From Lytechinus pictus (lineage: Eukaryota): DNA of 64,000 nucleotides. This document shows, one piece after another, positions 1-64,000 of this stretch. The DNA is taken from contig NC_087247.1 in assembly GCF_037042905.1 (NCBI RefSeq), positions 13,454,001 through 13,518,000 on the forward strand, read 5' to 3'. The number at the start of each line of letters is the position of its first letter. Within the stretch, counting starts at the first letter, position 1. The position numbers and the translations under genes are program-made. The notes beneath the pieces were generated by a model. That model made no database searches and was not told where the DNA came from. It saw only the letters and a program-made list of their open reading frames with translations.

Positions 1-1818
1 GGGGGTGTCACAGGATGCAAGTACACCCTTTGCTATTTTTTCATATTGAATTATCTTTTATTAGTTGATTTCCCATCTGATATTCACTTATTCTGTGAAT
101 TTACAATGTACTCATAATCTTATATCTTAGATTATTTTAGTCTCCATTTTGGACATTATTTGCAGCTTTAATAGATGTATTAGATACACTGTGCAGTACT
201 CATGTGCTCTAGCTACTTAATTTACTGTTGTAGTATGATATGCATGTTTTCTATTGTATGTTCTTCAGTTCAATTTCTTCCATCATTACAGTATAACACC
301 TTGAACAAAAATAAAATGTAGTATTATTGTAATCAGAAAGAAAAAATGTTTTTATGCTTAGATTTAAAAATCATGTACAGTAATCTAGTATGTTTTGTAT
401 TATATTTTTTTTTATCAGATGGTTTAAAGTAAATGTATTCAAAGTCATAGTAAGGAGTGATTTTTTTTCTATGTTAGAATGGCTAATGTAGCACAAACTA
501 TAGTTTTTGTCACTTTTAAAATGAAATAAAGTATGTGATTAAATAGCTGTATTAAGATGGATGAACAGGGACATGTCTTACAAAGAGTTATGATTGATCT
601 GATGAGTCACAACTATGGAAAGCCAGGAACACCAAAATACATTATCATCTTGACAAATCAGTGTACTCCTCTATGTGTCCAGAGAGGCATTCTATAATTT
701 TCATAGATGAAGAATTATGACATTAATGGCTTTCCATGGTTTAAGATAATCAGATCAATCACAAGTCTTTTTTAAGGCAGAGCCCAGAATTCAAGTTTTG
801 ATAATTCTATCACAAAATGATTAATGTTTATTCAAGTCTGTGGAATAACCTTCCAATCACAATCGTGGCTTTGAAACCTTGCTTCGGTATGTTTACACAA
901 TCAGATAAATAGTTGCATCAGAATGATTTTGTGTGAGAGTAGAAATTGAAAACAAATAATGTCTGCATTATAGTGCCTTTACACTCCTTTCAAACCTATT
1001 ATAATCTTTCTTTTCAAATAAGTATTCTTCTTATGCAAACAAAATAAGCCTTGAAGCAGAATCTAATAAATTCAAATAAAGATACATGCATTTGTTTGTG
1101 TTATTGAATTATGGAGTAGATGTGTCATAAAAAGGCCAGGTCAACCTACCTTGAATAGAGAAAGTGTTCAAGTTTAATGGAAAAAAAATCATCAGATGTA
1201 GGAGATGGATCTTTACAAGCCCCAAATATATGTAAGGGTTGGTTTAAAGGGGTACTATATCCCCCATCCCCCCCAAAAAAAAAAAAAGATGTTATATATA
1301 TATCTATATATATATATATATATCTGAAGTTATGCAATGTCTTATGTAATAAAAAAATGATATGCATACTGTCATCAATATGCAATAGTTGAGCTGATGA
1401 TGTCACATTCTTAACTACTTTTCTCTTTTCTTACTACATGAAAACAAAATCATTTCTTATTTTCATACATTTGTGTAAAAGAGGTTTCCTCTAAGTTTCA
1501 GCAATATATCATTTTTTTTAATTCGGTAAATGAGTTTGGCCTAGACCAATCCTGTATTTACATTCTTGGAGGACAAAATTTAAGTAAACATAATTTCATC
1601 CATTAAAATACAAAAGAATGAAAAGCTCACTCATTGCATATTCATCAGAACGTATGCATGCATAAAGTACTGTCTGTTTCACCTAGTAATGTAAAACATT
1701 GATATGTGATCACATTTCTCTTCAAATTTTGATGAAAAGTTAACATTGTCTGCAGTCTATCTGTTCCAATCACATATATTTTTTTTAAGCCTGAGGTAAG
1801 TATAGAATAATATTGATA

Positions 1819-1999
1819 GAAAGTCAAAAAGGGGCCTAAGCTTTCGATCCTAGCAGAATCTTCGTCGGAGGCAAAATGGTCATTTGCCTCCGACGAAGAT
1901 TCTGCTAGGATCGAAAGCTTAGGCCCCTTTTTGACTTTCTAATTTACTCCATTGGCTCTCTTTTATTAGATAAGCAGTTTTCAGCAGCTTCTTTTTGCC
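1819..1999. mobile_element. Penelope-like element remnant (inverted terminal-repeat fragment) with hammerhead motifs
   Basis: Near-perfect palindrome 1817-1941; 13-bp direct repeat AATAATATTGATA at 1806-1818 and 2000-2012; hammerhead motif in each arm. Confidence 0.7.
1886..1924 (+). ncRNA. Minimal type-I hammerhead ribozyme motif (mirror copy at 1834-1872, minus strand)
   Basis: GCCT-CCGACGA-A-GATTC-TGCTA-GGATC-GAAA-GCTT-AGGC: helix I GCCT/AGGC, helix II GATTC/GGATC, palindromic AGCT helix III. Confidence 0.65.
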
Positions 2000-2814
2000 A
2001 ATAATATTGATAATGACACTATTATTTGAGTGTCACCCAGGAAGAGGAAGTAATTAGGTCAACCATTGATTGTATGCTATATACCTGAAGCAGAATAGGC
2101 CCAAATATTGCAGAATCATGATTGGGATAGACCCTTGTCGACATTGAAAGCACATCTATTTTTCAGTTCCATGCTTATATTATTTTAGTTTCTATATCAT
2201 CAATAGGACAAATATCAACCTTTGTTTCACAAATCAGCCGATGTCATCACCTTGATCCAATATACCTGGAATTTATTCACGCAATGGCTGATTCTTCATA
2301 ATCTTTTTTTTTTCACTCCTCTATGGAATACGATGAAACCAATATATAAAATACAATCTTTCAAAAGTAAAGAAAAAATAATTTATTTATGATAAAACCC
2401 AGTTCATTCACGTTTGACCTAGACTTAGCTTGGAAACAATAATTCAATTATTCAATAATATTAATATCCAATAACTATATCAAGGGTATATCAAACAAGT
2501 TAAACCTAATTTCAATAAACACTTTCCATTTCCACTAAAGAACCACGGCAAAGAACCGTTATACAGAAAATAAAATATATCTGTTTTTGTTTCCAAGCTA
2601 CTCTTGTTTGAGAACGTAAGGAAATTATAGATTTTTTTTTAATCCTGTAATCAGTCATATTCAATCGACACTGGTAGACCGGGAGGAGGTAGACAGCTGT
2701 TCGTCTTTCACATAGAAACACATTCAATTGTCAGTAGCTTTATAAAAATGGTTCTTTTATGTTTCATTTGGCTGCTTTTTAAATTAATTTAACCAGCTAT
2801 TAAATGCCAGAGAT

Positions 2815-2910
2815 CAGCGCCGCGAGGCACAGCATGCACACACTTGTATGATCGCGAGAGGCAATTAACCACGAGAGCGCGCGCTAATTCAAAGTGCGGG
2901 AAAATCAGTT
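2815..2910 (+). promoter_or_regulatory. CpG-rich DNAJC9 proximal promoter with E2F-like and CHR-like motifs
   Basis: CpG-rich patch 70-160 nt upstream of the ATG; GCGGGAAAA at 2896-2904 next to TTCAAA at 2888-2893. Confidence 0.45.
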
Positions 2911-2975
2911 CCGGTTATGACATTGTAGTAAAACTGAAAGTTAACCCGAACCTGCCGAAATTTAAAACTTTTAGA

Positions 2976-3066
2976 ATGGCGCTCCTAGAAATGTGTGATA
3001 AAATTTTCGGAACACGAAATCTTTATGATGTCCTAAAGATTTCAAAGGAAGCATCAGCAAGTGAAG
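2976..3066 (+). CDS. DNAJC9: DnaJ homolog subfamily C member 9, exon 1 of 5
   Basis: ATG 2976; MALLEMCDKIFGTRNLYDVLKISKEASASE is the J-domain N-terminus (NLYDVL); GT donor at 3067, phase 1. Confidence 0.93.
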
Positions 3067-3572
3067 GTAAATATTATATGCATGTAAAAAGAATAGTTGA
3101 AGTTGATCGACAGTGCAGTCCCGTCGTGACAGTGCAGTGCAGTTTGCGCTTGACGCCGTGGCTTTAAGTTTCGGTACTCTATAGTATACTATAGCTACTC
3201 TCGTCTCTAGCGATAGCCCGACCAGTACCAGCTCAGAGACAGAGGCCAGAACCTGTGCGGAGCGCGGGGCGACCGCTTTCGAATTTCGTGAATGGTTCTG
3301 TGTGTGTTTGAGTTTTGTCAGACGTGTCAATCAGATATGATTATTTACGTCTGGGACCGACCTTAGTTTAAGTTTAATGTCACCATCCGAAAGACGTGAC
3401 CAGGGCTCGAACCTCTGAATCAATTTGTAACTTTCCCACATATCTCGGATTACCGGCGCACGCAACAACGCCCAGTTCTGTTGACTCGAAATTGAATAGA
3501 CTACGTTTATTGTTATATTTTACTTTGACCTGTTGACCAAGTGATAAGTTACATTAGACAGATAGTGAGATC

Positions 3573-4697
3573 ACACTCACCATTGGATAGCTGACTTTCT
3601 GAGTACTTAATAGGACCCAACGCGTTGTATTGGACGGATCCATCTCCAACACCAGCCAAGTAACATCAGGCGTTCCGTAAGGCAGTGTCCTCGGGCCAAT
3701 GCTCTTTCTCATCTTCATCAATGACCTGCCAGAGTATCTCTCCAACAACTCAACAGTAAGGCTCTTTGCTGATGATTGCATGGTTTATGCCAACGTCAAG
3801 ACAGAGGAAGATGCCATTCGTCTCCAAGAGGACCTTGACTCCTTGGGAGCATGATTGGCTGATGGAATTCAATCCACAGAAGTGTCAAGTACTTCATGTC
3901 ACAAATAAGCGCAAACCTATCATCAAGCCTTACTTCATCCATGGACAGACTATATCTGATAAAAATACAGCAAAGTATCTTGGAGTTGAGCTGCAGAGGA
4001 ACCTCAGCTGGAATCAACATATAAATGCTGTAACCAAAAAGGCCAACTCCACATGTGCCTTCCTCCAGAGAAATATCCGGCCATGTCCAAGAAAGGTCAA
4101 GGAACTGTGCTACAAAGCTCTCCTGCAACCAATCATGGAGTATGCCAGCATAATATGGGACCCTCACACGCAAGCAAATATAAAAAAGCTTGAAATGGTG
4201 CAGCGACGCTATGCACGCTTCGTCTGTAATGACCACCGCAGAACAAGCAGTGTAGCAGCCATGCTGAAACAGCTCAAATGGCCAACTTTACAAGAGCGTA
4301 GGGCACAGGCCAAGGTGGTGATGATCTACTGTATTACCAACTCACTCATTGACATCCCACCTACCTTCCTCACTCCATCCACATCCATGCATAGAGGTCA
4401 TTCTCAGAAGATCTTTGTTCCCTTTGCCAGAACACTTGTCTACCAGAGGAGCTTCTTCCCAGATTCTATAAGACTTTGGAACTCCCTCCCCAACAGCACA
4501 GTTAATTGTACCTCTCTACACATCTTTAAACAAGAGGTACAAAAGACCCAGCTCCGTTAATAACGGTGGTTGTTTTTACTTGCACGCCGTAAGCAATTTT
4601 TTATCGAATAATGTACATACACTTGCACGCTGCACTTCACCAGTACGACAATACACCAGACGGTGGACTGTACTGTTTCCAGAAGAAGAAGAAGAAG
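3573..4697 (+). mobile_element. 5'-truncated CR1/L2-group LINE (RT C-terminal half), in DNAJC9 intron 1
   Basis: RT motifs TSGVP*GSVLGPMLFLIFINDL and RLFADD; EFNPQKC, KYLGV, RSFFPDSIRLWNSLP; (GAA)n tail; possible GAGATCA TSD; stop and frameshift present. Confidence 0.9.
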
Positions 4698-5024
4698 AGA
4701 TCATGAGAGAGTCTGAGAATGAGATGAGTGAGAGCAACTAAGGCAAATTATTATTAATTAGTTTTTTTAAATCAATGTTTTGATTAACTCCCTTGACCCT
4801 TGTTTGAGGTTTCTTTGCAAAGTTCTGACTATTAGTTACAGTAAATGCCGTGGACAAAAAACACTAAACAGAAGACTAGTCTGCCATCAGACTTGCTAAA
4901 TATTGGATCTACAATCACATAAGGCTTAATTTAGATGGAAATAGATCTAACCTTTTTTTTATACCGGTATTCATTTTTTTTTAAATCTGAAATTTGTCTA
5001 CCGGCTACCTGATGTCCCGTAACC

Positions 5025-5230
5025 ATAGCATAGGTTTAATCCATCGAAATGTAATACCATGAGGATCACTCGGAAGAGGAAGCATGACCCTACCAAATAC
5101 ACAATGATGGGAACTAGACTTGAAGAAAAAGAGAACATCCAGTACTTGGGAATCCAGCTCCAGCACAACCTTCGCTGGAACAAACAAACACAACATGCTA
5201 CGACAAAAGCAACAAGGGTGCTGAACTTCT
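5025..5230 (+). mobile_element. Second CR1/L2-group LINE fragment
   Basis: FNPSKCNTMRITRKR...QYLGIQLQHNLRWNKQ is homologous to the adjacent LINE. Confidence 0.8.
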
Positions 5231-5234
5231 TTAA

Positions 5235-5756
5235 AGGGGAATCCAGCCTTTGCCAATAAGAAAGTTATAGCTGCTTTAAAATTGAGATCACTAATACTAT
5301 GTAGATTTCAAATTGGCAACTGGGTAAGAAAATTATGACAAGGGGCAAGGACAACTTTCCTATAGGCCATGTACTTTATTATCAGGGATTTGTGGTTTTC
5401 TCCTAAGTGCCCATTCCCCTTGGGCAGTAATCTAAATATAACCCAGGTAGTATAATGTTTTATGTCCTCATGAAAGAAAAATATAATTTGAAATAAAACT
5501 TTTGGGAAAAATGACATTTTAGCCAAAATATGTATTGGAGCATATGGAAGAGTAGTCCTTGCCTTACATCACTATGACATCCCATATGCGGCCAATTTGA
5601 AGTCTCCATGGGTATAGTGATTACCAATATTTACAACTTTAAAACCTTCATAACTTTCTTGTTGTTTGTCCAATATCGTTCAAACTTTCACCTATCATCT
5701 TGTCTGATTTTTCTTTTCCTTATAAAAACAAGTTTTTATTTGGGTTGGATTCCCCT
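5235..5756. mobile_element. TTAA-targeting MITE (Kolobok/T2 type)
   Basis: TTAA|AGGGGAATCCA ... TGGATTCCCCT|TTAA. Confidence 0.85.
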
Positions 5757-6009
5757 TTAAAATAAGCTAAGTTCAGCTTCAGTGACTAGCTTTAGATTAG
5801 ATCTATACCAATATTTTCTTCATTAATTTTGTCCAAAATCAGCAAAAGTTCCATTATGTCCCTTCAACTAAAATTGAAAAAGAAAAATTAAGGTTGTGAT
5901 AACCATGTGCTCACATTATTTGCGCCTTGGGCACCTAACAAGGTGGATATGTGCGCAATATGAATACCCTATATTATTATTATTATTCCTGTTTTTGTTT
6001 TCTTTACAG

Positions 6010-6162
6010 TGAAGAAGGGATACTACAAACAGTCGTTGAAAGTCCATCCTGACCGGGCAGCTGAAGAGGATAAAGAAGAGGCAACGGTCAAATTTCAAAC
6101 ATTGTCCAGGGTCTACACAGTCCTTTCAGACAAAGCTAGGAGAAATCTTTACGATGAATCAG
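6010..6162 (+). CDS. DNAJC9: DNAJC9 exon 2 (J domain, HPD motif)
   Basis: tttacag acceptor; VKKGYYKQSLKVHPDR...KFQTLSRVYTVLSDKARRNLYDESG; gtaatg donor; phase matches exon 1. Confidence 0.95.
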
Positions 6163-6184
6163 GTAATGATCAATGTTTCTTTAA

Positions 6185-6560
6185 AGGAAACCAAAATCCA
6201 AGATGAGAAGCAATTTTATTGGAAAGGGTAAAATAAGAGGAACAATTTAAAACAAATTTCATCAAAATCGGTTGTGAAATAAGCAAGTTATGGACGTTTA
6301 AAAATTCTTGTTGTACTTTCTATGGGGATCCTCAAATTGGCAAACATGCTTTAAAATGGCTGATTTTGTGGACAACTCTCCATTTGTTTTTGTACACAAT
6401 TTTTCAGATTTTCCCTATTATCTTTAAAATTGCATATTGCCTCATTCTGAGCATATATTATGGGAAACAGGGAAAATAAAATTCACACCACATATGTTAA
6501 GTTCAGGAGGAAGTGTTGTGAAATATGTAAAATAAAAGGGAAAATCTCATTTGGTTTCCT
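6185..6560. mobile_element. TTAA-targeting MITE (Kolobok/T2 type)
   Basis: TTAA|AGGAAACCAAA ... TTTGGTTTCCT|TTAA. Confidence 0.8.
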
Positions 6561-8238
6561 TTAAAAGGATAGATAAATCAGCAAAAATCTCAAATCATGG
6601 GGGAATTAGAGTCTTTACAGAATTTGCAAAAGGCTGATTAACTTGCACATTATAATCTGTCCGTCATGCAGGCCCGTTGGTTTAGTGTGATAAAAATTCA
6701 GTCCGTACAGATTCAACCGAAGTCGGGATTGTGATTTACTTGGTGTTTTCAAAGTTTTCAATATCCCCAAGTCCTAGACTTTTAGCAGGTCCCATTATTT
6801 TCATCCACAAATTTTGCACACCCCATCACAAATTCATGTTTCAAAGAAACCCCTGGGTCCTCGGTCCATTCAAATTTCTCTCTCTTGCTTCTCCAAGACA
6901 AATCATGGCAGACATACTGGCGCAGTTTATCTAACACTGGTACACTGCTCGTAATTCTCTTTGCGCAAACTTTGAAAGAGCGGGCAATAAATCATTTCAC
7001 ATGATTATTATCCCAAGCCAGGCAAGTTCCGAAATGTGCCTACTCCCCCCCCCCCCCCCCCCCCCATTGACTTGTCCCTTAAGCGCAGCTTTCAGGGAGT
7101 TCAGATTTGGCATTGTGTTTAAGGACATTCCACAGACAGTTAAAATGAAATCTGTGTCGTTTTCACCAAACTTTGCATAAGTCACTTTGGTTACATACAG
7201 ATGCAAAAACATGAAAAAAAAATAATATAGGTTTATGTGCTTTATTGTTTTTCTATCAGACTTTGATATTTGCCAAATTGTCTCTCTGGTAAAATTATGC
7301 AATTTAAAGATTTCGGGCCTCTGTTAAACCTCGCACGAACACAACGTTGAGTTTGAATTTATTTATTTTATTGAAAAGCAATGTAGTAGATATAGCATTT
7401 TCCAGTTGAGTACAGAAATATTTATCAAAGATGGGGGAAATTATTTACACTGAGGTCCTTAATATGAACACTTGAATTCTACGTGTGAAGGATGTATGTT
7501 TGAATATGTGTTTCTTGGAGACAATTGTCATTGTCTGAAAAAGTGTAATTCTCTGAAAAAGTGTAATTCTCTTTACAATTTTAAAGTTTAATTGTATTAA
7601 GGGTTAGTCAAGGCAAGAGGTATACCAGATAACATTTTGCCAGTGAGCCTCCCCCTCTCCCCCCTTCCCCCTACACCATACAGACTTGTTTTGAAGATGC
7701 CCTGTTGAAGTATAAAAGTAGGGTTAATCCGTTGTTGTTTCTTGCCAATAAGAATGTTCCCATTTAAATGAGGAATGGTATGTTTTGCATTTGGTATTCT
7801 ATTTCTGTCTGGCACCTTTTCATGAATTTACAAACATTTATTGAGATATTCTTTAATTTTTGATATGATTAGAGTGTGACACCTTTTTAAAGACACCATG
7901 CTTTTTGATTTGAGAAAAAAAAAATAGTTTAAGATTTAGTTACCAATTAGCATTAAAGCTGGATAATGAACAAGTCTGTAGTGAAGTTTGAACCTCTTGC
8001 ATAAGATTTTTATGAAGTCAGTCTCAACATCTAGTAGCAGTGGTAGTAGGTAACATGGTTTTACTGCAATATCACATACTGCCTCGCATCTATGAGGGAT
8101 TTTGATGATCGAAAATAAGGACGAGGTTAATCTCCCAGTTTTAAACAATCGCTTAAAGGAAATGATGATTAAATTGAATCATGTTCGACTGCAGCTTATT
8201 TCATAATTTCTGATAATGCTTTAATACCTTTGTTTCAG

Positions 8239-8355
8239 GTGAAGTCGATGATGAAATTGATACAGACCAGCAGAAGGATTGGGATGCTTACTGGAGGATT
8301 CTCTTTAAGAAGGTGGAAGTACGAGACATCCAAGAATTCGAAGAGAAATATAGAG
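8239..8355 (+). CDS. DNAJC9: DNAJC9 exon 3
   Basis: tttcag acceptor; EVDDEIDTDQQKDWDAYWRILFKKVEVRDIQEFEEKYRG, with the WxxYWRxLFKK motif typical of DNAJC9; phase 1/1. Confidence 0.93.
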
Positions 8356-8544
8356 GTACATGTATATACTATATGATACCTTCCTACCCCTCCCCCACCC
8401 CCTCCCCCTCCCAACTTCTATTATCCATCCCTCATTTTTTCCCTCTTTTGTATATTTTCTTTTGTTTTTTCTCTTCTCTATTATCTCTCTATATATGGAC
8501 CTAATTGGGTTTGGGTGCTGTGTTTTTTTAAGGTAATTTGTAAC

Positions 8545-9799
8545 CAGGGAGTTGTTAAGAAGGAGAGGAGTCTTGCTGCTTTCCTTTTACCCCCTGCACG
8601 ACAGGACACTGTTGATTAGTTATGCGCTAACCCCGGGGGGGGGGGGCACTCGACCAAAAAAGTAGTGGGTATGTGCCGCGGGTGAGACAAAAAACTGGGG
8701 CCTTGGAGCGGGCTTATTGTAAAAAGGAGGGTCCTCGGAACGGGCTTCGGAACGACAAATGTTTGTGAAAACGGGGGTCCTTGGAACGGGTCGCCTGCGT
8801 GTGATTGCGTATTCATCTCTATGGAACGGGCATACGTGCATGCAGCTATAGCCCGGCGACACGGGCGCCGGGTGCGCTAGCGCAGATGTGATGGTCGGAC
8901 AGCGCTCTGCGGCCGCTTTTCACCAAAACTGCGGCTCAGAACGGCAAAACGGAAAATATGCGAAGCTTTGGAGCGGATTTCTTTCTTCTTTTTTTCTCGA
9001 TAAGAAGAAAATGCTATGCTTTGGAGCGGCTTTCTTTGTTCTTTTTCTCAATAAGACAAAAATGCTATGCTTTGGAACGAAAATTTGATTGTAAAAATGG
9101 GGGTCCCCTCCGCGGCACATACCCACTATGCATTATATACTGAGTGCCCCCCCCCCCCCCCGGGGCGCTAACCTGCATCCATAGAACGCATGAATAATAA
9201 TTTCTTAAAACTCCCACATCAGAACATTGTATCTAGGCAACTCTTCGCTGTCCCTTTTAATAATTTCTTTTCAATGGTCAACAATAGTCAAATGTGTCGT
9301 GCATCTCATTAGTGAACGCAAACTAATTTCATACTATTTCTTCTGCAAAAATAATAAAATGGAAACAAGCTTAAGCAAAGTACTTTATATTGAAGATTTT
9401 AAATCATTGATTAAATGAGTGTATTAAAATGTCTGCAAATGACTGAAACATACATGTACTCAAATATTGTATTTTTTTAAGAAACTTATTTTCCTTTGAT
9501 CGATTCACAAATAATGAGACGGACAAAGTGCTAAATTTGAGAACTTGTTTGGTCCTATTTCTGACACAAACCATTTATGAGCTTTATATTTATAATTCTT
9601 ATTGCAATTAACCAATATATTTTATATATTCGAAAATTGGTACAGGGGTTCCAAAAAATCGCCTCAGCTTAAGAACGATGTGCATGCATGGAGGCTCTAA
9701 GCTGAGTGGAATGTTAAGAATCCCATTGTTATGCTTTAGAACCATCAATGAATTTTGCATAGATTACAAGAGTTACAGCTCTTTCTTAACAACTCCCTG
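8545..9799. mobile_element. Non-autonomous TIR element hosting a nested MITE
   Basis: TIRs CAGGGAGTTGTTAAGAA ... TTCTTAACAACTCCCTG; no clear TSD. Confidence 0.7.
8632..9164. mobile_element. MITE with 8-bp TSD
   Basis: GCGCTAAC|CCCG(n)CACTC ... GAGTG(C)nGGG|GCGCTAAC. Confidence 0.9.
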
Positions 9800-11242
9800 C
9801 TATATAAATGGGGGCTTCAAATATGCCTAATAAAAGATAATTTATGTAACTGACATAGCAACACACCTGGCTCATTGCATAACCCATTTAAAATGCTTTG
9901 TTCCCTAGTTATGGCTTCCATAGAGCACCGAAGTCTTCTTTCACCCATTCTCTGCCCTGTCTAAAGTGATTTTTTTTTTTACATAGGAAAGAATTTCTCA
10001 TGCCATTGATTCCTTGTTCGGGATCACTTCAATAATAGTATGTATTTGTGTGTGTATATGACATCTATTTGTTCCACACTAATCAGCTGATACATTGACA
10101 CTATGTTACTATGTTTCTTAATACTGGTGTGCATTTATGAAACATGATTTGTATATGAAGTAGGGCTGATTCTCTGAAAGGGTAAGCAAATATGAAATAG
10201 TATTTGAAGTGTAAATTCTATAAGGACTTCATGAAGAAATAGTCTAATGGAGTGAAAGATAGACCCAGGCGATAGGTGATTTCAGGCCCAGTGTTGGTGT
10301 TGAGAGTGTGAAAATACTGAGGTCTAACACTGAGTTGGGTTTAGAAGGACGATAATGATCGCATTATTGAAAACTCATGATGTCATGCCTCTGTTCACTC
10401 AAGGGTTCATTACAATCCTGCCTGTGGGGAATCGATAGGTAGGACTATGGTATGCCAATTTAAAAAATCATTAAAATATCACTTTTCTGACCAAAAATAC
10501 TAATTTCCATACAGTTGCAATTTATTTTTCATTAGTAACTTGGGACTTGGGAGTAATTTTTGTATTCACTAAAGCGCTCAAAAACTTGAATTTTGGGCAT
10601 ATTTTTGTGTGCGCCGTCTATTGGTTGAAAGTAATATGGCAAGACAATTGTCATTTTTTCAATCTCTATTTTTAATTAAGAAAAAATAATTTAAAAAATC
10701 AAATTTACTTAAAGAGCCAAGTTATATGATCAATAGCTGTAATGGAATTTTGACAGTGTCGAAAAATCAAGCATTTGTCCCAAAGAAAAAGAGAAAATAA
10801 GCCAAACATTGCCAACCTTATTTCACCACACAGGGAGTAGTAACAGAGAACAAGGTTATATCATAACCTTGTTCATAAAATGAGTGTCTTTTGTTGATCA
10901 TCTTGACTCCACACAAGAAATATTAACTTTGAAAATGAAATCAGGGAGAGATTGAAGTAAAAATCCGATCAGTCAGAATGCAGAACCTAAAACCACTCAA
11001 GAATCAGAAAGAGTAAATTTTCTTGCTAATTGAAATGTATGAAGCTCTGATGCTTTGCTCACATATGAACTGATAAAGCTTATTTCAGCTTGGTGTTTCC
11101 TCCTGTTCATGAACTTGAGATAGTCTACACTTAATCAAACCAAATTTCTGTGTTATAAATGATAATAATAATGCACAATATTTATAAAGCACTTTTATGT
11201 TTCAAAGTGCTAAGAAGAGAAAAAGATGAAAGAAAGAATGTA

Positions 11243-12243
11243 CAGCGCGTCCCAAAAAAAATGTCCCTCTGACATATGGGCTGAATTAATTCTAAAATGT
11301 GGTAGTATTCTCAAATAAATGTTCATGAGTAGAAAGCTCATTTCATGATCTAACTTCTATGAAAAATTTCTTTGGTCGCGCTTTAGCGGTTTTGAATACA
11401 CACTCTGCTACGTAACAGTGGTGCATTTTAGCCCATTCCAAATTTGCAGTATTGATGCATTTCTGCATTGTCTATGGCATATTAAACCCCCATTTTTACA
11501 TCCAGGATCTGAGCAGGGACATTCCCCTAATCATATCCAGGCTCATCAAATCATAAACTTGGGCATGTTCATGCAGAAGGACAAGAAACATACAAATTAA
11601 GTTTGTTTGATGATTGGTAAGGGGAATCAGTGCACCAACTTGGAAAGAAAATGTGAACGGTGGATGATAAAGGGGAATCCATAAGTTAATCACCCTTTGC
11701 GAAAAGGAACTTTACCAGAGAAAAAAATTGACTTTTTTCTTTTAAAAAGTTACATTGAATTAACTTAACCACAGTAGCTTATTAACTAAAAAAAAGTAAT
11801 GAAAACAAAAATACAGTATTAGGCATGAAACAGACATGACCCGTGGTCTTAATTGTTGTGCATCTCCCGTTATCAAACATGAAATGAACTGTCAAATATT
11901 GTTTTTGCCCTTCTGAACATGCTCAAGGTTGTGATTTGATGAGCCTAGTTAGGTCATGGAGATTTCCCTTCCTTGGTCAGAATGTTAAAAGGGGGTTGAT
12001 ATGCTAGAAAGTGCAGAACACTCAGCAGTGCTGGATGCATGCAAACTTGGAATGGGCTGAAAAGCACCACTGTTACATAATAGACTGTGTATTCAAAACC
12101 ACTGAAGCGAGGCCAGTGAAATTTTCATAGAATTTAGAACATGATATGAGCTTCCTAAATCCATACATTTCATTGAGAATGATTTTTATTTTTTGAAGTA
12201 ATTTAGCCACATATCAGAGGGACATTTTTTGGGGGACGCGCTG
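11243..12243. mobile_element. Tc1/mariner-type non-autonomous element with long diverged TIRs
   Basis: TA|CAGCGCGTCCC ... GGGACGCGCTG|TA; inverted homology extends ~300 bp inward. Confidence 0.85.
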
Positions 12244-12314
12244 TACAAGACATTCAGGGAAATAAACAACAAAGAATACGAATGTCAGAATCCATGACAA
12301 TGGGTCATAGGATT

Positions 12315-12945
12315 GGGTCAGATGCATAAAAAAGTAGCAATTGCTTTTTCTAGGCTTTTGCTTGATTCCATATGCATAAAAATGAGCTAGCAAATGCTTT
12401 TGCTAGTAAGTTCAAGCAATCGATGACTGCTAGCATTTCCTTGACGATTAAGCTATTGTTAAAAAGCGTATGCGTAAAGCGAACATTTGGCTTGAGCGTT
12501 TAAGCACTTGCTTGGGTTTTTTCAAGCTCCATCAGAGCAGCTTGAGCGTTTGCTTGATCAGGGCCTTCACGTTTTTTAATCATGTTTATGCACCTGAGAG
12601 AGTACCCCAAGGTGTACCGTAGCCTACGTGTACATGTTTTCTTCTTAATAAGTGCAAACCAAATGTCAAATATATAAATTTTTCAAAAAGAAACAAGTTA
12701 GTTTGACACCACGTCTGAGGAAAAGATTTATAGGAAAGAAGCAGTAATTTGCAATGCCACACCTTTGCATTCAAGTACTGCCTATTCTGTGAGTCATGTT
12801 CGCACCAGCGTGCCATCGCTATTAGGGTTCAAGCACTAGCAAAGGGTTATGCATATGAAGTAAAGCAATTGCTGAAGCATGATCTTTTGCTTTGCTAGCT
12901 ATTGTTTGTGCTTGAAGCAATTGCTACTTTTTATGCATCTGACCC
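12315..12945. mobile_element. MITE
   Basis: TIRs GGGTCAGATGCATAAAAA(A)GTAGCAATTGC and its reverse complement. Confidence 0.8.
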
Positions 12946-13151
12946 AGTGAATTAGAAATACAATGTAGAACTAATTGAAAAATATAAAACTTAAATACAA
13001 AATGTCAGTATTTGAATCAATTCAATCCAATCAATACCGATAATTGAGATCATAAACTATTTAAAATACTAAGTACAATATGATTTACAAAATAGTATGT
13101 ATCACTTCTAAATTCAGGTATTCAATTGTTTTTTCCTCCTGTACACATCAG

Positions 13152-13363
13152 GTTCTGCTGAGGAGCTTGACGATTTGAAAGCAGCGTATGTCGAATTTGA
13201 AGGTGACATGGAGGAGATTCTGGATAATGTCATGTGCAGTCGAGAGGAAGATGTTCCTAGGTTTACCAAGATCTTAAAGGGGTTGATCAAGAAAGGAGAA
13301 GTACCCGTGTTTGAAGAATTTGACAAGGTTTCAAAGAAGAAACAGAAAGCAAGACAGAAAAGA
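13152..13363 (+). CDS. DNAJC9: DNAJC9 exon 4
   Basis: catcag acceptor; SAEELDDLKAAYVEFEGDMEEILDNVMC...KKKQKARQKR; gtaagt donor, phase 0. Confidence 0.93.
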
Positions 13364-13387
13364 GTAAGTGGAATGGGCTATTTGATG

Positions 13388-13620
13388 TTGTGTGGTCTAG
13401 TGGTTAGAGCATTGGACTCATGGTTATGAGGTTGTGAGTTCAATTCTCCGCTCTGCCATTGTTTCCACTTTGATAAAAAGACCCGAGAGTACTTTCTGTC
13501 TATGAGGTCAGCCACTATGCTTGATTAACGTAGACGAGCTTGGCGTTATACCAGCAGAAAGCTCTCCTGTTGAGTTTCTACAGGAGTTACCATAACAGAA
13601 ACAGAAATAGGTAATCACTA
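13388..13620 (+). mobile_element. Degenerate tRNA-derived SINE
   Basis: A-box-like TGGTCTAGTGG and B-box-like GAGTTCAATTC head; no intact cloverleaf; 3' end approximate. Confidence 0.55.
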
Positions 13621-14037
13621 TTATATATGTCTCACACTGTGTTGCATTTATGTTGTACAGAATGAGACAGAAACCTCTGGTAACTACAATATTTGAAGAC
13701 AGAAATAACAAAATAAATATTTTCTAAGTTTTACCCAGTTTGTTGACTCAATCTTCCGTGCATATATGACGTGCATTTAAATATATATATATATATATTC
13801 AAAAGATCTGATAGGATCACAATCAAGGTTTCCATGGTAGTTACTTCATGTAGTTACAATAATGGCAAGGTTGCCATAATACATGTAGTTGTGACTCTTT
13901 ATGAAATGGGGCCATTAACTATGCACGGGTTGGAAATAATTTCTTCTCCATGTGTGTTTGCCCCCTCCAGTATATTGTAACTGATATGATAGATGTTGAA
14001 CAATGCTTTTGAAATGAATGTTTAATTGAATCTATAG

Positions 14038-14253
14038 GTCGCCCAGGAAGCAGAAGAAGCCGAAGAGCTAGCCGAGGAGCTTGGCTTGAACGGCAGTGGG
14101 GCGTCGGCTGGTGGCGACGGTGACGACGCCCTCAAGGCACTCATCCTGGGAAGGCAGAAAAGCCGAGAACAGCAGATGGACAGCCTCTTTGCAAACCTTG
14201 AGGCTAAGTACTGTCAACCTAAGAAAGGAAAGGGCAAGAAACAAAAGAGATAA
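14038..14253 (+). CDS. DNAJC9: DNAJC9 exon 5 (C-terminal, stop TAA); spliced product 262 aa
   Basis: tctatag acceptor; VAQEAEEAEELAEELGL...DALKALILGRQKSREQQMDSLFANLEAKYCQPKKGKGKKQKR* matches the DNAJC9 C-terminal region. Confidence 0.93.
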   Translation, partial: VAQEAEEAEELAEELGLNGSGASAGGDGDDALKALILGRQKSREQQMDSLFANLEAKYCQPKKGKGKKQKR

Positions 14254-15381
14254 TGGATCCAGGATGGGTTTTTCTGCAAATGTGAACTGTTATTTGAAAT
14301 ACAGTGCTTCAATGTGGTCAAGGAATCTTCAAGTCATGGGAATATTATAGGCAAGCTGGTTGCTTCTACTTATAAAAACTTTTTTTTATGGGCCTTAGAG
14401 GCAGAGATACCATTCTTGGGGGGTTTTGCCTATTTTCAGACCCTGACAACTTCCCAGCTCAGATTTTCAGGCTTGTATAACATGTGAGCAGCCTCTTCAG
14501 AACCATCAATAAGTCACCCAAAATGAATTTTGAGAATTTTTTTGAGCTTGGTAACGCACATCATGAGCATTAAAATGATATATAACTATTTAAAATTAAT
14601 CAACAATCACTTGACTGGATGTTGAAAAAATTCAGTAAAGAGCTTTGAAGAACAAGGAGAAAACAAAGTTGGAAGTTTGGAGTTCACTCAAGCATGGTGT
14701 ACGTGCACTCTGTGCATTCTTGGTGAATATTCCAAGCAAAAAGAAGTGGTATCAAAGGAACTCTTGTATCTTTAATCTTGTGTCTTTAATTTAACTTTAC
14801 AATTTCAAATGGTCAATATTTATGTATGTGCATGTATATATACCAAAAAAAATGAACTAAAATAATAGATTTTGAAAGTACATATATGTAGAAGAATTAT
14901 TCTATCAAATAAGCTAATTTTCTCACTTTTACTTTTTGGAAACCAAACAACAATTTTGGCTATGTACAGAGAACCTTCCCTGGTGACATTATTTGTTTTG
15001 GGTGGCTGATCACATATTTTATATACAGCATATAACGGGGCTTTTTACTCGCTTGTTTTCAAGCCCAGTGAGGTATCCGGACTGGCAGTCTTGCCCAAGG
15101 GTCTTGTCTGCAGTTGAAATGACATCCATTGATTTCATCATATCCTTTGTATTGCTGTAAGAGATAATTGTCTTCCATATTGACGTGGCTACACATATGG
15201 ATATAATGATTAAACTGAATTTGTGCAGATCAAAATGGTCAGGGTTTGATCAAGATGAAAGGACTTGTGTAATGTATGAACGTAGTATGCCAGATACCAC
15301 CTGCTAAACAAAAATATTATATTTTGTGTATTATAAAGGGGGATTTTTTTTTGTAGCCAAAAGAATAATGTATATGCATAT

Positions 15382-15578
15382 GGGCAGTTCCATAAAATGA
15401 TCACCCTTTTTGTACGTCCGACCACCAATTTTTCTCAAGTCTCCACTTCCTAAACTGACCAAGTCATGGTCCTATGAGAACATTACAGACTGTCAAAAGA
15501 ACAAGAAATCACAGACATAAAATTTCATCAAGGTTTCACATATATGGGGTCAGACGTACATATTTTATGGAATTGCCC
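15382..15578. mobile_element. ~200-bp MITE with 4-bp TSD (Sola-like)
   Basis: ATAT|GGGCAGTTCCATAAAAT ... ATTTTATGGAATTGCCC|ATAT; second copy at 34717-34917. Confidence 0.8.
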
Positions 15579-16684
15579 ATATATGCTACTACTTGTGATT
15601 TGGGAATCATCCTGATGGTCTTCTTGGCATCGACATATGCATACAAATTTACTTATTTACACCTTTATATTACAAGGAATATCAGGTCTTAGGACCCTAA
15701 ATTGCATTTACTATGACATTACAGGTAGTGAATTATGTAGATTTTTATAGGGAATATACCATGCATGAGTGACATTAAAACGAGTCGTTGCATTGCACTT
15801 TTACATTGTAGTTTTTACGGCATACTTTGTGGTAATGTGAGAGTACAGATGTGAAAAAATAACGAGAAGCAAAAAAAAAAAAGAAGATAAATGAATACAT
15901 GTGACATATAATAGGTGTCACATACCTCAGTACTACAAGAATGCAAACAATATTCATTTGACCCAACCTAAAAGTGTATGCATATGATTTGCCATAAAAA
16001 ACTGATGCTAGGAAGGGCAATCACAGAACTTTCTTTGCTCAAAGTGGTAAGAAATATCACTTTACTTCTTTAACTATTTGAATAGTGAAGAAATTAGGGT
16101 TTGTTTTTTTTTGTTTTGTCTCAGGAGATGAATGAGATCTAGTCACAAGATGTGTCCATACATCTTGATTTGTTTCCACAATGAGGTGGTCAATATTCCG
16201 TTTGATGGTCAGATATGAAATTTCAGCTGTATTTCTAGAGAGAGTGATTTTCCGTTTCAAAAATTTGTCTTTTCGGTTTCTGAAAATCTGTAATTCCGCT
16301 TCAACTTGGATCTTAAAATGGAAATTCCATTTTGTCACTGAAAATGTACACAGCATAAACCTGAATTCCGTTTTGCAAAGGTGAATTCCATGAATTTTTA
16401 CATGAAAAGTATAAGAACCAAACGGAATTTCCGTTTTATATACCGGTAAAACGGAAGATCACTGTCCCTATATTTCCCATCTTTTCGTAGTAAAAATTTG
16501 TCCCCTTGATTTAAATCCTCATTTTATGCATTTTTCTTCATTACTGCTATTTAACATGTGTGTATATTGAGAAATATTTATAGGTGTGACACCTTAAGTC
16601 AATTGACTGTAAATGATGTGGATCAATTCCCAGCCTTGGCTCTATGTCATAGAGAATACCTATTCCATTAGAAAGCACTATAGT

Positions 16685-16990
16685 CTGTATTGTGAAGTCT
16701 GGCTTAACTTAGGCCATTGTCTAAGCCTGTTAAAATTATGGGACGCCGAAAGTGTCAAAACTTTAGTTAACATTGTATTTTTGTAATATTTACAATGTTC
16801 TTTCATCATGCTTTATTTGAGAAGAAAACCAGTTTATTTATTATTCCCAGACAGTTCTGAATGGTTTAGTGTCAGGTGTGCTGATAAACTAGACCACTAC
16901 TGGTTGAGATTTGTGTCACATGTGACTGCCAGTAGTTAAACTTCAACTTCAGACTAGAGTTTAATGAAAGCTGACTTCAGAATACGAGCC
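16685..16990. mobile_element. Harbinger-derived MITE (related degenerate copy ~17373-17680)
   Basis: Ends TATTGTGAAGTCTGGCTTAAC ... GACTTCAGAATACGAGCC match the terminus of the Harbinger element at 53830. Confidence 0.65.
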
Positions 16991-18505
16991 TTTACCTTGT
17001 GTCTGCCATGATGGCCAAGACTTTCTTAGAACATGAAATGGATTAAATGTAACAAGTCAGCCGATATGTCAGTGGAAAAATTATCTTACATTCTGCTACC
17101 AAAAAAACTTTGGTCTCTGTAATGTCATTTGTTCTGAAATTCTTAAAATAGACTAATTAATTTCTAATGTTAGGCATATTTTAATCTCTCAAATTGCAAT
17201 ATGAAAAACAATGCCCATGCAAACTGGAGTGGCTAATATTTGCCATTGTTTTTCAGATGTAGGTTTTGGAGGCATCAATATTTACTGTTTATGTATTGCA
17301 GTCATATCAGGAAGTCAAGAGCCAAATGACTCCATATCATCAACACAAAAGATTGGATAGCATTACAAAAAATATTCTGAAGTCTGGTTTGACTTAGGCC
17401 CCGGTCTCACTGGGTTAAAATTATGGGTAGCCAACATTTCAAAATTCTATTTGCATTCTGTATGTTTTATCTTTACTTTGATCTTTCCTCATGTTTTAAT
17501 AATGAAGGGAACTATTTCAGTAATTGTTCCCAGTCAGATATGGATGATTTGAGTGTCAAATGAGCTAAAAGATTGAACTTGTAGAAATGTTTGAAACGCC
17601 TTTCACACTTGGCTATCTATAGTTCGACCACAATTTTAGACCAGATTTTGAATTAAACCCGACTTCAGATTAATGGCCTATAGGCTAAAAATCTTTTTGT
17701 TAAAAAAAAATTATGATATTACTGTGTGCCATTGTGCCTAACCTGACCCTATTCAAAGGATCCACTGTTGCATCTTATGTCATTTGTGATGTCATGCACT
17801 TGGTACAGGTAACTCTGCAAGTTACATTTGGGCTAAATTTTAGAATTCATTATTTTGCCAGGTGGATGATTCATAAAACTCTTTTTTTTTAAGTTACAGA
17901 CAACTTTACCGATGACTGGAACATGTTTTTATGTGCTAAGTCAGCTGCATAGGGATATGTCAGATAGCGCAAGAGAGGGTCACAAGTTGTGCGTAAATTC
18001 ATTTTTAACTTTCGAAGAGCTATGGGCATCTTTTCAGAAGTTAGTGCTCCGTCATTTAGTAGGAATCCCATGATAAGGATTATATGCGTCTATTCAGTGA
18101 AGTTTTCCTTGCAGTCCCCATGACTGATGATTTGTAATAAAAAGCCGCTTGCAGAATTCCTGCAGGAAAGACGTGGCTCTGACTTTTGAGAAGGTGCCTT
18201 ATGAAACACCCACCTGGCTAGTTGATCAGTAAATAATGGCGTTTCACCTGTTTTTGGCTACTTGTATTTATTCTCGTACCAGTTTCCCTCTTTCATCCCC
18301 CACCCCTCTCTCACACCTACTCTTCTTTCCCCTCTTCCTCTCACTCTCCTTTCCCTTTCCTTTCTCTCTGTCTTCCTCTGAGCAAATGGAAATTAATCAT
18401 CACCATCTTTATGGGTTTTACACTTGGTTGTGCAACCTCTGGTTACAATATATTTTCCACAAAATAGCGATGCATTTATGACAACCATTTATGAAAGCCT
18501 CTTTA

Positions 18506-18894
18506 CAGTGCATCCCACAAAATAGGAAACTGAGAGTCTCAGCTTTTTAGTTCTTCTTGTCAACAGTTGTCAATGATTTATAGTCTTTCATTGATGTCAT
18601 GAAATTTAGGGGTTTTTCTTCATGCATCACATAATATGAATAGTTCATCCATAGATGATCAAGAAGAAATTTAAATTTCAGTTTAGAAATTAAATGCTCA
18701 GAAAAATGTGTCTAATTTTTTTAATCATTCATTTTAAATTTATTGAATTCTAAGAGAGTAGTTTCACACATGAGTTTCTCCAAAATTATTTCCAACATGC
18801 CCAATTATTTGTAATCATCAGCGTGTGATCATGATTAATGTTGAGGGCGATATCTGACTCTAAAGACATATTTCCTCTTTTGAGGGATGCACTG
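18506..18894. mobile_element. Tc1/mariner-type MITE
   Basis: TA|CAGTGCATCCC ... GGGATGCACTG|TA. Confidence 0.8.
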
Positions 18895-19186
18895 TACATG
18901 TATACCTTAACCCCCATTTTCATACAGCCATCCAAAATAGAGTGAGCTTCATGGAATTCACATTCACATCGAAAAACATTATTAAACTAATTCTGCAAAG
19001 GAATGGAAAAAACTACCAATTCTCCTCGGATCCAAAATTTCTTATGATAAATGTAAGAAACAATCTAACTTTATCAAATTAATGTATACAAGTATCTAAA
19101 CATATAGCATTGCCAGTTTGAAGTAACCTTTATTCTTATTTTGTAAATGCCATGATATATATTTTTTAATGTATTGCATCTCTTAA

Positions 19187-19815
19187 CCCTAAAAGGACTG
19201 GGCTATTTGAGATGTATTGACTGGGGGGGCCATCTCGGCCACCGATCGCGCCGAAATTTAGCACGCACATTCTTTACCACATAAACTACAAGCCAGCATA
19301 AAAAAATTCTGAAAATAATAATTTTTTATATATTATGAATTATGAATAAAATATGCAAATTTATTCTTGAAAAACATTTGCAAATTTGACACCCATTTTC
19401 ACTTCAAATTTTCTTATTTTTTTCCCAGATGTCATCTTTGTAATCTTTGTAATCTAATTCAAATGTTTTAACAAAGCAAAATTGCAAAAGCCAATTTTTT
19501 CCTTATGTATTTCTTTGTTTTTTCATCTTTTGTTTTTTTCAAAGGAAATTATTACAGACCATTTAACAACAAAATTAAACCCTAAATTAATTAAGCAGTC
19601 CAATAAGAATGAAAAATAATCACCCTTTTATGAATTTCATCTCCCTCAGGCTTTGTACACTAAGTATAAATATGAGCCATTTTCGGCATTACATTGTCTT
19701 GTAAACAGTCACGTGGCGTCGCGATGCTATACCCCGTATGTCGCGAATTTGGTCTCAAAAGTTTGCGTTTCGGAAATATCGCGCGAAGCGTCTAGGGGGG
19801 GCCATCATGGCCCCT
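19187..19815. mobile_element. piggyBac-type MITE remnant
   Basis: TTAA|CCCTAAAAGGACTGGG left end; right end degraded; a related right end GTCTTTTTAGGGTTA occurs at ~26461-26475. Confidence 0.5.
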
Positions 19816-22339
19816 CTGTCCAATACAATACAAATAAAATTCAGGACGAAATGTGTTATCAACATGAAAATCTATTCCCGGTAAACAAAATTATTTTCAT
19901 TTTATGAAGTTCACTCTAGTAAAATAAATCCACATGAAACGTTCCCGATTTCAAAATGAAATTTTACCAAGAATGTTGAAAAGTGATTTGTTATTGAGGT
20001 ATCCAAAAATGAATTGAACTTTTACTATTTATGATTTTTCTTTAGGATTATGGAAAATCTTGGGGTTGACCCTGCATGCTTTCATTTGGGTGGGTGTTGG
20101 AATAATTCCTCTCAATAACAAGATAATAGCTGATATGGTGATTTTCAAAGTCGGAAAAAGTTTGCCATCAATTTCAATCCACTTTACAACATTCTACCAA
20201 GTTTCCATCTGAAGGGGGGGGGGGGTGGGGGCAATTATTACTTGGGAATTGCACATTAATAAAGGATGTTTAGAACCAAAAGAATCATCCATTCATTGGA
20301 AAGAATGGATGACATTTTACAGAGAATAATTTTGCTTTACAAATTTGAATAGCATTTTTGGTCACGAGAGAAAAGCTCTCAACTAAGTAATGTGGTGCAA
20401 ATTGTGATGTGATACCAGGAAAATTATTCCATTTTATAAAAAGTTGTAGTAAAAAGGAATGAACTTGATAATTTGCAAAGCTCAATGGGGGATTAAACTA
20501 GACCCACTGCAAGCCAAAATATGACATTTCAGGAAGGGGAGATCATAATGGGTATTGAGGTCACACAAATGCATGAATACAATATAACAAAGCAAGAATT
20601 TAGTTTTCAAAGGATTTATTAAAAAAAAGTTCTTTAAAAAAAAATGACCAGCAGCCAAGAAGATTCATTCAAGTATAGAGGTTACCAAAGCAAATGACCT
20701 CTTTTCATGGAGCAAACCCTATCCCCTCACAAACTGACTAGCAGCCTGATCTAAGCTGGGATCTTCTTGACCAGATCACATGATCATGACGCCACTACCA
20801 ATTACCCATTTTTAAGTGTGCAGGGCGGGGCACTGGACACTGTCATGCATGATATACCCCATCCTTGATGCAGGTGCTTTATTTTCAAGTTCAATTATAC
20901 CCTGCATAGCTGAGGGTATGGAAGACAATGCATTGATTTTCCAAGCAATTTTGTGTTTGTTTGGGGGGAACTTCTCCCACATCATCTACATTTTCCCCCA
21001 CCCCCTACCTTTTCTCTTCCCTACCAAATGAATTGGCGTGTTAATCTCCTTTGTAGTCAATTCACCCTTGGACAATACTACCACCTTATTGCCTTTAATC
21101 TGCTCCCTATCTCATTAACCCCCTCCTCCCCTCTATTCCCCCTCTTTCTACAAGTTTACCTGTGGATCCACCAATTGCTATCCCTTTCCATACCTCCCTG
21201 TACTGTCTATCAAGGGGAGAATTTCATGAATATTCATATCAGTGATTTTCAGTCAAATGTTATAAGCTACTGTAAATCAATGCATCTGATTGGCTGAAAG
21301 CAAATCAGTGATAATCATTGATAAAAACTCTTCATGAAATGCTCTCCATATCCTGCCAATCTTTCTTCATTTCACATCCTTCCAACATTTATTCTCCATG
21401 ACTGATGTGTTCTAAGTAATTTATGATAATTTTATTACATTTATAAAAAAGATGAATATGATCAATCTTTGTCAAAATTCCTTGTTTTTTTATATAAATT
21501 ACATATACTTATAATTCTATTATTTTCATAGTCTTTATTCGTTTTTCTTCATTTTTATTTCAGTTTTACAAATTTTTCATTAATTCAATCGAGGGGGGGG
21601 GGCTCTTTTCAATTGAGCAAATGGAAGATTTACAATTTTACAAATAAATACACGCTTTTCTGTACATGATGCAATTGTGTTCCTATGAACTTCAATGAAC
21701 ACTGTTTTTTGGTGAAAAGGAACCAAAAATGGAGAATTTGATGTTTGTTTTTTTGTTTTTTTTCTGTCAAGGGGACACCTAATGCTTGTGCTTGCAGACA
21801 ATATTCATCACGTCTTTCACATAACTCTGAGAGATAAGGCAAGGGGCAGTTGGAAAGACATGGCTTGTGAATCTAGACCTAATGGGTTAATCCTCAACAT
21901 AGGCTCATCCAGAGGATGTGCACTTCATAATCCCACAATGGTTTAATAATGGCCCATCAATCATAACAAAACAATGCGTGTATTCTAGTTGTGAAGCACA
22001 ATGTCAAATTTCAGAGACGCCACCTGATAAAATGTCTGAATACTAATGTAGGAAATCATTCCTTCAAGCAAAATGGTCAATAAAAAGCAATGTCACATTT
22101 CAGAAATGACAATAAAAAGTCAGAAATTCCTTTCACACTGGGATGTAGGAAACCACTTCTTTTGCAAAAGGAAATTGCCCTATCAAATTTCCCTGACAGG
22201 TTCTGAATGGATGTAAGGAAACAATTTCTTCTGCAAAAGGCACAAAGACAGTTGGAACAATCTGCCAGGAGAGGTCATCCAATAACACTCCTTACCTACA
22301 AAAGTTAACTTAAAAACTGGGTTAACAATAGGCTAGAAT

Positions 22340-23350
22340 ACCCATGCCACACTTTCAATCTATGCGAGGATACCGTTGATGCTCAGAGAAACCTCCCACT
22401 CTGGCTCCTTCTCGTAGGAAATGTCACCATCCTTTATTCACAGTGGATGAATCCCAAACTTGAACCAATTTGTTTAGGTTTCTCCATAAAACAGTGCCAG
22501 TTTGGATGAAATAAGTGATCTAAGCACAGTAGAGAACTTAAGTAAATTTGAAGACGCCTTGATCACCAAAATAAGATATGCCAAGTTGCATCAAATGCCG
22601 GTGACACGACATTTGCTCCTGCGACAATTGCTCTGGTCTTAATATCTTAGAGGGCATAGGATTAGAGTAAGGATTGTAATAGAGTTTTTGGTTCAGATTA
22701 ATGTAAAGATTATGATTAGGGTTTATTTAGTTTTGGAGGTTAGGTTTTATGTTTCGTTTAATGTGCAGATTTTCCATCGGAGCAATTGTCACTGGAGCAA
22801 ATGTCATGGAACCCAAATGCCTTCCAAAATAAAGCAACCACTCTAACCAAGTGAAAAAAAATCAAAATTCTCGTTGACACAAGACATGACATTAAATGTT
22901 CTGAGAAAAAGTATCAGATGATTCAATGATTGAATCAAAAAACATAAATTGGAGAATTCAAAAGGCTGACTATCAGGTAGATCACTGCCCTATCCACACA
23001 CCAAAAGGCGAAAGAATAGCCAAACACCATCTCAAGTCAAGCCCCAGAACCTGGTTAAGAAACTCCAACTTCCCTGAGGTGAAAGACGTGCAAGTTCCCA
23101 TGAACGATTTTTAGATGAAGGGATACAGATGTCGTACTGGATCGTTTCCATGTGAGGTCAAAGTTGGGGATATGACCAGAAATAATCAACTAGATCTAGA
23201 TCCACCAAGAATTGTTCTGACACAACAAATAGGCCAACACACTTGTACAAGAAGAATACCAAAGAAGTCAATTCCACAAGACAAAAGTTTAGCTGGCATG
23301 AGCCATATATATCAGAAAACCATCATGTCTCTCAATTCATACCACCTGTA
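22340..23350 (-). pseudogene. Highly decayed DIRS/Ngaro-like (RNase H plus tyrosine recombinase) coding remnant; second copy ~31780-32500
   Basis: Minus-strand fragments HFLREGA...ID*K in copy 1, and LREGA followed by a frameshifted KTM/GDQ*K in copy 2, resemble the HSxRRGGA...GDWKS recombinase motif; many frameshifts. Confidence 0.35.
22600..22813. mobile_element. MITE with 8-bp TSD (Merlin-like GG termini)
   Basis: CAAATGCC|GGTGACACGACATTTGCTCC ... GGAGCAAATGTCATGGAACC|CAAATGCC; empty site in the paralogous copy at ~31995-32010. Confidence 0.85.
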
Positions 23351-26300
23351 ATGGCACCAGAAATCAGTAAAACAATCAAATACAAAGACAACTCATGAAA
23401 CATTACCATTTGAATGTCCAATAGAAAATATGTGAAATATGAGCTGGAAAAACTCCATTCCTTCAGTCAGTACTTGGGGATTTTCACATTACCAGACACC
23501 AGATACAAATATTTCACATGCGGTTGAAACACATTTCTAGAATTCAGGTATGCTCTTTTCATACACTCATCAACATTTCCTTTCTGCCCTTCTTTGTGCA
23601 GACACAAGTGGTTGCTTAGGCCTGGGTATATTCAAAGTGCAACTAGTCCTTAATCAGTCTTGATCAATGCCTCCGAGTCGCAAAGTCCTCTCAGCTACAC
23701 TGCTCCATTTATGAAATTAGACATCCAAGCAAAAGGTCCATGAGGGGAAATACGAAACACTGAATAAGCAACACTCCTGTATAATTCCATGAAAACAACT
23801 GACAATTTGACATTGCGCTCCTGAAACTAGATTCAAGACTAACATGTATTGGTATGGTTGATTTAGCGTTTTGTCCCCCCTTTTACACATTGTGGAAAAA
23901 CCATTGAAGCACACAATCCTCATAACAATGGGTGAAAACTCAATACTTTACTTTTGATTTTTAAGTGAATATATATTTTTTGGGCAGACGAACCGATATT
24001 GGGTCACAAATCACATCATTCCAAGCAGCAGTCCATTATCTCTACACATTGTGTGATAACGTGATGAATACATGCTTGCACAAACATGAGTTTTATAGCG
24101 AACGGGGAGAGGATCAACAAAATCCATTCATATGAGTCCATCCAAAAAGATGAACATGTACAGAAAAGGGAATTATATTGTAAACTTATTACCACTTTCT
24201 CATGTGGTTCTGCAATTATTTTTTTTTTTAATGTAATTGAAATTTATAAATATAATCACAAATTGTCTTATCATCATATCAGTCATGGTGAATATCGTGT
24301 TGAGAGGGTGTAAAAAAAGATGAATTCAGAGTGACAGCTTGAGTGGATAGTACAGGGAGGTACAAGAGACTGCAATTCATGGATAAACAGATAATACTGG
24401 TATTTTCAAGTAGAAACCAAAGAGGAGGGTGGAGTAATGGTATTGTTTTTATGGATTTTCATGAAAAGAATTTCATTCCAAAAAGTAAAGAAAATGCCAT
24501 GAATTAAATAAGTGCAATTTAGATATTTCTGCCCAATATTTCTATATTTACCCTCAGAATACCATAATAATTGCTGGAAAACCGTTTGCATTTGTCTCAC
24601 ATACTCTAGGCTACGCAAGATATCATTGAAATCATCAATAAAGCACTTACATTAAGGAAGCTGTATGCCATGCACAACAGTGTCCAATGCCCTTCTCTGC
24701 ACACTGAAAAACAGATCTGTTGGTAGTGACATCACTAATTGTGTGATTCTGGCAGGAAGATCCCAGCTCAAACCAGACAGCAAGCCATGTTTGTGAGGTC
24801 TAGGGCCTACCCCAGCAATCAATGAGGTCAACTGCCATGGTCCTCCAACTTGAATGAATCTTCTCGGCTGCTGGTCTTACATTTTATTCAAGAAAGAAAA
24901 AAAAATGATGAATACAAATCAAGTATAATTATGATACAGACAATAGTACATTACAGGGCAAGTCCAAGCTATCTGACACAACAAACTAAAGAGGTGTTTC
25001 ACAAAGATTTAAGTGTGTGATTCAATTCACTTTTGAATTTACACTTGCACACGGAAAATAATGGGTCACAATACTGGTTGGATCACGCTCAGAGGACTCA
25101 TACGCTGGTGCATACGAATCAATAAGACTGTGCATTAAATATTACATGCACACTCACACTTAGGCATGACTTTTTAAATTGTATTTATTCACTTGTGAAA
25201 CACTTTTCAGAGTTGTTTTGCTAGCTTCATAAACATTTTAAAATCTAAAGTAATAAATTAAGTAACAAACGCTTTCAAACACTAGCCTATATAGAGTGGA
25301 ATTTTTTTCTCTAATAAAATATTAGGGCCATGAATAATTAAGAGAAACTAAATAATTTCTTAACTGCATGCAGTCGAAGTTAATACATTCACCATTGCCA
25401 GACTAACACACATACAATTAAAAATAATAACCTCATGACCTTTGCCATTGTGACCAAAAAATATGTAATGAGATCTTTACTCACATATGCATTCATGAGC
25501 AAAGTTTAAAATCGATCCCTGAATCAAACCTGAAGTTGTCGCAGGGCAAGTGATATTTTCAGGTATACAATGAACCAATTCTTTGCTAATCACAAGAACA
25601 ACAAATTTTTGGATACAAATTGATATCTGTGACCTATGACCTAATAACAACTATATGTGAGTAAGTCATTGTCAGCAATGCCAACCCCTTGAAAAGAATG
25701 AAAACAGGATTTGTGGTGTAAAAAGAGCATTTTAAATTTTCTCCAATATCTGTAAAAGCATAAATTTAAGTAAAAAGTTATTTTCACTTGTATCTTTAAT
25801 TTCTATAAGCAAAAGTTATTCAAAATTGAACTGAAAAATATGCTTTAATGAATAGATTGACCAAAATAAGACTTGGGTATCTTCGAGGCTGGAATGATGA
25901 AGAGCTAAATTTCCCCCTTAAAGTTCTCGGCAGTTGATTGTGCAAGCATGATGAAAATCAATACACATGTCAACCATGATACATGTATAATCTACAAAAT
26001 TGTATGTATGATTGCTCCAAAATTATTCAAGTTTAATTCTTCATCAATTAATAATGCTAATTACTGCATAAAATCAGAATTTTTGCTTGAATCTATAAAA
26101 AAAAGCTCTTAAAGTACTGATATGTTTTTGTTTGGAGACTCTTTGCTGGATTCAGATCAAACACACAACAAAGAATAATTGTTATCAAAATGCTCTATTA
26201 TGTATTTTATTTTTTGCAATTTGTTATGTATTTCTTTGTTTTCATTTTTTTAATGATGCAAAAAAAAATTAATGACACAGTTATGAATTTTGGCTAGAAA

Positions 26301-26640
26301 TAGAATTTGCATTGGATTTTTACAGTTCATGAAATAAAGGCTTTTCTTAGCAATTTGATGTCTGACATGTAACTACATGTTTTATAATTTTGGAACTGCA
26401 GACCCAGGAGTTGTAAATTTGGTCTCAAACGTTGCGCAAGATTTGCTTGTTTGTTTTTAAGTCTTTTTAGGGTTAGAGATTAATAGCACCACACATATCA
26501 TTCTCTGTGCATTTGATCTATCACCCTCCTTTGAGTAACAATTGACCAAATTGGACAGAACATATTAACAACATTCATGGAGAATATTATAAAGGTATTG
26601 TGCACAGAAGTTGGGAGGGAGAAATGTTTGTGTTAAGAAA

Positions 26641-26730
26641 TTCTACGACAAGTAGATCCAGGGTAAAAAACCAGAGATAAAACACAAAAGGCAAAAACTC
26701 TGGAAAACCTTTGGATCCACTTTTGCAGAC
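26641..26730 (-). ncRNA. Conserved ~90-nt RNA hairpin (copy 2 at ~36062-36150)
   Basis: Minus-strand stems TCTGC/GTAGA, AAGTGGATCCA/TGGATCTACTT and CCAGAG/CTCTGG with G:U pairs; stems identical between copies, differences confined to the loop. Confidence 0.5.
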
Positions 26731-29370
26731 TAGTTAACACAAGAATTCTCCACAAATACATTCAAGGCTTGATTACCAAACAATTCTAAGCCTCACAATA
26801 CTTGGAAACATTTCCAACATTATGCACAAATCCTTTTTTTTTCTAGTAAGTATGCCCTACATTGTATGCATCCATTAATGAAAGAACATATAATTGAGAT
26901 ACAGATAATAGTTTGGACCTGCCCCGTGGATCCATTATCAAACACATACAAATGTGTTCATGAGTAGCAAATGCATATAACCTCACTGGCCATGTAAATT
27001 GTCCTATTTAAACAAATCACTGATTTTGGGTAAATTAACCTTTTTTTTCTGTTTTGAATCATTCAAATGTGACTTTAACATCAGCATAAAAGGAAAGTGG
27101 AAACTGTCCACTTTCTCAAATCATATACCATAAAGTTTTTAAAAACTTATTTTTTCACATACCATAAATTGTGTAAATGGGGCAATATATATGGCAAGCA
27201 AAGGTAAAGTCACATATTAAATAAAATAACATTTTTTCAATATATTTTACCTATTTGGTTCATTCAATTTGTTTGATAATAAATAATTTGTGGATGCCCG
27301 TTTACTGGACTAAATGCCCCTTTGTGTCCTTGGAAATTGTTGCCGTCTTTTGTAATATTCCCCACTCATAATTCAATAAATAAGAGTTCCCTAAAGAAAA
27401 ATGGAAAAAATGTGGCTGTAAAATTTGATTTTTTATTTATGTGAAAAAATGCATACCAAGTCAATATGCATAATTGTATTTTTGTATACAACCTCCAAAT
27501 AATAAATGTAGAGATCTGACCGTTTGCTTCTGAAACTATGGCAAAATTCCCATACTCATCCAGACATTCCATGTAGATGATGATTTCAAGATTGGTGTCA
27601 TGTCCTTGACTCTGGTAGACTACATGTAGCTCTCTCATTTATACTGGAAGATGGTTCACACAAGATAGGGGATGTAGCCATTCTGTACACGGAGTGATAT
27701 GACTGCAGATGTAAAGTGAAAGAACAAAATATATTTCAATAAATAAATAAATAAATAAATAAAATTTTCAGAAACATTCATCATACTATAAAACATGTAC
27801 AAATGAAATGAATAGAGGCTTACATTTGGACAAATGTAATGCCAGTATACTACACCAAAACACTTATGAGGGCAATTTTATTTAGAGGTAAGTACCATAA
27901 CATAACCTCAAAAACTCCTCACAAATACACATGTATCACCTGATTTGGTGTCATCTAGTTTATTGATTTGAATATACAGTATGGAGATTGCGATAAAATG
28001 GATTGTTTGTTTACATTCATACATTTCAAAATTTAAGAACAAAATTTCTCCAAAATTGTTCCTTCTGAGAAGAGCCTACTATATGCAGATGTCGCAACTG
28101 AAATAATATATAACAGAAATCATCTTGCAAAATCATAAATTTTTTTTGATGGTTCAGGGGCATAGTGAGGAGGCAGGGGGGAATTGCAAAAAGAACGAAA
28201 ACACAAGGGTAAAGAAAAAACAATATGAAAGCAAAGGGGAAAAAAATGAAAGATTTATTTTTTCTCAACAGCATAAAAACCTCTCTCTCTCTATTTGATA
28301 AAGAAATGAATCTGAAATTGGTAAACAATTTGATGACACAGTATTTGCTAAATCTATTATGAAACATCCACATTTTGAAACTTCAAAGTTCAACGTTTTG
28401 TTTGAAAAATAAATTCTTCTCCCTGTACACGGATCTACTCCTCTGTTTCACAAGGTAAATATGTTTAACATGACTAGATTTTTAAAGAGTTTTATGTCAA
28501 ATCCAATGCCTCTTTTGGATCATAACTCACCTAAACATCAATAACTGCTCACACTATCCATTCCTTGTAGATGATGATTTCAAGATTGGTGTCATGTCCT
28601 TGTCTGTGGTAAACTAGCTCTCTTATTCATGCTGGAAGATGGTTCACACAAGATAGGGATGTATCCATGCTGTACATTGAGTGATATGACTGCGGATGTC
28701 AAGTGAAAGAACAAAATATTATTCTAACAACATTTTCTTTTAAAAACATTAATCGTACAATCAAAATTTAATTATGAAAGTATGAATAATGTTCCCTTTT
28801 TCTTCTAATTCATAACAAATAATTTCTACACTTGTGGTTAAAGTTGGTAAACTCCATCACTTCTGCCACCACTTCCCATGACTACTTCTCCAGCTATTCA
28901 CCTCATAAATGGACAACCAATTTTTAATTCACTCTTGAAGTTACTCATTAAAAAAGATGCAGGCATAAATTAATGCTGTAATATATCTGAACAAAATGGT
29001 TAATTAAATGCAATAAAACTTCATTCCAAATCTTTGGCTTGCACATCCATTTCTTGTCCTGTTTTCCTAACTTAATTTGACATTTTGAATGTCAATACAG
29101 TTTCTTAATCATTCAAAATGAGGGGTGGAATATGATTCATAAAAATTATTCCTAAATTTGATAAATCACAGAGGATTCTGTTGTTTGCAGATAAGAAAAA
29201 AAATTATTCCATGCATCATCTTTGTCAGTTTAACAATTTTATAACACATCATTCTTGCTAAATATATCATGATAACTTCATAGGTTCAACGCTATGTATA
29301 GGAAAGAAAGTCATCTCCGTGTACACCGATCTATTACTCTGTTTAAATATGATTAATTATGATTTAATTA

Positions 29371-30108
29371 ACCCCCCAAACCAGCCGTCTTCGCTCCGGG
29401 GGGTCTTCTAGCATCCGAATGGGTCGATATACAAAAAAAAAAAGATCAATTTCGAAAAGATTTTCGGGTCTCTCGCACCCTCGCGACCTGGCAAAATTGT
29501 CAGAAATTGAGCAAAATGATTTTATTTTAAAAAAGCCCCCCTAAACCCCCCCAAACCAGCCGTCTTCGCTCCGAAGGGTCTTCTAGCATCCGAATGGGTC
29601 AATATACAAAGAATATAGAAGATCGATTTCGAAAAGATTTTCGGGTCTCTTGCACCCTCGCGACCTGGCAAAATTGTCAGAAATTGAGCAAAATGATTTT
29701 ATTCCAAAAAAGCCCCCCTAAACCCCCCCAAACCAGCCGTCTTCGCTCCGAGGGGTCTTCTAGCATCCGAATGGGTCAATATACAAAGAATAAAGAAGAT
29801 CGATTTCGAAAAGATTTTCGGGTTTCTTGCCCCACCCGCGACCTGCCAAATTGTCCAAAATTGAGCAAAATAAGTATTTTCCAAAATAGCCCCCAAAACC
29901 CCCCAAACCAGCAGTCTTCGCTCCGAGGGGTCTTCTAGCATCCGAATGGGTCAATCTACAAAAAATAAAGAAGATCGATTTCGAAAAGATTTAAGTCTCT
30001 TGCCCCACCCGTGACCTGCCAAATTGTCCAAAATTGAGCAAAATAAGTATTTTCCAAAAATAGCCCCCAAAACCCCCAAAACCAGCCGTCTTCGCTCCGA
30101 GGGGTCTT
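29371..30108. repeat. Tandem repeat, ~176-bp unit, ~4.2 copies
   Basis: AAACCAGC(C/A)GTCTTCGCTCC recurs at ~29378, 29553, 29730, 29905, 30078. Confidence 0.95.
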
Positions 30109-30301
30109 GGTTTTGTTGCTCTTGGCAACAATTGTATTTGGGAGTAACTTGCCCACCTAGGCATTTACAGTTTGCCCCTCCCCCTTTTTTTCTTCCCTAC
30201 CATGTGACTTTGGTTGTTGATCTCTTTGTAGTCTCTCTATTCACCCTTGAACAAAACCACCTTATTTCCTCTAGTCTGCTCTCTTCTTCAATACCACCTC
30301 T

Positions 30302-30503
30302 TAGTCTATGATCCAGGCCGAGACTACAGCTTTATTTTTTGCTGATGTTAAACACAAGCCATGTGTCTGATGCAGCGAGACTATGGACTCTGATTTGGTG
30401 CAATTTTTTATAAAACGCACCAGATATTCACTGGATCAGACATCGCTTTAGTTCAGCATAACGGCAAAAATAGAGCTGTAGCCTCTGCGTGGATGATAGG
30501 CTA
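30302..30503. mobile_element. MITE with TAG...CTA termini
   Basis: TAGTCTATGATCCA...GACTACAGC and GCTGTAGCC...TGGATGATAGGCTA; absent from the paralogous copy. Confidence 0.6.
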
Positions 30504-31460
30504 TCCTCCCCTTTATCCCCCTCCTCTCCTTCCTGCAAGCTTACCAGTTGATCCACTAATCATGATCTCTCCGTACCTCCCTGTACTATCCATCCATGTC
30601 TGCCTTCATGACACACCCTTGCAACATTTACTTGCCATGACTAATACAATGTTCTAAGTAATTTCATGATACCATTTTTTTTTATCTGTATGTTTTTTTT
30701 TTTTCTTTTTCCTTTTCCATGATAATGACAATTTTGATTTGTTTTCCTCTATCATTTATTCATTTAGTAAGTTTTTTTTTTTTTTTGGGGGGGGGGCCTT
30801 TTTAAGTGAGCAAATGGAAAATAGAACAACAATTTCGCAAATAAATACACCCTTTTCCATACATGATGCAAACATGTTTTTATGAATTTCAATGAACACT
30901 GCAATTTGGTTGAAACATCTAAAGAGAATCCATTAAACATGGGATGTAAATTTGATGTTTTTGTTTTTCTGTCAAAAGGGGGGCACAAAATGTTAATTTG
31001 ATTTTTTTTTTCTGCCGAGAGTGCCAAATAATAATTTAAAGGGTTTCTTTTTTTTTAAATCTTTTGTTTTCTGTCAAGGGGGCACCAAATGGTTGTGTTT
31101 GTATATTGTATCCATCACTTCTTTCTGCACAACTCTGAGAGATAAGGTAAAGGGCGTTGGAATGAAATGATATGTGAATCTATTGAAGGGTTAAACCCTC
31201 AACATAGATCTGTCCCGAGGAAGTGCACTTTATATCCCACAATGATTTAATAATGACCCATAAATCAATAGCCCATCAATCATAACAATACAATGCATGT
31301 TTTCTAGTTGTGAAGTGCAATGTCAAATATCAGAGAAGGCACCAAATAAATTTCCTGAACTCTATCCAGACTGGATGTTGGAAACCATTTCTTTCGCCAC
31401 TGACAGTTGGGACAATAAACCAATTACACACATTAACTTCAAATAGAAACTTTCAGAAAT

Positions 31461-31690
31461 GACCGGTGTGTTGGCTCAGTGACCAGTGTGTTGGCTCAGT
31501 TGGAAGAGCATCCGTCTCACAACCGGGAGGTCGTGGGTTCAAACACCTAGCCCTGCTAGGTGTTCAACAATTAAAGGGATAGAGCCTCGTCGATCTGGTG
31601 CTGCACAGCGGCTGCCAGGCCCACGATCAATTGGGCAAAACAAATTTTCGGAGTATTTCATTTCTGGTGTCTATTTCGAACAATAAAATA
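31461..31690 (+). mobile_element. tRNA-derived SINE (5' 20 nt duplicated)
   Basis: GTGTTGGCTCAGTTGG A box, GGTTCAAAC B box, CAATAAAAT tail. Confidence 0.8.
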
Positions 31691-34600
31691 AGGATTTTCA
31701 AATGGGCTCATAATAGGCGAAAATGCCCCTTAGTATCTGCACCATTTGTAGATGCTGACTAGGAAGCTCAAGGAATTACAAGCCTCTTTCATTGATCACC
31801 ATAGTCTTGACACTCGGGTCTCGAAGAGCTGTCCCACTCTGGCTCCTTCTCGTAGGCCACACCGCCATCATTAACACCGTGGGTTAATACATGACGAGAA
31901 CCATGAAAAAACTCTGGATTGGACTGAATAACTTTTAAAGCCCATGTGAAATTTAGAAAACCACAGGATCAACCGAACCATGTAAGCAAAGTTCCATCAA
32001 ATGCCTTCCCAAGTACAGCAAGCCCTCTCAAATACATCCAGCCAATTAAATAAGTGCAATCCTCATTCACATGGGATACGACTTACACTGTTCCCAAGAA
32101 AAAAATACCACACAATTCAATGACTGAAAGAGCATCATGGAAAATCAAACAGAAAATTGAGAAATGAAGGCTATCGATCTGGTGGATCACTGCCAGATGC
32201 GTAGGTGGATGAACAGCCCAACATCGACATATGACAAGCCCCTGGACCTTGTTGAGAAACTTCAACTTCACTCAGACATGATCAGAGGGTCCATAAACAA
32301 CAGGAAGGAACCACTTCTACGATGGTCTGCAAACATGCTTTGTATGTCATTACAAGGACAGTGAAGGACTTGCAAGTTCCCATGAGATACTTCAGATGAG
32401 AAAATGATCATCTGGAACGAGATCCACTGAGAATTCCTCCAACATCACCACAAAGAGGCCAACACTCTCAAAGGATAGCAGAGAAATCAATTCCAGATCA
32501 AAGGAACAGATGCTACATCAGGATTTGAAAGTCCTGTAGCTAATGTGCAACTTGCATGATGTTGTGGAGAGCTTGGGATATCATACATTAGATGAAAAGA
32601 AGGCCTGGTCGGACAGTACTTGAGGATCAGCACCATACAAGATTTCAAAATAAAAACAAAGATGTCACATGCAATTGAAAAAAAATACCAGAAGTCAGCA
32701 GAGCTCTCTTTAGGTCAACAGTTCCTCTCTTCACTTTCTTCGCGCAGAGTTAAACCTGGGTCAACTTGGAGTGCAAACCGGTTAAAGATTGATCTTGATC
32801 AATCAATGCCATTGAGCCCCAAAGCTAAACTGTTCCATCGATGAAATTCGACAAATGTGCACAAGCCCCATTACATCAAGGAGGGTCAACTGGAAACACA
32901 ACAACAGCAAGGCTCTTGAATAATCACTTGAAAAGTAAATGACAATTGCTGGCAAGAAAGAAATCAAAATTTGACATTGCACTTGTGAAACTAGATTCAA
33001 CACTGACATGTATTGCTGTAATTGATGGAGCACACCCCCCCCCCTTTTTTGTGGAAAAACCATTGAAGCACACAATCCTCACAAAAATGGGTAAAGGTTT
33101 ATACTTTACTTTAAATGCAAAGTTTTTGATGGACAAACCGATATTGAGAATCTACTTTCAGTTTCATCACAAATCATATATATCATTCCAACGCGGGCCG
33201 TTATCTCTGCAAGTTATGTGATGACATGATGAATACATACATACTCCCACAAACATGTGGTTTATGGGGAAAGGATCAAAACGACTGTTTCAAATTGGTC
33301 CGAAAAATTAACATGTACAGAAAAAGGGAAATTTATTGCAAAATAATTTATACTTCTTCCTCTGCAATAAATGTAATAATAATTAGATTAAAGTTTGTAC
33401 ATTTTTTATAAATTGCCTTGTAAAAGAATTTGTTATGTCTTGGCACATTCTATCAGTCATGGCAAATATCATGGTGTAACGGTGTGAAACAAAGATAAAT
33501 TTCGAGCAGATAGTACAGGGAATTAAAAGGCAGACAATAATTAATGGATCAACTGTTAATACTATTGTAGAGATGTGAGGAGAAGGGAAAGCAAAAACAT
33601 GAGGGGAGGGTGGAGTAAGGAAGAAAGAAGATTAGGGAATAAGAAAGGGATGGCTATAAGGGGAATAGATAGACTACAGTAAAGATCAACAGATCAAGAC
33701 ACATAGCAAACAAAATGATATTCATGTAGGAATGGAAAAGATAAATAGTAATAGTAAAGGGCAGGTCATTTATTTAAAGTGAGACAGAAAAGAGCAATGG
33801 GGGTTTTTTCCCTACAAATTTATCAAAATTGCATTTATAAGGATTGGTATTGTTTGAAAGAATTTCAGGAAAAGAATTACATCCCAAAGATTAAAGAAAT
33901 TGTACTGAATCTAAAGAGTTCAAATGGGGCAACAAGTGGGCAAATATCCTGATGTGAGGGAAATAGCTGCCCAATATTTCCTCGACAATTATTACCTTTA
34001 GAATAATTGCCGGAAAACCAATTGCATTGTCTTGCATACTCTAAGCCACACAAAATATCATTAAATTCATCAATAAAGCACTTACATTATGGAAGCTGCA
34101 TACCATGCTCAACGGTGTCCAGTGCCCTTCTCTGCCCACTGAAAAATAGGTCTCTTGGTAGTGACGTCACTAACTGTGTGATTCTGGCAGGAAGATCCCA
34201 GCTCAAACCAGACAGGAAGCCACGTTTGTGAGGTCTAGGGCCTACCCCTGCAATCAATGAGGTCAAATGCTCTGGTCCTCCAACCTGAAAGAATCTTCTC
34301 AGCTGCTGGTCTTACATTTTTGTTTCACAAAAGAAAAAAAAAAAAATCATGAATACAAAGCGAATATATAGTAAAAACAATAGTACTCTACCGGGCAGGT
34401 CCAAGCTATCTAGTATTAGAGGGGTGTTTCACAAAGATTTTATGTGTGACTAAAAATTGCTCTTTCATTTCCAACTGGTGCGGAAAATAGGCCTTTGGTT
34501 GGATCATACTTAGAGATCACTCTCAACTATGTATTAATCAATGAGACTGTGCGCTTAATATCCTAACGTAACAAAGACTTTTGGTCAGTTTTAGTCATTT

Positions 34601-34716
34601 GTGAAACACTCCCCAGAATCATTATAATAATAATAGTGTTGTTTTTATATAGCGCATTTCAGACCTGTAAGGACTCTCAATGCACTTTACTTAAAATAAA
34701 ATTATACATTGTAATT

Positions 34717-34917
34717 GGGCAATTCCATAAAATAATCAACCTTTTTGTACATCCGACCCCCATTTTTCTCAAGTTTTACTTCACTTCATAAACTGACCAA
34801 GTCATAGTCATTTGAGAGCATTACAGACTGTCAAAAGAACAAGAAATCAGAGACAAAAAAATGTCATGAAGGTCCCACATATGGGGGGTCGGACGTACAT
34901 ATTTTATGGAATTGCCC
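34717..34917. mobile_element. ~200-bp MITE with 4-bp TSD (same family as 15382-15578)
   Basis: AATT|GGGCAATTCCATAAAAT ... ATTTTATGGAATTGCCC|AATT. Confidence 0.85.
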
Positions 34918-37091
34918 AATTATAACTTAGAACAGTGGAAATAAACACTTAAACAACAAAAGCATTAATCAATTACATATGGCTTAAGTAAAATCTAATT
35001 GAATGCTTCATTAAAGAGATATGTCTTAAGTTGTGACCTTAAAATTCAATCGGATCATCCTAGTATCATAAACTTTTCAAGAATTAAAACTGATCGGATA
35101 ATATAAAGTCACTTTTTGAAAAGTCAATACTGTACTTTATTTCTTAATACCCATGTGATTCAGACCCTTTTTCATATATAGTTCATGAACCAAGTTGGAA
35201 GATGAACCCTATATGGTTCTATATAGTTCCCTTAAGACAAGATATATTTAAAAATTAGCTCTTTGATGCTAACAGTAAACTTTTTCACGAAAATGTATCA
35301 AATTAATAAATTTTTATCTTTTAGTTATTGCCAGATATAGAATATATTACACAACAAACTTCTAATACCCAGTAGTTCAAAATAATGACCTTGTTGACTG
35401 ATATGATATTCTTGCCATAACATGCAATGTCGCACTAGTAAGTATATATCTGGACCTTTGCTGTTTTTCGTTCATGTTACAGACATAATTGATTCCTCTA
35501 AAACATCAAATTTTATTCTGTATACCGAATATAATTTTGTCAAACGAAATTGAACAGGAATAGATTGAATTATCTAATAATCAACTTTGTTTGTTGCTGA
35601 TAGTCCTACACAAATAAGATAAGGGTTTATAACACTTAATACATGATATTCTGTTTATTAAAAGTAGCCTGTTTATTAAAAGTAACCTGCCAATTTTTGT
35701 AAACCTTGGTGTAATAATTGACAAAAAAAGACAGAACAAATTTATAATATTAATGGAAAAAATAAGTATTACAAAGCTATCAAGTGCAAAATTAAGGGGG
35801 GTGGGTTGTGTTGACAATTGAGTATATGAATATAACAATAACCCAATTCCATAATACATGTAGTTTATTTTGAGTAAATCAAGGAAAAAATAAAAAATAA
35901 TTTTGGGGTTCAAATTTTCATTCATTTGGGGAACTTTTGGGTGGAATTCCAAAATACAAATTACAAATAAGATGGGCTCATGTATAAGCAAACAATATCC
36001 CATGAATAAATCAATTTGGCCAACAGATGGACTTGGGTTACTTTCATATTCATGTACCCAATTCTACGACAAGTAGATCCAGGGTAAAAAACCAGAGATA
36101 AAACTCAATAGGGAAAAACTCTGGAAAACCTTTGGATCCACTTTTGCAGAAAAGTCAACACAATATCAAATTTAAAAAGTACAAACTTCATCAAGGTTAA
36201 TCTACAAACTAAGTTAACTCTACAAATAACCTAAATGCCTAATTAGCACACCATTTTAATTCTAATTAAGCATAAGCCTGACAATCACATATAATCAAGA
36301 TATAATAGCTTGGACCTGCTCCTTAGAGCTACACAAAAAATCATTGTACATTACCTAACAAAATGGGTTCATGAGTAGCGAGTGCACATGCGAATCTCAG
36401 AATAGTCAGAATTGATAGTAAAAATATTTTGGAAAATCAACATGTTTAAACCAATATCTGGTTCATTCACTTTGATTTACATTAACAGATATCTCCTGTA
36501 TCAAATAAAAGTCCTGAATTTGACTTGAAGATAATGGTGTTTGCTCCTCTAGACCCTGTTACACAATGGTTTGTGATCGATTGCAAATATAAAACAACTA
36601 TTCTGATTGGTTCCTGTTGTATGCTACAACTATCCTGATTGGCCCCCATGTTTTGTAGATATTTGGTGTCAAGTGCTCAGCTATGCAGATCACCTCTCCC
36701 AAGAATATTTAGAATATGTTTAACCAAAACAGAGAGTTGAGATAATGACTGGTGTCAATAGCAGATCCCTGGCAACTACATCTACCATGAATACTTGAAA
36801 GATTATTAACATAAGATGCAGATCATGCAATCTGTCAGATGCGCTGGTCAGCAAGTTGTCTCTCCCAGGCAAGTCCCATGATGCGTCGGTGCTGATACCC
36901 AGATTCTGCTGAGCGCATAGGCAAAATGATCAGTCAGCGCACTAGTTAAATATGCAACCTGGCTCTGCAAGAGCAGTGCATGAACTACATTTTGATCTAG
37001 ATTGGGGATGATTAAACGGGGATACGATTTTCCAAGATCTATCAATCCTGGTATCAATTTGTATAACTTTTTTATAAGTAGATTATAACAC

Positions 37092-37992
37092 AAACAAGTG
37101 GAGCGCCTGTGGCAGTCTCACCTGCATCACGCGATTCAATATAGCAGCATTGCTGACTTCGAAAACTACTATTAAATAATTATTCACAAAAAACACCATT
37201 CATATAATGATACAATACTACGTTTATAGACAATAAATGACATTTGACCTTGATCATGCAACCTGAGACTTGTCAGTGATACTCGATTACCCCTATATCC
37301 ACATTTTATAAACTATATCTATCAATAATCGCTAGAGGGTATTCATTTGTCTCGCGATCTACTATGTTCAACAAGGAAATTCGTGATCACTCTCGCAAAA
37401 AGTGTTCACTAGCTTTCTAGGAAATTTGTGATCACTCTCGCAAAAAGTGTTCACTAGCTTACAAGTTCACAAGCTTTCGAGTGCCGCTGCAACTCTTTAT
37501 CAAGTGACGAAAATTATCTGATAACGCCTATTGTTCCCGCGTTCGTGCGTACGGTCCTGGGGACTGGTATAAATAGACATCGTTATCAGATAATTTTCGT
37601 CATGTGACTAGAAACTCAGGCAGAATGTTCAGTAATACTTGATTAACCTTATGTCCAAGTTTCATGAACTTGGTCCATATCTTTTTTCAGTTATGATGAC
37701 ATTTCAAAAAACTTAACCTTAGGTTAAGATTTTGATGTTGATTCCCCCCAACATGTAAAGTTCATTGACCCTAAATGACCTTTGACCTTGGTCATGTGAC
37801 CTGAAACTCAGGCAGGGTGTTTAGTAATACTTGATTAACATTATTATGGCCAAGTTTCATGAACTAGGTCCATATACTTTTTAAGTTATGCTGTCATTTC
37901 AAAAACTTAACTTTCGGTTAAGATTTGGTGTTGACGCCGCAGCCGCCGTAAAAGCGGCGCCTATAGTCTCACTCTGCTTCGCAGGTGAGACA
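37092..37992. mobile_element. Helentron-associated (HINE/DINE-like) non-autonomous element
   Basis: Starts AAACAAG; subterminal inverted GTCTCACCTGC and GCAGGTGAGAC; terminal hairpin; internal ~180-bp repeats; no TSD. Confidence 0.6.
37467..37507 (-). ncRNA. Minimal hammerhead ribozyme motif with U3:A8 core, in a Penelope-like fragment (~37325-37602)
   Basis: Minus strand reads TCAC-TTGATAA-A-GAGT-TGCAGCGGC-ACTC-GAAA-GCTT-GTGA; adjacent 22-bp inverted repeat 37505-37526/37581-37602. Confidence 0.65.
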
Positions 37993-38871
37993 ATAAACCA
38001 GGCATTTCTTTTTAAAGTAAAGAGGGAATTGTTCATCCTCGGTCACACTAGCAATATTACAATAGTAGTTGCCAGTCCAACCTCGGACAAATAATTCCCT
38101 CCATGTTGTCTCAAAGCCTGGTATATCTGTTTACTATTTGAAGCAATTCATTGAATGTGTTTATCATATCATAATTTTCCATAATTTATCCCCATTGTGC
38201 TGCACTCAATCAATGTGAGATGAATGGAAACCCGGCAGGAATTTAATCCTTGAACACAATTATACTGCATTATTGTAAGTGCTGTGTAAGCAGATGTAGT
38301 TATAATTATCATCATTTGGATCAAAGAAATTATGAAAATTTGAAAAGAAACACTATAGGTCACGAGTTTCATTACGTACTTAATTGTTAATAATAAAAGA
38401 GAAAACTGTTGATAAAACAAAATAAAGGAATTAACTTGAGCCAATTTAGATGTCTTATTGCAAACTCAATTTGAATTCATCTTTCCAAATTCTTGTCATT
38501 GTTGATAATGTCTCTGTTATTAAATTAAGCGCTTACAATACCATGTTAAAATATGCTCTATGCTATTTATATTATTATTTGATGGTCTGAATAAAATCAA
38601 ATCTTGAAACTTGTTAGAAGACGCAATCAACCAAAATGGCACAACTTCAATACTGACCTTCGTTGGCAGGATGTCCAGCAATGACCCCTTGTCCACATTG
38701 ACCTTTATTGCTGATTCAAAAGGCATACTGTTGTCCAGTGGAGGTCAAGGCCTAAGACACGGGCCTTGCCTAACGCTGCTTCCTTGATCCCGGGGTATCC
38801 TTCAGTTTAGTAACAAGACCTGGGGGGGGGTGGTCAAAGAATTACAATGCAGGACTTATTATATCTCCCTA

Positions 38872-39460
38872 TAGTATTATCTTACTATAGTATATTATTA
38901 CCCGTATCAGACATCTGAGCTGGTCATTAACAAAGTCGTATTGCCCTACATTTTTTGAATATCAGGAAAGGATAGGTATATTGTTTGTATTTTCCTCGGT
39001 CTCAATGCGTGTATTGACTTTGCACGCAGAGACAACGCAAAATATACCTTTGTATTTTCCCTGGTCTCACATCCGGGACTTTTGAGGATGCGAATGAAGA
39101 GATACGCCTCATAATGATCCGCGCACGAACAATCTACGTCATAATAAAGACAACACTGGATCTGGGCGCTTGCAAGTACGTCATAATGGTAAAGTGCAGA
39201 GCCTAGACCCTGATATTAACATGACACAACATAACTCTATTCATCAAAAGAAATACCACCATTATTGTGATTTTTGCTCTAGATATCTTATTTGGATAAT
39301 AATGAAAATATTGACTGGCTCTTCTTTCGGGGAACATCAAAAATATATTGCCCTTAAAAGACCCATATTGCCCTCGTCTATAAACTCGGGCCAATATGAT
39401 TCTTTTGCTGGCAATATATTTGATGTTCCCCTCAAGACCAGTCAATATTATATAAGTATA
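38872..39460. mobile_element. Possible non-autonomous Crypton-like element
   Basis: Subterminal hairpin ATATTGCCCTCG...CTCGGGCCAATAT; AT-rich ends without TSD. Confidence 0.35.
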
Positions 39461-41156
39461 AGCATTCACTGTCCATCCAAAAGAAATTAATTCTCAACTA
39501 ATTTCAGTGATGAGTGACCCAACACCTTCCAGTCTACTCGTACCATAGCTAATGCTAGTCTACATGTAGTTGCATCCGCTTTGCACTGTGTTCTCAATCT
39601 CTTCTTACATTTCGTGGAGAAATCATCACAAAACTTGCTACTTGCATTACCCCTCTATTGAAAACGTGGTCAGGGTTGTTGTATCCTATCCCCTATGGCG
39701 TTTTTGTACAGGGAAAATCTAAACCACTCACACCAAAATTACAAGCATGTAGCTCTTTTGCGATACTTTGTCAGATTCTTGGTTTTGTGAAACATAAAGA
39801 TACCAATGTCCAGCATTCGTCTTGGTCTTTTGTCTGTAAAGGGTTTGCTCTGTCGTATGTGTAATGCAATGGCTCGGATGACTGCCGATGATATTATGAA
39901 ATAGGGGGGGAGGAAAAAATGTAACTGTTTTCGCGAAATATTTTGAACTTTGATATTCAAAAATATGTGCAAGAGGAGTAAAAAAAATGTGGAAGAGTTC
40001 TGAGAAATTAGCAAAGTTAATAATTCCAGCTTGATGTCGGGTCATTTTCCAAGCAATAATAATATATTATTTGAGATGTGCTTAAACTGTGATGGCTATC
40101 TCCAGTGTGATTATTTTTCAGCTTAGATTTCATTTTAAAAAGTTCAGTTTACGTAACTGTACCGGATCTAGATCACTTTCTGGTGAATTAAGTGTTTACT
40201 ACGACTACATTTAATGGACATAAAAACTATGTTTACTTTTTCTATCTTAAACATCTTTTTTTTTATCTTAAAATTTATCTTAAACAACATTGAAATGGAC
40301 ATCAAACTATGTTTACTTTTTTTACATTATCCCATGAATAACTAAATGGAAATTACCAATAAAAATAAGTTTTGCATTTATATTTTGCTCAAAATACTGA
40401 CCAGGAACCAATCAGAACTATTCTTTCATATTTGCAATCCATTGCAAACCTTTGTGTAACAGGTCCAATAACAAATATTCTGATGATCATAGGATTTGAA
40501 AACCAACCTTTAGACAAGCCTGCTTGACAATCATTTCACTCATTATCCCATACATGGAAGAAAGCTCAGAATATTTTAAAGGAATTGTCCTTCTATTTGT
40601 AAATATTTAAAGTATTTTTTATGAGAATGAGAAACCTGAATTTAAAACTTTACAGGAGTAGTACATGAAACAAATCATCATTCAGCAAGTATAAGAGCAA
40701 TGTGGTTGATCAACATTTTCTTACATATTATTTGGTATCATTTTTGTAATCGATAGCGCCATATTGCCCTATAGCTAGCAGAACAGCAAAAGAGTCGTTG
40801 ATTTTCAGACAATTGTTTACAAGCTACTGATTGGCTCAGGGCAAAATAGTCGGTGAGCATCACCAATAATTTGTTTCATGGAAAACTCCCCAGACATCTC
40901 AAAAGCGAAAATTGCTAACCTTGGTCATTGTTGTCACCTTTCCTGGCTGTCCCAGCAAAGTTTGTTGACCCATAGTCAGCAAGCAGGACCACAAGATGAC
41001 CATCATGCTCCGTACTGCACTGGATCCATCTTTGCATTTCCAGGCTGTCCCAGCAAAGTTCATTGACCCATCATCAGCTAGCAGCACCACAAGATGACCA
41101 TCAAGCCCTGCACTGCGCTGGATGATGGTGGATGACGGGGAGCTCCATCCTCTTGC

Positions 41157-41313
41157 GGCCCCGTTTCATAAAAAGTTTCTCAACTATTGTAACTTTGCCA
41201 TTAAGGCAACTACCATGGTAACTTTGAATATGATTGGTTGCTGAGCCATGTTACCATGGTAGTTGCCTTAATGACACCGTTACAGTAGTTGTGACTCATC
41301 ATGAAACGGGTCC
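41157..41313. mobile_element. Short palindromic MITE (Harbinger-like termini)
   Basis: GGCCCCGTTTCAT ... ATGAAACGGGTCC, palindromic body. Confidence 0.7.
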
Positions 41314-43625
41314 TAGGTGTGCTCTGCTTGATCCCAAAGCTCTGAGATTTGTCCATGAAGAACACCTGTAAAAAGAAAAGAATATGATCGATAAAATGAA
41401 CAACGATATTTCAATAGCTGTTTAAGTTTTCAATATAAAATAAAAGTTGTGGAAAAGAAAAAAAAATTGTTGTTGAGCTATTGGATTGTTCTCATGATAT
41501 TCAAAAAGAATACAATGAAAAAACATCCACTGGAAATTATGGCACTTCAAATGCAAAATCACATTCAAAATATAACGAATACCAGGTGAATTTTTGGGGC
41601 CAGCAATGTTGGTATACTAGTAATGGGGTGCAGTGCATGTGAAATAAAAAAATCAAGAACTAGTTATCTTCTCACCTGCAAGGGTGGTGCGAGGGCATGA
41701 GAGAAAACTTCACGCAACTAGAAAACTGCCCTAGTCTGAGTCTGGACAATGGGTATTCACAAAGAGGAAGCTCTGGACATTGAAGAGGTTTCACTTTCTC
41801 TTTAGAAAAGACTGTATGTCCACAAACAAGAGCCACTTAACAGTGTAAGTAGAGCTACATATTTTTTTACTTTTTACTCATCATTCTATGTATGAATGAT
41901 GCCCAATGTTTCTAAACAAAAGTTGGTAGTCATTTTAGCAGTCTTGAGTATCATTGAAGTAATATTGTTTGTATGAACTGTATTTTTGTATTATTTTTAC
42001 TGGAAAATGCATATCATGCACACAGTAGAGATCTCAAGACTGATAGAACTAAGTGTGCCCAGATCATCATGGAAGGATACGATGAGGAGGAACAGTCTGT
42101 CTTAGAAATCTTTCCAATATGTCGGCAGAAACGTAAAGGGTATGAATTTGGAGGACACAGTCCTGATCACTTTACAGGAGCTGCTGCAGGGGTCTGGCCA
42201 ACAGATGCTCCATCTGCAGCAGGCCATCTGACCACAAACACCTGTCTTTGCAACCTCTGTGGAAGGGGCAATGGTGGACGTCAGAACTAAAATTTTAAAA
42301 GACGTGCACGATCATTAGCAAGATCCTGGAAGTTGCCATGCAAGGTAGCGATGAAGAAAAGCCTCCACATGTCATGCCATCACGATCCTTCCAACCCAGC
42401 TCTGCATCCCCTGCTCGTCCTCTCCAAAGTACATAGAGCAGTGGTTGCCCGCCCCTGACCTGTGGAAAAGCACCATACCACCAATGGTCACGACCAACTG
42501 TGTCCCTACTTACAAGCCAAGGACTGCGGTTACATGGAGAGGTACAAAAGCAGAGTGATCGACAAGATCCTGTTACCTAAATCTGGGTCCACTGCAGTTC
42601 TCTAAGCATCTGCAATACCCCCAACTGCAGCTACATCAATACCCCCAGCAGCAACATCAGCAACATGAGCACCACAATCATCATCAACATCAGAATGAAC
42701 AGCAGGAGCAACACCACATCAAGCAGCAGCAGAGAGTGCCTAACATCATCGGCAGTGCTCAACAAGTAATCCCCACAAGCTGCAAAAGGAGGCTCACAGA
42801 TATGGCCAACATCTCGCATTATTGGAGACTTCTTCGACCCTAGTCCAGATAGACCCCAGGGATTTGCTGGTAGTAGTAGTCAAGATATGGAGGGACTAGG
42901 GAGTAGCGGAAACTCTAAACAATGAAAGTTGTGGTTATTAAATGTATATTATCCAACTTTAATACAATGAGGACGTGTCTGCCAATTTTACACATCTTAA
43001 ACAGGAAAGGTACATGTAGGTTATTGATTTTTTTTCTGCAAGAAAAATAATGCGTTTAGTGGTTGTCCATTCTTTATAATGGATTTTGTCATTGAAAAGT
43101 GCAAGTTTGTTACAAGTTGTATGATACAATGCATTTTGTGTTTGCCCATTTCGCATGCAGTTTATAAAGAGCTTCTGGCCAGTCGAGGGCATCTCTGTAC
43201 ACTGTAGGTTGTATTCAGTTTGGTGATCTTCTGTCAACTCTTGTTAGCAGAATATTGAATGTCTCTGGTGGCATTCTTATAAAAAAAAATTGAATGCTGC
43301 CTGGTCTTTGGTACAAAGTTCAACAAGAAACAGGTCATACAGGCCAAACTGTACAAAACATACTAAGCTTGTTGTACGCGAGCAAATGGAAGACTGAATG
43401 TCAAACCTTTGTATCATCCAAAATATACCGTCCATAATGTAGCGTTGCATGGTCAGGAACAAGGTGACGTCACTATTCATTGCGCTAGGTAAAATGTGTG
43501 CTATGTAGCGCTATGTAAGGAAGTGTCAAAAATTAGGTATGCCAGTGAAAACAGGGCCGAGGCCTAGGTAAAGAGCTAAACCTAACTTTTGGATTTATTT
43601 ATTTGGCTTTTACAATCTGATTACC

Positions 43626-44620
43626 ATGGCAACACCTACACTTGCACTGTAAACAAATCTAGAATTGGAGGAGCTTGTGTCCGACGGTGATGCAAAAAAC
43701 ACAAAAATCTAGTATCAAGTCTGCTAAATGTCGACTGAAAGAATTTGCTAAATGTGCTGAGGACATGGATAAACTATCAAAAGATGAGTTAGACAGGTTT
43801 CTTTGTTGCTACTATGCCAGTCTTAGAAAGGAAGGGGGCTTTCTATGCCAAAAACAATGCATGCCATTACATTTGGCGTTTCAAATCTGTGAGAGGTGTG
43901 GATATTTCAGACAAGGCAAATTTCCCAGAAAGTCAGAAAATCTACAAGGCCATTATGATATATTTGAAAAAGGAGGGCAAAGGATATGTTCAACACAAAA
44001 CTGATATCTGAACTGATAAGGCAAAACAACTCAATCAGATGCAGTGGACATAAACATACCCCTTGAATTACATAACAAAGCGTTCCATGATGTCATGACA
44101 TATTTCGGACAAAGAGGTCGTGAAAATCTTCACCTCATGAAACTTGATAATTATGTTTTGCAAACTGACGAAGATAGAGTTCATAATATTGAGTATTGCG
44201 ACATGCAAACAAATTAATCAAGACAAGAAAATGAAGATGAAAAGTTTGGTGGACGAATGTATGAGGTGCAAGGATCTGAAAGATATCCATTACTCTCATT
44301 AATGACATACTAGTATCTAACTTTGCTGAATCCCGACCTGACACACTTCTGGCAAAGGCCAAAATCCAAGACCCTGGAAAATGGACCCTGCTATGACAAA
44401 CACCTCTCGAATTAAACAGTTCAGAAAACAAAATGAAAACATCGCCAAGAGTGCTGGGTGCACAAATCACTACACCAACCATAGCCTGCAGGCAACTACA
44501 GTGACCATACTCTATCAAGCGGGCATTGCTTCCCGAGATATCATGAAAGTAACTGGAAATAGATCAGAAACATCTCTTTAAGAACTATGTCAAGACAAGC
44601 AAGAAGAAGAAAGGAGAAAT
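43626..44620 (+). pseudogene. Crypton-type tyrosine recombinase (DUF3504/KCTD1-ZMYM-like) pseudogene
   Basis: ELDRFLCCYYASLRK; FGQRGRENL; YTNHSLQATTVTILYQAGIASRDIMKVTGNRSETSL (decayed HxxR...GH motif); several frameshifts and stops. Confidence 0.85.
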
Positions 44621-47350
44621 AAGTGCCCAAATTCTCTGTCTGGTGTCTTGGACACAATGAATCACCAGTTCCATGCGACTCTGCTGATGTTGGAGAACTG
44701 TGATTTTGTAATATAGCGATTAATTGCACCTCAGGATCATCCATCGTCTAGGGTGGTCCTTCAAGAAAAATATCAGTACTAACCTTGGTCATCACCCATG
44801 AGGGCTGGAGGAGAAGTGATGAGAAAGTGATGCAGGACCCGCCTATGACTACATGCCACGTGCACGGGTATACGATTGGAATGTTAGACGTGCATTAGAG
44901 ACCGCAGAATGTGTGCTCTGCATAAGTTAGGCATAGGCTACTGTCCAGCATCCTTCATGTGTTTAATAAGCTCTGTGCAAACCAGACGCACGTAGCGGAT
45001 GACGGTGAATACACCACGTTGGTCCCACGGCCAACGCACTCGATAAATGCTTAACATACAATGACACACTACTAGCGAATGACAACGCAATGGCAAAATC
45101 TGCAAAATTTCAATGCGCAGGCTGTGCATCCTCTGTGAGTCACCTATATGTGACTGCCAGATGCGCTGGAACAAGAAAATTTAAGTACACAAATTGTTGA
45201 AAAATACCACCCTATGGTCCCTAACTCCCTATTAAACAGGGACAGTTGACAGGTATAATGAGTGCATTTCAAAATACATTGTGACATCCCTGATTCTGAG
45301 AGGTTGATTGACCGAACTGTGGTCACAGCGTACTAACAACATGCATTAATCGCAGTGTTTCTCTTTCAAAGTGATTACAAACCTCATTTAAACACTACAG
45401 TTTCCTGGAGTCTCACTTACAGTTCTTCTGCTTAATCCTTACCTTTCCCTGCACTTGGGACTCTTCATTCAATATTTCTTAAATTTTTCTAAATTCTTAC
45501 TCATTGCCCACGCTATCTTTGTATGTCTCAGAAATAAGTGGTTTACCCACAATCCACTCATGATAATTAACCGTCATGGCACGGGTAATGTGAAATGAAC
45601 TACATGTAAATGTAAAAAAGAATTCACTCACCTTCCTGAGTTGGTCCTGAGGATTGAAAACTCCTTTCCTGCTCCTACTGTACTGTTAATATCTCCTCAT
45701 TTGGGTCTGGATCTGAAAGCAATAATTCATAATTATAGTAATTCACTAATAACTCATAACCTTATTTACCCAATGACAACTGTATTATTTCATATTTTCA
45801 TTATCATAAACTTAACTCAAGGACAGAAATGAAAGGACTTGTCAGAGCGTTTCATGAAAGGACTGGTTGGACGTTTTATCCAACAAGTCCCATTTTATCT
45901 GACAGTTACCATAGTAATAAATAGGGATACTAAGCCAAACAAAATCAAGAAAATTTGTCAGAACTCACAACTTGTTGGACAGAAATGTTGGTGAAACGCT
46001 CCCCAGGTCTCGCAAATTATGCACGAGACTCCCGCAAGGCCGCATGACTGACTTTCTCATCCCCTCAAATTTATTTCTCATGCATGTATGTATCACAGCC
46101 TATCCCCAATACAATGCCTGTGATCTCAGGCCAAATCACAGAATATCTCACGCATAGCTGGGTCTTTGAACTTGGCATCCCTGCAAGGAATACCTAGCTG
46201 GCCTACATGTATTACACAAATTTGTTTGTGGAGTCTTGTGTTACTATGCCTAAGTTAAAGAGGCAGTTACTCACTATTCCAGGATTTAAAATAAAAATGA
46301 CTGATTCAGCTAAATCAGTCATACATCAGGAATAGCCAGAGCCAAGGGGAAATACATAATTCAGTAGTCAACACATATATCGCCACTCTGGCGCATAAAT
46401 CCCGCTTCAACCAGTCTAGCGTGCGGGATATTTTAGCATCGAGGTGAGATTCATATTTATCGGCCGATGCAAGTACTCTTTATCTAGCACTGCTCATGAT
46501 GTTGCCGCCATCTAGCTCTATATGCGTCTTGTAGCTAGGCTACGATAACAAAGACGGCAAGATGGCGACAATAACATCTGTGAGTAACTGCTCATCTTCT
46601 TCTTTATAATATTTTTCTTACTTTTGATATTAATTTTCATTGAAAAAAATAATTGATTACTTCCTAGGCTAAGGGGGGAAATTAAGTTGTAGCCCATTTA
46701 CATAACTATTAACTTAGGGCAAGAAATCTTCTTGGGGGGAGGCTAGAAATTTTGATTTTTTTTTTTTTTAGGAGGCTTAATCGTGGGAATAATGACGGTG
46801 TGTGTACATGAATGGGACGCAATCCCTGGCTCCGTGGAGAGTAAGCACACTTTAGTGAATGATTTTTACTCTCTAGGAGCCTCCTGGCTAGTCTAACACA
46901 GAACATTCCTATTTTCGTTACATCTTGATCTACAGTAAAACCCCACATTATTGAGACACAATTACTTGACTCTAGTCTAAATCCAAGTATTAAATACCAT
47001 TATTAAACTTTAAAGGGGGGAGAGGAAAGAGGAAAAATAATATTAAAAGAGAGGAGACAAAAGTAACATTTTAATTAAATTCTAATCAAAATAGAAAATT
47101 TAAAAAATGGAAAGAAAAATAATAAATCACCTAGAGTAGACACCAGATCTGCGACTGCAGTATTTTATTATTCATTTACTAAATTTATTTCTAAAGAAAA
47201 CAAAATCAAATAATACTAATAGTCAAATTGACTGGTTACAAAAAAACATGAAGACGTAGACCCCCTCCCCCCCCCCCCCCCCCGGCCCCTCATGCCTCAG
47301 ACTCTAAAATTAAAGTAAAGTTCTTATGCAACTAACTCGGAAACAACCTG

Positions 47351-48210
47351 GGGCGGTATTCTGAGGTCATTTTATCTTTAAAATATCTTATTTTATCTCT
47401 TAAAATGAAATTGGTATTCTGAAATGACATTTTATCTCTCAGATAAAATTTAAAATTTTATCTTGCATATATATAAATTTTATCTTGCGTATTATAGATG
47501 ATTCGCGACAGAGCAGTGCCTGCGTAGACTTACCAATCGAGTATTTTACCATTGCAATGCGAATAGTGTGCTTGCGCCCATGTTACTTTGAAGAAAACAT
47601 AAAATAAACTTAGAGAGGGTAGGGGCTATTTTATCTACGTGACATTGTTTTCATCAATATTTCTAGGTGAATTAATTCCAAATGTTGACATGAAAATGAG
47701 GAAAAATTATATATTTGAGAATAACATCTTGACGTTATTCCTGTACAATCAGGAATTATTTCTTAAGACTTTTCTTGACTATCGTCTTTGAAATGCTTGA
47801 AAAGATGCGATATAGACTTTAAAAAAATATGAGCAGATGACTCTCAGATGAGTATTGTCATTTTTTTTTAAAAGAAATCTCTGTAAAGACGCGCAAGTGT
47901 ATTTCAAGTCAATAAATTGACGCAATCTCACTCCTTTGCTACACCTCCTGGCTGAATGGATTTCCATTGGTTGAGTGAGATGAGAGAGCTATAAAACGCA
48001 TTTCTCATTGGATATTGATTAAAAAATAGGTGTGTCTGTCTATGACTATGTCTTACAAGTTACAGTACTGTTACAGCTCTAAAATTGTTCTAATCTCAGA
48101 ATACCAATTCAGAGAGATTTTAGGGGTACTTTAACTCACTGATTTCAATGGAGATAAAAATTAAAATATTATATTTTATCTGAGATAAAATGGATCTCAG
48201 AATACTACCC
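47351..48210. mobile_element. Harbinger-type MITE, 3-bp TSD
   Basis: CTG|GGGCGGTATTCTGAG ... CTCAGAATACTACCC|CTG. Confidence 0.8.
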
Positions 48211-48214
48211 CTGG

Positions 48215-49195
48215 CAGTAGAGGCGCACGGCCAATATGGGAGACTATCTCCAATAGGGGAGACAATCTCCCACATTGGAGACTTGCTTTGCAAAAGGACA
48301 AAAGAAACAACACCAACAAAAGCATGATTTTTTCCACCCAAAATTTTGTCTCACTTATACCCTTTTTACACACGCTGAAATTTCCTTAACCCCGTACTAT
48401 AGGTGGGGCTAAATTGCCATTTAGCCCCACCTATAGTACGGGGTTAAGCTTAGCCCACTTTCTTTTTACACAGCATTTTTGCAAAGTGGGCTAACCCCAC
48501 CTTTAGTACGGGATTATTTGGCCCTGCAAAAAAGCAGGGTTATCCCAGCAATTGCGGTGCTAAGAGCGATAGTACGGGGTTAAGATCGCTAGTGTAAAAC
48601 GAAAGTGGGCTAAGCTTAACCCCGTACTATAGGTGGGGCTAAATGGCAATTTAGCCCCACCTATAGTACGGGGTTAAGGAAATTTTAGCGTGCGTAAAAA
48701 GGTATGAGTGAATGAGCTACCACTAATCCGGGGTTAGCGAGTTTCGTGTGTGAAAAGCAAGCATTCCTTATCCGGGGTTAGCAATAACAATTTGGCATGT
48801 GTGAAAAGGAAAAAAAATAGTACGGGGTTAAGGATAGTACGGGGTTAGCGATAGTCCGGGGCTAAGAAAATCCTGTGTAAAAAGGGTATAAGGTCAGAAG
48901 CCCATTTGTTTTGTGTGTGATTGACAACAAAAATCCTTATCAAAACAAAAGTAGACGGTGAATTTTTAAAGTAGACGGCGAAAAGGGGTAATTTTTCATG
49001 AGGGATCTGCTTATCACATTTTTATTTGCCGCCAAGGTAATCCTTTTGCAGCAAATGTAAACAAAGGAAATTGGTCTCCAAAACTGGAGACTGTCTCTGA
49101 AATTGGATACCCAAATTCTTTACAAAAGTCTCTGATATTGGAGATAATCTCCCACATTGGAGACAGTCTCCAATATTGGCCGTGCGCCTCTACTG
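48215..49195. mobile_element. TIR element with apparent 5-bp CCTGG TSD
   Basis: CCTGG|CAGTAGAGGCGCACGGCCAATAT ... ATATTGGCCGTGCGCCTCTACTG|CCTGG. Confidence 0.85.
48358..48888. mobile_element. Nested MITE built from TAGTACGGGGTTAAG repeats and internal palindromes
   Basis: TA|TACCCTTTTTACAC ... GTGTAAAAAGGGTA|TA; ~62-nt hairpins at ~48386-48448 and ~48615-48678. Confidence 0.85.
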
Positions 49196-49229
49196 CCTGG
49201 CCTGGGGCAGATAGTCTCTGACTGTAGAT

Positions 49230-49752
49230 TAACCAAAGGGAGCTACCGCCCGCACAGCGGGCGGGAGCCCAGGGGCTTACCGTGTATTTTACCATACTCG
49301 CGGGACTAGGGTGATTTATGGTCTAAATATTTCTCCAAATGAATTGTGAAAACAGAAATTATGCACTTACCACGATTATAATATGGATATAGGTCTAACG
49401 AGTGACAGTTTCCTGACATCTGGGCACAAACTGGAACCTCAAAAAAACGAAAAGTTCTCTCCTTCTACCCCAGTCTCGATCAGCCATTTTGTTACAATTC
49501 ATAACAAAAATGGCCGATCGAGACGGGGGTAGAAGGAGAGAACTTTTCGTTTTTTGAGGTTCCAGTCTGTGCCCAGATGTCAGGAAACTGTCACTCGTTA
49601 GACCTAGGCCTATATCCATATAATCGTGGTAAGTGCATAATTTCTGTTTTCACAATTCATTTGGAGAAATATTTAGACCATAAATCACCCTAGTCCCGCG
49701 AGTATGGTAAAATACACGTATTACACGGTAAGCCCCTGGGCTCCCTGGGTTA
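49230..49752. mobile_element. Mutator-like fold-back element, 9-bp TSD
   Basis: ACTGTAGAT|TAACC ... GGTTA|ACTGTAGAT; ~230-bp near-perfect inverted arms. Confidence 0.9.
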
Positions 49753-51136
49753 ACTGTAGATATGAAGAGCGCCATCACAACTCCAACACCAATCAACGTG
49801 CAACCAACCAACCAACCCCGAGATGAGCACATGGGACTACTACAGTACCGGTACCGTGGCTGGGCTACACAATTCGAGAATCAGAATTTATGATAATTAT
49901 CATGACTTCATACCACATACCATTTCATCATACACAATTCAAGAGTACCAACTTTATCTCGATTGATGAATCAGGTACACTTACCTCTAATTTACTCTAA
50001 AAGAAACAAATTTTTCGACAAGTCAGCGACAGCGCTCCTTTGACTTTGTTTGAACTTGGCGCGGCGGTCATCTTGTCGTCGGGTACGGTATACGGGTGAT
50101 GGTATCGGGAATGTATCGGCAATCATTTTCAGAATTTTCTGCCTTAATTGTCTTTCTTTCTCAGCTCCCAGACTCCCAGTGGCCAGTTCACAGCTTCATA
50201 TTCAATATCTAGTTTATTTATGGAAAATATCTCAATATAAAAAATCGCAAAATAAGACATTCTCATGATTTAAGCGACAAATGCAAGTCAGAGGATTCTT
50301 TACTCTTTTCGTGTTCAGGGGTTCAGAAGTCCTAGTTTTGAAAAGTTGCTAAATGGCATGGGCAAGGAAAATGTCTCTAGATTTTCATTTCCGTGGGGCA
50401 GCAAATGCAACCGCGGTTCTTGGACATGGTAATATGTAAAATATTGTGTGTGAATACATGCAACATGTTGCCATCGCTGAATTCTGCTCCTGAACTCAAA
50501 ATCAAAATAATAATATGCGAAATCGTACCATTGATTCGACTGGACATTCCGCCATTCCGTGTGCCCATATAATAGAGGAGGGGGAGGGCCACACGCACTG
50601 AACTAGAGTTCAGTGGCCACACGGTGGCACAACGTTCGAGGTGGATAAAATAAGCTCCACCTCTATGGGTACCATGTGCAATGAGGTACTATGTCTCGCA
50701 ATATTATTGGAGGATGGGGATGGGCCCGGGGGATTGGGTGGGCGGAGTATTAGAAATGCGTGCTTTTGGGCGCTTTGCTAAAGTGAACGCCCATATAGCG
50801 GTATGCGTCAAGTTCTCTGAAATTATTAGTACTCAAAAACAATAAAGTAGTTGCACCCGGAAGTACAGAATTCTTTATTAGGCATATTATTGTTCATCCA
50901 CTAGCTGGAATTTCAATATATTTTTTTAATGATTGATGTGTATTTTTTAAATATTTTTTTTCAAGAACTAGCTGGTATAACTATCTGAGAAGGGGGCAGA
51001 GTGGGAGTGGTCTTCAAGGGGAGGTGCTAAATCCCGGATCCAAGTGCCCCCCCCCCCCGCCGCGACCCGGGAATTCGGGAAATGAGGGTTGTAGAACACA
51101 AGAAAACAGTCCTCACTTTCGTAAATAATTTATTAA

Positions 51137-51622
51137 AGGGGTACTCCAGGATGAAAGTAATAAGATATGCGCAAATAAAGTACAATCACACAAACAAAGC
51201 ACTGAAAATTTCATCAAAATAGACAAAGAATAACAAAGTTAATTAAGTTTCGTATCAATATTTTGCTGAAATATCCCTACCTATATATTCATCAACCTTC
51301 GTCCTCCAATAATGAAAAAAAATCTTATTAAAATGAGTAGGCCTAAGGAAATCACTGCATTACTTTTTCATAGTTATGATTTCATGCAATAACATAATAA
51401 ATGAAAATGGGGACGTGAAATCATTAGCCCACCTATTTCATATTTATGACAGCGTGCATAGGCTCTTTATAAGTATTTTCACAAAATTTTAGTAAATTTT
51501 ACAATTCAATGACCTCATTAAATTTTGTTATCATATTTAAATAATATTTTCAGCATTTTGTTTGGTGAATTTTACTATGTTTATATAGATTATATAATAA
51601 TTTTCAGCCCGGTATACCCCCT
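51137..51622. mobile_element. TTAA-targeting MITE (Kolobok/T2 type)
   Basis: TTAA|AGGGGTACTCCAGG ... CCCGGTATACCCCCT; related copy ~60210-61043. Confidence 0.7.
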
Positions 51623-52249
51623 TTTTATTTCTGTGCATTGTTTTACCTGGAAATCATTTTGTAAACATTATTCTGACTAAACACGCTTGATTGAGTGCTT
51701 TAATACGCCGAATTGTCTGAATAACTGTTTTATCTCGAAAAAAAAGAGCATAAAATAAGAATATAACGACTGGATTAATTAGCTATAGTGTTCCAGACAT
51801 CCTGTATTGCTGGGCTGTTCCATGCTTGCACTTAAAAGTCTACCATAACACCCGGCTATAACACCTACATGTACCTGCACATCCGGCCCAGCTCACAAGA
51901 ATGCGATTCCATTTGCAGTGATCTGGGAACGATTTTCTAAGTGGGTTTCTCAGTGGTTTAATTGTTAATAAAAAATCAACAACAACAACCCAAATAATTA
52001 AAAAATCGTCACTCCTAAATGAAGGTGGAGTTTGTGCCCTCCACCCAAAGGAATTGTTACTGTAGGCATGTTAATTTTGTATAGCATAATTATCATACCA
52101 ACCAAATTTCCCTCAATACCCCCGCTTCCAGGGTATGTACAAAACCCATATATAAGCAAATCTGCAGTCCTGTAGGCGGATACTCGAGCATTCAGAAGTT
52201 TTCCGCCAAACTCCAAGATGTTGGTGCCTCCTATGAATTGATCTATATA

Positions 52250-53829
52250 TATAAGCAATCTCATTGGTTGAAAGTAGGAAAGCAGAAACCAACAGTCACG
52301 CACTGCACTACGACTCGAGCAATGCGCAAACTTCTCGCCTAGTATCTATAGCACCGTCTAGCGCAGCCTCCCATGAAGTGATCCATTTGCAATCTCATTG
52401 GTGGAAAGGAGACATGCAAAAATTAAACCATAACAACTCATTGATGAACGTACTCATATCGCGATTCGGACATGAGCAAACTTTTCGCCAATCACGAGCA
52501 CCGCCCAGCGTAGCACCTCATTGGTTGAAAATAGGCATGCACAAACCATAGGGACACACACTTTTTTTTTTCTCTCTTGCTTTTTTAGCCTTTATTCAGA
52601 TACTATTACATTTTTCATGTACAAGGGTAATAAATCAAATGCATGTATGCAAATTAAAGTGAAGTACACTTATACAGCAATATAACATATGAAATAATAT
52701 ACATCTTGATATAAATTTTTCGAACAAATATTATCATAACCCATAATACCAATAACAAAAACCTCGTAATTTCACGTAATAACCAGTGGAATAACCTCCA
52801 TTCATAATACAACTAGTTATATCTGTATATAAAACACGAACCTAAGAACAGAAAGACTGGCCAAATCCAAATAATTTAAGAGTCTGAAAAAGAAAATCAT
52901 GGGAAACAGAATCAAAAGCCTTTTCAAAGTCCACCGTAATCAAATATCCAATATTTCCAAAAGAGGACTGAAATAAAATATCATCGATTAATCTCACACC
53001 ATCTCCAATGTTCCTATTTTCAACATTCCCTATTTGATCAATATGAATTATCTCATTCAGAACCACACACGAATGTACACACTCCAGAGACACACTGTCA
53101 CGCACTGCGACTCGGACATGCGAAAACTTTTCGCCAATCACGATTGAGCACCGCCAAGCGTAGCACCTCCCATGAAGTTACCCATCCGCAATCTCATTGG
53201 TTGAAAATAGGCATGCACAAGAGACACGCTGTCACGTACTGCGACTCGGGCATACGTAAACTTTTCGCCAATCACGAGCACCGCCAAGCGTAGCACCTCC
53301 CATGAAGTGATCCATAAGCAATCTCATTGGTTGAAAATAGGCATGCACAAACCATAGAGACACACGCACGAATGTTCGTACCAGGTTCGTACACACTGTC
53401 ACGCACTGCGACTCGGGCATGCGCAAACTTTTCGCCAATCACGAACACCGGCAAGCGTAGCACCTCCCATGAAGTGACCCATCCGCAATCTCATTGGTTG
53501 AAAATAGGCATGCACAAGAGACACACTGTCACGCACTTCGACTCGGGCATACGTAAACTTTTCTCCAATCACGATCGAGCACCGCCCAGCGTGGCACCTC
53601 CCATGAAGTGACACATCCGCAATCTCATTGGTTGAAAATAGGCATGCACAAGAGACACGCTGTCACGCACTGCGACTCGGGCATACGTAAACTTTTCGCC
53701 AATCACGAGCACCGCCAAGCGTAGCACCTCCCATGAAGTGATCAATCCGCAATCGATTCTCATTGGTTGAAAATAGGCATGCACAAACCATAGGGACACA
53801 CACGAATGTACACACTCCAGAGACACACT
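52250..53829. repeat. ~120-165-bp-unit tandem array, interrupted by a LINE
   Basis: Recurrent CAATCTCATTGGTTGAAAATAGGCATGCACAA and TTTTCGCCAATCACGAGCACCGCC. Confidence 0.9.
52562..53063 (-). mobile_element. L1/Tx1 LINE fragment with poly(A) tail
   Basis: RNIGDGVRLIDDIL...LITVDFEKAFDSVSHDFLFQTLKLFGFG (L1-clade RT); AATAAA and poly(A) on the minus strand; flanked by CACACAC. Confidence 0.85.
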
Positions 53830-54721
53830 GGCCCGTATTCTGAAGTCGGGTTTAACTTAAACCTCAGGTTTAAGTCCGGTCTAACTCCAGTCTAAATCTC
53901 ACTTTAGACCGCGGGTTTAAGAATTCACTTTCTGAAGTCCGGTTTAACTTAAAACCTCGGTCTAAGTCGAGTCTAACTTGCGCAAAATTTAGACTCCGCC
54001 TAGGGGTAGTTTAAACCCGTGTTTAAACCATGGTTTAACTTTCAAAATGGCTGATCTGTTAGCTGCCTTGCGACGGGGAGAGCAAATGCTCGAATGGAAT
54101 CAAAGACAGATCGAGAGGCCATTGGTGGAAAGGAAAAACCCCATTCATATTTATGAGAACAACGAATTTCTGCAGCGGTATCGCTTCACAAAGCAAACTG
54201 CGTTACACATTATCGAAGAACTGACGCCAGCTTTGGATAGACGAGAGACACACAAGTCGCACTAATGCGGTGACTGTGCATCTTCAAGTTCTCACCGCCA
54301 TGCGTTTTTACGCAGTTGGTAAGTCGATCAGCATTTACATTCTTTTGATCATTAGATCTAACATCGTTTATTTTCATAAACTTAGAATTATTGTAAAAAA
54401 GTGGTAGGCCTAGTTGAATCATCGCTCAAAATGACTCACCCTGCAGCGTAGCGCGCTATCCATGTGATCGATAATCAGCTGTTCTGATGGTCAGTTGATC
54501 ATCGATAATAGCATCCACGAGTTAGCCAAGTCGAGTCAACCACGATGTTTTATTACGGGAACTGTCGAATCGAATACCAAGCAAATAGCTGTACCTGTAA
54601 CGTTAGTTGTAATTGTAAGTTTAAGTGTTAGAATTCTAAGTGGTGATGATGATGATAACGAAATTGAGCTTTTTGAGGTATGGCATGAAGTTTTGGTGTG
54701 CGTGCATGGCATTTATTTTGA

Positions 54722-55200
54722 ATAAACCCAGGCCAGGGACAGGTTATCGTACGCACTGGTTTTCCTACAATCCTTCTAACCAGCCAGGTGCCAGGCAGGG
54801 AGCTCCGGCCGGAGCCCAGTAGCCCACCGTGCATAAATACACATACTCACGGGACTAGGGTATGTGTAGCCAGGCGGCTTCAAAGAGAGTCACTCTCATA
54901 TGAAGGTGACCTTATGTTAGTAAATGATTTTCACTCTCTTTGAAGCCGCCTGGCTAGGTATGTGGTCACACCGTCACTTGGAAAGAAAATTGTGAAAACA
55001 GAAATTATGCACTTACCACGATTATGAAGGTCTATCAGTATCATCGTGTGTCAGCATCCTGACATCGAGGCACAGACTGGAACCTCTAAAAACCCTGAAA
55101 AATTGTCATGATGTACCTGATACCTCTCCTTTCATTTTCAAAATTATTAACAAAATGGCAGATCGAATCTGGGGTAGAAATACGAGGAGAGGTATCGCAA
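54722..55200. mobile_element. Diverged partial relative of the Mutator-like element at 49230
   Basis: Shares AATTGTGAAAACAGAAATTATGCACTTACCACGATTAT and CCTGACATC...CTGGAACCTC. Confidence 0.75.
54867..54956. mobile_element. 90-bp MITE with 8-bp TSD
   Basis: GGTATGTG|TAGCCAGGCGGCTTCAAAGAGAGT ... ACTCTCTTTGAAGCCGCCTGGCTA|GGTATGTG. Confidence 0.9.
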
Positions 55201-57289
55201 CATTGATTTTTATGATTTTCAGCTGTATTTTCAAGGTTATTATTATTATGAAAGAATAGTTCCTTATTAAGTACCCTAACTAAAACTGCAAAAAACCTGA
55301 TTAGGGAACTCTTTATCAGTTTATGAGAAAATCCATTTTGAAATGTGTTGCAAAGTACATCCTGTATATGCATGATTTAATATGCTTCTTATGAAGCACA
55401 AAGATTTGGAAGAATTTCACGGTCAAATGAATTTGAGTTCAAATATTTTATGTAGCTTAAAGTAGAACAAAAGCAGCGAAAAAATAGGTTTACTGACGGA
55501 TAGTATACTATATTATCACTTGGTCTAATCATCAGATGGGCTAACAACATTTGGGCTTAACCCACTTAGTCCAATTTGCTTTTGGTCTAATGACCACTTG
55601 GTCTAATAGCCAATTAGTCTAATCAACTCTAATGACCACTTGGTCTCATGGCCACTTGACCATGTGGTATTAGACCATCCGATAATTCACCAAAAATACA
55701 CGGGGATGGCGGGTGAATTCGCCCTGGAAATGCCTAAAGTCGCCCTCGAATCACCCAAAATCATGTTTTATGTCGCCCCCAAAATAATTGCCCAGTGATA
55801 ACAACTTAGCGGCCTACGAGCGCCATATAGGCCGTGGGCCGAACGATCAAAAGTGCTTTAGTTTTTAACTTTTGCTTCAGTTGACCCTGAGGTATTTTTG
55901 ATATACTATATGTTTCTAAGGGGCAATTTTATTTTCATTTCATTTTCTGTAGGCAGTATGCAATCACAATGGACTGCTAATCAACCTTGTTGCCAGGTGG
56001 CCAGGAGGAACTCATGATTCCAAAATATTCAGAGAATGCCAACTGAAAAAAAAATCTTGAACGAGAAAGTCATGAAGAAAAATGGCTTCTTGGCGACAGT
56101 GGGTAAGTATTGAATATTAATACACATACTTTATTAACATGTCATCGTACAACAACAATTTATTTCGTTCCAGTTTTCACATATATGGCTATGGTTTGGC
56201 TCAGGGACCTCGAGAATGATATTATTGATAAAGCTTTGGAATTGCACCTAATAATTCCTCACCAAAGATTAAATAAGTTTGCAAAATTGCAAGAATTATA
56301 AATTTCCAAGAAGGTTGCAGCTAATCCAGTTAATAAATGTAGTAGTACACAAAAGGGAAATTATGTTGCAACCTTATTGGTTTAAATGGGTGGGGGTGGT
56401 ACAGGGTACAAGCTGCAGAGAAAGTGAACCATTTTTGTAAAGTATTGTAACCTTGTAAAAATAAAAAGAGTGAATTACCTAGACCAAATTCAAAGCACCT
56501 TATCAAAATGTACTGTTGTCTTGTTTATTTAAAACCTTCTCAAGTATGGAAGAACCATGTTTTTTAACTGTTATGATGAAATCACAGGAAAGGTTAGCAA
56601 TTGAACATTTTGTATTGCTTAAGGGTGTTAATTTCTAGTTTTACCTTTATCTTATTTCTGGCTGTGATATCATGCATTAAAACAAAAAGTGTTATTTTAT
56701 GGCCATTTACAAGTTAACATTTAGGTATGAAGTGCATAGTTCCATATTTCTATAAAGATTTTGGAAAACAGTGCGGGGGCTGAAAAATATGAAATGGCCA
56801 TCTGGTTATGATTTTTTGCATGGTCAGCCCGCTAACTGTAAAAACCTTTCCGCTGACCCTGCAGTTAACATGCACCCCCACCCCCCAATCCATTTAGCAC
56901 TACTTGCTCATGTGTATGTACATACAAGCTACATTGTGAGGAATAATTTCACTTTTTAAGTTTCTCAGCCAGAGCATATGCCATTTACAGTGGCGGATCC
57001 AGGGGGGTGGCGCAGGGGGCGCGCGCCCCCCCTAATATTTGAGCGGCGCCGAAGGCGCCGCTCAAAAAAAAAAAAGTAAAAGAAAGAAAAGGCGCTGCTT
57101 GAAAAAATAAAAATAAAGGAAAGAAAAGAAAAGGCGCCGCTTAGAAAAATTATACACTGATATAATATTAGCAACAGTAAGAAAAGACTATCCCCCAGCA
57201 AAGCACAATCATATCATCTTCCTTATCATTTCTTTTAACTACCCTTTTCCCAACAATTTCGCCGGTTAAAAATAATCATTAGTGCGCTG

Positions 57290-58450
57290 CCTGCATATAA
57301 CTGGCGCCAATCAAGAATAATCAGCGCCACCTTAATCTAAATCGGCGCCGGACAAGAATAATCAGCCCCATTTGGTTATAAATCGGCGCCGGTACAGAAA
57401 AATCGACGCTGCCTGAGTTCTAAACCGGCGCCGATCAAAAATAATCAGCGCCACCTAAATCTAAATCGGGGCCGGACAAGAATAATCAGCGCAATCTGGT
57501 TATAAATCGGCGCTGCCAGAGTCTTAACCGGCGCCGATCAAGAATAATCAGCTCCACCTAAATCTAAATCGGCGCCGGGCAAGAATAATCAGCGCAATCT
57601 GGTTATAAATCGGCGCTGCCAGAGTCTTAACCGGCGCCGATCAAAAATAATCAGCGCCACCTAAATCTAAATCGGGGCCGGACAAGAATAATCAGCGCAA
57701 TCTGGTTATAAATCGGCGCTGCCAGAGTCTTAACCGGCGCCGATCAAGAATAATCAGCTCCACCTAAATCTAAATCGGCGCCGGGCAAGAATAAACGGCG
57801 CCATCTGGTTATAAATCGGCGCCGGTAAAGAAAAATCGGCGCTGCCTGAATTCGTAACCGGCGCCGATCAAGGATAATCAGCGCCACCTATATCTAAATT
57901 GGGGCTGGTCAAGAATAATCAGCGCCATCTGGTTATAAATCGGCGCCAGTCCAGAATAATCGGCGCCTCCTGGTTCTAAATCGGCGCCAGTCAATTATGA
58001 ATTGCCACTGCCTGAATCTTACGTGACGTCGGTAAAAATAATCAGCACTACTTGTTCTAAATCGGCGCCGGTCAAGAATAATCAGCGTCCCCTGGTTCCA
58101 ATAAATAGGCGCCGGTAGAATAATGAAGAAGGGCCTATTGCCAACCAAATCTAGATCGGCGCCGGACAAGAATAATCAGCACCACCTGGCTAAAAATCGG
58201 CGCCAGTCAAGAATAATCGGCACCTCCTGGTTCTAAATCGGCGCCAGTCAATTATGAATTGCCACTGCCTGAATCTTACGTGACGTCGGTAAAAATAATC
58301 AGCACTACTTGTTCTAAATCGGCGCCGGTCAAGAATAATCAGCGTCTCCTGGTTCCAATAAATAGGCGCCGGTAGAATAATGAAGAAGGGCCTATTGCCA
58401 ACCAAATCTAGATCGGCGCCGGTCAAGAATGATCAGCGGCACCTGGTTAT
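57290..58450. repeat. GGCGCC-rich minisatellite with higher-order units (~114 and ~257 bp)
   Basis: Recurrent AAATCGGCGCCGG(A/T)CAAGAATAATCAGCGCC. Confidence 0.95.
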
Positions 58451-59233
58451 ACATTTTATTGTTGAATGGTCATAACAAAGCTTATCGCATGCCCTTACAG
58501 AGTGGACTTGGGCGGGGCAGTTGCCCACAGAATGACAGATGTCATGAAATCTTTAATTTATTTTAAAAATCCCAGCATCATACAAAAGCGTAGAGCAAAT
58601 CCTTTAATTTGATCTTATTTTCCAATGCTTTAATAAAAAGAAGGTCAGTCACTTTTCTTCTTTACACATTCCACATTGTGCCACCTCTATGGCCTTTAGT
58701 TTAAGACAGCTTCTATAGTGTTTTATACGAAGCCCCAAACCGGACATTTTTGACAACCAAAAAAAAAAAATTATCACGTACGTACGTAGTATTATTACGT
58801 ACGTACGTGATGATTATTACGTACGTACGCAGTATTATTGCGTACGTACGTGATAATTATTACGTACGTACGTGATAATTATTACGTACGTACGCAGTAT
58901 TATTACGTACGTACGCAGTATTATTACGTACGTACGTGATAATTATTACGTACGTACGCAGTATTATCACGTACGTACGCAGTATTATTACGTACGTACG
59001 TGATAATTATTACGTACGTACGCAGTATTATTACGTACGTACGCAGTATTATTACGTACGTACGTAGTATTCTAATTTTCATTGGTCTATGGAATCCGAT
59101 ATTCGCCGAATGTGGCCGACATCGGCACCCCGCATTGGCCCAACCAACGTCAGCTTGCTAGCTGGGACCATGGTTGGACCATAGTCATGCTGGTGATGAT
59201 CATGACTTTTCATCGATTATAGGGCCTATATAA

Positions 59234-61874
59234 CAGGGACCTGGGAACGATTTTTTCAGTGGGGGTGCTGAAATCTCTCCTCAAAGGTGGGGGGGACACA
59301 ATAATTGAATTTTCCATAATTACACACACACACACACCTCTAAGGGCACCACACACACACCAACCAATCCTCCCCCCACACACATATATATTACATATAT
59401 ATATATATATACATATATATGACAGTCACTTCTTAGCTTTCTTCTTATAAAAGAACATAGATATATAATGAGATAAGTCGAGCGCGATCGAAACGCGAGC
59501 TATTTTTTTGGGGGGGGGGAAATTCATGTATTTTGTCCTCAAAAATTGAATATTTTGAGCAATGTTTGTGGTCCTGAACAAGATGCGTATGTAACAAATA
59601 ATAACTGCGAACGTGATCAGTGCGAGCAGATATTTTTTATATACGCTCTGGTCTGATCGAAAGGGAAGTGTTATAAGGAATGTTTGCAGTTACTCATTAA
59701 GACGATTCATATATCACCAATCAAATAATGCGAGCGCGAAGCGCGAGCTGAAAAAATTGACATTCCGACCTAAATACTGGACATTCTAAGCACTTTTTGC
59801 AATCATGAACAGGATAAGATGCGAGCGCGAAACGCGAGCGGAAACAAAATTGAGATTTCAGACCAAAAAAACGAGACATTCTAAGCACTTTTCTAATCAA
59901 GAACAGGATAGGTATATAAATATACAATTGATGCGAGCGCGAAGCGCGAGCGGAATTAAAAATGAGATTTCAGACCTAAAAACAGGACATCTTAAGCACT
60001 TTTCTAATCATGAACAGGATAGGTATATAACTATACAATTGATGCGAGCGCAAAGAGCGAGCGGAAACAAAATTGAGATTTCAGACCTATAATTGGGACA
60101 TTCTATTCATGTTTTGAAAATCAAGAAAATGATGGGTAATTGGATATATTCTTACATTAATAATGTGAGCGCAAAGCGCGAGCAGAAATTTTTTGATATT
60201 CTGATCTGAAACTCCACACTGAATGCAATATGGTTTGAACAGATAAAGAGAAATCAGGCGAACATAAGAATAAAGATTTGATCAAAATCCGACAAGGAAT
60301 ATCAAAGTTATTGCATTTTAAAGATTAGCATTATTCCGGTGAAACAGTTTTAAGCATGTCTTCATTAATATTCAGTGAGCAAACTGATGATGTCATATCC
60401 CCAATTGTTCTTTTGTATTTTATTATATAAAATTAGGTTTATTTGATATTTTCCCTTCAAGAACCAAAAAACAGTTGAATTGACAACTAATTTAGTCTAT
60501 TAGATATTCTTTGCTGCAACTTATTTCATTATAAGGGAGACATATCATTCACACTGGTATGAAAAAATTAAACAATTTTGATTCCATGTAATAACACAAG
60601 AAACAGGATAGTGGGGATGTGATATCTTCAACCCGCAAGGGCGGAAATCCCAGAGGGGACAGGGGGACGTGTCCCCCTACCAAAAATAGTAGGGGGACAC
60701 AATATCAAATGCCCCCCTACTATTTTTGGTCTTTCATGGAGAAAAATACATCACTTCACAATCGAAATAATAGCTTTTGGACTAAATGACCTTACATTTT
60801 GGGTGAAAAACTTTTTTTTCTTTTTTTTATGCTTGTCAAATTTTCCATGCAGGCCCTGGTCCCTCTACCTTTGGGAAGAGATTTCCGCACATGTCAACCC
60901 ACCTATTTAATATTCATGACGACATGCATATCACCATTTTCATAAACTGTTGCTAAACTTTAGAATTAAATAACTTAACTATTTGTTATCAGATTTTCAT
61001 AAAATTGTATTTGATATAAATATTTTCAGCCCGGAGTAGCCCCAAAACAAGCTGCGTATCTGAATAAACATGCGTGCGCGTGTTTAGAGTTAGCCCTTTA
61101 GTATCTGGGCGTTGTAAATACTTTGTTTTTATTATAAAAATCAATAATGCGAGCGCGAAGCACGAGCAGAAAATATTTGATATTCCGATTTGAAAAAGGG
61201 TGAATTTAAACACTATTTTAAGTACTGTGTCGGAAAATTCTTAAGGGGGTGGGGGTCTACAAAACGTCGTTCATTTTCATTACATTTCTGTCATTCATCA
61301 ACTTACCACTAGATTTCCAGGAGGTGTTGCCTATGGAAAATAACACATGCAGCACCCCCACATTTTGGGGTGCTTCACCCCCAGCACCCCCGCTTCCCAG
61401 GGCCATGGGGCAGGGCGAAAAAGACTGAAATTTGATTTTTATTGTCTGAATTGTAATTCTTTATACAAAACACGGGCGGTCGGGCTCGCCCACACTTGAT
61501 TCGACATAAAACCCTCTAAGTTTCAAGTCCAACCACACCCTTGTCCCTCCCCGCTATCGAGTAGTCATGGTAGTGTGTAAACTATAATGGTTATCACGTA
61601 TCGCGCGCGACTACGTCTGTATCGGCGTGCCGGAGCTTGATTGAGTCGCGTTACATGTTATAGGAGGGATGTTATTGGAATATGTGAAAGACGTTGTATG
61701 ATTTGCGATTGTCGGATGTGATAATTATGTACATTATAACATATATAAAAAATACAAAGGGAACCTGATTTCGTGGGGGTGCTGCCTATGGAAAATAATA
61801 CACGCAGCACCCCCAGGAAAAATTTTGGGGGTGCTTCAGCACCCCCAGCACCCCCGCGAGTTCCCAGGTCCCTG
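59234..61874. mobile_element. hAT-like non-autonomous element nested in the IS3EU-like element
   Basis: CTATATAA|CAGGGACCTGGGAAC ... GTTCCCAGGTCCCTG|CTATATAT; internal GCGAGCGCGAAGCGCGAGC repeats. Confidence 0.75.
60636..60893. mobile_element. hAT-type MITE (innermost nested layer)
   Basis: TCAACCCG|CAAGGGCGGAAATC ... GATTTCCGCACATG|TCAACCCA. Confidence 0.7.
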
Positions 61875-64000
61875 CTATATATAACCCACAATATTCATAT
61901 GATAACCATTTCATTTGTTCTCGTCATCAGGCTGTGTTTTCAATTAAACCATTCCTTTCAGAAACTGCTAGAAACACATTGGGGAAAGGACAATTAAAGG
62001 CCTATTATGTTAGTGTTTTGGCGAGACAGTTTTTTTCAAAAATGTACCCACACGCGACACTGGGATGAGCCCCTATTATTTTACCACCCTTTTGAAATTG
62101 CTTCGTTCTCTGCTTAAATTTGAATATGATATGGTATTAATTGATGTAAATTAAGTGAAGATGTATAGGTGTTTAAAAAAAGAAAAACTATTTGAAGAGG
62201 CTGGTATTTAAAGGGAAATTCTATGCGGGAACAATCAAAGCAGAAGGCCTATTGTAGGCCCACATAAAAATTTAAAGCCTGCGGGCTTCGCGCTAGCGTG
62301 ATCAGATTTCAGTAACTACCGGTATTTGAATTCATGTATGACCTTTTGGGAGATAACATTACGTACGTACGTAATAAATACTGCGTACGTACGTGATAAT
62401 ACTGCGTACGTACGTAATAATTATCACGTACGTACGTAATAATACTGCGTACGTACGTGATAATACTGCGTACGTACGTAATAATTATCACGTACGTACG
62501 TAATAATACTGCGTACGTACGTAATAATACTGCGTACGTACGTAATAATTATCACGTACGTACGTAATAATACTGCGTACGTACGTGATAATACTGCGTA
62601 CGTACGTAATAATTATCACGTACGTACGTAATAATACTGCGTACGTACGTAATAATACTGCGTACGTACGTAATAATTATCACGTACGTACGTAATAATT
62701 ATCACGTACGTACGTAATAATACTGCGTACGTACGTAATAATATTACGTACGTACGTAATAATACTGCGTACGTACGTGATAATTTTTTTTTTTTTTGGA
62801 TGTCAAAAATGTCCGGTTTGGGGCTTCGTAGTTTTATGAAGATGATTCGATATTTTAGCCCAAAACTATGCTACAACCCGTTGCTAGTACCGGGAGTGTA
62901 TAATTACGCAAACATTCGTATATTGAGATTGAGCTACACAACTCGTTCTTTATTTAAAATCGTGCTTAAATTATCCGCTTCTCAGATTGGAATATACAAA
63001 TTTTCAGCTCGCGCTTCGCGCTCGCATCATTTCTGTGGCAAAACCCCATACTTTTCATGATTAAATAGGTGAATAGAATGTCCCTTTTTCAGGACTAAAC
63101 GTCAAAAGAACTCCCGCTTCGATTTGCAATAATCTTTTGCTGGATAAAATCTTGTTCTTTATTACAAACGTCCATTAAACTGTCATTTTTTTCAGATCGA
63201 AATATCAAAATTTTAAGCTCGCGCTTCGCGCTCGCATCTATTGTCTTTTTAGATACCCATCTTAATCATTGGTACCAAAAATGCATAGAATATCAAGTTT
63301 TCTGGTCAGAATATAAAGAAATTTCAGTTCGTCCTAGGCACTCGCATTATCTGTGTAGTGAAATATGTATCCTCCTCATGAGTTACTACAAACAGTCCTA
63401 AACAGGCACCTTTTTCTTGTTTTCAGGTCAGTATACTAAAAAATTTCAGCTCGCGCTTCGCGCTCGCATTAACTTGTGGGTGAGATATGTGTTTCTATCT
63501 CATGAGTCATATAAGTATATATATATATATATATGCATATGTGTGTGTGTGTTTGTGTGAGTTTGTTTGTTTTGTGTGATATTGAGCGCCTTTGGAAAGT
63601 TGATTCATGATTTTGCCCCCCAAATCTTAAAAAAAGGATCGACGCCCCTGTGTATATATATATATACATATAGTAAAAAAAACTTGTATCTCTATTAATA
63701 TACAAAAGTATTGGCCTCATCGCAATAAAAGGGTTATTACACGATATTTTGAAATCGCACATAACATGCATACTCTGTGCTTGTTTCTTTCTTTAATAAG
63801 TTTTTCAATCTCTCTCTATACATGTTTTAGAAAGATTATATGTTTAGATTGATGTATATTTCTGTTATAATGAGATATGTTTAAGTGGACTTCAGGGAAT
63901 TGTCGTTCGCAGCAAGGGGAAAGGGGGGGGCACATTCGCGATCTGCTGTTGTGAAAAACAATTTTTTTTTTTCATTAACATTTCATGAAAACTATGAAAA

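What the first reader, a model, noticed from the sequence alone, without database searches (positions are those of the whole stretch)
20615..24880. ~4.2-kb fold-back with minus-strand G:U bias and a poly(A) signal at its base: candidate hairpin-RNA (endo-siRNA) locus
Seen: 20645-20860 is a diverged reverse complement of 24660-24876, and patchy pairing continues inward (21870-22015 with 23800-23925; weaker to ~22200/23570). By hand count over the outer ~215 nt, about 17 transition differences give G:U pairs on a minus-strand RNA and about 4 on a plus-strand RNA; the inner segment shows the same direction. A minus-strand AATAAA (20620-20615), followed by U/GU-rich sequence, lies ~25 nt past the end of the 3' arm. 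I found no TSD or transposon-type terminus. Known: old, G:U-rich long inverted repeats in Pol II transcripts characterise Drosophila hpRNAs and pseudogene-derived endo-siRNA hairpins. Inference: a transcribed dsRNA kept at the RNA level. Caveat: transcription-associated mutation asymmetry could give part of the bias.
Basis: partly seen in the sequence, partly recalled or inferred. Interest (0 to 1): 0.85.

Follow-up and report, generated by a model that had tools for sequence, protein, structure and literature searches.

The report
Old fold-back, candidate hairpin-RNA locus
A real but old 4.3-kb inverted repeat in a non-coding, probably minus-strand-transcribed unit has changed in a way that keeps RNA base pairs, so it is a credible but unproven hairpin-RNA (small-RNA precursor) locus, and its arms are copies of a repeat scattered through the genome.

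Summary
20630-20970 is a 73% reverse complement of 24548-24894. A second, collinear pairing (21956-22014 with 23799-23862) is also significant. The excess of minus-strand G:U is real: 33:14 in the outer arms, 45:16 with the inner pair.

New facts change the picture.
- The right half lies in an old tandem duplication (copy B at 30137-36400), about 61% identical overall with islands of 82-93%.
- The arm is one copy of a roughly 325-nt dispersed, expressed repeat family.
- The right arm carries an exon-like block.
- Transitions in the conserved islands run 32:3 in the direction that keeps pairs in a minus-strand RNA. Less conserved parts give 28:17 and tandem-repeat controls 20:18. Local strand skew predicts about 54%.
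- Stranded RNA-seq shows one-direction reads from about 20620 to 24940, with gaps. Many reads come from other copies.
- No small-RNA run was listed. The AATAAA is one of ten on that strand in the unit.

Verdict: the hairpin-RNA reading is partly supported (about 0.4). A decaying relic is the main rival. Three other first-stage notes on this same stretch were checked.

The parts
20630..20970 (-). Left arm (3' arm of a minus-strand RNA). It is an inverted, decayed copy of the roughly 325-nt family element, and both splice-like motifs are lost.
24548..24894 (-). Right arm (5' arm of a minus-strand RNA). It is a copy of the family element and is 89% identical to copy B's arm.
24651..24875 (-). Exon-like block inside the right arm. 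A pyrimidine tract plus AG lies at 24877-24876 and GTAAGT at 24650-24645. A 74-codon frame is open in copies A and B.
21814..22022 (-). Inner island 1, 84% identical between copies A and B. Its core 21956-22014 pairs with island 2.
23803..23952 (-). Inner island 2, 82% identical between copies A and B. Its core 23799-23862 pairs with island 1.
21193..21204 (+). 12-nt motif CCTCCCTGTACT. Its perfect inverted partner is at 24349-24360, and it is also present in copy B at 30576-30587.
24349..24360 (-). Inverted partner of the 12-nt motif.
22023..23802 (.). Spacer (loop). It holds a very high-copy MITE-like insert at 22600-22813 with 34-nt terminal inverted repeats.
20615..20620 (-). AATAAA just past the left arm. 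It is one of ten on this strand within the unit, and a run X1 contig reads through it.
30137..34321 (-). Copy B of the unit, from an old tandem duplication. Island 1 is at 31121-31341, island 2 at 32967-33110 and the right arm at 34005-34321. It has no left outer arm.
29370..30108 (.). Young 177-bp satellite (4.2 units, 92% matches). It sits where copy B's left arm would be.
26637..26731 (-). Conserved local hairpin upstream on the same strand, 93% identical between copies A and B by my count. Its twin is at 36053-36152. It may belong to the same transcription unit.

Best explanation
The locus is a non-coding transcription unit, most likely read on the minus strand, that contains an old local inverted duplication. 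The duplicated segment is about 1.4 kb per side, with a spacer of about 1.8 kb. Its best-kept part is a copy of a roughly 325-nt dispersed, expressed repeat family. The right-hand copy is exon-like. The left-hand copy lies antisense to the family. In a minus-strand RNA the two outer arms can form an imperfect duplex of about 340 nt: 284 pairs, 30 of them G:U, with helices of 29, 25 and 23 bp. The conserved islands have accepted almost only the transitions that turn a Watson-Crick pair into G:U in that RNA. I infer that pairing in the minus-strand RNA has been under selection. The most likely role is a long hairpin RNA that Dicer cuts into endogenous siRNAs, with the antisense (left) arm supplying guides against the family's sense transcripts. 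Shown here: the repeat, the duplication history, the substitution bias and its controls, the fold, and one-direction RNA over most of the unit. Inferred: the RNA strand (library convention), both arms on one molecule, dicing, and targets.
For: The inverted repeat and inner pairing are significant. Minus-strand G:U against plus-strand G:U is 45:16. That compares with 66:60 in five other inverted pairs of the window (p 0.007), and with about 54% expected from local skew (p 0.001). Polarised transitions, counted as minus-strand A>G and C>T against the reverse: right-arm stem 11:1, right-arm tips 10:0 where both outgroups agree, inner-island tips 11:2. Together that is 32:3. The left-arm lineage plus the poorly conserved middle give 28:17 (p 0.004), and private changes in tandem repeats give 20:18 (p 0.0003). 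The bias follows the genome strand in both halves, not the orientation of the element. The islands are 82-93% identical between copies A and B, against 61-73% elsewhere, and the left-half island is kept as well as the right-half one. The arms-only fold gives -388.5 kcal/mol on the minus strand and -333.8 on the plus strand, where the longest helices are 17 bp or less. The arms also pair in the full 4.3-kb fold. In RNA reads, 21840-24943 is almost wholly first-mate-on-plus. Run X22 has ten otherwise perfect reads in that direction at 20921 on the left arm, and the signal falls off near both ends of the fold-back. The family is multi-copy and expressed in the sense direction, so trans targets exist. 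G:U-rich hairpins are effective RNAi triggers (PMC9263138). Known hpRNAs arise from inverted exon fragments of multi-copy families, inside non-coding RNAs, and get amplified in tandem (PMC10317233).
Against: No small-RNA data exist for this locus. No read, joint or contig links the two arms. Coverage is near zero at 21452-21645 and 24168-24555, and left-arm coverage is low and two-directional. All reads at 24615 and 23562-23563 carry letters that differ from the window, so much of the RNA comes from other copies or a divergent allele. The strand call rests on the usual dUTP convention, not on a calibration. Copy B has no left arm nearby, yet its right arm is equally conserved and shows the same bias. 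The duplex has about 15% unpaired positions, and the middle of the arms has decayed to 65-70%. Islands 1 and 2 are only about 72% complementary to each other, although each is 82-84% conserved. Transversions are only about halved relative to the tolerated transitions. The left arm shows more disruptive changes than the right (30 against 15, not significant). The finding was picked from a very large scan, so some of the bias may be a selection effect.
Confidence: 0.4

Rival explanations
1. The fold-back is a decaying relic with no hairpin function. An old inverted segmental duplication happened to include a functional, exon-like or regulatory family element. The right-hand copies stay conserved for their own sequence-specific role. 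The left copy drifts. The G:U excess reflects transcription-coupled strand-asymmetric mutation plus ascertainment by the scan. Any dsRNA that forms is incidental.
For: Copy B's right arm is as conserved as copy A's (89%) without a left partner. The left-arm lineage has about twice the disruptive changes of the right. The middle of the arms has decayed to 65-70%. The minus strand is G+T-rich across 22-60 kb, with a composition index (G x T)/(A x C) of 1.21 there and 1.41 inside the unit. The less conserved parts still show 28:17. RNA coverage is discontinuous.
Against: The local skew predicts only about 54% of transitions in the tolerated direction, against 91% seen in the conserved islands. 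The bias differs between conserved and unconserved parts of the same unit (p 0.004), which a uniform mutational cause does not predict. Tandem-repeat controls in the window show 20:18. The left-half island is conserved between copies A and B as well as the right-half one.
Confidence: 0.3
2. The unit is a non-autonomous DNA transposon or foldback-type element with long, imperfect terminal inverted repeats and subterminal motifs. RNA reads and sister-species contigs then come from other copies of the family.
For: Most laid reads are 90-95% alike and only partly fit. Sister-species DNA contigs cover 20094-25137 but not 25138-25700. Short motifs recur in inverted orientation in both halves. The window is rich in MITEs and other repeats.
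Against: There is no target-site duplication and no shared terminal motif beyond the family element. No ORF in the unit hits any Pfam family. Homology between copies A and B runs about 2 kb past the right arm, to 26978/36389, so the fold-back is not the duplicated unit. A transposon origin does not predict a genome-strand-tied transition bias.
Confidence: 0.1
3. The right arm is a true exon of a lineage-specific, fast-evolving multi-copy gene on the minus strand. It could be a last coding exon or a non-coding exon. The left arm is an inverted pseudo-exon downstream of it. At most it acts as a natural antisense, not as an intramolecular hairpin.
For: Acceptor-like and donor-like motifs are kept in copies A and B and lost in the left arm. 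The 74-codon frame is open in A and B, and the same frame is open in the outside copy L001, whose predicted protein is P0003. Of 21 differences between A and B, 11 fall at third codon positions, with 9 synonymous and 12 non-synonymous. RNA depth is highest over this block.
Against: No protein family was found. A search of 1.84 billion representatives gave only P0003, a metagenome ORF, plus two low-complexity matches. The word-based search found nothing and Pfam found nothing. No splice joint was listed. Coding constraint does not explain a one-direction transition bias, nor the conservation of islands 1 and 2.
Confidence: 0.12

Closest known systems
Drosophila hairpin RNA (hpRNA) loci such as hp-CG4068, Nmy/Tmy, hp-tHMG cluster, Dsim-hp58 and Dsim-hp88 (PMC10317233, PMC10292708)
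   Same: A long inverted repeat sits inside a non-coding Pol II-type unit. The arms derive from an exon-like piece of a multi-copy family. The unit is amplified in tandem. One arm is antisense to expressed family members.
   Different: Known hpRNAs are defined by Dicer-2-dependent siRNAs and by primary transcripts that rise in dcr-2 mutants, and neither could be tested here. Their arms are near-perfect and evolutionarily young. Here the arms are 73% identical (about 85% paired with G:U), separated by 3.6 kb, and older than a duplication whose neutral sites are nearly saturated.
Endo-siRNA sources from inverted pseudogene or repeat duplicates in mouse oocytes, and expressed inverted duplicates in mammals (PMC5398296; the mouse oocyte work is cited from my own knowledge)
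   Same: A local inverted duplication of a gene or repeat fragment is transcribed through both arms and gives dsRNA.
   Different: No small-RNA evidence exists here. The organism is an unidentified invertebrate-type genome.
Engineered G:U hairpin RNA transgenes (PMC9263138)
   Same: The duplex holds through many G:U pairs while the DNA is no longer a perfect inverted repeat, and such hairpins still trigger RNAi.
   Different: Those are designed, with all C changed to T in one arm and otherwise perfect. This one is natural and also carries mismatches and small insertions and deletions.
Long-TIR or foldback DNA transposons
   Same: Long imperfect inverted ends, no long ORF, a repeat-rich setting, and parts of it multi-copy.
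   Different: There is no target-site duplication or terminal motif. The tandem copy shares sequence well beyond the right arm. The substitution bias is tied to the genome strand.

Membership tests
hpRNA / endo-siRNA hairpin locus | Long inverted repeat whose arms can form an extended RNA duplex | tested here: met
   73% over 353 nt. The minus-strand fold has 284 inter-arm pairs, with helices of 29, 25 and 23 bp. The arms also pair in the full 4.3-kb fold.
hpRNA / endo-siRNA hairpin locus | [quoted passage not shown] | tested here: inconclusive
   One-direction reads run from about 20620 to 24940, but with two holes. No molecule links the arms, no start or end pile-ups were reported, and many reads come from other copies.
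hpRNA / endo-siRNA hairpin locus | Dicer-dependent 21-22-nt siRNA duplexes from the arms | not testable with these tools
   No miRNA-Seq run was listed for this sequence, and the single read-laying run was used on long RNA.
hpRNA / endo-siRNA hairpin locus | Arms homologous to trans targets (genes or transposons) | tested here: met
   The arm belongs to a dispersed family. A fourth copy lies on outside contig L001 (61-67% identity). At 24615, 18 sister-species DNA contigs (summed depth about 2400, against 20-48 for single pieces) and 22 RNA contigs pile up. Reads there run almost all in the sense direction.
hpRNA / endo-siRNA hairpin locus | Primary transcript and targets rise when Dicer/Ago2 is lost | not testable with these tools
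   This needs a mutant or a knock-down.
DNA transposon with long TIRs / foldback element | Target-site duplication flanking the two ends | tested here: not met
   The flanks at 20600-20630 and 24894-24930 share no direct repeat.
DNA transposon with long TIRs / foldback element | Whole unit present as dispersed copies with the same ends | tested here: inconclusive
   The interior is covered by diverged reads and sister-species contigs, but flank data are sparse. Copy B shares sequence beyond the right arm.
DNA transposon with long TIRs / foldback element | Transposase ORF (autonomous members) | tested here: not met
   Ten ORFs of the unit gave no Pfam hit. A non-autonomous copy would lack one anyway.
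SINE (for the 325-nt arm element) | Pol III head derived from tRNA, 7SL or 5S | tested here: not met
   No Rfam match at gathering score in the window. At E up to 1 in 20400-27000 the only match is a chance snoU85 hit elsewhere.
SINE (for the 325-nt arm element) | Dispersed copies with common boundaries | tested here: met
   Homology of the left arm, right arm A, right arm B and L001 begins at the GACCAGCAGCC end, and in the three window copies it ends near GCAATT; L001's contig stops about there.
SINE (for the 325-nt arm element) | A-rich or simple-repeat tail and target-site duplication | tested here: not met
   The tails differ between copies, and no duplication was seen.

The most novel reading that the evidence does not exclude
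This would be an evolutionarily old, tandemly duplicated structured RNA gene on the minus strand. It would comprise a miRNA-like hairpin (26637-26731) followed by a 4.3-kb long-range fold-back. Its helices would have been held by wobble-tolerant purifying selection for long enough to nearly saturate the neutral sites around them. That makes it a long-lived hairpin-RNA silencer aimed at a dispersed roughly 325-nt family, in contrast to the young, fast-turning-over hpRNAs known from Drosophila.
Probability: 0.25. Interest if true: 0.65.

Novelty: new member of a known kind. Interest (0 to 1): 0.5.

Why it matters
Hairpin-RNA loci are well characterised almost only in Drosophila, where they are young and evolve fast. 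A long hairpin outside insects, kept paired through G:U changes over a long time, duplicated in tandem and aimed at a dispersed expressed family, would show that this form of endogenous RNAi can be stable. The transition-direction test used here would also offer a sequence-only way to find such loci. If the locus is instead a relic, it is an ordinary old inverted duplication in repeat-rich DNA.

Tried and rejected
1. Coding exon. The 74-codon frame of the right arm gave no homologue in the word-based search. In 1.84 billion representatives it gave only one metagenome ORF, P0003, plus two low-complexity hits. Pfam gave nothing for ten ORFs of the unit.
2. More family copies. The metagenome scan returned only L002, which is 57% GC, has no DNA similarity and is spurious.
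3. Known RNA families. There were none at gathering score, and none relevant at E up to 1. The arm on its own has no unusual local fold (z 0.2 and 0.6). Islands 1 and 2 fold no better than shuffles.
4. Small-RNA runs. None was listed.
5. Compensatory change between copies A and B in the inner pair. Only one double change was found, at a CpG, which is weak.
6. Uniform transcription-coupled mutation as the sole cause of the bias. I rejected this as insufficient, because skew predicts about 54% and the bias differs between conserved and unconserved parts.
7. Biased gene conversion, CpG decay and GC-content relaxation. None of them predicts A>G together with C>T on one strand (my reasoning).
8. 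The poly(A) signal as evidence. The motif is too common.
9. Earlier notes searched by words and by sequence gave nothing further.
Full report
**Observation.**
The fold-back is real. A minus-strand self-comparison aligns 20630-20970 with 24894-24548 at 73.4% over 353 nt, E 1e-52. Further in, 21956-22014 pairs with 23799-23862 (score 24 against 10.6 +/- 1.6 in shuffles, z 8.5). A 12-nt motif is perfectly inverted at 21193-21204 and 24349-24360. All three pairings are collinear. The structure is therefore one old inverted duplication of about 1.4 kb per side, around a spacer of about 1.8 kb that has since taken up a high-copy MITE-like element (22600-22813). Pairing as far in as 22200/23570 was not confirmed. 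I found no target-site duplication or terminal motif.

**Setting.**
The right three quarters of the unit lie in an old tandem duplication.
- 20960-26978 (copy A) is collinear with 30137-36389 (copy B).
- Overall identity is 61%. Islands stand out at 21814-22022 (84%), 23803-23952 (82%), 24566-24894 (89%) and 26637-26731 (93%). Other segments are 61-73% identical.
- The inner pairing exists in copy B as well (z 10.9), so the inverted duplication is older than the tandem one.
- Copy B has no left outer arm. A young 177-bp satellite (29370-30108) sits exactly where that arm would be.
- The left arm matches copy B's right arm about as well as copy A's (73%).

**What the arm is.**
The outer arm is a copy of a discrete element of about 325 nt.
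- A protein-level search with the only open frame of the right arm found one real relative, P0003. It is encoded on an unrelated 696-bp metagenome contig, L001.
- At DNA level L001 carries a fourth copy, 61-67% identical. Its homology starts at the same end as the window copies and runs to the end of the short contig, near where theirs stops, and its flanks are unrelated.
- When reads were laid, sister-species DNA contigs piled up on the right arm. The summed word depth was 3,100-4,600, with 18 contigs at 24615, against 20-48 for single pieces.
- An RNA assembly of the window's species has 22 contigs at that position.
- The arm family is therefore multi-copy and expressed.
- Inside the right arm, 24875-24651 on the minus strand looks like an exon. 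A pyrimidine tract plus AG lies at 24877-24876 and GTAAGT at 24650-24645. A 74-codon frame is open in A and B. These features are conserved in B and lost in the left arm.
- Differences between A and B in the block are 9 synonymous and 12 non-synonymous, with 11 of 21 at third positions. That is weak evidence of coding at best.
- No protein family was found.

**The G:U bias.**
On the plus strand an A:C mismatch between the arms is a G:U pair in a minus-strand RNA, and a G:T mismatch is a G:U pair in a plus-strand RNA. My counts, given as minus-strand G:U to plus-strand G:U:

| Comparison | Count | p |
|---|---|---|
| Outer arms | 33:14 | 0.008 |
| Inner pair | 12:2 | 0.013 |
| Left arm against copy B's right arm | 34:9 | 0.0002 |

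- Five other inverted pairs in the window give 66:60. The fold-back's 45:16 differs from that at p 0.007.
- The minus strand of the unit's non-island interior is moderately G+T-rich. Its composition index (G x T)/(A x C) is 1.41, which corresponds to about 54% of transitions in the tolerated direction. Against that expectation, 45 of 61 has p 0.001.

**Direction of the changes.**
I polarised the changes with L001, and with the opposite arm, as outgroups. "Tolerated" means A>G or C>T on the minus strand, the changes that turn a Watson-Crick pair into G:U in a minus-strand RNA.

| Lineage or control | Tolerated : reverse |
|---|---|
| Right-arm stem | 11:1 |
| Right-arm tips of A and B, both outgroups agreeing | 10:0 (five in each copy; seven further sites conflict) |
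| Inner-island tips | 11:2 |
| Left-arm lineage | 15:9 |
| Poorly conserved middle | 13:8 |
| Private changes in the window's tandem repeats | 20:18 |

- In the left-half island the inner-island count is 4:0 in the plus-strand sense. The bias therefore follows the genome strand, not the orientation of the element.
- The conserved islands together give 32:3. That differs from the less conserved parts of the same unit (28:17, p 0.004) and from the tandem-repeat control (p 0.0003).
- A uniform mutational asymmetry should not differ between conserved and unconserved parts of one unit. A constraint on pairing in a minus-strand RNA predicts exactly this difference.
- Caveats. Transversions are reduced less than the disfavoured transitions. 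Numbers are small. The finding was chosen from a very large scan.

**Folding.**
- Arms alone: -388.5 kcal/mol on the minus strand (284 inter-arm pairs, 30 G:U, helices of 29, 25 and 23 bp). On the plus strand: -333.8 kcal/mol (257 pairs, helices of 17 bp or less).
- In the full 4.3-kb fold the arms pair on both strands: -1371.5 kcal/mol on the minus strand and -1211.8 on the plus.

- Two rRNA-depleted paired libraries give reads over 21840-24943 almost only with the first mate on the plus strand (depth 3-27, against 0-0.9 for the other direction).
- Under the usual dUTP convention that means a minus-strand RNA. The convention was not calibrated here. The splice-like motifs, the strand skew and the better minus-strand folds all agree with it.
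- The signal falls to under 1 to the right of 24943. To the left of about 20620 it fades.
- Run X22 has ten otherwise perfect reads in this direction at 20921 on the left arm.
- Against a single hairpin transcript:
  - coverage is near zero at 21452-21645 and 24168-24555;
  - left-arm coverage is low and two-directional;
  - no joint or contig links the arms, and no start or end pile-ups were reported;
  - at 24615 and 23562-23563 every read differs from the window, each with several further differences.
- Much of the RNA therefore comes from other family copies, or from a paralogue or allele about 93% identical to the window. A run X1 contig reads through the AATAAA site.
- No small-RNA run was listed.

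**Poly(A) signal.**
AATAAA at 20615-20620 on the minus strand exists. There are 165 such hexamers in the window and ten on the minus strand inside the unit, so it carries little weight.

**Interpretation.**
The best single reading is a non-coding minus-strand unit whose RNA folds back on itself and whose helices have been under wobble-tolerant selection. It would most plausibly act as a Dicer substrate, with the antisense left arm aimed at the sense-expressed family. I give this about 0.4.
- Main rival (0.3): a decaying relic whose right-hand elements are conserved for their own reasons. Supporting it are copy B's conserved but partnerless right arm and the faster decay of the left arm.
- Long-TIR transposon (0.1): fits poorly. 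There is no target-site duplication, and the homology between copies A and B runs past the right arm.
- True exon plus an inverted pseudo-exon (0.12): compatible with the hairpin reading, but does not explain the transition bias.

**Comparison with known systems.**
The architecture parallels Drosophila hpRNAs. Those arise from inverted exon fragments of multi-copy families, can sit in non-coding RNAs and are amplified in tandem. They are defined by Dicer-2-dependent siRNAs and by primary transcripts that rise in dcr-2 mutants (PMC10317233). Those defining features could not be tested here, so membership is open. G:U-rich hairpins do trigger RNAi (PMC9263138). This locus differs from known hpRNAs in its age, its imperfect pairing and its long spacer. 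The use of G:U asymmetry to call the strand of a structured RNA, and transcription-associated mutational asymmetry (an excess of A>G and C>T on the coding strand), are cited from my own knowledge.

**Verdict.**
If real, this is a new member of a known kind. Interest is moderate (0.5).

Noticed in passing
window 26630-26740 and 36050-36160, minus strand: A roughly 95-nt hairpin is kept at 93-94% identity in both tandem copies. It folds at -38.8 kcal/mol on the minus strand (z -6.6) and -29.9 on the plus strand. The three differences between copies A and B inside it all fall in the terminal loop, as in a pre-miRNA. It lies 1.75 kb upstream of the right arm on the same strand. There was no Rfam match.
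   Followed up: partly
window 22600-22813: A MITE-like insert in the spacer has 34-nt terminal inverted repeats (85%). It is extremely high-copy: sister-species summed contig depth is about 54,000, with RNA reads on both strands.
   Followed up: partly
window 20288-20430 and 21258-21451: Two further high-copy dispersed repeats flank or interrupt the left half. Summed DNA depth is about 33,000 and about 3,000, with RNA on both strands.
   Followed up: no
window 29370-30108: A young 177-bp satellite (4.2 units, 92% matches) sits exactly at the junction of the two tandem units, where copy B's left arm is missing.
   Followed up: partly
window 58726-59065 and 62490-62830: Two arrays of a 21-bp unit (ATTATTACGTACGTACGCAGT) lie in inverted orientation, 98% complementary over 342 nt and 3.4 kb apart. 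This is a far better-preserved fold-back than the one studied.
   Followed up: no
window 19900-25700 (RNA runs X21, X22): Among the places where reads differ from the window, T>C (plus strand) is the largest transition class in the raw RNA reads (52 and 43 places). It is the smallest, or joint smallest, in the contig sets (32 in run X1, 22 in the DNA run X11). This is the direction expected for A-to-I editing of a minus-strand RNA, but paralogues and alleles could not be excluded.
   Followed up: no
window 3766-4560, plus strand: A 264-aa ORF looks by eye like the C-terminal part of a non-LTR retrotransposon reverse transcriptase, so it is probably a LINE fragment. It was not searched.
   Followed up: no
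window 23250-23604 and neighbouring interior: The RNA assembly of run X1 holds a 378-nt contig at depth 48 that is only about 93% identical to the window here. Window-identical contigs have depth 4-5. A closer paralogue or a divergent allele of the unit is therefore the main expressed copy.
   Followed up: partly
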